Below are positions 1 to 64,000 of a stretch of DNA of 64,000 bases, piece by piece. The number at the start of each line of letters is the position of its first letter. Positions within the stretch are counted from its first letter, which is position 1. This DNA is from Candidatus Bathyarchaeota archaeon (GTDB lineage Archaea > Thermoproteota > Bathyarchaeia > 40CM-2-53-6 > RBG-13-38-9), in the NCBI GenBank assembly GCA_963807605.1, contig CAWECG010000003.1:192001-256000 (forward strand), in the 5' to 3' direction. Both the position numbers and the translations under genes were made by a program. The notes beneath the pieces were generated by a model. The model searched no databases, was not told the DNA's origin, and saw only the letters and a list, made by a program, of their open reading frames with translations.

Positions 1-126
1 AGCCTGCTTGTACTGCCTTATGGCATCACCTAAACCCTTAGCAAGCTCAGGAAGCTTCTTCGGTCCAAACAGAATCAAGACAATAACCAGTACGAGTGCT
101 ATCTCCCACGGCCCAACGAATGCCAT
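1..126 (-). CDS. tatA: Twin-arginine translocase TatA/E subunit (runs off the window edge)
   Basis: Manual translation from ATG at 126: MAFVGPWEIALVLVIVLILFGPKKLPELAKGLGDAIRQYKQA (TM helix, FG hinge, amphipathic helix); GGTGA SD upstream; not in ORF track. Confidence 0.93.
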   Translation of the reverse strand, partial: MAFVGPWEIALVLVIVLILFGPKKLPELAKGLGDAIRQYKQA

Positions 127-338
127 TCTATTCACCTTCGGCTATGGAATACAATCGGATCCTTATTAATACTACTTAATAGAGTAGTACTATTTAGAGG
201 AACAGTATGTTCTCGGGCCGCAGGTCGAAGTATCTAAGGATTGGCTTTAGTGCCGAAGAGCGATTCTCGCGTGCAACTTTGCCGGATTCTATCCTCGTTG
301 ACATTGACCTTCGAACTGAGCGCAATCCAAGCGACAAG

Positions 339-348
339 AGCGCGCGCT
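339..348. repeat. Intergenic palindrome AGCGCGCGCT
   Basis: Perfect copy of the iterated 10-bp palindrome. Confidence 0.9.
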
Positions 349-415
349 GGCGAATGACCAATTCCGATGGGGCGGCAGGCGTGCATGCTCAGCCGGTGCG
401 CCCTGGGAACGCACG

Positions 416-1465
416 TCACTTATATTGTCTCAGGACCCACCAAGCAATTAGGTGCTTTATAATTCCAGGCAATAAGCCAGTTAGGACAAGTTTGCGGAAC
501 ACGATAACCCCATCTCGATCGCCCAAGCTAATGACCAGCGGCCCCTTACTCTCTTTGTAAGGAACTAATGGTTTGTTCTTCAACGTTCGATCAATATTCT
601 CCACAATCAGCCTTGCATGTCTTTCGGCGTTAGCCGCGGTCTTCTCCTCCCTTACGCTGTTTATGTCGCCCCCGACGAATATATTTGGGTACGCATCTAG
701 CTGAAGGTATTCATTCACTTTCAAAGCATTTCGATCGGTGAAGATAGTCTTGGGAAAATTCTTCACGAACCAAGGATTACACTTTATCCCTCCGCACCAT
801 ACAGCGACATCTGCTTCAATTTTCTTTCCTTTGTCCGTGACAAACGTCCCATTCTCATGATCTACGATTGTTTCTCCAAAAATAATTTGAGCACCATGCT
901 TCTCCAAGAATTTTTGAGCATAACGCGATGCTCTTGCTGGGTTTCTTTCAATTAATCGGTCATGAGGGTGAACAATAACTACTTCCTTTTTTGAAGACTT
1001 CGTCACCAATTCTCCTGCGATTTCTGTTCCGATTAGACCTCCACCAATGACAATTATACGTGACGCATTACAAATCTTGTCGTGAATCACTCTAGCGTCA
1101 AGGCAACAAGTAAGAGTAAATACGTTATTCTTGTTCTCAAGGAAGATAGGATAGTCTATCCCTGTAGATACAACTAGGAGATCGTAGTGAAATTTCTCTT
1201 TTCTTGTTTCTACAAATTGAGGAGTGGCTTGTATCAAATCATCTGTTACGACGGAGATATGTTTCAGGAAATTGGAAAAAGGCACAGTTATTTTAGATTG
1301 GTAATCTAGTTTGAATATAGCTCTGTGAACGGCTGGCGTGTATTCAAAGAAATTTTTTTTGTCAATTAATGTGGCATCCATCTTCCTACGATTGTCCAAG
1401 TTTTTGGCGATTAGGGCACCGCAGAAGCCCCCACCAAGAATAACTAGCTTCCTCAAGGCTACCAC
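416..1465 (-). CDS. FAD-dependent pyridine nucleotide-disulfide oxidoreductase (AIF/FSP1/NDH-2-like)
   Basis: Two Rossmann motifs (ILGGGFCG, VIGGGLIGTE) and NIFVGGD FAD motif. Confidence 0.88.
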   Translation of the reverse strand: MVALRKLVILGGGFCGALIAKNLDNRRKMDATLIDKKNFFEYTPAVHRAIFKLDYQSKITVPFSNFLKHISVVTDDLIQATPQFVETRKEKFHYDLLVVSTGIDYPIFLENKNNVFTLTCCLDARVIHDKICNASRIIVIGGGLIGTEIAGELVTKSSKKEVVIVHPHDRLIERNPARASRYAQKFLEKHGAQIIFGETIVDHENGTFVTDKGKKIEADVAVWCGGIKCNPWFVKNFPKTIFTDRNALKVNEYLQLDAYPNIFVGGDINSVREEKTAANAERHARLIVENIDRTLKNKPLVPYKESKGPLVISLGDRDGVIVFRKLVLTGLLPGIIKHLIAWWVLRQYK

Positions 1466-1575
1466 GACCCAACCTCACTTAGCAACCATTCTGTCTCGGC
1501 TCTAGCGGGCCAAATATATGAGTACGCGCCGGCGGATAGGAATTTTTGATCAATAAGGCGGCTCTTTGTGATTGC

Positions 1576-3228
1576 CTAAACGTATCGTCTGCAAGAGGGG
1601 CAGTACCATTTTTGATAATTAGCCGAGTAGGTTAGAGGACCATAGCATCTTGGACATACTATTCTGCAGGAAGCACTACTCGTCACTGTTCCGGCGGAAG
1701 GGCATGGTGCTGGAGCTCCCGGGAGGATTCTTCTACGCCGCCCAAGGGTCGCTGCTGCCACTATTGGAATTAGAGCAATCGGAAGCAATATTGGAAGCAG
1801 AAGGGGAAAAATTGCTGCTTGAGGTTTTGATGCAAGAGTAAGTGTTGTTGTCTTCGTGTTGTTAGAAGGTTCATCGCAGCTTATAGTACTGTCAGGGTCA
1901 GCCGTTATGGAAACATCATAGGTGCCGGGAGAGAAGCTTGATGTGTTCCAACTGAAGTGGACGACTGTTGATGTCCCGTTGGCAAGGGTTACCGATGTCA
2001 ACCCGATACTGGTCGTATTGGCGAAGAGGCCGACGTTGAAGGTTTCAGGCATTAGCCCAAGGTTTGCTATCGTCGCGTTATAGTTCACAACGTCGCCTTG
2101 GGTTGCTGTAGTTCTGGATGCTGTCATGGTGAGTGTTGAGACTTCTCGGACCGTCATGCCCGGAGGAAGATCTGCTGTTATTCCTACCTGACCTGCTCGA
2201 TCGTAGATTATGGTGGTTGGGCTTATGCTCTGTACAACAGCCACCCGCCTCTGCGCCGTGACTGTGAATGTGACCGACCATGAAGTTCCAGCTGATATCA
2301 GCGGAATCTGCCAGAAGATGACGCCGCTAGAGGTTGAATTCGGTGCCTGAGTCGCATCATTATTATAGGTCACGATTGAGGTGGGCAAGTTTTCTGTGAC
2401 GCGAATATTCTCTGCAGGGGGCGGCTGGTTAAGTTGGGCATTGATCTGGACATATATGGCGGCTAGATCAGAGCTTGATGGGGCGTAGTAGTATTTCCCG
2501 CTACCTACTTTTGCTATATCCTGCAGCAAGGTTTGATTAACGGGATCGTCGATGTAGCTGTAAGCACCACCGGGGCCAAGTCCAATGCAGTAGACTCCGA
2601 TATTGGCGGCGGCAGCACTCTGGGCTAGCTGAATGAATGGGGGTTCCGCAGTTATGCCCCAGTGTGGGTCGCCGTCAGTCATGAGAATTACCACCTTCTT
2701 GAAGCCCGGTCTCCCTTTTGCCATAAGATCTGTAATACTTTTGTTAAATGCGGCGTAAAGATTTGTGTAGCCCAAAGGAGACATGATATTGAGTATCGCA
2801 CTATCGAGTGCGACCTTGCCAGAAGAATTGGTTACTGTAATATCTTTCTCCAGCTTCAAATCCTGGGCGAAACTTATCACTTCAGCCAGATCGTCGTTGT
2901 GTTGAGCGTCTATGAAACCTTCGGCAGCTGCTTTCGCGTCTTGGTACCTTTCACCATACATGCTTCCTGTCTTGTCGATCGCTAACACAACCTCAAGCGG
3001 TTCGGAAACGACCCCACCCGTGACACTTATATTGATATCCACAGTCAGGCGTTGACCTGGCACGGCACAGGATGGGCTGATGGATTTGGTTGTGACCACG
3101 CCCGCCGGGGTCTGCGCATTGACTTTGACGGAGTTTGTGAACGGGACCATCAGAATGATTATGATCAGGAGAACCGTTAGGTGAAAACGTGTGGAGATTC
3201 GTTGCATCCACAAATACGCCATGTGCAT
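1576..3228 (-). CDS. Membrane-anchored VWA-domain protein with Ig/CARDB-like domains and cytoplasmic zinc ribbon
   Basis: N-terminal signal/TM; MIDAS-like DKTGS..T..MTDG; beta-rich CARDB-like segment; C-terminal TM + RRRR; CPRC..CPSC. Confidence 0.85.
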   Translation of the reverse strand: MHMAYLWMQRISTRFHLTVLLIIIILMVPFTNSVKVNAQTPAGVVTTKSISPSCAVPGQRLTVDINISVTGGVVSEPLEVVLAIDKTGSMYGERYQDAKAAAEGFIDAQHNDDLAEVISFAQDLKLEKDITVTNSSGKVALDSAILNIMSPLGYTNLYAAFNKSITDLMAKGRPGFKKVVILMTDGDPHWGITAEPPFIQLAQSAAAANIGVYCIGLGPGGAYSYIDDPVNQTLLQDIAKVGSGKYYYAPSSSDLAAIYVQINAQLNQPPPAENIRVTENLPTSIVTYNNDATQAPNSTSSGVIFWQIPLISAGTSWSVTFTVTAQRRVAVVQSISPTTIIYDRAGQVGITADLPPGMTVREVSTLTMTASRTTATQGDVVNYNATIANLGLMPETFNVGLFANTTSIGLTSVTLANGTSTVVHFSWNTSSFSPGTYDVSITADPDSTISCDEPSNNTKTTTLTLASKPQAAIFPLLLPILLPIALIPIVAAATLGRRRRILPGAPAPCPSAGTVTSSASCRIVCPRCYGPLTYSANYQKWYCPSCRRYV

Positions 3229-3435
3229 TATGTGTCATTTGAGTATTAATTTGTTATTACCAAAACGAGCCGCCAATCACCTCACGAAGTTGTTGATCTT
3301 CTCAGCCTGCCACGTCACATAACCACATAAATCTTGATCACCGAATGTCATTAGTTCCGAATCTAGGTGATCAGAATTCTCCGGCAGGAGTGGATTGGAG
3401 CTAACGCACGCTAGCTGTTACATAACATAGTCAAG

Positions 3436-3807
3436 TCAGTAGACGCGGCAGGCCGGCTGCTGGACAAGATACCTGAAGGGCGGAGGTTGATAGTAATACT
3501 CCTGCGGAGGCGGCAGACATGCTACAGGTACCGGGGGTGGTTGAACGAAGCCCTGGACTGGCGGAGGCTGATAGGCCATCCTCTGTGGCATCGTTGGGAC
3601 GAGGTATTCCATAGGAGGTGGTTGATACAAGACCTCAGGAGGCTGAGGAATGATACATTCCTGAGGTGGCGGTTGATAGTAGTTTAGTTGCGGAGGTTGC
3701 TGCACTGCGACGTAAGCTGGTGGTGAAGGCACCAAGTAAGGTTGAGGTGGCCAAGCAAAGCAGGCAATCTGTGCAGGTCTAGGTACAAAATAATATGACA
3801 ATATCAA
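3436..3807 (-). CDS. Pro/Gln/Tyr-rich repeat protein (YQPPP repeats)
   Basis: 123-aa ORF with TTG start and about six (Y)QPPP-like units with synonymous codon variation. Confidence 0.55.
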   Translation of the reverse strand: MILSYYFVPRPAQIACFAWPPQPYLVPSPPAYVAVQQPPQLNYYQPPPQECIIPQPPEVLYQPPPMEYLVPTMPQRMAYQPPPVQGFVQPPPVPVACLPPPQEYYYQPPPFRYLVQQPACRVY

Positions 3808-3991
3808 ACAACCTCATGTTATTGTGACAAACTTCCGATAAGACGCATATAAGATCCTACAGTTCCACTGGAAAACGAACTCTACTATCTATTTTTTCAA
3901 ATGGATCTAGAATAAACGATGCATAAGATGATAATTCTAAATAATTATCAATCGAACCTGAAATAGCCAAGAAAAGAGATCAATTTCATAG

Positions 3992-4002
3992 AGCGCGCGC
4001 GT
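3992..4002. repeat. Palindrome variant AGCGCGCGCGT
   Basis: (GC)4 core inside an AT-rich intergenic spacer. Confidence 0.85.
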
Positions 4003-4108
4003 GTAGTATGGTCCACGGATTTCCGTCACTCCCACACTCCTAGGCTTAGACTGCCGCTTGTTCATACGAAGAAAAGAAAATGCTCTCTCGATCTTTGCTC
4101 ATATTTTT

Positions 4109-5483
4109 TCAACCTCCTTTCGATCTACGGACCCTGCTCAGAAGCTTAACGAGATCTGCCACGCGTAGGTCTTCGAAATTGTCCACGACGTTCACTATCT
4201 TCTTTCGCAGACTCGCACTGGCGTAACGTTCTGATAGACCTTGAAACTTCTCCACCGCAGTTTTCCAACCAGCAGGACGGGTAAGAAAGCCCTCGTAATC
4301 ATGCTTATCCCTCTCAAAGACGCTGCCGTGCTTCATGCGTACCACAATTCTCGAAGGCATCTCCTTAGGAAAACGGCGACTGTAGTCCTCCCGTGATCTA
4401 ACGACCACTCTGCGAATTAGTTCCTGGACGTCAGCTCTTACAATTCGATCTGGAAGGTACTGCTCCGGCATCACCTGCCCATCCAAAAGGGCTACGGCCA
4501 CAAGGTAAGGCAGGCTATGATCCGCCTCCTCCTTGGTCCTAACCTGACTCTTGTCCCCCTCTTCGCCGCCTCCGATAATGTTGTAGGCCACATCGAAGGT
4601 TTCGACCTCTATCCTTTCGATCTTCTCTGCAGTAAGGCCGTATTGTCTCTTGAGCTCCAAAATTCCTTCGATGGTCGACTGGGCGTGAACTTCTGCGTTG
4701 TACTTTTTGAGGATGGTCTGGGTTACCCGTTCCAGGTCTTCTTTAGACCAGTCTATCGCAAAGTCTCCTGCGACTGTTTCCATGAAGCCCTTTTTCCCTT
4801 CAAAGACCTCCAAGGGGCCAGTTATTCCCCGCATGGCCATGAAGGTGGATTGAGTCGCACAGAAGGCAGTGTATGGATAAGCAAATCCTTTCCAGTGGGA
4901 AAGGCTCCCCGTGCGTGTTACCCGTAAGGCGTTCAAGGCAGTACCGCTGATGGCTATGGCATTGGCCGTCTTGCTGGCGTCCAGTCGAAGCGCCTTGGAG
5001 ACTCCGGATGCAACCGCATAAACTCTGGGTTGTGTGGTCAAAACCTCTGCTTCGAACAGGGGCTACGTCGCTGAGCCTGCATTGAATTTGGTAGGCCACG
5101 GCCAGTGAAACCAACAGGTCTTTCCCTCTTCCCTTGGCGTACTCCGAGCTGGCTAGCACTGCACCCAAATTGTCACTGGGATGACAGCTCTCCCCTTTTG
5201 CCAGATAGCTGTCATTGAAATCAAGATAGCGTACTAACGCGCTATTGTACAGTGATGCCAGATCTGGAGCGGTCGATCCACCGCCGATCAATGTTGAATG
5301 TTTACGACCGCCAAAGTCCTCCAGTTGTACACGAAGCATCCGTGTGGGTTCCGCGTCGAGAGCTCCAATAGCGCAACCAAGAGAGTCCAGTATCCTAATC
5401 TTCAGTTGTCTCTTTGCCTTTTCAGAGAGATCCTCAAAGGATGCATCGACTACGAATTGGGCAAGCTTCTGGACTAGGGTCAT
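4109..5483 (-). pseudogene. prpD: MmgE/PrpD family (2-methylcitrate dehydratase-like), split by frameshift near 5025
   Basis: ORF 4800-5483 (RYLDFND, HPSDN, GFDHTTQ) continues in ORF 4109-5041 (VYAVASG, WKG, ADHSLPY); may be a sequencing error. Confidence 0.85.
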
Positions 5484-5691
5484 TGATCCTTCACCTGCAC
5501 AGGATGAATGGATACATGATGTAATGGGACACGCGCGAAATAAACTCGGCAGTTACGATTCGCAAGTTCCAACTCCAACCCTACAGTGTTGAGCTGTCAA
5601 GACTGGTCTTATCTGGACGGTATGCTTTGACGGCTGAGCATTCAACCTGTTAGTTTTCACGATCGCGGGACAAAACTGGCCAATTCTTGGA

Positions 5692-7312
5692 TTAGGGACA
5701 TGTTTCGCTGTAGTCCACTGGTATATCTATTAGGCTAGTCTCACCAAGTGCAAGCGCCTCATCTAAGATTGAACGGACATCTTTGGAGCTTGTGACGCTG
5801 AAACCGCGAATCCCAAAGGCCTTTGCGAGAAGAGACAGATCTGGATTTCCAAAATTGGTTCCAGTGCATCTTCCGAACTTCGTAATCTGCTTTGATCGAA
5901 TGATTCCATAGCTGCCGTCACGGAAGACCAGATTTACTGTCACCACTCCCTCCCGTTTCGCAGTCTCGAGTTCATGCGCACTCATGAGAAACCCCCCCAT
6001 CTCCACTCAGGGTGACGATGCGGCGGTCTGGTTGTGCTAGTTTGAGTGCTATACCTCCAGGCAAAGCGATTCCCATTGCCGCCAGTCCATTCGATATGAA
6101 TACGGTGTTGGGCTTGTATGTTTCGAAGAATCGCCCTACCCACAGCTTGTGTGCACCCACATCAGAAATCAGAAGGTCATCAGGGGTCATCACGTCTCTT
6201 AGCTCTTTTAGAATTGCCGGGGGCTCAAGCAGCCCATCGTGTTTGCCCTCATTTGTTCGCAGGCTAGATAGAATTGAACTTCGAAGCACCTTGACTCGTT
6301 CAGAATTCTTTTGCGTTTGGCATTTCTCACTTAGCATCTGGATAGATTCACGAATGTCAGCCACGATTTCAACTTCAGTCACATAATTTGCTGATACCTC
6401 AGCTGGAGTGAAGTCTATGTGTATTATCTTCTTATCGCCGCTCGGATTCCACAACTTTGGGTCAATCTCTACGAAGTCATAGCCAATGCAGACTACCAGA
6501 TCTACGGCATCGAAACCCAGACGTTCATAGTCGTAGGCTTGAAGCCCCATCATTGTTAAAAGGCTCATTGGCGAGTCCCACGGAATAACGCCTTTGCCCA
6601 TCATTGTGTGAGCAACAGGTATAATGTGGTCCTCTGCAAAACGCTTGAGTTCCTCTGAACCTCCACCTCGGATCACACCGTTCCCCGCCAAGATCATCGG
6701 TTTCTCCGCCTTGGCAAGCAGGTCGGCAACCTTCTCTAGGCTCTCAGGATCTGGAGATGGCGGCCTTATCGTCTTCCAGGGTAGAGGCTTCGCCTCAGTC
6801 TCAGCACAGGCAATATCTGCAGGCAGTTCGATGTGGGTTGATCCTGGTTTCTCAGTCTGCGCTATCTTGAATGCCTTTCGAACGATCTCAGGGGTCCCTG
6901 CCGCATTTTCTATGCTGGCGTTCCATTTGGTTACCGGCTTCAGAAGCTCTAAGATGTTGATATATTGATGGGACTCCTTGTGGATTTGTGAGAGTGGCTC
7001 TTGAGCGGTGATGGCGACTAGTGGCGCCCAGTCGAGGTAAGCATCAGCAACGCCGGTGACAAGATTGGTCGCCCCAGGACCTAGAGTGGCCAAGCAGACA
7101 CCGGCACGTCCGGTTGCTCGTCCATACACATCAGCCATGAAGGCAGCAGTCTCTTCGTGGCGGGTCACTATGAAGCGTATGGTACTGTCATGAAGGGCAT
7201 CCATCAGGTCGAGATTCTCTTCTCCCGGCATGCCAAAAGCGAATCTCACCCCTTCATTTTCGAGGCAACGCACCAGCAGTTCGGCGACTTTCATATTGCC
7301 CACCATCTGCAA
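5692..7312 (-). pseudogene. Acetolactate synthase large subunit-like ThDP enzyme, +1 frameshift in a G7 run (5992-5998)
   Basis: GMPGEEN, RHEE, LGPGATN; ThDP motif GDGGFLM..DGSYG is restored if the G7 run is G6. Confidence 0.88.
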
Positions 7313-7394
7313 TCGAGGATCATGCCGATACGTCTAGGAGATCCAAAGCCATCTTTCAATCATATGGATTATTCTACAGCTACGGATTTCACCA

Positions 7395-7404
7395 AGCGCG
7401 CGCT
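7395..7404. repeat. Intergenic palindrome AGCGCGCGCT
   Basis: Perfect copy upstream of the ALS gene. Confidence 0.9.
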
Positions 7405-7849
7405 GTACTGAATTTCAGCCCTAACCCCGTACCTATTCTTCACTTACCAAAAGACCAAGCTGTAAGAAAATGATTTTGGTTCTTCACATATCGGCATTCA
7501 GACCCAAAGCTAGGAGACTATCACAAACCACCATGGAAGAACTTCATTTCAATCCCGGGGAAAACGATAGAAAGCTTAAGACTGTAGTCAAGGTCAATGA
7601 CAAAAGAACTAATTATACCAATTTAAGACAGAAAATATCGATATGTTCCCTTTACTCTTAAATGATTCAAGTAAGGTCAGCTTAAAATTATGAATATTCT
7701 ATGTGGCACTAATTGGTCAATGAAGATATTGCATATTATGTGTAACGCTTCGGTTATGTCTGAAATAAGTATTGCAACCTTCAAAGAATACATTATCGAT
7801 CAATAGAGGCTCAGATGCCCACACTTCCAGTCATCTTCAAGCATTAATT

Positions 7850-8080
7850 TTAGACCTTTAACTCTCCAACAAGTTCGACTCGCTCAAAGACTTCCTCACC
7901 GTGGGGCGCGTTCTTAAACTCTTGAGTCAGGTCTTTTCCAGCAATATGCTCAAAATGCACACCAGAGTCCCAAAGCCCACTCTGACTTACGTTGTAGACT
8001 TTTCCGTTGTAAGCAACATATACAGGTCTACCATCTTGACCGTCGAATTGTTTTAGCTCTTCAAGAGTAAATTGCTGCAT
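7850..8080 (-). CDS. Cytochrome b5-like heme/steroid-binding domain protein
   Basis: FTLEELKQFDG..YVAYNGKVYNV..H.AGKDLT..APHG. Confidence 0.9.
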   Translation of the reverse strand: MQQFTLEELKQFDGQDGRPVYVAYNGKVYNVSQSGLWDSGVHFEHIAGKDLTQEFKNAPHGEEVFERVELVGELKV

Positions 8081-8459
8081 GAACTAGGTCTCCTTCTCAA
8101 CCGATCATCAAATAGACGTTTTCAGACTCTTACCCGTCGACTTGGTTTCCCAAGATATCAACACACATTCTATAAATAATTACCCTAGCCTGTGCCTCCT
8201 TCGATTCAATGAACATGCGAACAGACGTATTGATGGATGGATAAAACTAACAGTCTCGATGTGAGGCCCGGACACGACTCAGATAGACAGACGGACAGAG
8301 TCGAGTTTGTCCTAAAGAATTGACTAATCTCACCGTCTACTTAATTTCGAACAACTTGGTTGACGAAAGATCTGCTTGATTTAGACAAGATCGGTTTGAA
8401 TTACAGCAGGGTCTTCTGTCGAATTACCAATGAAAACCTGCCTTCAATTTGATTACCAA

Positions 8460-8734
8460 TTATATAGAAGTGCTCGACATATTACTATTCAGGAGCGTCG
8501 ATGTAAGAAACATCGGCCTGAGAGATGTCATTGTAGCAGACACCTTGATCTCTAAAATTGATCCACGAGCTGGCGCGCGCTCAGCGAGCTTATTCTTTGT
8601 CGCTCCGCAAACAGGACATCTCCATGAATCAGGAAAATCTATAGGGGGGTATTCGGTTTTATTCCCGTAATCGGATCCCCTTGCACGTCGTCGAAGACGT
8701 ATATGTTACAGACCGTGCAAACCCATTTCCTCAT
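8460..8734 (-). pseudogene. Rubredoxin, frameshifted in a C6 run (8644-8649)
   Basis: MRKWVCTVCNIYVFDDVQGDPITGIKPNTP then, in a shifted frame, IDFPDSWRCPVCGATKNK (two CxxC); not in ORF track. Confidence 0.85.
8572..8581. repeat. Palindrome variant GGCGCGCGCT
   Basis: Lies where rubredoxin similarity ends. Confidence 0.8.
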
Positions 8735-8835
8735 TTCTTTCCTATCATCCGTGTTATCTCAACTATGATAATTGGCGTAGAATCATTAGAACTTTCGTTT
8801 GTCGGAGACTTTCGCAATCCCAAGAGCTGAATGTG

Positions 8836-9102
8836 TTAGGCCACTGTTATGCTTGCGGAGAGAAGAAGGGCCAAAATGAAGTAGCCTATCAAAAGCCAGA
8901 TCTTGTTCACTTTGTTGTAGCCCGGTTCGGCTGATATGTATATGAGCATCGAGAATGCGACCAACTCAGCGCTCAAAAGAACACCGAAGACTCTTTGGCT
9001 AGCAACTAGGTCAAGTGACCACATATACGCTGCCACCACAACCAGAAAGACCAGAAGCAAAATGGAAATTGTGGTTCTAACTCCTTCGTCCTCAACATTC
9101 AT
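8836..9102 (-). CDS. Small 3-TM membrane protein coupled to the cytochrome b gene
   Basis: Hydrophobic 88 aa; start overlaps cytochrome b stop (ATGA). Confidence 0.75.
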   Translation of the reverse strand: MNVEDEGVRTTISILLLVFLVVVAAYMWSLDLVASQRVFGVLLSAELVAFSMLIYISAEPGYNKVNKIWLLIGYFILALLLSASITVA

Positions 9103-10520
9103 AGGGTTTCATTCCTCCTGTAAGTTATTTCGAGCTCTCTCATCAGCCTACTTGCAGAGTAAACGAAAAAGGTCAACGATGTTACGCCAATTACTATTAC
9201 CGGTCCGACCAACCATTGATGGGCAAGTAGATTCACTACGGATGCGAGAGTCACAGAACTCAATATAATAAGAAAGATGAAAAATATCGTTGAGACCCCG
9301 TAGTTAAAAGCGTTTGTCATGGTTTTTGGAGCAGTTGTGGTCAGCGACGGTTTGACTTGAAGCCTTCTCTTCCTCCTGAAGAGGAAAAAGGATACAAGTG
9401 AGACAATGACAGCCGTCCCCCCTATTACTGTGGCAGCCTGCGCTGCCGGTATTACTTGGCCGGGCGTCACATGCCCCCAAAGAGTGAGAGCGAGAAGTTC
9501 GGCGATTAGTATAGCACCCACTGTAGTAAATACGGGTCGGGACCCCGGATTTCTTTCCTTCCCCTTATCGTAGAAAGGCAAAAGAAGCAGAAGGACTGCC
9601 ACTACCGTGACTATTCCTATCGCATAGTACATCCCAGTGCCCTCAAAGGGGGAGAATTTCAGGATTTGGTAAAACCAGAGAAAATACCAGTCTGGTTGAA
9701 CTACGAATGAGGCGGCTGCTTCAGGTGTAAACGCGGGAGGTAACACCAACGGGAATACCGCGGAGACGGTCAGTAGTAATGCGATGAAGACAAGACCTAT
9801 CATAGTTGCATATAGAAAGATCTTGGGAAACCATGGAAGATTCTTAGCGTGCCCTTTCACGTATGCAGGTATGTATGCTGCGCCATGTACTTCAAACATG
9901 TAAAGCTTGAAGCCTAGAAGAACAAGTAACGCGGCGGGTAAAAGCACGGTGTGAATTGTAAAAAACCTTCTAAGGGTTGCAGCATCGCCGCCCGTCCCAG
10001 ACATAAAGAATCCAACAAGGCTACCCAGCTGCCCTGGTAACATACCGTGCATCCCCAGAGCGACATCGGTCGCTGATTTAGAGACAACGGTCCAAGGCAG
10101 AAGATAGCCAGTAAATCCGAAGCTCAGCGTTACTATTCCAAGCAATACTCCGGCTATCCACATCAGCTCCCTCGGCCTCTTATGGACGTTGGCAAAGTAG
10201 TTGCGCATCAAGTGTGTGAAAGCCAAAAGTATCATGGCATACGCGTTATAGAGGTGGAAGGTTTCAATGAGCTGGCCTAGCGGAACTTGCTTGAACACGT
10301 ACATCGTCGAAGAATAGGCTTGATCCGGTAGGGGCACATAGTAAAGAAGCATGAACAAGCCGGTCAACCCTTGCATTACAAAAGAAATCACGGCGATCGC
10401 CCCAAGCCAATATAGAGGATTAAGAGTGTATTCTGGGGCTGGTCTCAACGGAGTTCTAGTGAAGCCTATTCGTGAGTCAAACCATTCGATTATTCTATTG
10501 TAAGTGGTCTCTTGACTCAT
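9099..10520 (-). CDS. Cytochrome b of a Rieske/cytb complex (fused b + subunit IV type)
   Basis: TGLFMLLYY, H-x13-H pair, PRELMW, GFTGYLLPW, Qo motif PDWY, LLPFYD. Confidence 0.93.
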   Translation of the reverse strand: MSQETTYNRIIEWFDSRIGFTRTPLRPAPEYTLNPLYWLGAIAVISFVMQGLTGLFMLLYYVPLPDQAYSSTMYVFKQVPLGQLIETFHLYNAYAMILLAFTHLMRNYFANVHKRPRELMWIAGVLLGIVTLSFGFTGYLLPWTVVSKSATDVALGMHGMLPGQLGSLVGFFMSGTGGDAATLRRFFTIHTVLLPAALLVLLGFKLYMFEVHGAAYIPAYVKGHAKNLPWFPKIFLYATMIGLVFIALLLTVSAVFPLVLPPAFTPEAAASFVVQPDWYFLWFYQILKFSPFEGTGMYYAIGIVTVVAVLLLLLPFYDKGKERNPGSRPVFTTVGAILIAELLALTLWGHVTPGQVIPAAQAATVIGGTAVIVSLVSFFLFRRKRRLQVKPSLTTTAPKTMTNAFNYGVSTIFFIFLIILSSVTLASVVNLLAHQWLVGPVIVIGVTSLTFFVYSASRLMRELEITYRRNETL

Positions 10521-11206
10521 TATGCTTGTACCACGGATATTGTTTGTTGAGTGACGACCTGCCCACCTTGCAGATCGTACGTTAGTACGTCTTGCGGATT
10601 CGTTACCCCCGGTGGACCGTGTCCATAGATGTTGGGGGGGCCCATACCCACGACGTAAATGTCGCGACTCTTCTCGTCATATTCAAGCATCACTTGTGGA
10701 ACAGGTCTGGAAGCTGGTCCTCCTATCACCCGAGCGGCTTGAGTGAAATCGTACTGTGAGCCGTGACAGCAGCAATAAGCCATTGGGACGTTAGCTTTGT
10801 ACAAGGCATTACATGGTGGAGATGTGCCTGGTGGTTGGAATCCGTAGTAGCAGCCTAGATGTTGACAGATCTGGCTGAAGGCAACTATATCACCATCTGG
10901 TCCGACACCATTCTCTGCTTTCACACCTAGCTTGATGAGGAGATTTGGAGTGTTGGCTAGTGGATAGTTGAATCGGAGAGGCTTCAGCGATTCCAAGGAT
11001 CCAGCGTTTATTAACTTCAGTTTGGGCCATGCAAGTGTCGTAGTGGTGCCTGGGGCTCCCGTTGTTGGTGGAGGGACATAGGTTAGGATTCTGAGGCCGC
11101 TAATCGCCCCTGCGATTGTTGCTACTGCACCGGCGGTAAGCATAGACTTCAGAAAGTTTCTCTTTCCTTTGGCCGGCTCAGTCTTTTCTTCACCACTCGA
11201 ACTCAT
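10520..11206 (-). CDS. Rieske [2Fe-2S] protein with Tat-type signal (archaeal SoxF/SoxL-like)
   Basis: KRNFLK + TM; CQHLGC and CCCHGSQYD boxes with a long insert; GGPA. Confidence 0.93.
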   Translation of the reverse strand: MSSSGEEKTEPAKGKRNFLKSMLTAGAVATIAGAISGLRILTYVPPPTTGAPGTTTTLAWPKLKLINAGSLESLKPLRFNYPLANTPNLLIKLGVKAENGVGPDGDIVAFSQICQHLGCYYGFQPPGTSPPCNALYKANVPMAYCCCHGSQYDFTQAARVIGGPASRPVPQVMLEYDEKSRDIYVVGMGPPNIYGHGPPGVTNPQDVLTYDLQGGQVVTQQTISVVQA

Positions 11207-11642
11207 TAGATAAATGGCTCCTTATTCATGGAATTGATGACATACTATTGGTCAACGAGAAGAACGATTTTTAACGCGCATGAGGTAAACTTCGGCTGAG
11301 TTGTCCCACACATTTCTGATCTGTCTGTGCAAATTTAAGGCTATTCCAGAATTGGCACGGGCACTAAACGCCGGATTGTGATATTTCAGCACATGTTGTG
11401 ATTCGACTGCCGACACTGTCCTTCTTCAATAGTAGAAGCTTTTGATAACTGAAAATTAATTGTAGATCTAGTTGATTTTGCGTCCAGAAGAAGAGCAAGA
11501 TCGAAAGTAAGAATAAACAAATGAAAAGAATTCCGATAAATTGCTGATAATAGTAGAGATTCTCAAACTCTTAGGCTCGGAATGGTGGTTGGAAAACGCT
11601 TCCGGGCAGGAGATAGCGAGAATCAAAGGAAGGTGCGCTCGT

Positions 11643-12506
11643 TCACAACTCAGCCACCTTGTCGACAATCAGCGCAAGCATGATGCACACCAAGTAGAGA
11701 ATTGACAACTTGAACAGCTTGAAGCCTTCATCTTGAGAGGGAGAACTGATGAGCTTCCAGCTTTTCCACAGAAGTGCGAGACCGCCAACCCCGGCGATGA
11801 TGGAGTAAACTAACCCCATTAGGCCAAGCATGGGAAAGAGGAGAGAAGATGCCAAAGTGAATAGGTTGAAGAGGAAAATGTACCGCGCCGCTCTTCTGAG
11901 ACCGAGCGTGACGGACAGCATAGGCACACCAGCCCGTCGGTATTCGTTGACTTTGCTCGTGGCAAGCCCCCACAAATGTCCAGGAGTCCATAAGAAATCC
12001 AGCAAGGCCACGAGAACCGGAGTCAACCCAATGATATTGCCGGTTGCTGCCCATCCGGATAGCGCCGCGAAACTGCCGGAGACTCCCCCTATTACAACAT
12101 TCCAGTCGCTTCTACGTTTCAGCCATAGAGTGTAAACGAAGAGGTAGACGATTGCTCCGGCTGAAACCATGACAAACGTGAGTCTGTCGAAGACAAAGTA
12201 TGTGACGGAAAGACTCACTATCAGCATCATGAGACCGTAGACCAGAGCGTTGCGTGGCGTTATTGCGCCGGACGGAATCGACCTTCTGGAGGTTCTATTC
12301 ATGAGCTTGTCCAAGTCTCGGTCGTAGTAGGAGTTCAACGCTCCGCAGCCACCCACCGCCAGATAGCCTACGATTCCAAACAACACTAGAGTTACCCAAT
12401 CGATTCGTGGGAGCTGTGCGAGAACGAAGCAGGTCATGCCAACGAGAACATTGAGACCCGTGACTCTGGGTTTGGTTAATTCTAGGTATTTGCTCAGTGC
12501 CGCCGT
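11643..12506 (-). CDS. ctaB: Protoheme IX farnesyltransferase (heme O synthase)
   Basis: YLELTKPRV N-terminus upstream of the track ATG; NSYYDRDLDKLMNRT, YTLWLKRR, WTPGHLW; start appears non-canonical (ACG 12506 or CTG 12497). Confidence 0.9.
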   Translation of the reverse strand, partial: TAALSKYLELTKPRVTGLNVLVGMTCFVLAQLPRIDWVTLVLFGIVGYLAVGGCGALNSYYDRDLDKLMNRTSRRSIPSGAITPRNALVYGLMMLIVSLSVTYFVFDRLTFVMVSAGAIVYLFVYTLWLKRRSDWNVVIGGVSGSFAALSGWAATGNIIGLTPVLVALLDFLWTPGHLWGLATSKVNEYRRAGVPMLSVTLGLRRAARYIFLFNLFTLASSLLFPMLGLMGLVYSIIAGVGGLALLWKSWKLISSPSQDEGFKLFKLSILYLVCIMLALIVDKVAEL

Positions 12507-12581
12507 GGCTCGTCACCTAGTCAAGATCAGTGATCTGGAAGCATATCCTGAATCCCGCCTTCTCCCCGACCTCCATCCTCT

Positions 12582-12884
12582 TCACATGCCATACATGCCG
12601 GCCATGCCGCTCATGGTGCCCATGAGAAGCGATGTGATGGCTAGCAGTGCGACTATTATGAAGGCGACTAACGGGAGGACCGCAAGGGTCCAGGGCTCAT
12701 AACGCAGTCCCATGTAGTACAAAGCGATTAGTATCGCCTTAGTGCAGGCAATACCGACAATGACGATGACGATCAGTGAAACGCCGACAGTCGGCAGTGA
12801 CCGCGTTAACACTTCCATGATTGTGCCTGTGACCAGAACAGCCCACATGACTGCGTAGAATATTTTTGGTTTCACACTAATCAC
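12582..12884 (-). CDS. Heme-copper oxidase subunit IV family
   Basis: 3 TM, KAILIALYYMGLRYE motif; Met-rich C-terminal tail. Confidence 0.85.
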   Translation of the reverse strand: MISVKPKIFYAVMWAVLVTGTIMEVLTRSLPTVGVSLIVIVIVGIACTKAILIALYYMGLRYEPWTLAVLPLVAFIIVALLAITSLLMGTMSGMAGMYGM

Positions 12885-15209
12885 CTAAATCAAGTAGAAG
12901 AGCGGAAAGAGGAACATCCAGAATACGTCGACGAAGTGCCAGTAGATGCCTATGTTCTCGACACCCACGTGTTGCTGGGCGCTAAACCTTCCTTTCTGAG
13001 CCTTGACAAGTAGGTAGAGAATGGCGACCAGCCCCACGCCAACATGTATTCCGTGCGCACCAGTCGTGACATAGTAGGTGGAAGCAGGCAGCCCGCTCCA
13101 AATACTGAAGCCCTTCCCCATCAGCTCCCACCATTCATATTCTTTTATCAGCAGAAATGTGGTGCCCAATCCAAACGTGGCTAAGAGCCACATCTTCAGT
13201 CCTCGAAGATTGCCCACCTTGATAGATTCGCGGGCCATTATCATCCCAAAACTGCTGGTCAACAGTATGATCGTGTTCACCGCGCCTATTGGGACGCTAT
13301 GGATCTCGTATGAGATCGGCCATGAGGGACTTCCCGCTCTCACATACAAATAAGCCGCGATCAGTGATCCGAACAGGACGGCCTCCGACGCCAGAAACAC
13401 CCATACGCCGAGTCTGTCTTTGGATAGAGGGGTGAGCGGCCATTTCTCCAAGCCAGATTCCTCACTGGACGCGTATCTGTCGTACGTGTAGTCCCAGAAC
13501 CAAACGCCCAGACCTAGGGCAACTATGGCAATTCCCAGCACCATAAACGACGGGTACAAGGATAGTGTGAACAGAAACGTCGTCACTCCAATCGCCAGAA
13601 TTAGGGGGATCGATGTGGAGCCCTCTTCGCTTCTGTCTATGTAGCTTCGCTTGGTCTCTGAGGAAGGCTGCTCGAGTAAAGTGTGGGGAACGGATGATAT
13701 CTCGGGGCCTTCAACGCCTTCCTGCCACTCAGGCTGCGGTGATTTCCAAGGGTTGCTTGAGGTTAGTTTCCCTCTTTTCGTGCTCAGCGCAAGATTCGCG
13801 AGCAACAAAAGCAAAGACGGCCCAAATATGTAGGCGCCTATAGTTGAGGTGAAATTCCAAAACCACCAGGCAGGATTAGCATACGAAAAGACTCTTCTCG
13901 GCATATCCACAAGGAAGAACATAGGGAAGTAGAGAAGGTTAAACCCGAGAAAAGAAAGCCAGAAGCTTACTTTTCCAAGCTTCTCGTTGTACATCCTGCC
14001 CGTAATCTTCGGGAACCAGTAATAGAGGCCAGCGGAGGCTGCGAAAATAACAAGTCCAACCATCACGTAGTGAAAGTGAGCTACGACAAAATAGGTCCCT
14101 CTGAGAGCATAATCGAGAGGTATTGAGGATTGGAATACACCAGTTATCCCGCCAATAATGAAGACGAAGATCGCCCCCAATGCAAAAATCATGGGTGTCT
14201 GCAATCTTATGGAGCCCTTACGGAGAGTAAGTATTATGCAAACAATTGCCATCTCGGTGGGGATCGAGATCAATTGCGTCGTTATAGAGAACGCTGTCCT
14301 AACTTCGAGGCTTATCCCCGTTGTGAACATGTGATGAACCCAAACTATGAAACTAAAGATGGAAACCGATCCTAAACCCACGACGATCTTGTTCTTTTCG
14401 AATAGCGGTCTTCTTGCGAACGCGCTAACGACCTCACCCAAAACTCCGAGAGCTGGAAGAGCAACGATGTAGACTTCCGGATGGCCAAAGAACCAGAAAA
14501 GCTGATCCCATAGAATCGAACCGCCTTCGGTGGAGACTAAATAGACAGTGCCCAGTATTCTGTCTGATGCAAGCAGGAGAAGGCCCACAGCTAAAGACGG
14601 AAATGCAAACAACATCATGGCGACTGCAAAAAGAATGCACCATGTGAAGATGGGGAGTCTTGACCAAGTCATTCCGGTTTTTCTGGTCACCAGTATGGTT
14701 GTCATGAAATTGACGGATGAAATAACGATCGAGGCTGCTAGCATAGCTACGGCCAGCGCGGCTAATGTCATCCCGAGTTCTGGGTTGTACTTCAACGTGC
14801 TGAGCGGTGCGTAGATCGTCCATCCTGTGATCGGTGCTCCCCCGGGTAGGAAGACTGTGCTCGCAAGTGTCACACCGCTGAAAAGGTACAACCAGTAGCT
14901 TAGTGCGTTCAGGCGGGGAAATGCCAAGTCTCGGGCACCTATTTGTAGTGGTACAATGTAATTGGCGAACCCGAAACCCATGGGCGAGGCGAACCATAGA
15001 ATTCCGAACAAGCCGAGAAGCGTTACACCCTGCTCGTAAGCTGACGACGTAATTAGATCTTGCCCAGGAAAGGCCAACTGAGACCTCAGGAGTACGCCTA
15101 TAGCTCCCACCAAAACGAGAAAGCACAGAGACGTGACTATGTAGAGTATGCCAATATCTTTGTGATAAGTTGTTGTAAGCCACCTCTTGAGGCCAAAACC
15201 TTTCGGCAT
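12885..15209 (-). CDS. coxA: Heme-copper oxidase subunit I fused to subunit III (A1-type, SoxM-like)
   Basis: HKDIG, GARDLAFPRLN, GWTIY, WFFGHPEVY, WVHHMF, AHFHYV, MPRR; subunit III part FLASE, TGAHGIHV, YWHFVD; helix II His replaced by Leu. Confidence 0.95.
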   Translation of the reverse strand: MPKGFGLKRWLTTTYHKDIGILYIVTSLCFLVLVGAIGVLLRSQLAFPGQDLITSSAYEQGVTLLGLFGILWFASPMGFGFANYIVPLQIGARDLAFPRLNALSYWLYLFSGVTLASTVFLPGGAPITGWTIYAPLSTLKYNPELGMTLAALAVAMLAASIVISSVNFMTTILVTRKTGMTWSRLPIFTWCILFAVAMMLFAFPSLAVGLLLLASDRILGTVYLVSTEGGSILWDQLFWFFGHPEVYIVALPALGVLGEVVSAFARRPLFEKNKIVVGLGSVSIFSFIVWVHHMFTTGISLEVRTAFSITTQLISIPTEMAIVCIILTLRKGSIRLQTPMIFALGAIFVFIIGGITGVFQSSIPLDYALRGTYFVVAHFHYVMVGLVIFAASAGLYYWFPKITGRMYNEKLGKVSFWLSFLGFNLLYFPMFFLVDMPRRVFSYANPAWWFWNFTSTIGAYIFGPSLLLLLANLALSTKRGKLTSSNPWKSPQPEWQEGVEGPEISSVPHTLLEQPSSETKRSYIDRSEEGSTSIPLILAIGVTTFLFTLSLYPSFMVLGIAIVALGLGVWFWDYTYDRYASSEESGLEKWPLTPLSKDRLGVWVFLASEAVLFGSLIAAYLYVRAGSPSWPISYEIHSVPIGAVNTIILLTSSFGMIMARESIKVGNLRGLKMWLLATFGLGTTFLLIKEYEWWELMGKGFSIWSGLPASTYYVTTGAHGIHVGVGLVAILYLLVKAQKGRFSAQQHVGVENIGIYWHFVDVFWMFLFPLFYLI

Positions 15210-15212
15210 GCG

Positions 15213-15866
15213 CTAACTTCCTTTTGATTGATTGAGCCACTGGTTGAATGCCGCGGGATCCATCGCTATCAGTGTGGCCATCATCTGCGTGTGGCCCATC
15301 CCGCACATCTCGTAGCACATAATAGTGTACCGGCGTTCAGTTGCTCCATCCAAGGGAGGCGCAACCACCCGGAGCGTGTTGTATCTGCCGGGAATCGCAT
15401 CGATCTTTAGTTTGAAGTCGGGAAGACCGAAACTATGGTAGACATCAATGCTTGTAACGTTGAAAATAATGGCTTTTCCAACTGGAACTCTACACTCCCC
15501 CACGATCTCTAGACCGTTTGGATACTTAAACCGGAAGTTGAACTGAAACGCCGTGACTTGAATGACTAATGATTCCGAGAGGGGCGGAATCCGTTCGATC
15601 TCGAGTGCCAACATTGTGCTCTCGACTACCAGACCGGCCAGAATCCCAGAGGTAGCCAAGACCAGCATCAGCACGACTCTAGCTGTTCTTCCCTCAGGCA
15701 AGAGATCTGTTGGTTTCTTGCCTAACGACTCTCCTTTGCACCTGTACCTAACAATAAAGTAAATCATGAATCCAACTACGATGGTGCCTATTGCCAGACC
15801 CAAGTAGAGGTACGTATCAAACAACGCCCACCAATGTTGGGCAGATATTGGAATTGGCTCGGCCAC
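15213..15866 (-). CDS. coxB: Heme-copper oxidase subunit II with CuA site
   Basis: 2 TM, DVYHSF, DAIPG, CYEMCGMGHTQM. Confidence 0.95.
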   Translation of the reverse strand: MAEPIPISAQHWWALFDTYLYLGLAIGTIVVGFMIYFIVRYRCKGESLGKKPTDLLPEGRTARVVLMLVLATSGILAGLVVESTMLALEIERIPPLSESLVIQVTAFQFNFRFKYPNGLEIVGECRVPVGKAIIFNVTSIDVYHSFGLPDFKLKIDAIPGRYNTLRVVAPPLDGATERRYTIMCYEMCGMGHTQMMATLIAMDPAAFNQWLNQSKGS

Positions 15867-16461
15867 AAGTCGGCCCTCGTCTATTGATTACCCCGCATGT
15901 AACGGACTCGGAGCGTGACCATAATCAATTCCCTGTGTGGATATAAGCAGTTCGCCGAGCCATTACCGCACTTCATTCATTTGACTTTGCTTCCTCAAAA
16001 CAGATCAGCGGGGCATGTCATGCGGCGTATCCCACCGACACCGCGATGCTCAGTGATATGATTGCCAGTGCGAGGCATGCTATCTCCAACCAAGTTTGCT
16101 GATCTTCTCGAAGTTTGGCTTCCTGTACACGTAGAGTAGCATGGAGAACGCACGTGCGTAGTACGGGGCTGAAGAAGTGCCGAAGACTCTTGCTCCACGA
16201 GAAGATCAACGAACTAGAGGTATGCAGCGACGAGGGGAGGAAGCGCAGAAGGAGAATCGAAATCAGATTTCCTATGCTTCATAATTCCTACCGCTCATAC
16301 TCACGGCCTCTTCTTATGAAGAGCACAGATTACGCGCACGTTACGGCAATCAATGACCAAGAGCGTGGTTGACTTGACCGGCATAGAGTCTCTTGTGGCC
16401 ATTGTTGAATCCGGCAATGGTGAAACAGAAAGCGAAATCTTGAAACGTCGGTGACTGCGCT

Positions 16462-16785
16462 TCACGTTGGTGGCTTTCTTCGAGCTTTTATGGAGTAGTA
16501 TATGAACGATATGACGAACCAGAAGATCAAGTCATAAACCAGGTAGCTCCATTCGATCACATAAAGAGCTTCGGTACTACCTGCCTTTGTGACGAAACCC
16601 CATGGAATGCCCCAGTAGGACATCCCTATAGTCGACGTTGGCAGGGGTGCAGACCAGACTACTCCAAAATACTTGATCACGATTTGCACTACTGGAAAGA
16701 GTATTGTCAAGCCGATTGTTAATCCAAGGCTCTTGGAGAATACCTTAAACCAGTCCATACGTCGGTTCACACCTAGAGAGTCCAC
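16462..16785 (-). CDS. Small 2-TM hypothetical protein (GxPW family)
   Basis: Two hydrophobic segments; YWGIPWG and YDLIFW resemble ORF 45573-45830. Confidence 0.65.
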   Translation of the reverse strand: MDSLGVNRRMDWFKVFSKSLGLTIGLTILFPVVQIVIKYFGVVWSAPLPTSTIGMSYWGIPWGFVTKAGSTEALYVIEWSYLVYDLIFWFVISFIYYSIKARRKPPT

Positions 16786-16920
16786 ATGTAGCTATAAGAA
16801 TTATTGCAAGTCGAACTAATCATTTGACCAACATTCAATAATGCCGGTTTTATCATGTAGTTGATCATCACACCTGTTGGACAAACGGTTAGTAAAGGTC
16901 GTTCATACGCACGCGTAAAT

Positions 16921-18321
16921 CTAGAGTAGCCCCGCTCGACTAAGCCTTAGAAACGTACTCTGATTACTTCGCCGTCTCAAAAGTGAGCTTACGGCAAAAT
17001 AGTTGATACCAGAACTGAGTTCCCTCCATGAAGGCAGGATAAGCTGTTCACGAGGGCGATCGTTAAGGAAGTTTAACCTAAACTGCCTGTGGAACCTTCG
17101 GAATCGTCGCAGATCCGTCTCTCTTGAATAATTCAGCCTCTTATCGATCGAGATCTGATTCTGAAGCTTACTGAAAACGTCCCAGTACTCAGGCAGCAAC
17201 GCAAGAGTCTCCTTTCTGTACTGCGAAATGACTCGCTCCCTTTCCTGCTTGGAAAGCCCAATCCCTTCACTTTCAAGAGTCCTAAGAATTCTGTTTGTTA
17301 TCTGGGATATCATAACATCCAAACCCCTGGCAGATTGCCCTATATGAAAGAATGTCTCGAGATCCACCTGACCTATCGCTGATGGGGAAAATTTCCTTAT
17401 CGACTGATTGAGAATTGAAAACTCGACACTATAGTCGCTTGGGAAGCAGATATTCTCGAGTAGGTCTCGTCTGGCCGAAAATTCGCCTGATAGCGGATAC
17501 TTGATCGAGTCAAATCCCTCGAATATTTCTGGAAACTCCTTTGTGAGAATCCGTAACAGAGGGATTGAGAAGAGCCTCGTTACACGCCCGCCGAAGGTGA
17601 AGGCGTCGTATGGAGGTTCGTAGGTCATCGTTAACCTGTCGTAATGTGCTTTGATCATTGCGAAGCTATGCCCTCCGTTACCCCAGTCCTCTACGATCGG
17701 ATGACATAGTGAAACGGCGAACTCCTTGGCGAAGTTCATGATGTCTGAATCAAGGAAGCACAGAACATCTCCCTTGGTCATAGGTAGGGCAAGCCATAGT
17801 GCAGCCCCCTTCCCTTGAGGAACGACCTTGATGCCGGCCTTCTTAGGGACACCAAACTTCTCGAGCACATGGAAAAGGTTCTCATCAAACTGATGAACAG
17901 TACGCACTATGAAATCGAAGAAGCCCCTTTTGGCATTCATGACCTCTGCTCGATTCCCTCTTAGGAGTCTAACCTGTTTCCCGAAAAGGTCCAGCTCCTC
18001 GTACGCTGTCTCCACAACCTTGTTTAGGGTTGAGAAGTCTGCTCTGCCACGGTGACCGGTTGAGCCGTCGATAACAACGATCTCATCGAGGTAACCTAGG
18101 TCGATGAGTTTGCTACACTCTGAGAGTACCCTCTTCAGAACGTCGAGTTCGAGTTCACGATTTTTCCTGCCGACGTCGATTTTTGTAGGTATGACTAGAG
18201 ATATCGCCAACGGCCTTGGTAGGTCTGCCTCATCGCGAATTAGACTATTCAGCTTCTTATCTAGACATTCCTCCATGTTGAAATGCCTGTATGATCCTAG
18301 ATTAGTAACCCCAGAAGTCAT
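16921..18321 (-). CDS. gpgS: Glucosyl-3-phosphoglycerate synthase-like glycosyltransferase (GT-A fold)
   Basis: GKGAALW, FLDSD, GGRVTRL, YPLSGEF, YSVE. Confidence 0.8.
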   Translation of the reverse strand: MTSGVTNLGSYRHFNMEECLDKKLNSLIRDEADLPRPLAISLVIPTKIDVGRKNRELELDVLKRVLSECSKLIDLGYLDEIVVIDGSTGHRGRADFSTLNKVVETAYEELDLFGKQVRLLRGNRAEVMNAKRGFFDFIVRTVHQFDENLFHVLEKFGVPKKAGIKVVPQGKGAALWLALPMTKGDVLCFLDSDIMNFAKEFAVSLCHPIVEDWGNGGHSFAMIKAHYDRLTMTYEPPYDAFTFGGRVTRLFSIPLLRILTKEFPEIFEGFDSIKYPLSGEFSARRDLLENICFPSDYSVEFSILNQSIRKFSPSAIGQVDLETFFHIGQSARGLDVMISQITNRILRTLESEGIGLSKQERERVISQYRKETLALLPEYWDVFSKLQNQISIDKRLNYSRETDLRRFRRFHRQFRLNFLNDRPREQLILPSWRELSSGINYFAVSSLLRRRSNQSTFLRLSRAGLL

Positions 18322-18331
18322 GAATTCACAC

Positions 18332-18979
18332 TCAAAGTCTGTTCTCTAGAAAGAGCAGGGCCTGACTGAAATCTTGGGTGACAAGATCTGCTGTCTGCCT
18401 CAGTCTTTCTACTTTTGGTCTGTAGACTATTGAAATATCCGCTTCCTTGAGCATGCAGTAATCAGCATCACTATCTCCTACGGCCACGGTTCTTCCACCC
18501 AGAGCATCTTGGAGTGATCTTAGTAGCCGAAGTTTGCAGATCAGATATTCTTTGCAGCCTGGAATCTTCAAGCATCCGACTGCGGTGAAGACCTGTCCTG
18601 TCAATAAGTCCCCCTCAAATCGTAGCACGTTTCCATGTACGAGATCTAACGTAAGCCTGTCTTTGAGTCGGTCAGCAAGAAACTTGTAGCCGTCGGTGGC
18701 TAGGACAACTGTGAAGCCCTTGTCCTTCAAGAACGAGATGAACTGATGAACACCTTCGTTCAGAGGAATCGAATCGAAGACATCCTCGAAGTCTGACCTT
18801 CTTCTTCCGGCGAAGAGCTCAACGATCTTCATAGTTACCAACGACCTAGGAGCATGCCTGAACTGACGATCTATTTCTTTAAGTCTTGAGCCGTAGCCGA
18901 ATTCCTCACATAGAACGTCTATCGATCTCTTCGCCAGTACTGTCCCATCCATGTCCAGGATAGCAGAATCAGTTCTCAA
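18332..18979 (-). CDS. HAD-superfamily phosphatase (SerB-like)
   Basis: DMDGT motif I, ATDG, K, GDSDAD motif IV. Confidence 0.88.
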   Translation of the reverse strand: MRTDSAILDMDGTVLAKRSIDVLCEEFGYGSRLKEIDRQFRHAPRSLVTMKIVELFAGRRRSDFEDVFDSIPLNEGVHQFISFLKDKGFTVVLATDGYKFLADRLKDRLTLDLVHGNVLRFEGDLLTGQVFTAVGCLKIPGCKEYLICKLRLLRSLQDALGGRTVAVGDSDADYCMLKEADISIVYRPKVERLRQTADLVTQDFSQALLFLENRL

Positions 18980-20123
18980 TAGTCTGACCTCGGGACTCTG
19001 TTGCCTGTTTATACACTTCGAGCGTCCTCTCAGCTACCAACTCCCAATTGAATAGTCTCTGAACTCTCTTTCTACCTTCCATTCCCATTTCTTGACGAAG
19101 TGATGAGTTCTTCAGCAGACGTGTGAGAGCTTCAGCAAGTCCATAGTGATCTCCGGGTCTGACAAGGATCCCAGTGACACCATCCTCAATGACCTCTGGA
19201 ATAGCGTAGTGATCGAAGGCGACTACCGGTTTGGCTGACGCTTGGGCCTCGGCGAGGGTCAAACCGAAACCCTCCCACATGCTTGGCGAGCAGAAGATAT
19301 CGCAGGCAGCGAATAATGATGGAACCTCATCTTCAGGAACATGTCCTGTGAATAGCAGCGCATTCCGCGTCGTGGATGAGGATATGAGATCCATGAGTCT
19401 AACTTGGTCGAATCTTGTTCCACCTGCTATTACAAATTTGGCTTCGGGCAGCTGCCGTAAAATTAGAGGTACAGCCCTCAGTAGAAAACGAAGTCCTTTG
19501 TAGGGATCCATCCTTCCAAGGAATAGCACAGTGGGAGAATCAGCGATTCCATACTCATCTCTAAGTCTCGATCCATCAATTTCTGGATGGAACCGCTCAT
19601 CGTCGACCCCGTTATACACTACCGAGATTCTCGGTCCATCAAGGCGGTAGAACCTAGTCAACACGCTCTTGAGGTACTGACTTACCGCAATAACTCTGTC
19701 TACTCCAGCGTGGAGGGCGACGAACGTTCCAAGAGCATGATCCGTCATCTTGAGTTTCTGAACTGGATTAATCCAATCTAATGTCGGCGCATAACCGTGG
19801 AACGTGAAGACATGTGGGATTCTTCTTAGCACTTGTACAAAGACGCCGGTGAATACGTCGGGATGATACTGTGTGTGGACTATGTCAAAGTCTTCGATCT
19901 GCAATCCGCATCTAGTCATAAAGCCCAAGTTGCGGATGAAAGGAGTGTTTGAGCCTTTGAACTTCACTTCGGTGATATTGGCCGGTGAGCTATCACCCTC
20001 AACTCTGAGCGTGAAGATCCTGACTTCGACTCCTTTCTGTTTAAGCCTCTTTGAGAGTTCGCGGATGTGAACAGTCTGCCCTGAAGCTTTATGAAGCGTA
20101 GTCCTCACCATGGCGACTCTCAG
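18969..20123 (-). CDS. Glycosyltransferase family 4
   Basis: VYNGVD, GRMDPYKG, EGFGLTLAEA; GGAGGTGA SD points to a CTG start at 20123 (MRVAMV). Confidence 0.9.
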   Translation of the reverse strand: MRVAMVRTTLHKASGQTVHIRELSKRLKQKGVEVRIFTLRVEGDSSPANITEVKFKGSNTPFIRNLGFMTRCGLQIEDFDIVHTQYHPDVFTGVFVQVLRRIPHVFTFHGYAPTLDWINPVQKLKMTDHALGTFVALHAGVDRVIAVSQYLKSVLTRFYRLDGPRISVVYNGVDDERFHPEIDGSRLRDEYGIADSPTVLFLGRMDPYKGLRFLLRAVPLILRQLPEAKFVIAGGTRFDQVRLMDLISSSTTRNALLFTGHVPEDEVPSLFAACDIFCSPSMWEGFGLTLAEAQASAKPVVAFDHYAIPEVIEDGVTGILVRPGDHYGLAEALTRLLKNSSLRQEMGMEGRKRVQRLFNWELVAERTLEVYKQATESRGQTIEN

Positions 20124-20583
20124 AGTTCCTCACCTCCGTAGCATCCCTCATCTGTCTTTGTTCCCTGATCAATACATTCTAGTTATTAACCGATGAACCC
20201 GATTTCAGACTCAACTTCCATTATGATTCGAGATTCCTCTGAATCAAAAAAATTACTGCTGTGCTGGGCGACTTCAGAATGCTCGGCTATCCTGAACATG
20301 CCATACCGAGAGAGGCAGCCCTGCGACTTTGCTAAGATTCTAGAAAAGAATCAGAGCAAGTGTTTACGCGGTGTTGGGGGTGCATAAAGTATTCCAAAGG
20401 CGACCCTACGAAGATGTGCCTTTCAAGTAGGTTGGACTACCGTGGCTGCAATTTGGTAAACAGACTCTGATCGCCAGACGGCTTCGCGTTAAGAGTTTCA
20501 TGGAACTGGCATGAGAATGATCTGCTGAACCCAACGATCTCGAAATCACAATCTCTGACAAATGTGATGTGCGTGGTTCTGGG

Positions 20584-21036
20584 CTATGGTATTAGTCTCA
20601 GATCTTCCTTGACGCTTGTGAGGACTATATGTGTGTTCGTCCTTTCCACGTAAGGCATAGAAAGCAACTTCTTTGTGAACGCGCTAAGATCGTCCATGTT
20701 TTTGAACTTAGAAATTATTATGGCATCAGTATCTCCTGTTACGTCGTAGACAACTAAAGCATTGGGGAGTCTAGCTATCTCCTTCTCCATCTCAAGCAGT
20801 CGTCCCCTTGAAACTACTATTTCAGTAATGGCTGTGATCGTGTAGCCGAGCTTCTCGTAGTCCAAAATGACGGAGTATCCTTTGATTACGCCTTGCCCTT
20901 CCATCCGGCGTAGCCTTGAGAGGACGGTTGCAGTTGAGGTCCGGATCCTCTTTCCAACTTGTCTGCATGAGAGTCGCGCGTCAGCTATGTACTCGTTGAG
21001 GATCCGCCAGTCAAGCTCATCGATCTTGGCTTCCAC
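20584..21036 (-). CDS. Lrp/AsnC family transcriptional regulator
   Basis: IDELDWRIL HTH, GVIKGY, YDVTGDTD RAM domain. Confidence 0.93.
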   Translation of the reverse strand: MEAKIDELDWRILNEYIADARLSCRQVGKRIRTSTATVLSRLRRMEGQGVIKGYSVILDYEKLGYTITAITEIVVSRGRLLEMEKEIARLPNALVVYDVTGDTDAIIISKFKNMDDLSAFTKKLLSMPYVERTNTHIVLTSVKEDLRLIP

Positions 21037-21179
21037 CCTCGACCACTTGATATATGATTAGTTCTCCGTGAAAACTTGATTAATTGTAACTAGTTATCTT
21101 GCTTCACTCATCATGCCTATCATGAATATTAGAGTTGCTTTTCATATGTTTATTCCTGGGAGTCTTCATTGACTCATTG

Positions 21180-21247
21180 TGAACGTATGTATCAATTTTA
21201 ATCTGTTTTCTTTATGAACGTACGTATTTTTTCCAAATCTTATAAAT
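21180..21247 (+). promoter_or_regulatory. Direct repeats TGAACGTAYGTAT (21180-21192, 21215-21227) followed by TATA box TTATAAAT of glnA
   Basis: 12/13 identical repeats 35 bp apart in the AT-rich divergent lrp-glnA spacer. Confidence 0.5.
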
Positions 21248-21310
21248 ATGAGGTTTATATCCATAGTTGGACCGTTTAATCATGAGGGTACGTGTTTAAC
21301 GGTGAGAGGA

Positions 21311-22783
21311 ATGCCGGACAAGAGAGATATTGAAAATGCAAAAGGTAAGTTAGAGAAGGCTGGGGTGAATTACCTACTCTGCTTCTTTAGCGATCTGAGG
21401 GGGATTCTACAGTGCTTCTCGATTCCCGTCTCCGAGTTCACAAAGGGGGATGCATACGCAACAGGACTCGGTTTCGACGGTTCTTCAATAAGAGGATTCA
21501 AACCAATCCAAGAGAGCGACATGATATGGATGCCAAATGCTTCGACGACAACCGTAATACCCTGGATCGAAGACCCGATTCAAAAGTCTGCTATGGTCTT
21601 CGGCAACGTCCACGAGGCTTTTGGAGCAAAAGATGGCGGAGGCGTCTCGGAGGTCGATCCGCGCGGATACGTGGCACAGAACGCGATGAAGGAAGCCGAG
21701 AAGATGGGTTACCGCGCCATCTTCGGCCCTGAGATCGAGTACTTCGTCTTTGAGAGCCTCGATCCAACACAGCTCGTATACGATCTCTGGGTCTCCCCCG
21801 CAGGAGGCAAAGGAGACTCCTGGGGCCCGCCTAGGGTTGTTCCAAAGTCACCTGAGATCAGACCAGGCGGCTACATACTGAGACCCAAGGAAGCCTACTT
21901 TAGAGCACCGCCAGAGGACACGACCACCAACTACAGGAACGAGGTTGTCCACTACCTGAGAATGATCGGTGTAGATGTCGAGTGTCACCATCACGAAGTT
22001 GCGACAGCCGGACAGATCGAGCTTGATTACAAACCAATGGAGCTTATAGAGTGCGGAGACGCGTTTTACAAGTACAAGTTCACCGCAAGAAACATAGCGG
22101 CGAAATACGGCTGGATCGCAACGTTCATGCCCAAACCACTTTACCTCGACAACGCGAGCGGGATGCACACTCACCAAAGCCTATGGAAGGGCGAACCATT
22201 CAAGGGCGAGAACGTCTTCTACGACAAGGACGACGAATTTGGGCTAAGCCAGACAGCCCGATACTATATTGGAGGATTAATAGCACACTCCAAAGCTCTT
22301 ACGGCAATCTGCTGTCCAACTGTGAACAGCTACAAGAGACTTGTTCCAGGCTTTGAGGCACCGATAAACATCAGCTGGAGTCCAAGGAACCGCAGCGCCC
22401 TTGTGAGGGTGCCTCTCTACTTCAGGACACCAAAGGCGATCAGATGCGAATACAGAGCAGTCGACCCATCATGCAACCCCTACCTTGCACTTGCGTGCAT
22501 GCTCAACGCCGGGCTGGACGGGATAAAGAAGAAGATCGAGCCGGGAAATCCCCTCAGAATGGACATGTATGAGTTGACCGCTGCAGAGAAGAGGGAATAC
22601 GGAGTCGGGGAGCTTCCAACAACATTGAGAGATGCTGTCGAGCATTTAACAACGGACGAGGTTCTGCAAAGAACTCTGGGAAGTCACATATACGACAGCT
22701 TCATGGACCTCAAGTTTGAGGAGTGGAACCAATTCTGTCTGTACGTTACACCGTGGGAGATCATGAAATATCTCGACTACTAG
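21311..22783 (+). CDS. glnA: Glutamine synthetase type I
   Basis: FDGSSI, GPEIEYF, HHEVA, TFMPKP, NASGMHTH, NSYKRLVPGFEAP, RNRS; SD GGTGAG before ATG 21311. Confidence 0.97.
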   Translation: MPDKRDIENAKGKLEKAGVNYLLCFFSDLRGILQCFSIPVSEFTKGDAYATGLGFDGSSIRGFKPIQESDMIWMPNASTTTVIPWIEDPIQKSAMVFGNVHEAFGAKDGGGVSEVDPRGYVAQNAMKEAEKMGYRAIFGPEIEYFVFESLDPTQLVYDLWVSPAGGKGDSWGPPRVVPKSPEIRPGGYILRPKEAYFRAPPEDTTTNYRNEVVHYLRMIGVDVECHHHEVATAGQIELDYKPMELIECGDAFYKYKFTARNIAAKYGWIATFMPKPLYLDNASGMHTHQSLWKGEPFKGENVFYDKDDEFGLSQTARYYIGGLIAHSKALTAICCPTVNSYKRLVPGFEAPINISWSPRNRSALVRVPLYFRTPKAIRCEYRAVDPSCNPYLALACMLNAGLDGIKKKIEPGNPLRMDMYELTAAEKREYGVGELPTTLRDAVEHLTTDEVLQRTLGSHIYDSFMDLKFEEWNQFCLYVTPWEIMKYLDY

Positions 22784-22798
22784 TGGAGGTGAAATAGA

Positions 22799-23113
22799 AT
22801 GGGTGTTCATCGAGTCACAAGTGAGGCTGCAAGAGCCTACGCCGCCAGAGAGAGAGCAATAGGCAACGGGGTAGCGACACTCGGCTCGGTAGCTGAGAAC
22901 GTCTCAAGGTTTGACAAGAAGACCCTTGAGAAATGCGGAGACCTGGCCGCCGAGATGCTCCCGTACGCACCGGGATACGTGGGAAAGACTATGCTGATAA
23001 TCGCAAGACTACTTTGGGCCCTTGCCTCAAGCAAGGAGAAGGAAACGAAGGTCATCCCTATAGAGCAGCTTGAGAAGAAAATAGAGGAGATTAGAAAGGA
23101 TCTCCCAGCATGA
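22799..23113 (+). CDS. Hypothetical helical protein in the glnA operon
   Basis: Strong SD GGAGGTGA; tightly packed between glnA and the hisC-like gene. Confidence 0.8.
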   Translation: MGVHRVTSEAARAYAARERAIGNGVATLGSVAENVSRFDKKTLEKCGDLAAEMLPYAPGYVGKTMLIIARLLWALASSKEKETKVIPIEQLEKKIEEIRKDLPA

Positions 23114-23120
23114 TCCCTGC

Positions 23121-24221
23121 ATGTCGAACATCCGAAACATCAAGAGCGTCTTGGAATTATTGGAGCCCTATGATCCAGGGCTCTTCCCAAGTGACATAAC
23201 TCAAAGGTACGGAATCCCGGAGAGCGGGATAGTCAACCTCAGCTCGAACGAGAATCCCTATCCTCCCCCAAAGAGACTGATCAGAAGAATAGCGGAAGTA
23301 CTGGAGTCTGCCAATAGGTACCCAAATCCATCTTACGCAGAACTGAAGGAGGGAATATCTGAATACGTCGGTCTCCCCCCGGATCACATAGCTGTTGGTA
23401 ATGGTTCTTCAGATCTCATAGATCTCACCTGCAAAGTAATACTGACTCCACTCGACAAAGTGGTCATTCCCGTTCCGACATATGCACTCTACATGCTTAC
23501 ATCGATGATATGGGAGACAAGCATAACGTACGTTGAGACTGAAGACTCCCAATTTCACCTCACAGCCAAAGAAATCAAACCCTTCCTCGATGGAGCAAAG
23601 CTGATCTTTCTCGGATCACCTAACAACCCAACTGGACTTTGCGTCGAGAAAGACGAACTCAGAGAGATGCTGAAGGCTAAAGACGCAACCTTCGTTGTGG
23701 ACGAGGCTTACTACGAATTCTCCGACAGGACAGCTGCCGATCTTCTCGAAGAACATAAGAATCTAATCATACTGCGCTCGATGTCAAAATACTTCTGCCT
23801 TGCCGGGTTGAGAATCGGATACGCGCTTTCGAACCCAGTACTAGCAGCGAGCTTGGAGAAGGTGAGGCTGCCGTTCAACATTAACAGTCTCGCTCGAACC
23901 GCCGCAGTCCTAGCCTTGAAAAACCCAGACTACTTCAGAAAGATCTGTGGAGAGATCATATTCGAGCGGAATCGCCTCACGAGAGAATTAGAACGTATCG
24001 GGCTGAGATCTTTCCCTTCAGAGGCAAATTTCTTGATGGCGCAACTACCGGAGGGCCGAGACGTTGACAGGTTCACAGAAGAATTGGCGAGTCGAGGTGT
24101 CATTGTGAGGAGCCTCAATAAGCTCTTAGGTCTTTCGCGGGATTATTTCAGAGTGACCGTCGGGACAAAGTCCGAGAATAGAAGATTCATCAGGGCATGT
24201 AAGACTATTCTCTCAACGTAA
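23121..24221 (+). CDS. hisC: Histidinol-phosphate aminotransferase-like PLP enzyme
   Basis: LSSNENPY, GNGS, SPNNPTG, VDEAYYEF, RSMSK..LAGLRIGY. Confidence 0.85.
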   Translation: MSNIRNIKSVLELLEPYDPGLFPSDITQRYGIPESGIVNLSSNENPYPPPKRLIRRIAEVLESANRYPNPSYAELKEGISEYVGLPPDHIAVGNGSSDLIDLTCKVILTPLDKVVIPVPTYALYMLTSMIWETSITYVETEDSQFHLTAKEIKPFLDGAKLIFLGSPNNPTGLCVEKDELREMLKAKDATFVVDEAYYEFSDRTAADLLEEHKNLIILRSMSKYFCLAGLRIGYALSNPVLAASLEKVRLPFNINSLARTAAVLALKNPDYFRKICGEIIFERNRLTRELERIGLRSFPSEANFLMAQLPEGRDVDRFTEELASRGVIVRSLNKLLGLSRDYFRVTVGTKSENRRFIRACKTILST

Positions 24222-24326
24222 TCAATATTCCAAGACTCGAATCTTTAATTGCTCCATGAGTCAAGAGTACTACCGTTTTGAGTAGCATCAATAAGCCTCC
24301 TAACCGATATGGACCACACAGGTGCT

Positions 24327-24649
24327 TAGAGTGCATTCATAGGACCGTGGGAGATAGCACTCATACTGGCAATTGTCCTAATTTTGTTTGGGCCAAAGAA
24401 GCTTCCTGAACTTACGAAAGGCTTAGGCGACGCCATCAGACAGTACAGGCAAACGTCAGAAGGCGGAGTGATACCTACCTCAACTCCAAGCCAAGCGTAT
24501 CCACAGACTAAGTTGCACCCACCACACAGCCAAGAGCAGGCGAGATACTCATTGACACAGCCAAGCAACTGGGGATCCATACTGATGGGAAGACCCTGGA
24601 CCAGATCTCAAAAGAGATAACGGACAAGACAACTTCGAAGAGCAACTAA
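24327..24649 (+). pseudogene. tatA: Degenerate second tatA copy (TAG at the start position; frameshift near 24511)
   Basis: *SAFIGPWEIALILAIVLILFGPKKLPELTKGLGDAIRQY closely matches 1-126; archaeal TatA tail EILIDTAKQLGIHTDGKTLDQISKEI is in another frame. Confidence 0.85.
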
Positions 24650-24867
24650 CCCAGAAACGACCCCCAGCAAGAGCTAGACAACGTAGGCTGTAGAAAGCTT
24701 TCCATTGACAACCATAGGCTTTTCCAGGCTGAAGACTAGAGACCCAAAGTAGATTGCACAGGGTCCCAATGAGAACATAAATCGACTCTTTTAACTGACC
24801 CAATTCTGCATTACAACAGAGGCAAGAGTTGAAGTTTCATCTGCAGCCGGACCATATCAGCCGCTGT

Positions 24868-26990
24868 TTAGGCAGTTGAACAGATGGGAGTGGGACAGCC
24901 CCCGCCGTACTCAGAATCTGCACTGACGCAATCAAGAAGCCTGCCGGTCTCTTTGCCCATGACAGAGCCGATATAGAGCACTTGTTGGCTCTTGCTTCCA
25001 TAACGATAGACGGTGATTCCTTTACACTTCAGTTTGTACGCCAGCCAATAAGCCTTCTCAACATCATCTGGGGTAGCATTGTTTGGGAAGTTTATCGTCT
25101 TCGAGACTGCGTTATCGGTATACTTTTGGAAGGCCGCCTGCATCCTAACGTGCCACTCTGGAGAAATATCAAAAGCTGTGACGAAGAGCCTCTTTACGTC
25201 ATCTGGAACTTCACTGATCTCTTGAATCGAACCTGTTCGGGTGATCTTGGTAATCAACTCTTGACTGTAGAACCCTCTCTCCTTGGCCAGCCTCTCGAAC
25301 TCTGAGTCCACCTCAGGTAGCTGGGTTCCCTCCATAACATTTCGAATAAAGGCAACTGCGAAAAGTGGCTCTATTCCGCTGCTGACACCAGCGATTATCC
25401 CTATGGTTCCTGTTGGGGCTACTGTCGTGACCGTGGCATTCCTCATAGCTCTGTAGCCCTTCTTCTTCCAAATGCTACCCTCGAAGTTAGGGAAGGAGCC
25501 TCTGGTCTCACCTAGCTCGATAGAGGTCTTGTGTCCCTCGTCGTGGATGAACTTCATGATCTTCTCTCCGCATTTAAGCGCGTCCTCCGTGTTGTATGGA
25601 ATCTTCATCTTTATCAGAGCGTCCGCAAAGCCCATGACGCCCAGCCCGATCTTCCTGTTACCCTTGGTTACCTTCTCAACCTCAGGGGTTGGATATCTAT
25701 TCACGTCTATCACGTCATCAAGGAAATGAACGGATTTTCTGACACAGCCTCTGAGTCTCTCCCAATTCAGATCCCCACCCTCGATAAACTTCGTTATGTT
25801 GATCGAGCCGAGATTGCATGACTCATTTGGAAGAAGTGGTTGCTCTCCACACGGATTGGTACTCTCCATAGGCCCGAGTTGGGGTGTTGGGTTATACCTG
25901 TTTATTTCATCGATAAATACCAGCCCCGGGTCACCCGTTCTCCAAGCGGATGTCACGACGAGCGTCCAGAGGCTTTTCGAATTGATCTTTCTGTTTGGCT
26001 CCTTCGTCCGCGGATTGATCAGGTCAAAGTCTTTGCCCTTCTCCACAGCCTCCATGAACGCATCGGTTACCGCGACCGAGAGGTTGAAGTTCGTAAGAAA
26101 ATCCTCCCTCTCCTTGGCAGTTATGAAATCGATTATGTCCGGATGATCGACTCTGAGAATGGCCATGTTCGCCCCTCTTCTCCTTCCACCTTGCTTGATC
26201 ACGTCTGTGGCTGTATCGAAGACACGCATGAAGGAGATGGGCCCAGAGGCTATGCCTCCTGTTGAGCCGACAAAATCTCCTTTAGGTCTCAGCCGGGAGA
26301 AGGAGAAGCCAGTTCCCCCTCCAGTCTGATGTATTATCGCCATATCTCTGACAGTATTGAATATCTCACTGATCGAGTCCGCGACAGGGAGGACGTAGCA
26401 TGCTGAGAGCTGTCCCAGCCTAGTGCCCGCGTTCATCAGAGTGGGTGAGTTTGGGAGGAACTCAAGGCTAGACATCATACTGTAGAAGCCCTGCTCGGTC
26501 TGATTCACCTTATCAGGGGTCTCATATCTGCTGTCTCCGGCAGCGATAGTCTTTGCTATCCTGCAGAACATCTGGCTGGGCATCTCAATCACTTTGCCGG
26601 TTGAATCCTTCTGCAGGTATCTTCGCTCAAGTACGCTAATCGCGTTGACTGTGAGTTTGAGCTCGTCCTCGACCCCGAAGAATCTCTTGGCCTCTCGAAT
26701 GTCAGTATGCCTCTTTCTGTAAAGAATGTAGGCCTTCGCAACCTCTGGTAGGCCTTCCCTCATCAGAACCTTTTCGACAACATCTTGGACATCCTCAACT
26801 CCAGGAATTGTGGCTCTGAATCTCTTCTCAATCTCCTCCACAACAGCTCCTGTAACCTTGCTAGCGACAGCCCCGTCTGTAACGGAGACTGCGGCCATGG
26901 CCTTCCCTATCGCGGCTTCAATCTTCCAGGCTCGAAATCTACAATCCGACCATCACGTTTACGGATCTTAGGGATTCGAGGGGCCGACAA
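24868..26990 (-). CDS. nrdJ: Adenosylcobalamin-dependent (class II) ribonucleotide reductase with ATP-cone; frameshift near 26926
   Basis: PNSPTLMNAG, SACYV, TNPCGEQ, CNLGS, APTGT, C-terminal Cys pair; ATP-cone start IRKRDGRIVDF is out of frame with KIEAAIGKAM. Confidence 0.93.
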
Positions 26991-27085
26991 AATTTATTCC
27001 CATCTCTGTACCTTGATGGCTAACCTTAAAACTATTGATAATGTGCAGAGACCAAAGCTCGAGATCTTCGGAATCTGTTTGTTGT

Positions 27086-27274
27086 CTAGCTTGACTTCGC
27101 CAAGAGTGTCTTCTCGATATTGGTCAGGCGCTCCTCTATCCTGTCAAGCCTGATGAGGATCTCCTTCAGGATCCCGGCTCTCTCATCAACACCCTGCGGT
27201 ATGAGAGGCCGCAGCGGTTCCGGGAATGGTAAAGGCGACTCAAGAGGTCTCCTGTAACTGCTAGTATATTCCAT
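27086..27274 (-). CDS. Small Pro-rich/coiled-coil hypothetical protein
   Basis: Heptad pattern ILIRLDRIEERLTNIEKTL; SD-like GAGTGA. Confidence 0.6.
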   Translation of the reverse strand: MEYTSSYRRPLESPLPFPEPLRPLIPQGVDERAGILKEILIRLDRIEERLTNIEKTLLAKSS

Positions 27275-27406
27275 TAGCCATCACTCAGAAGGATTCACAA
27301 ACTTACCCTTTTGGCATCTTTTAGCGCATTTCTTTGATTTTTCATGAATTTAAGTCATTTTCAGGAAAAAGAGAAGAAAAAAGGCTAAGCCATATGAATG
27401 GTGATG

Positions 27407-27448
27407 AAAAATAGGCGTAACGTGTAGACTCTGTCTTCACCTTACGCC
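27407..27448 (-). terminator. Hairpin plus U-tract downstream of the Lys-rich gene
   Basis: AGGCGTAA/TTACGCCT outer stem, GTG/CAC and AGAC/GTCT inner stems, followed by ATTTTT on the minus strand. Confidence 0.6.
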
Positions 27449-27458
27449 TTATGTACTT

Positions 27459-27656
27459 CTAAGGATAGGTTGGGGCCTCAGTAGGAGGAGGCGTCGTGTC
27501 AATCGGGGGCGCCTCAACGGGGGGCGCCTCAATTGGAGGTGGAGTCAATACAGCTGGTTTTGGTTTGGGCTTGGGCTTGGCTCGCTTCTTAGGCTTAGCC
27601 TTCTTAGGTTTAGCCTTCTTCTTCGTCTTCTTTTTTGGCAAAACTAAATTACCCAA
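27459..27656 (-). CDS. Small Lys-rich/Pro-rich protein (histone H1-tail-like)
   Basis: PKKKTKKKAKPKKAKPKKRAKPKPKP followed by PPIEAPPVEAPP; repeats visible at DNA level. Confidence 0.65.
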   Translation of the reverse strand: MGNLVLPKKKTKKKAKPKKAKPKKRAKPKPKPKPAVLTPPPIEAPPVEAPPIDTTPPPTEAPTYP

Positions 27657-27725
27657 GACATGTTGATAGTCGATCTAAGATTTAAGCCATTGTGTGTTTG
27701 TTAAGTTCTGGTGAGTTGCTTTAAT

Positions 27726-27897
27726 CTCGGCGCGGAGTCTCTGCGTCGCTGAGAACGTCACGAATAGGGTGAGAGCACCCGAATTTGAACTATCGATTCT
27801 GTTTCTGTCGTTGGTAAACACATTCGACAGGATTCTATTCACGGGGGCGGGGGGTTGTTTGTCTCTCAGCTGCGCCGAGGGGCTCGCAAGGCTCTTC
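27726..27897 (+). ncRNA. Candidate multi-branched structured RNA of unknown family
   Basis: Nested stems 27726-34/27871-79, 27748-54/27864-70, 27762-66/27836-40; hairpins 27767-80 and 27803-10/27825-32; GCAA-capped stem; G-U pairs favour the + strand. Confidence 0.45.
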
Positions 27898-27960
27898 ACG
27901 GCCATCGTGTTTGTGATCGCTGTCAATCATAGAAAAGCGTATGGCTAGAGTCTGAAGCCA

Positions 27961-28740
27961 CTAAAATCCTGCGAGAAGTGCCATTGCTAAGGCGATCGCA
28001 TCATAAGCACCGTGGACTATCGCTACGGCGGTCATATTCCTGTCAGTCCTCTGCCATATATAACCCAAAAACAATCCTGCTACAAATGTTGGAGCAATAG
28101 CCCTCAGAATGTTCAACGCGTGCAGCATGCCGAACAGAAAGGATGCTAGTAACCATCCCTTCATCTTGCCAAGTGACCCCTCCAAACCCTGCTGGATATA
28201 GCCCCTTGCGAAAAGCTCCTCTATAGGCCCGACCAAAAGCATTGAGAATGCGACCAAAGCGATAAGTTGGATGCCAGTCCTCGGGACAACTAGTTTGGAG
28301 AAGACTTGCTCTGCAGGATCGGTACCAAAGATCGTGCTCTGTACCGCAGCAACTGTTGATGTCAGGATCAACATCAGCACGGCTAGAAGGATCATCTTCA
28401 CGAACATGCTAGCCGAGACCTTCTTGAATCCTAGCTGGCTGAAGCCGGCCCTGCTCCTTCTAGCGAAAACTAAAGTCATGACGAGTATTGTGATCTCGTT
28501 CACGGGAATCGAAACAAGTGATAAGGGATACGGAGGATCCCTGATATTGATTCCTGTGGAGCTTAATGCCGCTACCGTCGCCAAAGATACCAATAAGACT
28601 CCAACCACAACTGCAAAGTAACAGGCTAGGGCCGACCTTCCCCTCCAAGCGGGAGATTTTTCTTCAGTTGCTAAGGTCGAAGCTGACGAGTCTACTGTCT
28701 GAGCGGTCTCACAGAGATCCTGATCATCCATCTCAATCAT
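27961..28740 (-). CDS. CPBP (CAAX/Abi) family intramembrane metalloprotease
   Basis: EELFARG, FGMLH, HGAYD; multiple TM. Confidence 0.9.
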   Translation of the reverse strand: MIEMDDQDLCETAQTVDSSASTLATEEKSPAWRGRSALACYFAVVVGVLLVSLATVAALSSTGINIRDPPYPLSLVSIPVNEITILVMTLVFARRSRAGFSQLGFKKVSASMFVKMILLAVLMLILTSTVAAVQSTIFGTDPAEQVFSKLVVPRTGIQLIALVAFSMLLVGPIEELFARGYIQQGLEGSLGKMKGWLLASFLFGMLHALNILRAIAPTFVAGLFLGYIWQRTDRNMTAVAIVHGAYDAIALAMALLAGF

Positions 28741-28819
28741 CTCATAATATTATGCCTATAGTGTGGATAGATGTTTCCGTCTTACTTCAGTACGTCTAGT
28801 TCCAAGGTGTCAGATTTGA

Positions 28820-29473
28820 TTACTTTGTGGTGTCACGGGCTTCTCTCGGATTGGCTGTGGCATCATGAATGTTACCTAGCTTCTTTCCAAATAAGATCTC
28901 GAGATCCTCGGGTCTATTCACGTTTATTCCGATTTCTCTCGCAGCTACTGAAAACGTAGCTTCATCTATTTGTGGTTCATCTATATGCCGGCTGTCCACG
29001 ATGTTTATGCCGACTGCTCTTATCGGAATGTTCTCATGCAATCCCTTCGACTCGTTTTCGCCTTTACGCTCGTAGAGCATTACTGAAGTGACCACTTTCA
29101 GTGAGGGTTTACTACAACTGTGGTAATGCCTAATGATCTTGTCAATCAATCGGCTAGATATTTGTGGCAGATCGGCTGAGATTACAAGAACTATTCTAGG
29201 GATAAGTGTCCGAATGGCCTCTTGAGCATCTTCAACATAATTGTGGCCTTGCGTCTCAATTACTTTCAGCCCCAACCTTCGGGCCATCTCTTTCGTCTTT
29301 GGGGTATGTGGACTTGTTGCAACCACCATCTCCTCTATTCCTGAAGCACCATCAAGCGCCTCTACTACCAGTTCAAGCATAGTCCTCCCATAGACATCTA
29401 TCAAAGGCTTCTCCATCTTGGGGCCCATCCGGCTCCCTCTTCCCCCAGCCATGACAAGTCCGATTAGACCCAA
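28820..29473 (-). CDS. cobY: Adenosylcobinamide-phosphate guanylyltransferase
   Basis: MAGGRGSRM..EKPL, SADLP, NVNRPEDL; cob operon context. Confidence 0.88.
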   Translation of the reverse strand: MGLIGLVMAGGRGSRMGPKMEKPLIDVYGRTMLELVVEALDGASGIEEMVVATSPHTPKTKEMARRLGLKVIETQGHNYVEDAQEAIRTLIPRIVLVISADLPQISSRLIDKIIRHYHSCSKPSLKVVTSVMLYERKGENESKGLHENIPIRAVGINIVDSRHIDEPQIDEATFSVAAREIGINVNRPEDLEILFGKKLGNIHDATANPREARDTTK

Positions 29474-30219
29474 TGGAACATCACCAAGACGAGTAACGAG
29501 CTCGATCTTGCCAGCTCATTGATGGCACCTAGAACATCCCCTGTCACGCAGTTGAAATTCCTATGCGATAATACAACAATAATCCCGCTGACCAGGACTG
29601 CCGCGGCCAAGCCAAATAGGCCCCTGATACCTAAGAAAATTGCGGCGACTGCGATTGAGAAGAGTGAGGCCAGTGCAACCGTGATCTTGCGCCGTCTGAC
29701 TTTCAAAGTCCTGATGAAGATGGCCCCAATTCCATCAAGCGAGGGCCTGCCAATGAGCGCACCAACAACCATCGCCAGTTTTGCAGATGTCTCTGATATT
29801 ACAATACTGGGCATCAGGTCGTGCTGAGTAGTTGCGGATAAACATGATACCAAAAGCAGGGTTGTAACTAGCCCCAGACCCAAGCCACCAGCTCCTGTAG
29901 CTTTATCCCTCATCACAGCAATTTTCGCCTCTGGCAAACCTCTGAACATCAGACCGTCACCAAAGTCCAGGAGCCCGTCAAAGTGGTGCAGACCGGTAGT
30001 GAGGTAGAGAATGCCAACCGTCAGCACGGCCGGGACAAAGCTCGATGGAAAAATGTTCAAAAAGAGGATGCCCAATAAGCCCGCAACGAGCCCTACTCCT
30101 GCACCGACGATTGGAAAAAGATACATGTTAAGTGCGACTTGAAACGGTTCAGCCCTCACCTTCACAGGGATTACTGTAAGAAATGATATGACAGCCTTGA
30201 GATCTTCTGGAAAAGGCAT
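29464..30219 (-). CDS. cobS: Cobalamin (5'-phosphate) synthase
   Basis: FLTVIP, TGLHHFDGLLDFGDG, MRD, TGDVLGAINE. Confidence 0.93.
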   Translation of the reverse strand: MPFPEDLKAVISFLTVIPVKVRAEPFQVALNMYLFPIVGAGVGLVAGLLGILFLNIFPSSFVPAVLTVGILYLTTGLHHFDGLLDFGDGLMFRGLPEAKIAVMRDKATGAGGLGLGLVTTLLLVSCLSATTQHDLMPSIVISETSAKLAMVVGALIGRPSLDGIGAIFIRTLKVRRRKITVALASLFSIAVAAIFLGIRGLFGLAAAVLVSGIIVVLSHRNFNCVTGDVLGAINELARSSSLLVLVMFHWV

Positions 30220-30224
30220 CGAGG

Positions 30225-31361
30225 TTACCTTGGCCTCAATAGTTGAGAATACACATTCGATGAGACCCCGGCTACAAGTGCCCCGATTGCATCATCGACG
30301 AATGGACCGAGTCGGCGGATTATGCCAGGCTTCCTCCGGTCGAGCCTCACATACTCAAAGAGTCCTTTGGATCCGCCGATATAGGTGCTAATAGCCATAC
30401 CTATGATCTCATCGGCCAGAAGATCGACACGATCTTTAATGAACTCATTCCTAGGAAGCCCTGGAATCAGCCCTGAGCGGCCATCATCCTCAAGCCTAAA
30501 AGCTGCAAGTACAAGGGCAGCGACGTTATGATCTGAGGAGAACTCTCTAAGCAATTGCCTGAAGATCTTTCTGGCTTGATCTCTGGTCCCCATTGACTTG
30601 TGGTGAATGTAGTTCACCAAAAAAGCTTCTTCGAGATCTTCGATTCTGATGCCACGCTCTTCTAGCCTATCCAGCAGATGCCGAGTTGGGTACAACTTAT
30701 CCTGTTTTGCGATCGCAGCTCTAACAGCTTCGCCCACCGCCGTAGCGATCGACCTCCCCAGTTCTGTCGCCACGCCTGCGTAGTCGCAGAACGGTCCTTC
30801 GTCTGTTGTTCCGATCATTAGTGCGTCTGTTGAGGTTCCGGTTGCGCCATCACCTGAGTTGGCGCTTCTAACATCGAGTTCTCTGAAAACAACTGTCTTT
30901 GCCTCGGTTGCTGTCTGGAGCGCATTCACGAGGCACGCGTCGGTCATCTTTGCATCTGTAAGGACGATGATGTTGACTGTTCCACCCTTGTTCTTGGATC
31001 TCTTGATACGTTCACCGGCCTTTGCGGAGTTAGAGGTGCCTGCAGTTGCGATTGCTGTAACCCTGATATTCCTACTCTCGCATGTTGAGTGGCCGAAGTG
31101 TTCTGGGTTGGCAGCGGTCATGAAACCGACGGTCATGTTAGCATCCAAGTGGCTTCTTGCAACAGCCTTCAGCAGATCTGCTTGGGGATCCTCACTCATG
31201 AAACCTTTTGAGACGTGTTGGATTAAGATCGAGTTGGCTCTTCGTAGCCCACCGTTGAGGGCTGTTGAGCTCAGAACCCTTAGAGGGTGCTGAAACTTGA
31301 TTATTAGCGAGTCTCGTGTTGCTTGGATGGACGTGTTACCTGTGGGAAGATGCATCCTCAT
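30225..31361 (-). CDS. cbiS: CbiZ amidohydrolase fused to CobZ-type alpha-ribazole phosphatase (CbiS)
   Basis: N-terminal LSST..NGG, GFMTAA, GTVNI, TEAK, ATGTSTD; C-terminal DEIIG..IGGSKG..RLD..KPG..LGPFVDD. Confidence 0.88.
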   Translation of the reverse strand: MRMHLPTGNTSIQATRDSLIIKFQHPLRVLSSTALNGGLRRANSILIQHVSKGFMSEDPQADLLKAVARSHLDANMTVGFMTAANPEHFGHSTCESRNIRVTAIATAGTSNSAKAGERIKRSKNKGGTVNIIVLTDAKMTDACLVNALQTATEAKTVVFRELDVRSANSGDGATGTSTDALMIGTTDEGPFCDYAGVATELGRSIATAVGEAVRAAIAKQDKLYPTRHLLDRLEERGIRIEDLEEAFLVNYIHHKSMGTRDQARKIFRQLLREFSSDHNVAALVLAAFRLEDDGRSGLIPGLPRNEFIKDRVDLLADEIIGMAISTYIGGSKGLFEYVRLDRRKPGIIRRLGPFVDDAIGALVAGVSSNVYSQLLRPR

Positions 31362-32458
31362 TGAGAGCCCACTATCCGCTCGTATTCTCGCTCTATCTCT
31401 TCCTGAAGTGATTTCATCGTGATCTGGCCGGCTGTCTTTGCGATAGAGGATATTGATACCCCGCCAGCGCCTACGCCTTCCTTTACCACGCCTGACTCGT
31501 AGGCCTGCAGTCCTGAATACCTCGATCGTTTGAAGTCTAGGTTAGCTGCCATAACCGGGACATTCCCCACTTGGCTGACCAACCCCACAATATCCGAACT
31601 CCGGTCCTTGATCAGCCACCTTGTGGTCGCGATAGACAAACAATCTATCAGTGACGGGTCTATCTCGTTGACTACCGCGAGTACAGCCGCCATCTGAGTT
31701 CCACCTGCCAACATCACTGGGACCTTCTTTGCAGCACCAACTGTCAATCCTGCAACAGCCACTTGCATCGGATCACCGACCATGCTGATGGCTTCGAGAG
31801 GCCTCCCTTTCAATTCGCCCTCCTCCATTCCGGCCGCCTCCATCGCCTGACGCACGACAGATAGTTTGAGGTCATGCGGGTTGTCTGGCATGCTACTACT
31901 AACCTTTCCTTTGGCGTCCAAACCAATGGCGATCATGACCGAGAGGGCGGTGGTCGTTCCACCGGGTATGCTCTCGCCAAGCACCAGATAGTCGGATGCT
32001 CCAGCCAAGTTCCTACCCGCCACCATAGCCCGCTCAAATATCGAAAAGACATTGTTGACGGCCTGGCCTGTTCTGATGTCCATGCCTGGCTGCCCACCTA
32101 TATCGAGGAAGGGGGTTTGAGGTTTGATCTTTGAGCCGGCGTCAACAATGACAACAGGTATCATGGACATATTAATTGCGGCTTTCGTGATTAGGGCGGG
32201 TGTCGGTATCCCCTCGGGGGTAACAGGCACACCGTCGATACATCTGCACCTGCCGTAGTACAGATACTCCACATCTGCGGGCGGGGTGTAGTCTGTGAGT
32301 TCGGGATCTTTTCCCGCCGCGGATATTCCTTTGATCTTAGCTGTCTCTGTCGTCGCGATGGTGCAGATAAAAATTGGATCCTTGCCTTCTATTCTCTTGA
32401 GGAAACTCTCTGCCTTTGATGGCTCGAAAGCCTTCAATATGTCAGGGGATTCAACCAT
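31358..32458 (-). CDS. cobT: Archaeal nicotinate-nucleotide base phosphoribosyltransferase
   Basis: GISAAG..YTP, PTPALIT, GESIPGGTTTA, LAGGTQM, VKEGVGAGG. Confidence 0.92.
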   Translation of the reverse strand: MVESPDILKAFEPSKAESFLKRIEGKDPIFICTIATTETAKIKGISAAGKDPELTDYTPPADVEYLYYGRCRCIDGVPVTPEGIPTPALITKAAINMSMIPVVIVDAGSKIKPQTPFLDIGGQPGMDIRTGQAVNNVFSIFERAMVAGRNLAGASDYLVLGESIPGGTTTALSVMIAIGLDAKGKVSSSMPDNPHDLKLSVVRQAMEAAGMEEGELKGRPLEAISMVGDPMQVAVAGLTVGAAKKVPVMLAGGTQMAAVLAVVNEIDPSLIDCLSIATTRWLIKDRSSDIVGLVSQVGNVPVMAANLDFKRSRYSGLQAYESGVVKEGVGAGGVSISSIAKTAGQITMKSLQEEIEREYERIVGSQ

Positions 32459-32467
32459 CTTCTCAAC

Positions 32468-33433
32468 CTAATGTAATTGGATTATCACAATTGAAATTGT
32501 CAAGGTCAAGGCAAGGAAGAGCGAGGTCGTGAGTCTCATGATTCCGATGGCGGGCTGGATATCTATGTGAGACGGCATACTGAGTCCTTCGCCCAACTGG
32601 TAGGAGTTCACTTTCTCCAACCTCACTCCCAAGGCGCCAGCCATCGCGGACATAGGATAGCCGGCGTTCAGACTTTCAGTCTTGTCGTGTTCTCTTCTCA
32701 TGGTAGAAAGGGAGGACTTCCAATCTCTATGGAGAATTGCTGCTGCCAAGACCATGATCAATGCTGTCAGCCTTGCCGGGACGAAGTTTGCAAGGCTATC
32801 GAGTTTGGCGGAGAACCATCCTATCTGGGAATAAACCGTATCTTTGTAACCGATCGTTGAGTCTAGCGTGTTTATTGCACGGAAGGCTATCGCCCCAGGT
32901 ACTCCTAAGAGGAAGAAGTAGAAGAGGGGAGAGATTATCCCGTCGACAGTACCTTCTGCCACGGATTCTATTGTTGCAGAGGCACAAAGGCCATCATCAA
33001 GTTGTTTCGTATTACGCCTTACGATCTTGCCCACTGCCTCTCTTGCTGAAACAAGATCTTTGCTTTCCAAAGCTCCTTTGATCGGTTTTGTGTGTAGCTC
33101 CATCGATCTGATGGCGAAAGACGTCTTGAGGATTAAGCCTCCTAGAATTATGTAGCCAAGTTGGCCGAGAAGTCTCCTTGCAACTTCGAGAAGAATGAAT
33201 ACCGATCCCGTAGCAGATAGCAGCACGATCAATGCCAGGATCGAGCCGAAAAACCGGCCACGTGAATTGAACCTGCCGACCTTCTGTCTTAACCACTCAG
33301 TGGTTCTTCCGATTAGGACAGTGGGATGTATGGTCTCTGGAGGCTCGCCTATTACCAAATCGAGTCCAAGGCCAAGAACTAAGATAGAAAGCTGAACGAT
33401 CAGACCTTCTGGGACTAGGTAAAGAATACTCAT
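32468..33433 (-). CDS. cbiB: Adenosylcobinamide-phosphate synthase
   Basis: DLVIGEP..HP, ESVAEGTVDG, RAINTLDS, ARLT, NAGYPMSAMAGALG; probable ATG at 33433. Confidence 0.93.
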   Translation of the reverse strand: MSILYLVPEGLIVQLSILVLGLGLDLVIGEPPETIHPTVLIGRTTEWLRQKVGRFNSRGRFFGSILALIVLLSATGSVFILLEVARRLLGQLGYIILGGLILKTSFAIRSMELHTKPIKGALESKDLVSAREAVGKIVRRNTKQLDDGLCASATIESVAEGTVDGIISPLFYFFLLGVPGAIAFRAINTLDSTIGYKDTVYSQIGWFSAKLDSLANFVPARLTALIMVLAAAILHRDWKSSLSTMRREHDKTESLNAGYPMSAMAGALGVRLEKVNSYQLGEGLSMPSHIDIQPAIGIMRLTTSLFLALTLTISIVIIQLH

Positions 33434-33437
33434 ATCT

Positions 33438-34580
33438 TTACAGCTTCCCTGTCCAGCAGAGGCCCTCGAGAAAATCCAGAAGAATTGTATTCTGCCTTCT
33501 CGTCTTGATTGCCACCCTGATGTGATATTCATCCAGGCCTTTGAATGAGCTACAGTCTCGAATCATGATACCCTTGTTCAGTGAATATTCTGAGATTTGA
33601 CGTGCAGTGAGGCCTGTAGCCTTGGTATCGATCAGTAAGAAATTGACCTTCGAATCGTGGATTCTCAAGCCTGGAGTCGTCCTTAACCGGTTCGTCATGT
33701 AGGTGCGTTCTCTCATTACGAGTTCCCTTACCTCTGTCGCGTACCTGAGATCCTTGAGTGCGACTTCCGCTGCGGCTTGAGCTAGGCAGTTGACATTCCA
33801 AGGTATCTTCGCCTTGCTGAGCACGTCTATTATCTCTGCAGATCCTAAGCCATACCCTATTCTAAGCCCGGGCAAGCCATGAAATTTTGTGAGACTCCGA
33901 AGAACAAAGAGGTTGTCATTCTTCCTAACCTCGGCAGCCAATGTATAGTCTTCCTGATGTTGAGCGAAATCCATGAATGCTTCATCCACGAAAACTAGAT
34001 CCCTGCGTCCAGCTGCTGACTCGATGATCCTCAACAGATCCACTCGATTGAGCAGAGCCCCTGTCGGATTGTTAGGGTTGCATATGAATACTGGACGATC
34101 CTTGTCTACCAGTTTCAGGACTGTCTGAAGATCGGTGGTCAAGTCATCTTTGGGCGTGATGTCCCTGATCCTTCCCCCTGACTTCTGTACTGCTCGTTCG
34201 TATTCGCTGAAGGTGGGGATCGGTATTATGGCGGTTGTTCTCTCTTGTACGAATACTTTGGCGAAGAGGTCAATAAGCTCGGATGATCCGTTGCCAACGA
34301 TGACGTTCTCAGCAGATAAGCCTTCATATTGCTTGGCAATGATTCGTTTTAGGTTATCCGCATCTGGCTGAGGATAGAGGCTGACTTTCCAGAGATTATT
34401 CTTGATTACGTTCAGAACCTTTTTCGAGGGTCCCAGTGGGCTGATATTTGAGCTGAAGTCCATGAGCCTTCCACGCTTAATGGTGGAGTCGTCTGCCACT
34501 AACCAGACATCTCCGCCATGGGGCTGTGATCTGAGACTCATCAACTCCTTTCTAGATATCTGCGACACCCAACTCAACAA
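33438..34580 (-). CDS. cobD: L-threonine-O-3-phosphate decarboxylase
   Basis: HGG, DFSSNISPLG, CNPNNPTG, DEAFMDF, RSLTKFHGLPGLRIGY; cob operon context. Confidence 0.9.
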   Translation of the reverse strand: MLSWVSQISRKELMSLRSQPHGGDVWLVADDSTIKRGRLMDFSSNISPLGPSKKVLNVIKNNLWKVSLYPQPDADNLKRIIAKQYEGLSAENVIVGNGSSELIDLFAKVFVQERTTAIIPIPTFSEYERAVQKSGGRIRDITPKDDLTTDLQTVLKLVDKDRPVFICNPNNPTGALLNRVDLLRIIESAAGRRDLVFVDEAFMDFAQHQEDYTLAAEVRKNDNLFVLRSLTKFHGLPGLRIGYGLGSAEIIDVLSKAKIPWNVNCLAQAAAEVALKDLRYATEVRELVMRERTYMTNRLRTTPGLRIHDSKVNFLLIDTKATGLTARQISEYSLNKGIMIRDCSSFKGLDEYHIRVAIKTRRQNTILLDFLEGLCWTGKL

Positions 34581-34589
34581 GAACCATCT

Positions 34590-35804
34590 CTACGCAGCTT
34601 TTCGCCTCTGCTTAATCACCATATCCATAATCTGTGATCCCAGTATTCGACCGAGTCTACCTCTTGCAGCAGCAGATTCACTGTATTCCGTTACATTGTC
34701 AGGCTCGATCTGTCTGCCTGCGATCGTTACTGGGGCTGGGTCGCAGGTATGTCGCCTTAAGATTGTTGAGGATGTGTGATCGGCCATAAGAAGAACCAGC
34801 GTATTGTCAAGTGGAAGAGTATCGAGCAAATCTCCGAGCATCAGGTCGATCTTTTTGATGATCAGGATCTTTGAGGCAACCTCACCGTCATGACTTGCTT
34901 CATCTGGGCCACCGAGGTGGAGCAACACGAAGTCGTGATCTTTGCAGGCTTCGATTGCAGACTTCGTCTTTGCTTCAATGTCTGTATCTATTCCACCGGT
35001 TGCGCCGGCGACCATGGGAACGGTCATTCCGCAAAGTCTGCCGATGCCTCGTGCCAGAGGAGCCCCGGCCACGCAGGCAGCCCTCAACCCGAATCTTGAA
35101 TAGAATGATTCAGGCGAGGATTTTCTGCCTGCGCCCCATGGGATCATAATATTGGCTTGTCTTTTGTTAGAAGATGTTGGTCCTTCAAGTTCTCTTGATA
35201 ATATCTTGTTGCTATGCTCAGTTATCGAGTTGATGATCGCAACAGTTCTTTTTGCAGCAGTTGTCTCTTCCAGTGCATATGCTCTCGACGCTCTCTCACC
35301 CTGCTTCGGTGGAGGTGTGGTTACGTTAGGGGACAATTTCTCTCCTCGAAGTATCATGACGCCTTTGAATCTCCAGGTTACTTTAAGCGATAGATCTACG
35401 CCCCAAGAATCTGAACAGTAAGCACGAAGAGATTCTGTAAATTCTGATCGGTCTGCGTCAGAGGCGTCAACCCTTTCCTTCAATACTCTGAGATCTTTGT
35501 CGACCAATGAAAAATTACATCTGAAGGCCAGATCATTGCCCTCAGGGACCAAGCCAGCTCCTAAAGCTTCTAAGGGACCTCTTGCGATTTTGGTTGAGAG
35601 GTTGGAATAGCCGAGAATGGTCATAATTGCCGCTTCGCTCTCAGCGATGAGGCCTGGGCCCAAGGGGTCAAGGAGACCAGAACTGCCTTGAGAGGCGAGT
35701 CGTGCCATATTGGCGCAACTTGCTATCTCCAGTGGTGTCTGTCCTCCGAGTTCTGGAAGAGGTAGATCTGACATTCCATCTCCGATGATCATGAGGACTG
35801 GCAT
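34590..35804 (-). CDS. ApgM-like metalloenzyme (cofactor-independent phosphoglycerate mutase / AlkP superfamily), first gene of the cob operon
   Basis: GDGMSD..TPL, RGPLEA, AFRCN, PDEASH, ADH, HTCDP; ESE where ApgM usually has GSD. Confidence 0.85.
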   Translation of the reverse strand: MPVLMIIGDGMSDLPLPELGGQTPLEIASCANMARLASQGSSGLLDPLGPGLIAESEAAIMTILGYSNLSTKIARGPLEALGAGLVPEGNDLAFRCNFSLVDKDLRVLKERVDASDADRSEFTESLRAYCSDSWGVDLSLKVTWRFKGVMILRGEKLSPNVTTPPPKQGERASRAYALEETTAAKRTVAIINSITEHSNKILSRELEGPTSSNKRQANIMIPWGAGRKSSPESFYSRFGLRAACVAGAPLARGIGRLCGMTVPMVAGATGGIDTDIEAKTKSAIEACKDHDFVLLHLGGPDEASHDGEVASKILIIKKIDLMLGDLLDTLPLDNTLVLLMADHTSSTILRRHTCDPAPVTIAGRQIEPDNVTEYSESAAARGRLGRILGSQIMDMVIKQRRKAA

Positions 35805-35889
35805 GGCTTGTCGAAGGCTTATATCGCGGTCGGGTTTAAAAGGTGGCGGGATGGTCCATCCAACTGACGCTTACACAGTCAAGTGCTGA

Positions 35890-36969
35890 GTGAACTTGGA
35901 AGCAATTGAGAGCCAGGGGTTCATATCGAGGTCTTCAAGGTGGAGGCTCATTACTTCAGCGCTTCTTGCACTGCTCCTTGCTGCAATTTTTCTGTCCTTG
36001 ACTGTAGGCTTTTCAAAGTTCTCAGCTGTGAGTGTTTTTAAGGCTCTCCTTCAGTCGATGCCTCTTCTTGGTAAGGCGTTGGGTCTGGCTGGGTCTGACG
36101 AGAAGGAGATGATGATCATCACCGAAATTCGTCTACCGAGGATTCTGGTGGGTGCACTAGCGGGATCGGGGCTTGCACTTGCCGGCGTCATCTTCCAAGG
36201 AATCTTCAGAAACCCTATGGCTGATCCGTACGTTATTGGGGTTTCATCAGGAGCAGCTTTCGGCGCTGCATTAGCGATAGTTATGGGCATAGGTTACTCA
36301 GTATTCGGTATCAACGCGATATCCGTCTTGTCGTTCCTAGCGGCCACCTTGACGGTTTTGGCCGTCTACAACTTAGCCCGGGTTGGGCCGCGTGCTCCGG
36401 TCGTGACTCTTCTGCTCTCAGGGGTTGCGATCAGCATCTTTCTCTCATCACTGGTCTCTCTAATGGAGGTGTTTTCTGGATGGGAATTGCGCAGGCTCGT
36501 TTATTGGATGATGGGAGGATTCACTTACGTTGAGTGGAAGGATGTCTTTTCGATCTTTCCACTCGTCTCTGTAGGAGCAGTTCTGACATACTTCTTCGCG
36601 AGGGATTTGAATGTCATGACTTTAGGCGATGAGGAGGCGCAACACCTTGGAGTCAACGTCGACAGGTCAAGAAAGGTATTGATTGTGGTAGGGTCCCTGA
36701 TGACGGCGGCCGCCGTCTCCGTTGGGGGCCTCATCGCGTTTGTCGGCCTTGTGATACCCCACCTCACCAGGATGCTCGTCGGTCCGGATCATAGGATATT
36801 GATACCTAGCGCGTTCTTCACTGGAGCTATATTCCTGATCTTCTGTGATGCTATTGCAAGAGGTATCTCAAGCTCAGCAGAATTACCTGTTGGCATTGTG
36901 ACAGCGTTGTCCGGAGGGCCATTCTTCATCTACCTGCTTAGGAAGAGCAGGGGAAGGTACACTATGTAA
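35890..36969 (+). CDS. btuC: Cobalamin/iron-chelate ABC permease
   Basis: IRLPRI, FRNPMADPY, LGDEEA..LG, FVGL..PH, GGPFF. Confidence 0.9.
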   Translation: MNLEAIESQGFISRSSRWRLITSALLALLLAAIFLSLTVGFSKFSAVSVFKALLQSMPLLGKALGLAGSDEKEMMIITEIRLPRILVGALAGSGLALAGVIFQGIFRNPMADPYVIGVSSGAAFGAALAIVMGIGYSVFGINAISVLSFLAATLTVLAVYNLARVGPRAPVVTLLLSGVAISIFLSSLVSLMEVFSGWELRRLVYWMMGGFTYVEWKDVFSIFPLVSVGAVLTYFFARDLNVMTLGDEEAQHLGVNVDRSRKVLIVVGSLMTAAAVSVGGLIAFVGLVIPHLTRMLVGPDHRILIPSAFFTGAIFLIFCDAIARGISSSAELPVGIVTALSGGPFFIYLLRKSRGRYTM

Positions 36970-36981
36970 GAGGGAGCTTGC

Positions 36982-38280
36982 TTGGTCTCTATTGAGATAG
37001 ATGATGTTAGCTTCTCCTACGAGTCGCTCGATGCCCTCAAGAACGTGACATTGGAGGTGAAGCAGGGCGAGTTTATAGGGATAATAGGTCCCAACGGTGC
37101 TGGCAAATCCACTCTGCTGAGCATCATTAGCAGGATCCTCATGCCCAGATCAGGCGCCGTTCTCTTGGAGGATCTTGACATTCAACAGATGAGTCAGAAA
37201 GCCCTAGCCAGAAAGGTTGGATTTGTTGCTCAAGATAGCAATATTCCATTCAGATTCACAGCCCTAGACTTGGTCCTCATGGGGCGGAACCCTTACCTCG
37301 GCAGGTTTGAAATAGAATCTCATCAAGACCTGAAGATCGCGCAAGAGAGCATGAAGAGGACGGCGATATCCCATCTAGCACACAGGGCTGCAACAGAAAT
37401 AAGTGGTGGCGAGAGGCAACGCGTCCTGATAGCTAGAGCCCTGACACAAACCCCTAGGGTGATGTTACTAGATGAGCCGACACTGCATCTGGATGTAAGC
37501 AGTCAGATCGACATAATGGATCTCCTTCAAGATCTCTGTACAAAGAATAATCTGACAGTCGTATCTGTTTTTCATGACTTCAATCTGGCTGCAAGATACT
37601 GTGACCGAATTGTACTAATGAACAAAGGAAGGATCGAGGCAACAGGAACACCAGAGGAGGTTCTAACCAGAGAGAACATCAAGAACGTCTTCGGGATAGA
37701 CGCCCATGTAGGTCGCAACTTCCTGACAGATTCGGTATACGCCATCCCTCTGACAAACAAGAAACCAAAGGATTTGAATAAGGACTGGATCGTCCACCTG
37801 ATCTGTGGTGGCGGGTCAGGCGCCTCCATAATGCGAAGACTCGTGAATGAGGGTTGGGGTGTCACAGCAGGAGTCTTGAATCTCCTGGATACGGACCATG
37901 AGGTTGCCTATTCACTCGGGATCTCGATTGTTCCTGAAGCACCATTCTCGCCCATAACTGAGTCAGCACACAAACAGAATCTGGAGTTCATCAGCAAATC
38001 TGATACGGTATTAGTAACAGACTTCTTGGTGGGACGGGACAACATTATGAACCTCGAGGCCGCCAAGGCATCTGTGCAATCGGGTTTTCCCACAATACTG
38101 ATCAAGAGTCGCTCGATAGTAGATAGAGACTTTACGGGTGGAGCCGGAGCGGCCTTGGTGAGAGTTATGGTGAACTTAGGCGCTAAACGCGTTGAAGATT
38201 TGGAGGAAGCTTTAATCCTGCTTGAGGGTCTTAGGAAGAATCGTTTGAAGAGTTCGGAATATCTTGAGAGAAGCGCTTGA
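36982..38280 (+). CDS. btuD: Cobalamin ABC ATPase with archaeal C-terminal extension
   Basis: GPNGAGKS, ISGGERQR, LLDEPT; extra VHLICGGGSG domain. Confidence 0.88.
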   Translation: MVSIEIDDVSFSYESLDALKNVTLEVKQGEFIGIIGPNGAGKSTLLSIISRILMPRSGAVLLEDLDIQQMSQKALARKVGFVAQDSNIPFRFTALDLVLMGRNPYLGRFEIESHQDLKIAQESMKRTAISHLAHRAATEISGGERQRVLIARALTQTPRVMLLDEPTLHLDVSSQIDIMDLLQDLCTKNNLTVVSVFHDFNLAARYCDRIVLMNKGRIEATGTPEEVLTRENIKNVFGIDAHVGRNFLTDSVYAIPLTNKKPKDLNKDWIVHLICGGGSGASIMRRLVNEGWGVTAGVLNLLDTDHEVAYSLGISIVPEAPFSPITESAHKQNLEFISKSDTVLVTDFLVGRDNIMNLEAAKASVQSGFPTILIKSRSIVDRDFTGGAGAALVRVMVNLGAKRVEDLEEALILLEGLRKNRLKSSEYLERSA

Positions 38281-38893
38281 AATTGAGCGGCTAGAGAAGA
38301 GTATCGCGGCAGGTCCCCAGCCATCCTTCTCAAAGTTTGACATCATGAAGACAATCGAGGTTATGCATAGATCTGGACCACTTGGCAGAAAGAAACTTTC
38401 AAGCATCCTCCACCTAGGAGAAGGCTCGACAAGAACAATCCTGGATCACCTCCAGAGTGCGTCGATGATAGAGAAGACAAGGCATGGCTGTGAACTGACT
38501 GGTAAAGGGAGAAGAATCGCACAAAAAATGACTGCTAAAATAGCTAGACAATTTCAACTACCTGAGAATGTCTTGGTAGCCGGGAAGTTCGCCTACGGAA
38601 TATTGGTCAGAGATTCTGCCTCAAAAGTGACGAATGGAATAGAACAACGTGACGCGGCCGTAAAGGCCGGTGCGAAGAGCGCGACGACTATTGTCTGCAG
38701 AGGAGGACGTTTGGTGATGCCTCCTGAGACCAAACCGATTCCCAAGGAGTGGGATGAACCGTTGCGAGCAATATACGCCAAGTTTGAACCGAAAGAGGAT
38801 GATGTTATCGTAATCAGTGGTGCTGATGACTTGTTCTTGGCAGAGCTAGGCGCTAGGGCTGGCTCATGGATCTTTATTGACGATCAATCCTGA
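38264..38893 (+). CDS. HTH + DUF4443-like protein
   Basis: GRKKLS..LGEGSTRT wHTH; GIEQRDAAVKAGA. Confidence 0.8.
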   Translation: MREALEIERLEKSIAAGPQPSFSKFDIMKTIEVMHRSGPLGRKKLSSILHLGEGSTRTILDHLQSASMIEKTRHGCELTGKGRRIAQKMTAKIARQFQLPENVLVAGKFAYGILVRDSASKVTNGIEQRDAAVKAGAKSATTIVCRGGRLVMPPETKPIPKEWDEPLRAIYAKFEPKEDDVIVISGADDLFLAELGARAGSWIFIDDQS

Positions 38894-38984
38894 GAATCGT
38901 AACACTCAACAGTGTTGTGTAATCAATCCTTTTATCTAGATCTTATGAGCGTAGCAGTGGCTCTTAGAGATGTGAGATTCTATC

Positions 38985-40280
38985 TTGTCTTTGCATGAAA
39001 GTCTTGAGAAAGCTCCCATCACATTCTTCCACTACAGGTTTCTTGGTGTAAGCTGCCTAGCTTGGGCCTTCAACGCAATGGCGGTGTTAGTAATTTCCTT
39101 CGCCGCTCCGCTCATAAGGACTGAGTGGCGTCTCTCCTTGCTGAGCCTTGGATTTCTTTTGACGGCTCACTACGTAGGCATGTTCGTGGGAGCCGCCAGC
39201 GTCGGGTCCCTCGCAGACTATATCGGGAGAAAGACGACAGTGCAGTCTGCGATAGTGCTCTACTCGATCTTTACAGGTCTCTGCGCATTTGCTTGGGACT
39301 TTAACTCACTGATGATCTTACGCTTTCTCGGAGGGCTTGGGACCGGCGGGGTGATGCCAGTCTTGAGTACCTGGATGTCCGAGTATATTCCCACACGAAG
39401 GAGAGGGACCTTTGTCGCCGTTCTTGAGAGTTCTTGGTCTTTCGGTGTACTCTTCATAAGCCTGTTCTCGTTGCTTGTTCTTCCCGCCTATGGTTGGCGA
39501 TCGATCTTTCTTGTGCTCTTCATCAGCGTGGTCTTGGTAGGACTTGTCCAGCGATACATGCCTGAGTCGATTAGGTACCTTGAGGTGAAGGGAAGACTTC
39601 AGCAAGCAAAGAGCATATTACAGGAGTATGCCTTTCCTGAACCTTCCGGACTCGTCAAACCTGAGTCTTCAAAGGTTTCCATCCGGGAGCTCTTCTCAAG
39701 TGCACTCAGACGTAGGACGGTAATGCTCTGGATCTTATGGTTCTGCATAGCTTATGCCTATCACGGGATTTTCATCTGGCTGCCGACAATCCTGAACGAA
39801 CAGGGCTTCACACTGGTAAGAGCCCTATGGTTCACCGTGCTGATAACCTCTCTCCAGATCCCTGGCTACTTGAGCGCAGCCTTCCTGATAGACCGAGTGG
39901 GAAGAAGACCGATACTGGTAAGCTACATGATCATTGCAGGGATAGCGAGTTATCTATTCGGCACCAGTAGGGCCGACTTGTCCATAATCATCTTTGGCGG
40001 GGCAATCTCCTTCTTCAACCTCGGAGCATGGGCGGTCACTTACGCCTATACCCCTGAACTCTACCCTACCAGGATCAGGGGAACAGGGTCAGGGTGGGCA
40101 GGAGCCATAGGTAGGATCGCAACAACAATCGCACCCATCGTTACCGGAATACTTGTCTCTAGCATGGGCATCTTTCAGGTTTTTCTCGGCTTCTTTGCAG
40201 TCCAATTCGTCGCCGCGGCCGCTGTGGCGGCTCTAGGCACCGAGACAGTAGGCAAGACGCTTGAGGAGATCTCAAAATAG
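38985..40280 (+). CDS. MFS transporter (NiaP/aromatic-acid subfamily-like)
   Basis: LADYIGRK, PES, IDRVGRR, ELYPTRIRGTG; about 12 TM. Confidence 0.92.
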   Translation: MSLHESLEKAPITFFHYRFLGVSCLAWAFNAMAVLVISFAAPLIRTEWRLSLLSLGFLLTAHYVGMFVGAASVGSLADYIGRKTTVQSAIVLYSIFTGLCAFAWDFNSLMILRFLGGLGTGGVMPVLSTWMSEYIPTRRRGTFVAVLESSWSFGVLFISLFSLLVLPAYGWRSIFLVLFISVVLVGLVQRYMPESIRYLEVKGRLQQAKSILQEYAFPEPSGLVKPESSKVSIRELFSSALRRRTVMLWILWFCIAYAYHGIFIWLPTILNEQGFTLVRALWFTVLITSLQIPGYLSAAFLIDRVGRRPILVSYMIIAGIASYLFGTSRADLSIIIFGGAISFFNLGAWAVTYAYTPELYPTRIRGTGSGWAGAIGRIATTIAPIVTGILVSSMGIFQVFLGFFAVQFVAAAAVAALGTETVGKTLEEISK

Positions 40281-40562
40281 GCGAGACAGGAGGAACCCCC
40301 TCCTAAAGGAGGTAGCTCGCTTAGGCTATCGCTGAACCCCGAGACCGAGATCCTGGTTCAAAGCCATCAAGCGAGAACGAGTGGAGCACACAGTATTCAG
40401 AATAACCGATGATGTCAACGCTGGCGTCATAATTTCAGACGACGAATGCCGGTCTCGTTGGGCAGTTTTTGAATGAGCAGGAATAGTCAGTATCTTCGCT
40501 GTGCTGGAGTCTCTTGAGCGATGGCAAAATAAGGATGCTCACAACCAAAGTTAAGGGAATCA

Positions 40563-41696
40563 ATGCTGGAGGTTGAGAGAAGCGTGGAGAAGGAACTGTC
40601 TGAGGAGGAGTTTGAGTATTACTCAAGACAACTTGCTCTTGTAGACATTGGATACACTGGACAAATGAGGCTGAGAAATTCCAAAGTCTGCATTCTCGGA
40701 TGTGGAGGTATCGGTGTTCCAGGGATGCTCATGCTGACAGCTATGGGTGTCGGCCACGTGAGAATAGTTGATCGTGATATAGTCTCGAAGTCGGACCTTC
40801 ACAGGCAGTACCTCTATGATTCAGAGTCTGTTGGGAGTGTCAAGGTCGAGGTTGCAGCTGAGAAACTCACAAAGCTGAATCCGAATGTGACGATTGAACC
40901 GTTTGCTGAACCGATCATTAAAAGGAATGTCTTAGAGCTCATTGAGGGCATGGATGTCGTTGTGGATGCTCTTGACAGTATGGAGACACGCTACCTTGTG
41001 AATCGAGCTTGTTATGAACGGAAAGTGCCCTATATCTTCGCTGGAGCTATAGAATCGATCGCCAATGCCTCGACGATAATTCCAGGCAAGACACCATGCC
41101 TTGAATGCTTCTTTCCAGGCTTCGAGGATCGTTCTTTACCAAAGTGCTCGCTCGTAGGCGTACACCCAGCGGTCATTGGGATTATATCAAGCGTCCAGGT
41201 CGCTGAGGCTGTGTCGATCCTTACTGGCAAAACGCCTAATCTTGCCGGCAAACTCCTCTTAGTCAGCTTGGCCGATCTCTCCTTTGACAAGGTAGATGTC
41301 GTAAGGCAGGAGAGTTGTCCTGTCTGTGGAACTAAACCGACAGGCTTGCCGAAAAGTATCCCTGAGAGATACTTTGAGGAGGAATGCGCCAGGGACGGAA
41401 GACGTACCTTCGTCTTAACCCCACGGGAGAACGTTGAGATCAATTTGGGGATCGTATCAGATCGACTGAAGAAGAAAGGTGCAGCTGTCAAATCAGAAGG
41501 ACTTCTCGGCGTAACGTTCGATTATTCAGACGCCTTCACTATAAGCCTTCTCAAAAGTGGAACAATGATCGCTCAGGTCTCACCTGCAAAGGTCAAGACA
41601 GACCTAGGAAGAGAGATAATATCTGTCTACAAACTTATCATGGTGAACTGGCTCGGCCTCTCACCCAAGATAATTCCGGACAGTCCAATGGAGTGA
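40563..41696 (+). CDS. ThiF/MoeB/HesA family adenylyltransferase (E1-like) with C-terminal extension
   Basis: YSRQ, GCGGIG, DRD..DLHRQ, CLEC and CPVC zinc ligands. Confidence 0.9.
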   Translation: MLEVERSVEKELSEEEFEYYSRQLALVDIGYTGQMRLRNSKVCILGCGGIGVPGMLMLTAMGVGHVRIVDRDIVSKSDLHRQYLYDSESVGSVKVEVAAEKLTKLNPNVTIEPFAEPIIKRNVLELIEGMDVVVDALDSMETRYLVNRACYERKVPYIFAGAIESIANASTIIPGKTPCLECFFPGFEDRSLPKCSLVGVHPAVIGIISSVQVAEAVSILTGKTPNLAGKLLLVSLADLSFDKVDVVRQESCPVCGTKPTGLPKSIPERYFEEECARDGRRTFVLTPRENVEINLGIVSDRLKKKGAAVKSEGLLGVTFDYSDAFTISLLKSGTMIAQVSPAKVKTDLGREIISVYKLIMVNWLGLSPKIIPDSPME

Positions 41697-41760
41697 GATG
41701 GGCGTTTCATTTTTAGATCCCTATCCTGAAGACGCACGTGCGCGCAACCTGCGATCCACT

Positions 41761-42669
41761 TTAAGCACAGGACCTAATTGAAACGGCTGGTTCGGATTCA
41801 AGGATGGAAATTAGATGGGTTGAGTCGCAGGATGCTGAGCTGTTATAGGAACTGAATCCCTCTCGACATGATGCAAACTTCATCCTTTTCGCTTCTGCCA
41901 AGTGTTTTACTCGTTTGATCAGTTCAAGTCTGAGTTCCATTCGCATGTAGCGTGCACCGGCTATACTCTCACCCATGGTCCAGTAATTTTTGCGGAGCGA
42001 TTCTTCAAGCTCGGGAAATGCTTTGATGAGGCGTCTGTAGTTGTCAGGCTTCGCTTTGTAGGTTGACGCTGTGACGTGCTTGACACCGATAGCCGCCAGA
42101 GTTTCGACGAGAGAGGAGAGCTGCTCGTCCTCGCTGTTGATGCCGAGTATCATTGGATCTATGCGGACGCTGCACTGGACTCCGGCGTTGATGAGTATCT
42201 CGACTGCCCTCAATCTCTTGTCCGGTGGTGGAGCGGAGGGCTCGAGCCTTTTGGCGATCTCATCATCGAGGGTTGTTATTGTGACGCTGACGGCGGCTGA
42301 GGCTCCCCTGAGGATGTCAAGATCCCTAATGATTAGATCTGATTTTGTTACTAACAGGAATTTTGCAGACCAACCACGTAAGATCTTTAAGGTTGCTCTG
42401 GTGAGGCTGAACTTCCCTTCTAATGCGGAGTAAGGGTCCGAGCTACTCGAGATTATGATAGGGGGGCCTCTATCTACTCTCGGCATCTCCCGACTCAGTC
42501 TTTTGATGAAGTCCTTCTTTGGCCTTGCATTGAACGGATCCGGAATGTATGATGTAATGTAACAATAGAGGCATCTGTGTGAACATCCTGTGTAAGGTGA
42601 GAGGCTGTACTTCTTGGGGCAACTACAGATTTTGCTTGCCCAAGGATCAAAAGGTGTTATTAGCGCCAA
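41761..42669 (-). CDS. Radical SAM protein (SPL-like family)
   Basis: PYTGCSHRCLYCY, SSSSDPY, TKS, RIDP. Confidence 0.9.
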   Translation of the reverse strand: MALITPFDPWASKICSCPKKYSLSPYTGCSHRCLYCYITSYIPDPFNARPKKDFIKRLSREMPRVDRGPPIIISSSSDPYSALEGKFSLTRATLKILRGWSAKFLLVTKSDLIIRDLDILRGASAAVSVTITTLDDEIAKRLEPSAPPPDKRLRAVEILINAGVQCSVRIDPMILGINSEDEQLSSLVETLAAIGVKHVTASTYKAKPDNYRRLIKAFPELEESLRKNYWTMGESIAGARYMRMELRLELIKRVKHLAEAKRMKFASCREGFSSYNSSASCDSTHLISILESEPAVSIRSCA

Positions 42670-42696
42670 TCTCTGGCTTCCGCTACTGCCTCAAAG

Positions 42697-42710
42697 GCAT
42701 GCGCGCGCGT
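42697..42710. repeat. Alternating purine-pyrimidine tract GCATGCGCGCGCGT
   Basis: (GC)4 core; a partner tract ACGCACGTGCGCGCA at 41732-41746 lies on the other side of the radical SAM gene. Confidence 0.75.
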
Positions 42711-42852
42711 AGGTAGGGGCCCAACTTCAAGCGATACCTTCTATGTGATCAGCACGTAGTTGCTAACATAATTCTGGAAGGGACACTGTTATCAGGAGAT
42801 CTTGCTGTAGAGATATGTTTTTCTTGGTAAAAGACGGAGACATTACACAAGT

Positions 42853-43332
42853 GTGAATGCTATGTCGTCTTTGGCGCCTCACGTCCCGACCTCTGAAGAT
42901 GTTGTGAGAAAGATGCTTGAGCTGGCTGAGCTGAAGAGTGGGGAACATCTCTATGATCTGGGATCAGGTGATGGCCGGATAATTATTATGGCTGCAAAGG
43001 ACTTCGGGGCAACTGCCGTAGGGGTCGAGTTGAGGGAGGATCTCGTTAAATATACCCGGAATAAGATTGTCGAACTTGGTCTGAACGGTAGGGCGAAGGT
43101 TATTCATGGAGATCTTTTGAAGGCGGATATCAAGGATGCGAACGTTGTCACTCTGTACCTGACTACGAGCGCAAATGAGAAGGTTGCTCCAAAGCTGGAG
43201 AGTGAGCTTAGACCTAGAACACGTGTCGTGTCTTATTGTTTCAGAATGCCAAATTGGGAACCCACAAAGATCATGAATCTTGAAACAAGGACTATCTACC
43301 TGTATACGTTACCCCTGACGAAGAAGGAATAG
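42853..43332 (+). CDS. SAM-dependent methyltransferase, archaeal protein-lysine methyltransferase (aKMT/DOT1-like)
   Basis: VPT..VVRKMLELA, YDLGSGDGRI, GVE, VVTLYL, PKLESEL..TRVVS. Confidence 0.85.
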   Translation: MNAMSSLAPHVPTSEDVVRKMLELAELKSGEHLYDLGSGDGRIIIMAAKDFGATAVGVELREDLVKYTRNKIVELGLNGRAKVIHGDLLKADIKDANVVTLYLTTSANEKVAPKLESELRPRTRVVSYCFRMPNWEPTKIMNLETRTIYLYTLPLTKKE

Positions 43333-43371
43333 CCCGCTGCCCGACGCGTAGTCCTATTCGGAGGTCCTTTA

Positions 43372-44259
43372 ATGGAAGACAGAAGTTTGGACACTGGACT
43401 TCGGCTGGAAAGAGCCTCAGCTTCAACTTACACTGCTCTAGGGATTATCGAACTGATTGTAGGTCTTTTCGCCCGTAGCATCGCTCTAACGTCTGATGGT
43501 ATAGGTTCGATTGCAGATGCTGCAGTCTCTTTCATAACTTGGTTAGGACTGAAAATGTCAAGAAAAGATCGGGATGACAAGTTTCACTTTGGATACTATA
43601 GGGTTGAGACGTTTTCCTCAATGTTGTCTGCTCTCGTCATGATAGTTATGGGATTCCTAATTCTGTACGGGTCTTATGTCACTCTGATGGGACATGTTCC
43701 GATTAAGGCTACGGCGCCGGCTGCAGCGGTAGCTTTGGTCGCAGCTGTGCCATCATTCTATTTTGGTTATAAGAAACGCCGAATTGGCAGCTCAACGAAA
43801 TGGGCCTCTATTTCACTGGATTCGTACAACTCTATCATTGGCGGCATCGCGTCAGTCATCGCCTTTGTTGGTATTCTGCTCTCGGGTTTTGGATTCTATG
43901 GAGGCGATGCAGTGGCGGGAATTCTCATAGCCGGTTTGATTTTCATCACCGCCTACTCTGCATTCAAGGAGGGCTCGCTATCTCTGATGGACGCATGCAT
44001 GTGCCCAGATGTCTTGGAAGTAGCTCACAATATAGTCAAAAGTGTCGAAGGCGTTGAGGGAATCCACGATATCCGCCTGAGACGCGCTGGTCCTTACCTC
44101 ACCGGGGAAGTTCACGCAGTAGTTGATGGAAACATTACTGTTAGTCGTGGTGACGAAATCGCGGCCCAAGTCGAGACGAGTCTAAAGAAGGCGCTTGGGG
44201 AGATCCAGATGATAACAGTGAAGGTCGAACCGAAGAAGGCGGAGGCACAAACCCAGTAA
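43372..44259 (+). CDS. Cation diffusion facilitator family transporter
   Basis: SIALTSDG..D, FHFGYYRVE, C-terminal domain HDIRLRRAG. Confidence 0.9.
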   Translation: MEDRSLDTGLRLERASASTYTALGIIELIVGLFARSIALTSDGIGSIADAAVSFITWLGLKMSRKDRDDKFHFGYYRVETFSSMLSALVMIVMGFLILYGSYVTLMGHVPIKATAPAAAVALVAAVPSFYFGYKKRRIGSSTKWASISLDSYNSIIGGIASVIAFVGILLSGFGFYGGDAVAGILIAGLIFITAYSAFKEGSLSLMDACMCPDVLEVAHNIVKSVEGVEGIHDIRLRRAGPYLTGEVHAVVDGNITVSRGDEIAAQVETSLKKALGEIQMITVKVEPKKAEAQTQ

Positions 44260-44369
44260 CGACCCTAATCAAGACAGTATTTCGAACTCTCTACAACGAT
44301 GTTTTCGGTCTCAGAGCCCGCTTCACACATTGGCAAATGGCAGCGTATGTTTTTGATTCATTAGAGTAT

Positions 44370-45440
44370 TCAGATATGATTCCACAGAAATCGCCCATTC
44401 TTCTGGACAACTGTTCCATCAACAACTATCCTGCCCGGCTTCATCGTTTTTATCATGTCCCAGTGGATTGCGCTCCTGTTTCTCCCACGGCACTCCTTAT
44501 AGGCGCGTCCAATTGCCAGATGTATGGTTCCGCCGATCTTCTCGTCCAAAAGAATGTTTCGTGTGAATCGTCGGATATTCATGTTTGTACCAATGCCGAA
44601 CTCACCGATCTTCCTTGATCCGGGATCTGTTTTGATCATGATCTCAAGGAGATCTTGATTCTTCGAGGCCTTGGCGGATACTATTCTTCCGCGAGCCAGT
44701 TCCAGCTCGATGTCGCGTACTTCTTTGCCGGACTGTATTGCAGGCAGATCGAAGTATATGTAACCGTTGACGGAGTTCTCGACCGGAGCTGTAAAGATCT
44801 CTCCACCCGGAAGGTTGTGTTCGCCATTGTCTTGAATGAAGATTTTGCCTTTAACCGACATAGTAAGATCTGTGCGGTTACCCTCAAGCCTGACCTCATC
44901 TGCCCTCTCTAGGAATCTCTTCAATCGAGCGTTCTTGAGAGCTTCTTTCTTCCAGTCGAGTAGAGTTGCGGAATAGACGAAGCCTCTGTATTCATTTAGA
45001 GAGAGTTCAGCCTCCTGAGCGTAGGCCGTGGTAGGGTGTTGGGTCAGGCACCATCTCTTGGTCATCCTCTCCTCCTGTATTCTCTCTAGAACGGTTGATC
45101 TGAGACTAACCTTTGATGGGTCGACGCTTGAAAGTGCACGTGTGTTAGATTCGCTTCTGATCGATATGAAAACATCTGAGGCTTTGACGAGTTGGTATAG
45201 GTGATCGGGAAACATTTTCAGAAACCTCTTCGGTGTGACTTGGTAGTACGCCTCAGCCACCTCTGTCGGTGACATGATGATCAAGCAGGATGCGCCCAAA
45301 GCAGAAACCTGTTTATGAATCTCGACAGCGAGCTCCATTCCAAGGTCGCTAACCTGGATCAGGACATTATCTCCTCTCCTGACTCGCGTTGAGTAATCAA
45401 CGATTATCTTTGCATGTTCGACAATCCTCGGATCCACCAT
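44370..45440 (-). CDS. M29 aminopeptidase (AmpS/AmpT family)
   Basis: NLPGGEIF, GEFGIG, DEKIGGTIHLAIG, SAIHWD. Confidence 0.93.
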   Translation of the reverse strand: MVDPRIVEHAKIIVDYSTRVRRGDNVLIQVSDLGMELAVEIHKQVSALGASCLIIMSPTEVAEAYYQVTPKRFLKMFPDHLYQLVKASDVFISIRSESNTRALSSVDPSKVSLRSTVLERIQEERMTKRWCLTQHPTTAYAQEAELSLNEYRGFVYSATLLDWKKEALKNARLKRFLERADEVRLEGNRTDLTMSVKGKIFIQDNGEHNLPGGEIFTAPVENSVNGYIYFDLPAIQSGKEVRDIELELARGRIVSAKASKNQDLLEIMIKTDPGSRKIGEFGIGTNMNIRRFTRNILLDEKIGGTIHLAIGRAYKECRGRNRSAIHWDMIKTMKPGRIVVDGTVVQKNGRFLWNHI

Positions 45441-45572
45441 TCTGTCACCTAATCTGGTTGGTCTATCTCAGCGGACCGCTTTGAAAAACGTAGTGTAAGA
45501 ATGTCGGATCTGATAATCTGCAAAACTGTTTAAAACAGTTAGACTTGAACTGTTTAGATCAAGTGAAACATT

Positions 45573-45830
45573 ATGGGCACCAGGAGTCTGGTCACAGCAG
45601 TTCTCTTCGGGATAGCCATAACCATCTTAACTGGTTTGATCTACCAAGCGCCCCCAATGCTGCTTGGGGCATCTCATTACGGCTACCCCTTTGCATGGCT
45701 CACTAGACTTATAATCGCCCCGGAATACTTCCCCTGGCGCGTAAGAATCCCAGGACTTATCGGCGACATAATCGCCTGGTCAATAATAGTCGGCCTAATC
45801 TTGCTAGTCTTAAAGAGAACTAGGAAATAG
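45573..45830 (+). CDS. Small 2-TM hypothetical protein (GxPxxW family)
   Basis: HYGYPFAWL, GDIIAW; resembles 16462-16785. Confidence 0.7.
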   Translation: MGTRSLVTAVLFGIAITILTGLIYQAPPMLLGASHYGYPFAWLTRLIIAPEYFPWRVRIPGLIGDIIAWSIIVGLILLVLKRTRK

Positions 45831-45947
45831 ATCAACATTCAACTCAAGACTCCGGAAACAATTTGAAGACTGAATACCCATGCACTCCTGAACATCCCTC
45901 GATGAATCGTTAATCAATCAATCTAAAGCGGGGCCGGTAGATTACGA

Positions 45948-46361
45948 ATGGTTCTCAATGCATGGACTGCGGTCGAGATAGTAATCGCAGCTGTAATCAT
46001 CCTACTTTTTCTTCTCTGGGTGAGCACGGCCTTCGCACGGCGGATCCGCTCTGGCCGTTACTGGGCAGCCATTTGGATTCCCATGGGCTGGCTTGCGTCA
46101 TTGGCCCTAGTGGAGTACTTTGTTAACCTGCCTGCAGGATATCCACAGTTGCATTTCACATACTGGCAGGAATACAGGCTGCTATGGATCTTCGGGTTCG
46201 GAATGATGATGCTAGGATTCCTACCTCAGCTGAGACCTCGGAACGGAAAAGACGGATTAAATCTCCTCATATTCAGCCTATCCTGGACGGGCTTTATGCT
46301 CTTGATCAACCTCTTCTGGGTCTACTTGATACTCTTCATGTCATCTGTCAGTCCGAGCTAG
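45948..46361 (+). CDS. Hypothetical 4-TM membrane protein
   Basis: Four hydrophobic Trp-rich segments. Confidence 0.7.
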   Translation: MVLNAWTAVEIVIAAVIILLFLLWVSTAFARRIRSGRYWAAIWIPMGWLASLALVEYFVNLPAGYPQLHFTYWQEYRLLWIFGFGMMMLGFLPQLRPRNGKDGLNLLIFSLSWTGFMLLINLFWVYLILFMSSVSPS

Positions 46362-46409
46362 GAGAATCGATTGCCATTGACTAATTAGCCGGAGTCTACA
46401 GTCCCGTAC

Positions 46410-47210
46410 TTACCTCTTCTTAGCCTTTTGCTTAGCCTTTTCCTTAGCCTTTCGGCCTGCAACGATCTTCTTTGACCTTGAGCGGCGTACTACAAGTCCC
46501 GACAGTCCGATCAAGGCCACAAGCATGATCACTGCTATTGGGATAGCATAGTTTTGGGTAGACGTAGATCTATTCTGCGAGGTCATTGAAGCGGTGGTTG
46601 TTGGCGGCGCCGTACTCTGAGGCTGGGTTTGGGTGGACGGTGTTTCAGTTGGCGAGGTCTGAGTGGCAGTGGGAGAGGGCGATGGGAACATTATCTTTAC
46701 TGCTCCTTGACGTGGTTCATAGTCAAGCCAGACCATTGATTTGCTCTGTCCGGTTGTGCCTTGGCCGGTCTCGGCAAGGGCGTAGAATGCGTATCTGTCT
46801 CCCATCATAGCGAGAGTCAAACCTCCAATCTTGAGTGTGGATCCATTAATTGTGTATTGAAGGGCTGTGACCTTGTAAGTTGCTGAATCGAAGAAATAGA
46901 CTCCATATTTCTGTTCGAAGGTTCCTAGGACGATGCTAGCGAAGCTCTGGTTCTCGCCGTAGGCGAAGAACTCAATTCCGTAGACATATTTTGATTTGAA
47001 GTTGCCGGCTATTGTATACGTTATGACGAATGATTGGTTCTCTAGGAGTTTAAAGTCCACTTCCAGAATGTTAGCATTGGGATCGGCGGCATTCCCCTTT
47101 TGTCCAATTATCTTCGTCTGTTCTTGGCAGTAGACGTAGCCAGTGACTATCACACTGACTAGAAGCAGAGACAAGCTTGCCAAACAGACTATGCGGCGCA
47201 ATGGAGTCAC
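46410..47210 (-). CDS. Surface protein: signal peptide, beta domain, Thr/Pro/Ser linker, C-terminal TM, Lys-rich tail
   Basis: Domain architecture read from the translation. Confidence 0.75.
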   Translation of the reverse strand: MTPLRRIVCLASLSLLLVSVIVTGYVYCQEQTKIIGQKGNAADPNANILEVDFKLLENQSFVITYTIAGNFKSKYVYGIEFFAYGENQSFASIVLGTFEQKYGVYFFDSATYKVTALQYTINGSTLKIGGLTLAMMGDRYAFYALAETGQGTTGQSKSMVWLDYEPRQGAVKIMFPSPSPTATQTSPTETPSTQTQPQSTAPPTTTASMTSQNRSTSTQNYAIPIAVIMLVALIGLSGLVVRRSRSKKIVAGRKAKEKAKQKAKKR

Positions 47211-47328
47211 GGCATTAAGGCATCCGAGGTGCCCGATTTATGTTTGCTGTTCTGGGTTCTGTCATCTGCACGACCTCCTAGATTCACTGTTTCTGTTCAG
47301 GACAAGAGTGTATTGCGTGTATGCAGAA

Positions 47329-49613
47329 TTAGTCTCTAATTCTAAGAGATTGAGAAGATCTCGGTGATCCTTCGGTGAATGAAACGTTAGGTTTACTGAA
47401 TCCGAATGGCGGAAGCATAGTCTCGACGGCTGAGAGAAGAAATCGACGTAGGCTTCAGAATCATACGTTTGACAGCCCATGCATAATTCCAATGGTAAGG
47501 CACGTCTGTTTGAAACTTTGCTTCTGTTATTTGTTATTATGTAGTTGACGGATTCGCCTGCATTTGGTGCAGCTCCTTCTTGCACTAGATGTTTGGCGGC
47601 TACTGCTTGGAGAACATCGTGCCTGTACTCATCCAAGCCTTGAGAGAGCCGTTTCCGAATAGCTAATTCCTCTAAGGGCACGTTTCCAGATCGCAAGGTA
47701 CTAACGAATCTGTTCACGATGTCATGAGCGGACGGCAGTTTCTCATAGAAATCCCTGGTGTCTTCAGCATCGGAGAGCATATTCATGATCTCTTGTATAC
47801 ATTGGTCGATGATTGGAGGTGTGTCCTGTCTTCTCGTGGCGATGCCACGATCCTTGATCTTTCCGTCTCTAAAGACGCCGTAGTATCGATTGAGCACTGG
47901 GATGTTCCTATGAGTCTTTGAAGACGGGAAAACGATCCATCGATAGATTCCCTCAAACGATATGGGAAGATGTGACGTTTCTTCGATCTCAGCTTGAAGT
48001 CTTCGATAGTCTTCCTCGGTTGCACCTTCCTTCTTCAGCCATAATGAGTCGACGATTCCGTGTATCAGCCTGAATCCCTTCGCCTCTGCAAGATGAGCTG
48101 CATCTTTCAGTATTCGTCGGGCAAATGCACAGGTGGCTATGTGAGCGTCGATCCTGCCGAAACGAGCGTTCTTGAATCCCAAGTATCCGAATGCGCAGAC
48201 CAGTATCCACTTCAATGCTGCCTGACGCATCTCATAGATTCCACGTAGGGCAGGGTCGGTTGTGGTCTGCTTCAACCTCTTGTATAGTCGTCTCTTCTGT
48301 AGAAGATGTTGAAGGCTTCTTGGAACGATTCCTAATCGTTTCTCGCAGATATTGTAGTCTAGTTCAGGTACACGATTCTTGGAGTCCGGACAGCATTTAC
48401 ATCGAACTGTCTCGCCGCTCAGATTCTTGGTGAGCATAATCATAGGATAGAGGGATGTGAAGTCTAGCTCACCGACTGATTCGTGTAAACCGATCGTGGA
48501 CTCGTAATAGAATCCCCCCCGGTCAGCAATGAGGAGCTCGCTGGCGGTCTTCAATTCCTCAGCGTTTGTCTTTCTCCACGGGATTAATACGCCTATACGG
48601 GTTGCTTCGTAGAGTTGTGCAGAGGTCATGCTGGTTCCAATCGTCGTATTGATTACACGTTGAAGCGGCATTCTGCATAGCCGAGCTACCTCAATTGAAC
48701 CCGGCAGCCTACAATCTCTGTAGAGCATCGAGTCCTCACAGTCAATGTGGATCCGCCCAAGTAACCGGGTCGGCGTCGCCCTGTAGTGAACTCTCCCGTA
48801 ACTCGTATAACTTTGACCACTTTCAGTAGAGGCTCTAAGTGAAGAAGGCTCGCGGCTAAGAACAAACCGATTCGCGATATCATTCACCGATGCTCTGTGA
48901 GTAAGATAGGGGAAAAGGAAGCTGTCACCACCGGTCGTGTAGATTACATCTGGATCAAGCACTCTCAGAGTCTCGACAAGCCAGAGAAGTTTCTGTCGCT
49001 CATCACATCCTTCAGAGTGATGAACCTGATCTCTTGAGGTTAGTGTAATCGCTTCAATCGCGTCAGCTTTACCCGGTAACCTCCCCTTCTTCTGGATGTT
49101 TATCGACAAGGTAATTTCTCGAAGTGGTGGGGTATCATAATCAGTTGATTCCAAGTCATCAAGCAGTTCCCAACCGATGTTTTCACGGTTAGTTGTTGCC
49201 TTAACATATGCGAACGGAAAGATTCCCTTCTCATACATGTAGAGTTGACTTGGCTTCACATCCACATTGTAAAGTTCATACCTTTTGTGGCAGCCGAAGA
49301 CCAGTATTCTTTCAGCCAATCGTTCAGCTTCACTGACATTTTTGACTGGAATCTTAAGAACTGTGGAGGGGCCCTCGTCTTCAGGTTTGACGAGTCTCTC
49401 CTCGAAACTCATTCCCTCAATACGTAGTTTGTTGGTGAGGCTGACGATATCCCTGAAATCGCCGGCGACGTAGAAGCATTGCTGCCAGCTATCAACTAAT
49501 CGAATTGCTCGGTTGTCTTTAGTCTTTAGCCAGATAGCTATGCAGCCATCTTTAGGATATAGGTCAAGTATCCACCCTTCAAGGCGGCTGGTTAAATTTT
49601 TCGAGGAGACCAT
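47329..49613 (-). CDS. polB2: Family B DNA polymerase, PolB2 group; probable frameshift near 47441
   Basis: GWILDLY start, DFTSLYP, KWILVCAFGY, HGIVDS (PolB2 variant of YGDTDS); native-looking C-terminus LLSAVETMLPPFG lies in a shifted frame ending at 47329. Confidence 0.92.
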
Positions 49614-49860
49614 GGATCTGGTCAATCTTGTCGTAGAGCTCCTTCAAACGCTTGTGCTGTGAGAATAGAACTGAGAGGAACATGCCCTCTGTCTTGACTG
49701 GAAACGTGGCGGCTCCGGCAGCGGAAGCGTATCGTCGGCACTCATCCATCAGATCTTCGAAGATAGCGCGTTCATCGATGCGCAACGCCTCTTGGAACTT
49801 CTTCCAACGTTTGAACTCTTCTTCTAGCAGCATCCGCCATGAAGGAATGGTCCTACCCAT
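49579..49860 (-). CDS. Small alpha-helical PolB2-associated protein
   Basis: MGRTIPSWR..W..F..ALR..D/E..F; overlaps both neighbours. Confidence 0.85.
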   Translation of the reverse strand: MGRTIPSWRMLLEEEFKRWKKFQEALRIDERAIFEDLMDECRRYASAAGAATFPVKTEGMFLSVLFSQHKRLKELYDKIDQIHGLLEKFNQPP

Positions 49861-50797
49861 TGGTATCCGACTCCAAGAACTCCTCCAGTACCTTAGGCGC
49901 CGGCTGTTTGATGAGGAGGCGTTCTCCTGAACGTGTCGGATGCTTTTCAAGAACGACCCTTGTCGAGTGGCCTCGTTCCTCAAATCTTAAGACAATGTTG
50001 ACTCTTTGTTTGACCACATGTAGGAAAGAATCTGATGTTTTCTCATTGAAGCTTGTTGCTAAGACTATAGATCTTTCCAGTCTAGCTGTGGCCACTAATG
50101 AATTGAGTGCAGTCTTGAGTAGGCAGAGGCTCTCGTCGGAGCGCACATCAGGGTCACGATATAGTTTGACCATATCAGAAGCGATGATAAATTTGATCCC
50201 TAGTTTAGGGACTGCTTCAGGCAACATTTGAGCGATAAGTGAGGTTAACTGGTGACAAGTGAATGCACGTGAAACAAATATGTGATCCAGAACTAGGTCT
50301 TGATCTAGTGAGAACCGTTCCGCATACTCCGCTGCGAGATGAGGATCGAAGGTGTTTCCTCCATCGATAAAAATGGCTTTGGAGTCGAGTCCATCATAGC
50401 GAGGGCCAAGCTGCGTTCTGACGCACAGGAGTAAGGAGGCAGCCAGACACTGCCATGAGCCGTAGAGAAACACCACATGTCCAAGGCGTAGCCCTCCTAG
50501 GAATCGGTCGAGTCTAGGATCGCCAAACAATAGAGAAGGTTCAACCTGGAGCTCACTCGCTTTGCGAAAGGTCACTGGAAACTTAAGCTTGGGGAGAGAA
50601 TATTCAACGGTAAGCAGGTCAGCGAATTGAGGATCATCCGACTCAACCTGGCACCATCCAATATTATTCAAGAGGTTCGCTCTGCATGTTGGACAGGTTG
50701 AATTTAGTGACAATCGGATCCTGACAGGATCCACCGAGCTCAGTGATCTTAGAAGGCATGAGCCACATTCATTGCAGACGTATTGATAGAGAATCAA
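49853..50797 (-). CDS. Inactivated RadA/RecA-like protein with N-terminal zinc finger
   Basis: LDRFLGGL, FIDGGNTFDP, SRAFTCHQL; Walker A degenerate; CNEC..CPTC; start uncertain. Confidence 0.85.
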   Translation of the reverse strand: MILYQYVCNECGSCLLRSLSSVDPVRIRLSLNSTCPTCRANLLNNIGWCQVESDDPQFADLLTVEYSLPKLKFPVTFRKASELQVEPSLLFGDPRLDRFLGGLRLGHVVFLYGSWQCLAASLLLCVRTQLGPRYDGLDSKAIFIDGGNTFDPHLAAEYAERFSLDQDLVLDHIFVSRAFTCHQLTSLIAQMLPEAVPKLGIKFIIASDMVKLYRDPDVRSDESLCLLKTALNSLVATARLERSIVLATSFNEKTSDSFLHVVKQRVNIVLRFEERGHSTRVVLEKHPTRSGERLLIKQPAPKVLEEFLESDTNG

Positions 50798-51053
50798 GAT
50801 CTTCAGCCCTATTAACCGTGAACGGGGAGGTTTTCGGCCTCCAGAGTTAGGCGCAGCGCTAGATACGCTTGTAAAAGCGGGAGGATAATCTCCCGCTGAT
50901 GAAAGAGCGACAGACACTTCTGCATAGACATCCCCAAAGAACAGAGGCGCCTTCAAACTAAAACGAGAGAGATCTGCAAAACTATTCAGCCAAATTCTTC
51001 CTACCCGCTTGACGATATCAACGCTTAAGTTTCCGCAGACAAATTTTTGATCG

Positions 51054-52244
51054 TTGTTCTGTATGCCACAGATTTTGTTTGGAACGTGTGGTTGGAGCTA
51101 TGCAGAATGGGAGGGCATCCTTTATCCGCATAAGCAGAGCAAGCTCAAGCAATACTCCTCGATATTCCCAACTGTAGAGATCGACTCCACATTCTACTCC
51201 CTTCCGAGAGATGGCATCGTTCTAGGCTGGGTTAGGTATACACCTCCGAGTTTCGTATTCTCAGCAAAACTCTCCCAGACCATAACCCACAAGAAGGCAC
51301 TTGACACCGCACGAGGAATCGAACCAGATCTGGATCAATTCTTGGAGACTATGGGCCCAGCCATCGAGGCAGGAAAGCTGACCTGTGTCCTCGTTCAACT
51401 TCCACCATTCTTGAGGTTCAACGCACAGAGGCTCGAGGCATTTCTAAATCTGTTGCCTGACCGACCAAGTTTCGCAGTTGAGTTCAGACACCAATCTTGG
51501 CTGCGCGACGAGACCTTCAAGCTCCTAGAGAGATACAAAACGGCCTACACCATTGTTGATGAACCTGCACTTCCTCCAGAAATCCATGTGACATCAAATC
51601 TTGCATACGTACGGTGGCATGGCAGAGGCAACAGACCCTGGTTCAACTATAGATACTCAAAGGAACAACTGCAAGAATGGGTTCCAAAAATCAAAGAGGT
51701 AACTGAAAAGACAGAGCGGATTCTAGGTTATTTCAATAACCATTTTCACGGATACGCTCCTGAGAACTGTCTGCAGATTATGCAGATGCTCGACATTCAG
51801 ACGCCAAGGGGATCCGAAGCTCTCAACAAAATAACTTCACACAAAGAGGACAGAGAACCTGCAAAAACCAGCCTTGAGGCATGGACAGGACCGGTCGCTG
51901 AGAGGACAGTCGAGAAGCTGCTCCTGAAGTTTACAGAGGCAGATATCATCAAGAACGCCCGAGCTATACCCGATAAGGATCTGTCTCTTCGCCAGGATAA
52001 CAAGCGAGGTTTAGCAGCCTACATCGGACAAACAAACGTGACCATAGATCTTGAAGAGCACACAATTATCCACCGCTGCCCATTTTTTTTCAAAAGCAGT
52101 TCTCAAAAACGCTTCTGCCCGCACATAGCTAAACTGTTCTTAGCTATCAGCCCCGAGAGGGCCAGAACTGTCTTATCACTTATCAAATCGAACGTAGAAA
52201 GTTGGAAGTTTGAGTCCAAATTCTCGGTTGAGTTTCCAAAATAG
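51054..52244 (+). CDS. DUF72 family protein with C-terminal SWIM-like zinc finger
   Basis: GTCGWSY, VEIDSTFY, VQLPP, AVEFRH, YVRWHG, YFNNH; HRC..FCPH. Confidence 0.9.
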   Translation: MFCMPQILFGTCGWSYAEWEGILYPHKQSKLKQYSSIFPTVEIDSTFYSLPRDGIVLGWVRYTPPSFVFSAKLSQTITHKKALDTARGIEPDLDQFLETMGPAIEAGKLTCVLVQLPPFLRFNAQRLEAFLNLLPDRPSFAVEFRHQSWLRDETFKLLERYKTAYTIVDEPALPPEIHVTSNLAYVRWHGRGNRPWFNYRYSKEQLQEWVPKIKEVTEKTERILGYFNNHFHGYAPENCLQIMQMLDIQTPRGSEALNKITSHKEDREPAKTSLEAWTGPVAERTVEKLLLKFTEADIIKNARAIPDKDLSLRQDNKRGLAAYIGQTNVTIDLEEHTIIHRCPFFFKSSSQKRFCPHIAKLFLAISPERARTVLSLIKSNVESWKFESKFSVEFPK

Positions 52245-52286
52245 GAGCACGCTTGATTCAACTGTTGCTTGAATTTGCGTTGTGTG

Positions 52287-52475
52287 TTATTTCCACTCCG
52301 TAGCGGGTAGACCGCCTTTGGCCAAATCGTGTCTGGCCAGATCGTTGAAGATGACAGTGACTCTGTCTTTGTCGACACCGAGTATCCTGACAATGTCTCC
52401 TGTTATTGCTTCCGCTAGTTTCTTTTTCTGTTCAGGGGTGCGTCCTTCAATAAGATCAATTTTTACCGTTGGCAT
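52287..52475 (-). CDS. 4-oxalocrotonate tautomerase family protein
   Basis: N-terminal Pro, EGRTPEQKKKL, AKGG; 62 aa. Confidence 0.92.
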   Translation of the reverse strand: MPTVKIDLIEGRTPEQKKKLAEAITGDIVRILGVDKDRVTVIFNDLARHDLAKGGLPATEWK

Positions 52476-52875
52476 CTTTCTTTCAAACCTCGTTCTGAGT
52501 CTCTCATTGTTGCTTAATAAATCTCTCTCTGTCGTTAACGAAAACTTCGACAGGATTGAGAATGAACAAGTTCACGAGATTTTCGTGGCCTAAGTGTCGA
52601 TCAGTCAGTAATGAATGTGACTTACCACTAGTTATTAGTTGCTTGAACCATTATTTAGTGTGGCAGCAGCTCCTTCGACTGCCACCTTCACTCAGTAGAC
52701 CACCCTCAGAGCAGTAGGTGCTATGAAGAGGGACCCTTATTCTGAAGCATTGCTCTTTCGGATTACTCAAGGATCCAAGCCGCGATTCAGAGCTAACCTC
52801 TCGCGTTTTGAATATCGCTTACGACCTACCGGGCTGATAGACTGAAAACCTGAACTCTTATAGCTCGTTGAGGAG

Positions 52876-53976
52876 ATGACAATCTTAAGAGCCGGCCGCC
52901 ATCATTGCACCTGTGCAATTGATGTGAAAAAGACTACTTTTGCTCTGATTTTCATATTCCTACAGTTTGCTTCTACGGTCCAACTCAATGGAACACTGCA
53001 AGTGAGGACCTCGGACACTCTGGAGAAATCACGTGACCCCAAGCTCATTGCCTTGGAAGATTTTCTTCTCGCCCAGTATAATCCTAGTCTTGGCCTTGTC
53101 AAGGAATCACCCGACCCATCGATAAATCAGACATACTGGCTATTGGGCGATAACCTCTTGGCTTATCATGCGTTAAAAGATCGACACCCAGAGATCGCAA
53201 ACCGAATCTACCAGACGATAATACGATACGGATATGGATTGCAGGACGGTCTACATGAAGCCCTCTTCGGAAACGAAATCCCATTGCCACCCTACACCCC
53301 CAAGGACAAAATAGTCGAGCAGGGCACTGCGTACACTGTAAAGGTTGAGTATCGTAACCCAAGTGAAGCCAAGGTCATGGATGACTGGGTAGACTACGCG
53401 GATATCCTTCTCTACGCCTCTTTAGGATTCTATAATCAGCCATCCCAAGTCAAACAGGTCAACAAAGCGCTGTATTACTTCAACATGGCCAAGGATATGT
53501 GGAACGAGGCTGGACTTTACGACAAGCCAACTAGACTGGATGGATATTACACTACTTACAAGTTGGCGCTACTGCTCTTCGCCAGTCTAGTCTTGAATCA
53601 GACCTTACCCTTCAGATCGACTTTGGAGGACAGGATCTGGAGGATGCAGAGAGACGATGGGGGTGTAAGAAGCCACTACCTCGGCAACCTAACCAGCGAT
53701 AGAGAGGCGAATACCGAGACTGCCAGTCTGATCCTCATCGCTTACAACTATCAGGAGGCGGAGCTTTCGAGGGAGAGGTCAACCCTTGAGCAGAGAGAGG
53801 TTGAGCAGAAAGCCAGCGAAGAACGAGAACTGCTCACGCAGACGATTGTCCTTGTGGTGCTTGTTGCAGGTGCTAGCGTCATTGCAGTTATTGCAGTGAA
53901 GTTGCCGAATCGGAGATCGAAAAAGGAACTAGTCACCAAAAGCAGAATCGAAAGGCTTCACAGGCTTCCTATCTGA
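52876..53976 (+). CDS. Secreted, C-terminally anchored hypothetical protein
   Basis: Signal-like N-terminus, WRMQRDDGG, ANTET, coiled coil and TM near the C-terminus. Confidence 0.75.
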   Translation: MTILRAGRHHCTCAIDVKKTTFALIFIFLQFASTVQLNGTLQVRTSDTLEKSRDPKLIALEDFLLAQYNPSLGLVKESPDPSINQTYWLLGDNLLAYHALKDRHPEIANRIYQTIIRYGYGLQDGLHEALFGNEIPLPPYTPKDKIVEQGTAYTVKVEYRNPSEAKVMDDWVDYADILLYASLGFYNQPSQVKQVNKALYYFNMAKDMWNEAGLYDKPTRLDGYYTTYKLALLLFASLVLNQTLPFRSTLEDRIWRMQRDDGGVRSHYLGNLTSDREANTETASLILIAYNYQEAELSRERSTLEQREVEQKASEERELLTQTIVLVVLVAGASVIAVIAVKLPNRRSKKELVTKSRIERLHRLPI

Positions 53977-54077
53977 ACTCTGTAACAATCGATTTCTAGC
54001 GCTCCCTAACCAAGCAAATTATGCCTCACTTGAGAGTACTGCTTGACATCACCAGTGTTGATCCAAGTCAGAATTTC

Positions 54078-54293
54078 TCACCCTAATACGAAGAATTGGC
54101 TCATCCTGCACTCATCACAGCGATACGTCTTGAAGCCGGCGCTTGTGTGCGCCAGTCGCATGGGTTTCTTGCACACAAGGCATGATGGAGGCTCTTGCGC
54201 CTCTTCAACTTTTGGATTAACCTCCGGAGCTTGTACTGCTTCAGTCGCGATTTTCTTTCCGACTCCTGAGCCGCTCCCCTTTTCTACGCTCAA
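54078..54293 (-). CDS. Small zinc-ribbon protein
   Basis: CLVC-x15-CDEC; SD GGAG. Confidence 0.6.
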   Translation of the reverse strand: MSVEKGSGSGVGKKIATEAVQAPEVNPKVEEAQEPPSCLVCKKPMRLAHTSAGFKTYRCDECRMSQFFVLG

Positions 54294-54506
54294 TACGAGA
54301 TTACTCCTGTCAAATCGGAAAATGTCCGCATGGCTAGGTTCTACAGTTGTTCGCGCCAGGGCTAAAGTTCAACGAAGCAGACATTTAGACCTTGAGACAA
54401 CAAACTTTTGGAGATACGTAGGTCGCGGACTCGTGTAGAACAAGCGATGGTGTGCTGCCGCTCGGGTTCATACGAGTGCACAGGGAGAGCCTTCGTTAGC
54501 CAACGC

Positions 54507-55632
54507 TAGCCTCTTGCAATATTCTTGGGCTTAACATGAAGATGTATACGTGTTTTTGATCATAAGATCGATGAGCTTTACACCCACTCATGCCGTTTCT
54601 GGTGAAAAAGAAGTGAGCGAGTGTAAGGCTCTGTATGATCTGTTTCAGGCTTTGGATTTAACGTTTGTAGAACAAGTCTTAGAAAGAAGCTATGGAAGAA
54701 GAAGCAGCGTCGGCAGACCCCATAGAAATTTACTTGGAATGTTCAAAGCAGAGCTTGTCAAACGGCTAAGACACATAGAAAGCTACGAGGAACTATACCG
54801 ACTTCTATGGAGCGACGGTGAACTCTGCAAACTCTGCGACATCAAGGAATCAGAGAATCCATATCACCCATCAATACTTCTGAGGTTTCGACGTAGAATA
54901 GGCCCTCAAGGATTTCACCGCCTCATGAACCGTCTGATCAAACAGCTTGACCACATGGACATTCTGGACTCTGAAATCCTAGCGTTAGACGTCACATTCA
55001 TCAAAGCTTACAGTCGAAGAGATCCTCACAATACCCAGTGTGGATTATCCGATTCTGAAGCCAGATTACGAAAACAAGGTAGAAACGTAATCTTAGGCTA
55101 CGGCATACACCTTGCTGTAGACACCATCAGCGAGATGCCGCGGGCAGTCACCATAGAACCTGCAAATGTAAATGAGAAAAAAGTTGCACCCCACCTCCTC
55201 CATAAAGCATTGAAGAAGAAACATAGGTGGAAGAGCATGACTGCAGACTCACAATACTCCAGCGAAGCTTTCAGAGACAAGGCAAGATCTATGGGCATAG
55301 AACCAATCATACCTTACCCTAGAAACCAGATGAAGGGCAAACAGGTTCTACGAATCGACCGGAAGTTCCGCTCACACGGACCTGCCCGTCTGAAACAACT
55401 GTATAAACGTCGATCCTCAGTGGAGAGAACATTCTCAAGACTCAAGACACACTTCGGATTGTCTCAGCTTCGAACACGCGGCCTAAGAAACGTCATATCA
55501 CATGTACTTCTCTGTCTGCTGGCTCTACTGGCAACTGCCTTATCCGCGATCAAGCACGGACACATCGATAAAATGCGGTCACCAATCCAGTTCACAAAAT
55601 TAACACAGAAAATATAATATTGCAAGAAGCTC
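54507..55632 (+). mobile_element. Insertion sequence (IS1182/IS5-like), 1126 bp, 17-bp imperfect TIRs, 4-bp TSD ACGC
   Basis: Left TAGCCTCTTGCAATATT vs right (reverse complement) GAGCTTCTTGCAATATT; ACGC at 54503-54506 and 55633-55636. Confidence 0.85.
54550..55617 (+). CDS. DDE transposase
   Basis: GRP N-terminal domain, ALDVT, GYGIHLAVD, ADSQY, YKRRSSVERTFSRLK. Confidence 0.93.
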   Translation: MFLIIRSMSFTPTHAVSGEKEVSECKALYDLFQALDLTFVEQVLERSYGRRSSVGRPHRNLLGMFKAELVKRLRHIESYEELYRLLWSDGELCKLCDIKESENPYHPSILLRFRRRIGPQGFHRLMNRLIKQLDHMDILDSEILALDVTFIKAYSRRDPHNTQCGLSDSEARLRKQGRNVILGYGIHLAVDTISEMPRAVTIEPANVNEKKVAPHLLHKALKKKHRWKSMTADSQYSSEAFRDKARSMGIEPIIPYPRNQMKGKQVLRIDRKFRSHGPARLKQLYKRRSSVERTFSRLKTHFGLSQLRTRGLRNVISHVLLCLLALLATALSAIKHGHIDKMRSPIQFTKLTQKI

Positions 55633-55691
55633 ACGCGCGGTATGATCCTTAAATCGCACGGCTCCCAAATATTAGATGTGAGTGATAGCTC

Positions 55692-56021
55692 TTGCCGAGA
55701 GTGCAATTCATCTCTACTGAGCAACTTCTCGAGATGAAGGCCAATAACAAGAAATTCAAACTTGTAGAGGTCTTACCGGAAGAAGAGTTCAAGAACGGAC
55801 ATATCCCTGGAGCCGTCAACTTGCCTCTTGACAAGTTAGAGACTCTTGCAAAACAGCATCTAAGGAAGGCCGATACGATTGTTGTTTACTGTGGAAGCTA
55901 CCAATGCCAAGCAAGCACAAACGCGGCTAGAACTCTCTTGAACATGGGTTTTAGGAAAACGCTTGATTATAAAGCAGGCAAGAAAGGATGGCTTCATACG
56001 GGCTTCGAATTAGAGAAATAA
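55692..56021 (+). CDS. Rhodanese-like domain protein
   Basis: GHIPGAVNLP, VVYC..C.AS, GKKGW. Confidence 0.9.
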   Translation: MPRVQFISTEQLLEMKANNKKFKLVEVLPEEEFKNGHIPGAVNLPLDKLETLAKQHLRKADTIVVYCGSYQCQASTNAARTLLNMGFRKTLDYKAGKKGWLHTGFELEK

Positions 56022-56077
56022 CTTGTGCATGGGTCGTAGCGCGCGCTAGACTAGGTTCCAGCGCGTGCGTCGTCAAT

Positions 56078-56446
56078 CTAGAAGGTAATCACTCTGCAAG
56101 AATTGTTCTTGAGAAACTGTGTTAAAGGCTCTCCCATGTACTTGACTTCTATCCCCAACGCTTCGAGATCGTCGGAGACTCCATACATGTCTGAACACCT
56201 TTTGCAAGCCATTAATTTAACACCGATCTCTTTCATCTTGGGTAAATAGGCCTGCAGTTCTGTATCGACTGACATGAGTTTGGAAGAAGGACCCCATACA
56301 ATCAGGTTGACTTCTTTCCACCATCCCTTCAGCTTGGAGTTCAAGGTATACATGAACACCATCTTCATTGCTACTTCCCTATCTCCACTACTCCATACCA
56401 CTACAAGTTCTGATGGCTCTGTTGACTCTCTATCCATGTTTGACAT
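56078..56446 (-). CDS. DsrE family protein
   Basis: VVWSSGDRE, LIVWGPS, ACKRCSD..GV. Confidence 0.85.
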   Translation of the reverse strand: MSNMDRESTEPSELVVVWSSGDREVAMKMVFMYTLNSKLKGWWKEVNLIVWGPSSKLMSVDTELQAYLPKMKEIGVKLMACKRCSDMYGVSDDLEALGIEVKYMGEPLTQFLKNNSCRVITF

Positions 56447-56650
56447 CTCCCTCTTGTTCTCAATCTCCGAGGTTGTTGAACGTTGACTCTAAGTTCATAT
56501 TTAGTATTTCGCACGGCCTCTAAAGACTCGTGACCGCCTAGCCTGCCTATGTTCTTCTCAATCTTCAATCTATAGCGGAGGCTTTCTAAGCGCGCGCTGT
56601 CCATCTCAAAAGACTCTTAAGTTTCTCTACAATAGTGAGACCGAGTCGTT

Positions 56651-57052
56651 TTGACTATCGAGAAGGGTTTTGGTCCAGAATTTCAGGAAGTCGGTTCGCG
56701 TCTTTATCGAGCCGAGTATGGTGTGATCTCTATCGCAATTATCGGGTATCTTGCTTGGCGGGGCCTCTTCCTCGGCGGGATTAACGTCTTTCAAACAGTA
56801 TTTTGGGCGCTCTTTCCTGATTTGGTAGCCTTCATACCAATCGGTTTGTTGTCGAAGCGGCGAGAATGGCCCGAGTGGGGTGCCTACCTCTACAACGCGA
56901 TTCACAATGTGATCGCTTGGGGGCTTGTGTTTACGGTGATCTGGATTGTCCTCGGGGTTACAAGTTGGCCTCTATTTGGCTGGTTGGGACACATCACGGT
57001 CGATCGCACGATTGGTTACGGCTTGAGGAAGCTCCCTCCCAAGAAGTCGTAG
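56651..57052 (+). CDS. DUF4260-like membrane protein
   Basis: RAE, PDL, YNAIH, WLGHITVDR..GYGL. Confidence 0.8.
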   Translation: MTIEKGFGPEFQEVGSRLYRAEYGVISIAIIGYLAWRGLFLGGINVFQTVFWALFPDLVAFIPIGLLSKRREWPEWGAYLYNAIHNVIAWGLVFTVIWIVLGVTSWPLFGWLGHITVDRTIGYGLRKLPPKKS

Positions 57053-57232
57053 CCTCATTCTTTCTTTGCTAGGCCAAATGTTGCGCTAGGTCAAATCTTA
57101 CGCACAAGCAAGAGCGCGCGCTGAAATACGGTGCGCTCCATCTGACCATGATATTGAGATATGCATAGAGAGAGGAAAGGTTCGAACGAAGCCGTGGAGT
57201 CAACTTATTCATAACCGAACAAGTAGCGCGCT

Positions 57233-58348
57233 TCACATAGTCCGCTTTGACAGCAATGTCGCTATGGGCAAGAATATGATAATGCTGATTACGAGTATCA
57301 AGAGATCTACGGATACCGCATTAAAGTTCAATCCAAGATACATGATTCGTCTTAGAGCTTCGTTGCCGTAAGTCCATGGAAGCATTCTTGATATGAGTCT
57401 ACCACCGGCTGGCAGTATCTCAGGCGTCGTAAAGGCCCCTGACAATTGAAATAGCGGAAAGGTTATCGCAATTTCCATAATCGTCAAAGTCGCGGAACTC
57501 CGAATTCTCGAGGATATCATTAGACCTAATGATAATGTGAACATAGAGATCAGAGATGTGGTGAGATAAATCAGTAATATGTTGCCTTTGATAACCAAGC
57601 CATCAAGTATGAAAATTATGAGTACGAATGATGTCCTCATTGAGTTGATGACGAGAGCTGCGGCCATCTTGCCTCCATACATTGAGAAAAGATTCATGGG
57701 GGTCAGCACAAGCCGAGTAAAGGTGCCTCGCTCACGTTCTCTTGTTACAGCATTGACTGCATCATCAAAGGCGCCTAGAATTGTTATTATCCCGAGAAAT
57801 CCAGGCAATATATAATCCCCGTTGGCAGGGCGACCTGAAACTGGTTTCGGTTCCACATCAACAGATACTAACCTTAGATTATATTGAGCGTTTAGACTTC
57901 TCAATAGTTCTTGCGATCGCTCAAGGACCGCTCGATAAACCAAAAGACTTGCCGTAACTTTTGAGTTATCGGTTTGCAGCAAGACAAAAGCCACCTGAGA
58001 GGTGAGGAGCCTATTGCCAAAACCTTCCGGTATAGTCACTGATCCGATAGCTTCACCTGCTTGAACGATTTCCAAAGCCCGTTCCTGAGTTTGCACAAGC
58101 TGATCAACTCGAATATATTTGGAAATAGAAAGTTCATCGATGAACATTTTCGATTGAGCTGATTCATCTAGATCAGCTACGACAATGGGGACTGCATGCG
58201 GATCACGGAATGCTCCCGTGATCACAATAAACATACTTATCAAGAGTATAGGAAACATTATCGTCAGAGCTAGGGACAGTGGATCTCGGCGCAGCTGCTT
58301 CAGTTCTTTTTTTGCGATTGCGGCGGAGTCGCGAATAAGAGAATTCAT
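57233..58348 (-). CDS. ABC-2 type exporter permease
   Basis: KELKQLRRD, RERERGT, LSGAF.P. Confidence 0.9.
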   Translation of the reverse strand: MNSLIRDSAAIAKKELKQLRRDPLSLALTIMFPILLISMFIVITGAFRDPHAVPIVVADLDESAQSKMFIDELSISKYIRVDQLVQTQERALEIVQAGEAIGSVTIPEGFGNRLLTSQVAFVLLQTDNSKVTASLLVYRAVLERSQELLRSLNAQYNLRLVSVDVEPKPVSGRPANGDYILPGFLGIITILGAFDDAVNAVTRERERGTFTRLVLTPMNLFSMYGGKMAAALVINSMRTSFVLIIFILDGLVIKGNILLIYLTTSLISMFTLSLGLMISSRIRSSATLTIMEIAITFPLFQLSGAFTTPEILPAGGRLISRMLPWTYGNEALRRIMYLGLNFNAVSVDLLILVISIIIFLPIATLLSKRTM

Positions 58349-59508
58349 GCAACGAGCCTCTCGCGGGCTGCCTTGAGGATGAGATATGCTAGAGCGTAGA
58401 AAAGCACTATAGATAATCCGACGAATTGCAGCTGATAGGTTAGGCTTGTCAAGGGCTGACCTATAAGTACTGTAAGTTTTAAGATATCAATTGCGTACGC
58501 CCAGGGCAAGTAATTTGAAATTATTAAAGGAAGTCCTTTCATCAATACCTTATCTATAATAGAACCGCTGAAGGCAAACAGAAAGAGGACTAAGAAGAAC
58601 TCGATAATTACCACCGCGCGAATCCCGATCCCTAGCGATGATATGAGCAAGCCGAATCCCATTGTTAGGAGTGCAATCAGAACAGTAATGGCTAACAAGG
58701 TCAAGAGATCAGTGTTGATACGAGCACCGTATGCGAAAACAGCCAAGCTGAGAACAATAATTGTCCGAATTATGTTCAGACCCAAGTCGTACAGTGTCTT
58801 CCCAATCATTATGGCTCCAAGACTGACGGGACTTACGAGTAACCGCGAATAGGTACCTTCTTCATGTTCTCGAGACATGCCTCCAGCTATCTCATAGAAG
58901 GTTGCAAAGACTATTACTAACGACATGGTAATCGTCAATCCTAGTGCGAAGCCAGAAAACTGGGTTCCCTTCTGAATGACTTGAATTGTTGAGAAACCTT
59001 CTACTTCTATGTACGGAGACGGTGGAATTTGTGTTGCAGGATTGAAGGTTTGGACAGTTGCATTTACAGCTGAGAGAACTGCGGCGGAAACTCCCGGCGA
59101 ACCATCATCAATATACACAACAATGGTGCCTGTCTGATTTCTCATTAATCTATCTTGAAATCCCTGTGGGATGATGACGGCAGCATAAATCGAGCCTTTT
59201 CCCATGGCCTCAAAGGCGTTATCTTCACGGTATCCTTGAATTAACCTATTGAATTTATCTGACCTAACTAATGTTTCATACAGGCGACTTGAAGCAACAG
59301 AGTGATCTTCGTCAACAAACGCCATAGGAAGCGCGGCTGTCGGTTTGAAAGTCGTTCCTGCTCTTCCTTGTCCAGCTCCCAACGAGGCGGTGAAAAAAAA
59401 GGGGATAACTACAAGTGAGATAAGAATTGCGGATCGGTTACGCCTAAAGACCCAAAATTCATTAGTCATTACAGCAAATATGTCTCTTAATATTTGCATT
59501 TTAGTCAT
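58345..59508 (-). CDS. ABC-2 type exporter permease
   Basis: VDED.S, REHEEGT..LLVSP, FSG, LPW. Confidence 0.9.
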   Translation of the reverse strand: MTKMQILRDIFAVMTNEFWVFRRNRSAILISLVVIPFFFTASLGAGQGRAGTTFKPTAALPMAFVDEDHSVASSRLYETLVRSDKFNRLIQGYREDNAFEAMGKGSIYAAVIIPQGFQDRLMRNQTGTIVVYIDDGSPGVSAAVLSAVNATVQTFNPATQIPPSPYIEVEGFSTIQVIQKGTQFSGFALGLTITMSLVIVFATFYEIAGGMSREHEEGTYSRLLVSPVSLGAIMIGKTLYDLGLNIIRTIIVLSLAVFAYGARINTDLLTLLAITVLIALLTMGFGLLISSLGIGIRAVVIIEFFLVLFLFAFSGSIIDKVLMKGLPLIISNYLPWAYAIDILKLTVLIGQPLTSLTYQLQFVGLSIVLFYALAYLILKAARERLVA

Positions 59509-59556
59509 GCTACTTGCAATCCATTGAGGTATTACATTATGAGCCGTTTAGGTAGT

Positions 59557-60585
59557 TCATGTTCTTCGACGAGATTTCTCCGCAAAACGATCTATTTCGG
59601 CTTCACCCCCTGTTAACGAAATGAATGCTTCCTCAAGCGTCGGATCCTTCTTACCAATAGCTCTAATTCTTGCTCCTGAACTGACAAGCAAGCCTACAAC
59701 TTTGTCTTCAATCTCTTCGTCTTCTTTTCTGATACAAGTGATTCTGAGCATTGGGTCATCATACGTTACTTTACATACGCTAGCCAGATTCTGAATCTTC
59801 TCAATCGTGACGGAGTCAAGACGTGGTGAATCGGCTTCTATCACAGCCTGTTCAGACACAGTTTGTCTCAAATCAGCCGGCGTGCCTATCTGTATCAACC
59901 CGCCCTCAAATATTATTCCTACACGATCACAAATCATCTCAGGTTCTTGCATGTAGTGTGTGGTCCAGATGACTGTCACACCCTGATCGCAAAGATTCCT
60001 AGTAAACTCCCGGAGCGCCACCGCTGATTGAGGATCCAGACCAGAAGTTACCTCATCAAGGAAGAGGATCTTTGGATCATGGACAAGTGCTGCAATGATC
60101 ATTGCTTTTTTCGTCCAACCGCTGGAAAGCTCCCTTACTAGCAGCTTTGATCTCTCTCGGAAATTGAACATCTCCAAGAGCTCTCTTATCCTCTTCTGAC
60201 CCACCTCACTTGGTAGACCGTATAGTGTGCTGAGCAACTTCAGGTTCTCCTCGATGGTTAGATCCTTGTAGAGTGACACACCATCAGATACTACTCCGAT
60301 TCGGCGTCTAATTTCGGCGGCTTCCCGTCTGAGATCATACCCCGCTACTGTTGCGGTTCCTCTTGTCGGCTCAAGAAGAGTGCAGAGCATACGCACGCAG
60401 GTCGTCTTTCCTGCACCATTAGGACCCAGTAGGCCGAACAGTTCACCGGATTCAATATTGAGGTTTAGACTATCGACTGCGGTAAAATGTCCAAAGACTT
60501 TTGTCAGATCGACTGTTGTGATTGCGTTCTTTGGCAAAAAAAATCCCGTAGTTAAATCGACTTTGAGCCACTTTCCTGTGAACAC
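59557..60585 (-). CDS. ABC exporter ATP-binding protein (DrrA-like)
   Basis: GPNGAGKTT, LSSG, FLDE, TTHYM, TLEEAF. Confidence 0.93.
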   Translation of the reverse strand: MFTGKWLKVDLTTGFFLPKNAITTVDLTKVFGHFTAVDSLNLNIESGELFGLLGPNGAGKTTCVRMLCTLLEPTRGTATVAGYDLRREAAEIRRRIGVVSDGVSLYKDLTIEENLKLLSTLYGLPSEVGQKRIRELLEMFNFRERSKLLVRELSSGWTKKAMIIAALVHDPKILFLDEVTSGLDPQSAVALREFTRNLCDQGVTVIWTTHYMQEPEMICDRVGIIFEGGLIQIGTPADLRQTVSEQAVIEADSPRLDSVTIEKIQNLASVCKVTYDDPMLRITCIRKEDEEIEDKVVGLLVSSGARIRAIGKKDPTLEEAFISLTGGEAEIDRFAEKSRRRT

Positions 60586-60688
60586 TCTTAAACTTTTCTA
60601 GAAATAGTAAACAATGCGTTTGTTAAGAAAATCGCACATCCTACTCAAGACGGAGAGCACAAGCGCGCGCTATAACGTTTCCTTCACG

Positions 60689-61237
60689 TTACGGTGGTGG
60701 CAGGTTTTTTGAGACTGGACCGATATTGATCTGAACATATGTGCCTCCATCAGTGCCGTCTCCAGATGTAGTTATGGCAAGCCAGAATACGCGAGGATTG
60801 GCAGATGGAGAAATCGCAACGGTGAGCGTGCTCCTATAAAAGGTCACTCCGACTGGAGTTGGAATAAGCAATACGGCTACAGGAGAAAATCTTGTGATCA
60901 TAACTGGCAATTGAGTTCCTGCCACTGTTACTGGAGTCGCTTTCAGAGATAACTCAAGGGGATTACCGTGGAATATGCGTCCATACGTACCTGTTGTTAT
61001 CGTTATGTTAATGTCTTGAGTGCCACCTGAAAGTGGAAATGTGAGAGAAGGTTCTGACGCGACGGAATAGTTGAGATTTGCAAATGGGGCTAATGCAGGC
61101 ATTTGCGGCACCGATTCCTTCTTTTCCGTTAGGGTTCTAATGCTTGAGAATGAAAACAAAGAGACGGCTAAGGCGACACAACAGACGACAATCAGCGTCT
61201 TTCTACCAAGAAACATTCTTGCGGACACGTCGAGCAC
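60689..61237 (-). CDS. Membrane-anchored hypothetical beta-rich protein
   Basis: N-terminal TM, Ig-like composition. Confidence 0.65.
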   Translation of the reverse strand: MLDVSARMFLGRKTLIVVCCVALAVSLFSFSSIRTLTEKKESVPQMPALAPFANLNYSVASEPSLTFPLSGGTQDINITITTGTYGRIFHGNPLELSLKATPVTVAGTQLPVMITRFSPVAVLLIPTPVGVTFYRSTLTVAISPSANPRVFWLAITTSGDGTDGGTYVQINIGPVSKNLPPP

Positions 61238-61474
61238 ACGTTGCTGTAACTATTAAATAAAAGCTACGTAGCGCGCGCTCAAAAGAGAAGGCTTGACATA
61301 CTTTATGATGAATCTTCTCAAGCTTCTCCTTAATCTCGCCTAGCTCCTTGATGATCTTGCCTTGATTCGTATTTAGCATCTCAATTTCCGAATGGATACT
61401 ATCGAGACACCTCATCAAGCGCACGCTTGTCAAAAGCAGTCTTGAGAAGTGGGAAGTCTAGCGCACGCGTTCTA

Positions 61475-61627
61475 TCAGTAGATTTTTTCTACAACAGCTG
61501 ACAAAATGCAGAGACCTGCACCCAGGATGATAATTCTGAACAGAAAATTCTCAACTGCCAACAGCAATCCGACCCAAGCAAGAAAGAAGCCAACCCACCC
61601 AACTACATGAAATATCCACTTTTCCAA
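61475..61627 (-). CDS. 50-aa two-TM microprotein
   Basis: MEKWIFHVVGWVGFFLAWVGLLLAVENFLFRIIILGAGLCILSAVVEKIY; SD GGGGGTGA; below the ORF-track cutoff. Confidence 0.65.
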   Translation of the reverse strand: MEKWIFHVVGWVGFFLAWVGLLLAVENFLFRIIILGAGLCILSAVVEKIY

Positions 61628-61910
61628 CTGTATGATCACCCCCTATTCTACCAGTGCAGCGCGCGCTCAACATCCTGCATCGTCAAGTGGGTGTAGACCC
61701 TGACCATATGTGGTCTACGTCAGCCGAATAACTTCATAAATTCTCGGTCAGTAAAGAGCTTACAATCAATCGCTCGCGTATGCCTCATCATACGGGTCAT
61801 CGTCCTCTTCTTAAGGACCTTCCGGCCCATCCGCTTGACAAGCGCGCGCTACGGAAACTAGAGAGAGACCTCTGAAACCTGAGAAATCTTCTCGAGGAGG
61901 CTACTGAATA

Positions 61911-62480
61911 CTAAGGTGGCGCAGTCACTGTGATCGTCCATTGACAATTTGCCGAGTAGATTCTCAAGAAGTATGTTCCCGGTCCATCATAGACCATTAT
62001 GTGGTCTTCACCATAGCCGTCGTACGATGCCCCATCAATGAAAGCTCCTTTGCTGGCACCTTGCGGATAGACGAAAATCTCAAGGTTTACAGCCCGGGGG
62101 TCTGCTTTCCCACTTGTATTGAATTGGATCTTCCAGTAATCAGTTGGTATCGTGAAATTTTCAGTCATCTTTTCACCCGTTCCACTGAATGAGTATTTGA
62201 CTGGGGTCGAGGGCGGAGAAGCTGTTGGGATAACAAGAGGTGAAACAGTTGGTGTTTGAGTGACTGCTGGCCCGGAGACGGTTTGGGTGACTGTCTGTAA
62301 AACTACCACTTGACCTCGGGGAGCAAAACCGACGCCTACTGCAACTCCTATGAAAAATGCGATAAAGATGATTGCTAGAAGTTTCACCGTCATCTTTGAA
62401 GTTGAGGAGTTCCTCTGTGTGGTAGCTGTTACAGATGGTGTTGGGGAATCTGTCGGTGTCTTAGCTTCAGTCATGCACAA
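61911..62480 (-). CDS. Membrane-anchored protein with Thr/Pro linker and beta-sandwich domain
   Basis: TM, VTQTV linker, FSGTG..T..F..W, GPGTYFL. Confidence 0.75.
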   Translation of the reverse strand: MCMTEAKTPTDSPTPSVTATTQRNSSTSKMTVKLLAIIFIAFFIGVAVGVGFAPRGQVVVLQTVTQTVSGPAVTQTPTVSPLVIPTASPPSTPVKYSFSGTGEKMTENFTIPTDYWKIQFNTSGKADPRAVNLEIFVYPQGASKGAFIDGASYDGYGEDHIMVYDGPGTYFLRIYSANCQWTITVTAPP

Positions 62481-62688
62481 TACCGATTAACTAACTTAAC
62501 CAATAAAGACGATTTAGGATTTGTCATATCAGCAGAAGAAGAAGTCGGCGTGAGCTAGCAGCTTCCTTTGTTAAGATTCTCTAGTTGTTTCAGCTTCGCA
62601 AGCAGGTCGGGTCTGCAGCTGCACGGTTACTCAACCCGTGGTACTCTCTATCAACCACTTTGAAGCGGTTAAGCTTCAGGATACCCTC

Positions 62689-63702
62689 TCACGTGGAACC
62701 CTGCGTTTCCTTGATTACGTGCCGGATGTCATCTGCTGATAGGAATTCGCCGGTCTGCTCGACCTGGTGCACGAGTTCCACCAAGTGAGCATTCAACGGT
62801 GTCGGCACTCCCAACCGTCGACCCAACTGCACCACTTCTCCATTCAGGTAATCTATCTCCGTCGGTCGGCCACGTCGCAAGCTTTGCAGCGTTGAGCCTA
62901 ACAGCGTCCCATAGGGATCCATCCTTCGACCCATGCCTGCGAAGAAACGCGTAGCCAACCCCTCTGGAAGCCAAGCAAGCAATCGGAACAGAGTAACTGG
63001 CATTCCTGGTAGCGATTCCAGACGAACACCAGCCCTGTCGGTGACTCGAAAGCCCTCACGCATCAGGCCCACTGCAAGCCGGCGCAAGAAGGGGTCGGCA
63101 AAAACCTGACTCACGGGGTTGTTGGTTAAAGCGGGCAGAGCGTTATTCAGGTTAGCAATGAGCTTGAGCCAATGAGCCCCGCGCATATTGTCTGATACAT
63201 GGGTGGGGACAGCCTCGTTCAAAACAGAAGCGACTCTATCAACCTGCGCGTCCCGTGGCCCCATAGGGCGACCGATAACCAATGCCCCTTCATCAAGCAG
63301 CGTCACCCTACCAGCTGTGAGATACGTAGCTGCCAGCACCACTACGCCGCTGAGGATTTGGGGTTGAGGTAGCTGCGCAGCGACAAGTTCATCGCTGCGA
63401 ACTCCGTTCTGAAGCGTCACCAGCGGTACATCACTCAGAAAGGCCAAATTATCACGCATGGCGGTCATCACATCCTGAGTCTTAACAGTCAGAAGAACGA
63501 GGTCGGGTGTAAAGTCAAGCCTTTCGGCAGCCTTTACGTGAACAGTGAATTCCCCTCGGCAACCATCTACAAATAGCCCATTCCGGGAGATAGCATCTAC
63601 ATGCGAAGCGCGGCCAATGAGGACTACCTCCTGGCCCCTTTGAGCAAGCAGAGCTCCCAGTGCGCTGCCGATAGCGCCTGCACCGATTATTGAAATCCTC
63701 AC
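62689..63702 (-). CDS. panE: Ketopantoate reductase (PanE/ApbA) family protein
   Basis: IGAGAIG, LTVK, LQNG, WLKL, GSTLQS..GRPTEIDYLNG. Confidence 0.88.
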   Translation of the reverse strand: MRISIIGAGAIGSALGALLAQRGQEVVLIGRASHVDAISRNGLFVDGCRGEFTVHVKAAERLDFTPDLVLLTVKTQDVMTAMRDNLAFLSDVPLVTLQNGVRSDELVAAQLPQPQILSGVVVLAATYLTAGRVTLLDEGALVIGRPMGPRDAQVDRVASVLNEAVPTHVSDNMRGAHWLKLIANLNNALPALTNNPVSQVFADPFLRRLAVGLMREGFRVTDRAGVRLESLPGMPVTLFRLLAWLPEGLATRFFAGMGRRMDPYGTLLGSTLQSLRRGRPTEIDYLNGEVVQLGRRLGVPTPLNAHLVELVHQVEQTGEFLSADDIRHVIKETQGST

Positions 63703-64000
63703 GATCCAGCTCCCTTCGATACGACGAAATAGAAGACCTTGCTAACTATATGAGTTCGCCACCAACCCTTGACGATGCGATTTTGCTTGCGGTGCAAGCG
63801 ACGCGCGCGTAGAATGGTTCTTCAAGACAGGAGAAGAAAGAGAGCCAGAACTTAAGATCAAGCGCGCGCTAAGTTTTCTATCCTCCTAACACTTTCTTCG
63901 ATTGACGCTAAGCGTCAGTCATCGGGCCTAGCAAGACGTCAGATTCTGTTGGTGTTGTGTGTGCTCACCAGCTATGGCGCACACACAAAAAATCTAACGA

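Follow-up and report, generated by a model that had tools for sequence, protein, structure and literature searches.

The alternating GC palindrome AGCGCGCGCT, which parts unrelated genes in a 64,000-nt stretch (the window) of the genome of an uncultured sediment archaeon, Candidatus Bathyarchaeota, is probably for the most part filler DNA, made at some of the events in which DNA is broken and rejoined, and not a cassette site. Deletions, truncations, translocations and short tandem duplications carry an 8-11-nt alternating GC run at the joint, where the parents have none; these runs are usually flanked A...T, and the breakpoints are not fixed. The runs point to an undescribed way of DNA-end repair. 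Here, G000 is the genome under study, G001 and similar labels are its relatives, and the prefixes C1, C3, C4 and C5 denote contigs.

A sequence-only reading had described the palindrome and its variants at the junctions of an 8-kb patchwork of genes. The exact copies and all six named variants were located (Table 1), the gene calls hold (rhodanese, DsrE, DUF4260, two ABC-2 permeases with an ATPase, PanE/ApbA), and the palindrome does mark the joints of a shuffled, lineage-specific mosaic. It is not local. Besides eight exact copies of AGCGCGCGCT in 8 kb, further copies lie in the window at 339 and 7395, with 0.00 expected from 100 shuffles, and the genome holds 106 copies against 1.4 expected under a second-order Markov model. 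Intergenic DNA contains 98 of the 102 classified copies, and confident genes contain 4. The ABC operon, described as lacking a copy, is indeed free of any 10-mer, but one short CGCGCG lies inside it at 58615. Position 55633, taken for a module edge, belongs to the target flank on the right of an IS element, and the window, said to contain no recombinase, holds a 58-codon tyrosine-recombinase C-terminal remnant between two runs. For DsrE and PanE, the queries used gave no match in the five relatives searched per gene.

Table 1. Features of the region, in window positions
Feature	Position	Strand	Remarks
IS5/IS1182-like element	54507-55632	+	DDE_Tnp_1, 17-bp terminal inverted repeats; inserted in GC run
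IS target duplication, ACGC (4 bp)	54503-54506 and 55633-55636
Rest of IS-targeted GC run	55633-55640		ACGCGCGG
Rhodanese-domain gene	55692-56021	+
Exact palindrome	56038-56047
Decayed run	56060-56069		AGCGCGTGCG; 9 nt beyond DsrE stop; relatives L342-L348 read through run-free
DsrE-family gene	56078-56446	-	homologues 90-94% identical, with other neighbours and runs at other offsets
Exact palindrome	56589-56598		152 nt upstream of DsrE; 88-116 nt in relatives
DUF4260-like membrane protein gene	56651-57052	+
Exact palindrome	57113-57122
Short run adjoining permease stop	57225-57232		AGCGCGCT; decayed run at matching place in G001, probably inherited
ABC-2 operon, two permeases and ATPase	57233-60585	-
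Exact palindrome	60662-60671		G001 similarity stops ~60 nt before
Hypothetical exported protein gene	60689-61237	-	no Pfam match
Exact palindrome	61270-61279		separate run in paralogue C1:135178, 8 nt further in
Coiled-coil gene fragment	61288-61418	-	97% identical to C1:135178-135309; 5' end cut at 61418 run
One-sided run	61418-61427		AGCGCACGCT; paralogue reads on run-free
Run common to paralogue C3:49070	61460-61469		AGCGCACGCG; IS end sits in C3:49070 run
Membrane microprotein gene (~50 aa)	61475-61639	-	paralogue C3:49080-49232
Probable filler junction, exact palindrome	61658-61667		GCGCGCGC in place of the paralogue's 252 bp, lost inside the integrase remnant; both parental ends run-free
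Tyrosine-recombinase C-terminal remnant	61666-61839	-	one internal stop; runs at both bounds
Exact palindrome, other edge of remnant	61841-61850
Hypothetical membrane-anchored protein gene	61911-62480	-
Ketopantoate reductase (PanE/ApbA) gene	62689-63702	-
Other-phase run	63801-63810		ACGCGCGCGT
One-sided exact palindrome	63861-63870		paralogues C3:555617 and C4:447674 read on without run

Abundance of the motif is confined to some genera of one Bathyarchaeia family. The word GCGCGCGC reaches up to 325 copies in motif-rich genomes, against 0-1 in genus g5. As for an alternative word in motif-poor genomes, TGCATGCA stays flat over 41 genomes, and no alternating palindrome occurs in a 315-kb sample of G005. 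Hidden arms, flanking k-mers and conserved or complementary flanks were sought around the 106 copies, and nothing beyond a T at -1 was found; no long repeats were found in the region, and an Rfam search gave no match. Literature searches on the motif, on Bathyarchaeia palindromes and on fixed fillers returned nothing relevant and no matching paper.

Related copies bear on the origin of the runs. Among 273 ends of paralogous segments, 55 bear a run on one side only, 3 share it and 215 are run-free, with the caution that paralogue pairs are not true ancestors, the ends are not fully independent and the gene calls are home-made. A shifted control gave 6.0 one-sided and 0.03 shared, and four decoy word sets showed no enrichment at these ends. 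When the test is centred on the sites, 121 run flanks have a related copy that continues run-free, versus 37 sharing the run, about one third of the latter being IS ends; both flanks could be traced to run-free copies for 19 runs. Internal gene truncations end at a run in 15 of 186 cases, where 2.15 are expected, and the intact gene is run-free in 14. At 95% identity or above, 18 of 62 ends bear a run. Overall, the share of breakpoints with a run is only a fifth to a quarter or so, and between the near-identical strains L206 and L207 both clean indels are without a new run. Two successive one-ended joins could mimic filler. Reads from four public sequencing runs, compared with the region, yielded short divergent contigs only and no informative joints.

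Individual events show the same signature, with junction bases that are missing from both parental ends. Besides the junction at 61658, 1279 bp were lost from a MinD-like gene at C3:842880 with a run at the joint, a 45-bp tandem duplication at C5:32981 carries a 9-nt filler, and at C5:37838 the full 10-mer replaces 5 bases. In the ABC operon of G001, a new run, with the same 9-nt filler as at C5:32981, accompanies a 9-bp duplication; a G001 tautomerase module is cut within the DUF72 tail, and at one joint ~840 bp are lost relative to G001. Among DsrE relatives, runs stand 4, 5, 8, 9 or 50 nt beyond the stop or are absent, and 88-152 nt upstream, and since such close relatives carry runs at differing offsets, the module ends wander. 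At the resolved joints of G000, at least one base of in-register identity was found in 68 of 83, and in 18 of 23 cases an added A stands after a native T (P about 1e-6), a rule that a small set of outside joints did not reproduce (2 of 6).

We suggest that an end-joining polymerase extends both 3' ends with (A)GCGC.. tails, which are self-complementary, or, alternatively, that such an oligonucleotide is captured via 1-4 nt of microhomology; the tails would then anneal, gaps be filled and ligation follow. Because self-complementary tails anneal, any two ends would be joinable in either orientation. Selection would leave runs mostly in spacers and accessory DNA, and hence give the cassette-like look. 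Once in place, runs decay, slip by two bases, sometimes serve as microhomology, and become targets of two IS5-like families. A bolder proposal, which we put forward tentatively and would not yet favour, is that this family possesses a dedicated adapter-like repair route, in which a single enzyme would attach a fixed self-complementary word to any DNA end and so allow unrelated ends to be joined in either orientation; the route might drive gene loss and the capture of foreign fragments, with IS elements adapted to its scars.

By analogy with Sulfolobus PriSL, the enzyme class would most likely be an archaeo-eukaryotic primase, either PriSL or a stand-alone PriS-like protein. No tested enzyme (Ku, reverse transcriptase, PolX, PolY, PolB2, two extra primases, methylase) tracks the motif. 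Ku occurs only in G000, beside a frameshifted ligase, and was not found in nine other motif-rich genomes; Ku/LigD non-homologous end joining, which would call for Ku and LigD in the junction-bearing genomes, was set aside. No reverse transcriptase was found, and PolX is present in 2 of 16. PolY, including its subclades, occurs also in motif-poor families and was not found in G002, and PolB2 occurs also in motif-free g5. A conserved stand-alone primase is present in g5 and missing from g3 and g4. An accessory PriS-like primase (C3:72237-73127) is intact in G000, G001 and G031; intact copies are limited to g1 and a single outside genome, and g3 and g7 have fragments of it. Of five distant contigs encoding it, three are rich in GC runs and two are not. 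Each of the seven near-complete genomes of the family, also of those that are motif-free, has a single PriS. The sequence-only reading had also proposed a search for methyltransferases whose distribution follows motif abundance; no intact C5 methylase gene (PF00145) was found in five genomes.

The same reading took the palindrome for a symmetric site of recombination or uptake, present beforehand, where cassettes are gained, lost and inverted by an Xer-like or other recombinase. Unrelated modules in both orientations are bracketed by runs, the genome holds five tyrosine-recombinase loci, and a few breakpoints do have a common run, so a minority of joints reuse a shared one. Such a site must pre-exist on the partners, however, and as the related copy is usually run-free (55 one-sided ends versus 3 shared), the cause of the joints is not a site of this kind. 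Joints also fall inside genes, ends wander, arms and a flanking consensus are lacking except for the T at -1, and the four recombinases scanned all score below the IntI and XerA cut-offs. As the main origin, this site is largely refuted, and we regard it as very improbable. A selected regulatory or chromosome-organising role, as a terminator, protein-binding site, Z-DNA former or HIP1-like methylation site, would accord with the intergenic placement and a mild excess within 20 nt of stops. Against it, distances to gene starts and stops are not fixed, and the palindrome is not a transcription signal; run density is similar across tandem, convergent and divergent spacers and depleted only at promoter locations; orthologous positions do not keep the motif, which turns over between relatives; and no intact C5 methylase was found in the five genomes. 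Promoter and terminator scans were at chance level, the promoter model being a bacterial one. This is the least probable reading of all.

Two further readings give weight to what happens at existing runs. They may be sticky or fragile sites, where short microhomology links a broken run to unrelated DNA and further runs come from slippage or from copying of other runs, with no dedicated filler synthesis. An overlap of 1-3 native bases with the GC run is seen at 19 of the 83 resolved joints, a run served as 12-bp microhomology in a 725-bp indel, slippage changes run length from strain to strain and also lengthens runs, and three DsrE relatives have a run at about the same place with differing upstream DNA. 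Single-break events in which both parents are known to be run-free would, however, need two joins or an outside donor, and slippage alone does not predict that run-free g5 is depleted even in GCGCGC while genera of 33% GC are run-rich; we consider this reading unlikely. The runs could instead be footprints of IS5-like elements, with a GCGC target doubled and the element later excised, with or without an adjacent deletion. GC runs harbour all 14 complete copies of two IS5-like families and likewise homologues in G001, G002, G008 and G012, and a retained 4-bp duplication of AGCGCT would yield A-GCGC-GCGC-T. For the first family, a 4-bp target duplication fits 6 of 7 copies and a 6-bp one 3 of 7; for the second, both lengths are equally compatible. 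Yet the reconstructed targets are already 8-12-nt runs; insertion, at the centre of the runs, is later than run formation; an empty-site allele already has the run in one case (61460), and the parents of filler joints lack GCGC at their ends. In motif-rich g3, g4 and g7 no member of this IS family was found (drafts lose IS copies), and motif-poor g8 has it. The prospect that footprints explain the runs is accordingly slim, and filler synthesis remains our preferred account.

The wider question is how broken DNA is rejoined in archaea that lack Ku. A near-fixed junction word offers a countable record of each joining event and a precise product for in vitro tests, and the contrast in copy number within one family helps in finding the enzyme. 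The addition of a defined self-complementary tail by a polymerase would, if confirmed, represent a new activity and might serve as a cloning tool. As a caution, arrays in archaeal accessory DNA that look like cassettes can be what repeated deletion has left behind, and not integrons.

TdT, Pol mu, Pol theta and the LigD polymerase leave N-nucleotide, filler and templated insertions at end-joining junctions, and these inserts are random or copied from flanking DNA. The runs resemble them in that novel bases, with microhomology, occur at deletions, duplications and translocations, and differ in being a recurring self-complementary word of one lineage that Ku does not track. As in pdif modules and in integron cassettes with attC sites, known from archaea too (bioRxiv 2022.02.06.479319), unrelated accessory genes are parted by a repeated site, but long structured sites, arms, fixed cassette ends and IntI are lacking and the parents are site-free. 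The flanks of the 106 copies show neither conservation nor complementarity, unlike an attC-type long imperfect palindrome with R/L boxes; no Xer/dif or pdif site (~28 bp, two recombinase arms, on both partners) was seen; the two best of the four recombinases scanned reach 41-42 bits with the integron integrase model TIGR02249 (cut-off 265); and DsrE boundaries differ in each relative. Cyanobacterial HIP1 occurs commonly in coding DNA, where it is conserved, and is tied to methylases (PMC5861425, PMC4390886). The palindrome shares with HIP1 a GC-rich sequence of ~8 bp, strong genome-wide over-representation and patchy lineage distribution; unlike HIP1, the runs avoid intact genes and show turnover from relative to relative, and no intact C5 methylase was found in the five genomes. 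REP sequences (PMC1525189) are likewise dispersed intergenic palindromes that serve specific IS families as safe insertion targets; REP elements are 20-40-bp hairpins that a RAYT transposase spreads, whereas the motif is 10 bp (8-12 bp in its runs) without arms, is used by DDE IS5-like elements with a 4-bp duplication, and originates at joints. End joining by PriSL proceeds through terminal transfer and microhomology rich in GC (PMC3333859, PMC12019639). The Sulfolobales products are mostly 1-2-bp indels of variable sequence, in contrast to the 8-11-nt near-fixed palindrome here, for which the enzyme is a candidate only (PMC3333859, PMC12019639); what the two have in common is archaeal Ku-independent joining (terminal transfer, PADT), in which added bases create G/C microhomology and 1-4 nt anneal.

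The GC palindrome between genes is a genuine repeat of the cassette-like region, with eight exact copies of the 10-mer within 56038-63870, two more elsewhere in the window and none in shuffled sequences. The six variant sites listed in the sequence-only reading are all present, and its gene calls in the region stand. The exact 10-mer is spread across the whole genome, with 106 copies in 2.65 Mb against 1.4 expected, while GCGCGCGC has 298 copies against 16.5 expected. By our own gene calls, 98 of 102 classified 10-mer copies are intergenic, and conserved bases or arms are absent around the copies, except for a T at -1 in 47%. The alternating GC stretches, or runs, which include shorter or decayed variants, are clumped: in gene-poor regions an intergenic kb holds about three times as many as elsewhere. 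Homologues of the ABC operon belong to Bathyarchaeia records, which suggests a host of this class. Within the host's family, genera g1, g2, g3, g4 and g7 carry 16-119 exact copies, g6 and g8 carry 0-5 and g5 none, with 0-10 in the remaining families of the order; this comparison serves only as contrast, because kin are not independent. Motif abundance is not a matter of composition, since g3, g4 and g7 are motif-rich with primase loci of only about 33% G+C.

The palindrome had been proposed as a recombination or uptake site for gene cassettes at 55633-63870, and a cassette recombination site would be expected on both partners. With paralogues as stand-ins for ancestors, 273 ends of low-copy paralogous segments had a run in one copy in 55 cases, in both in only 3 and in neither in 215, against 6.0 one-copy and 0.03 both-copy cases in shifted controls; four decoy word sets gave no enrichment at these ends. 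Counted from the sites, the related copy reads on with no run at 121 run flanks and has the run in common at 37, about a third of the latter being IS ends. Both flanks were traced to run-free copies for 19 runs, one of these being an IS end. Additionally, a run lies at the end of 15 of 186 internal gene truncations, where 2.15 would be expected, and the intact gene is run-free in 14 of the 15; the direction of change can thus be read from the genes. Only about one end in five carries a run; among ends at >=95% identity, 18 of 62 do. Other joining routes, plain microhomology deletions included, are also at work; two clean strain-level indels have a run at neither, and runs slip by two bases between strains.

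Some deletions, duplications and translocations carry new, near-fixed, self-complementary bases. At 61658, the eight bases GCGCGCGC stand in place of a 252-bp segment that a 92%-identical paralogue retains, with no run at either end of it. The lost segment is the tail of a tyrosine-recombinase gene, the remnant of which occupies 61666-61839. The run at 61418 removes the first codons of the coiled-coil gene, which is whole at 135 kb of contig C1, and the run at 63861 is missing from two paralogues that read straight through. Outside the window, a MinD-like gene has 1279 bp deleted with a 10-nt filler (bases that neither parental end carries) at the joint, AGCGCGCGC sits between the copies of a 45-bp tandem duplication, and in another event the whole 10-mer replaces five bases. 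The ABC operon of the sister species holds a 9-bp duplication around the 9-nt filler AGCGCGCGC, where the window has nothing, and its tautomerase module is flanked by runs that the window is without, one falling inside the DUF72 gene tail. About 840 bp present in this sister have been lost from the host, and an 8-nt filler marks the joint. A parent was traced for none of 56038, 57113, 60662, 61841 and 63801, five of the fourteen sites originally listed.

On 17 contigs with 90-94%-identical DsrE genes, the neighbours differ (tautomerase, flavodoxin, V-ATPase and others), and the run lies 4, 5, 8, 9 or 50 nt 3' of the stop, or is absent, and 88, 90, 101-102, 116 or 152 nt upstream. Genes therefore move and their joints carry runs, but the module ends are not fixed. 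In one strain set, the gene adjoining DsrE is truncated at a new run, which is absent from the other strains. Some joints reuse an existing run; three DsrE relatives have one common run at about -88 with different DNA upstream, and a 725-bp indel employs a run as microhomology.

In the host genome, 68 of 83 resolved joints match TAGCGCGC or TACGCGCG in register by at least one base. Of 33 joints without an added base or overlap into the run, 31 have A as their native end. Where an A is added, the native base before it is T at 18 of 23 joints (P about 1e-6). These junction bases suggest that a single paired 3' base serves for extension or annealing. The T-then-A rule holds at only 2 of 6 joints in a small, more diverged set outside this genome, so it is a lead and not a result.

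The runs do not behave as a transcription signal, in keeping with the earlier non-transcriptional view: their density is much the same (0.55-0.75 per kb) whether the genes beside the spacer are tandem, convergent or divergent, and their distances to starts and stops show no fixed value. Runs are depleted within 30 nt of starts (15 vs 36) and mildly enriched within 20 nt of stops (43 vs 28), which would agree with deletions free to trim to a stop codon and obliged to spare promoters. IS elements also meet the runs. The window's IS family and a 41%-identical sister family, both IS5/IS1182-like with seven copies each, have every copy inserted in a GC run. In the first family, a 4-bp target duplication agrees with 6 of the 7 copies; assuming the same duplication, the target is the exact 10-mer for 6 of 7 copies of the second. 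Homologues in four further genomes have the same kind of flanks, and at 61460 the window has an empty run where a paralogue has an IS end in a run. These insertions may be read as secondary targeting of existing runs, by analogy with REP sequences, which are likewise described as IS targets (PMC1525189).

Coordinates of features in the window, the host genome (G000) and related loci
Feature	Position	Strand	Observation
Tyrosine-recombinase gene remnant	61666-61839		
PolB2-type polymerase, small ORF, RadA-like ATPase	47262-52244	minus	Divergent from DUF72 gene; known archaeal PolB2 mutasome-like operon
Second dispersed repeat family, one member	63945-63990		Sub-words GGTGAGCACACAC and CTCACCAGCTA, 37 and 69 copies
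Accessory PriS-like protein	C3:72237-73127		
Ku, LigD polymerase, frameshifted ATP-dependent ligase	L145 (G000:C1:589267-592806)		Single operon
Stand-alone PriS-like primase (besides PriS)	L186:1498-2391		
Second stand-alone PriS-like primase	L204:1273-2049		In L192-L194 (genomes of family f2), beside a DNA ligase
Two IS200/IS605-type families	G000:C4:480-720 kb		Each of about 18 copies, clustered on C4
Second IS5-like family	L120:832-1935		7 copies, each in a TAGCGCGCGCTA-type run; transposase with internal TGA at one common place
ABC ATPase of sister species	L125:4072 (G001:C81)		200-bp internal deletion, 4-bp microhomology, no filler
(TAGC)n tandem palindromes, another lineage	L206:4648 and 10311		Adjoin GC runs

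The second dispersed repeat family, with slippage-like CA, GTC and GGT runs, is REP- or MITE-like, common to G001-G003 (the sister species and two related genomes) and grouped in the same accessory regions. The two IS200/IS605-type families show no association with GC runs. The PolB2 operon occurs in motif-free genomes as well, and in three related genomes (G002, G003 and G015) its locus is split at one common point into two frames. The Ku operon is found in the host only, among 16 family genomes. The (TAGC)n palindromes are possibly a second filler word.

Filler left at junctions probably takes over, in large part, from a cassette site as the explanation of the runs. An (A)GCGC tail would be put on both 3' ends, and through its self-complementarity any two ends could anneal; capture of a short palindromic oligonucleotide may be an alternative to tailing. 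Among the genes tested (Ku/LigD, RT, PolX, PolY, PolB2, primases and C5 methylase), none follows the motif's distribution, leaving as candidates the accessory PriS-like protein and a lineage-specific behaviour of PriSL itself. Our literature search found no paper on this motif or on a fixed filler. Sulfolobales PriSL is known for terminal transfer, annealing of 2-4 GC pairs and break repair in vivo (PMC3333859, PMC12019639). Its joints, however, hold mostly 1-2-bp indels (PMC3333859, PMC12019639), whereas those described here hold near-fixed, self-complementary bases.
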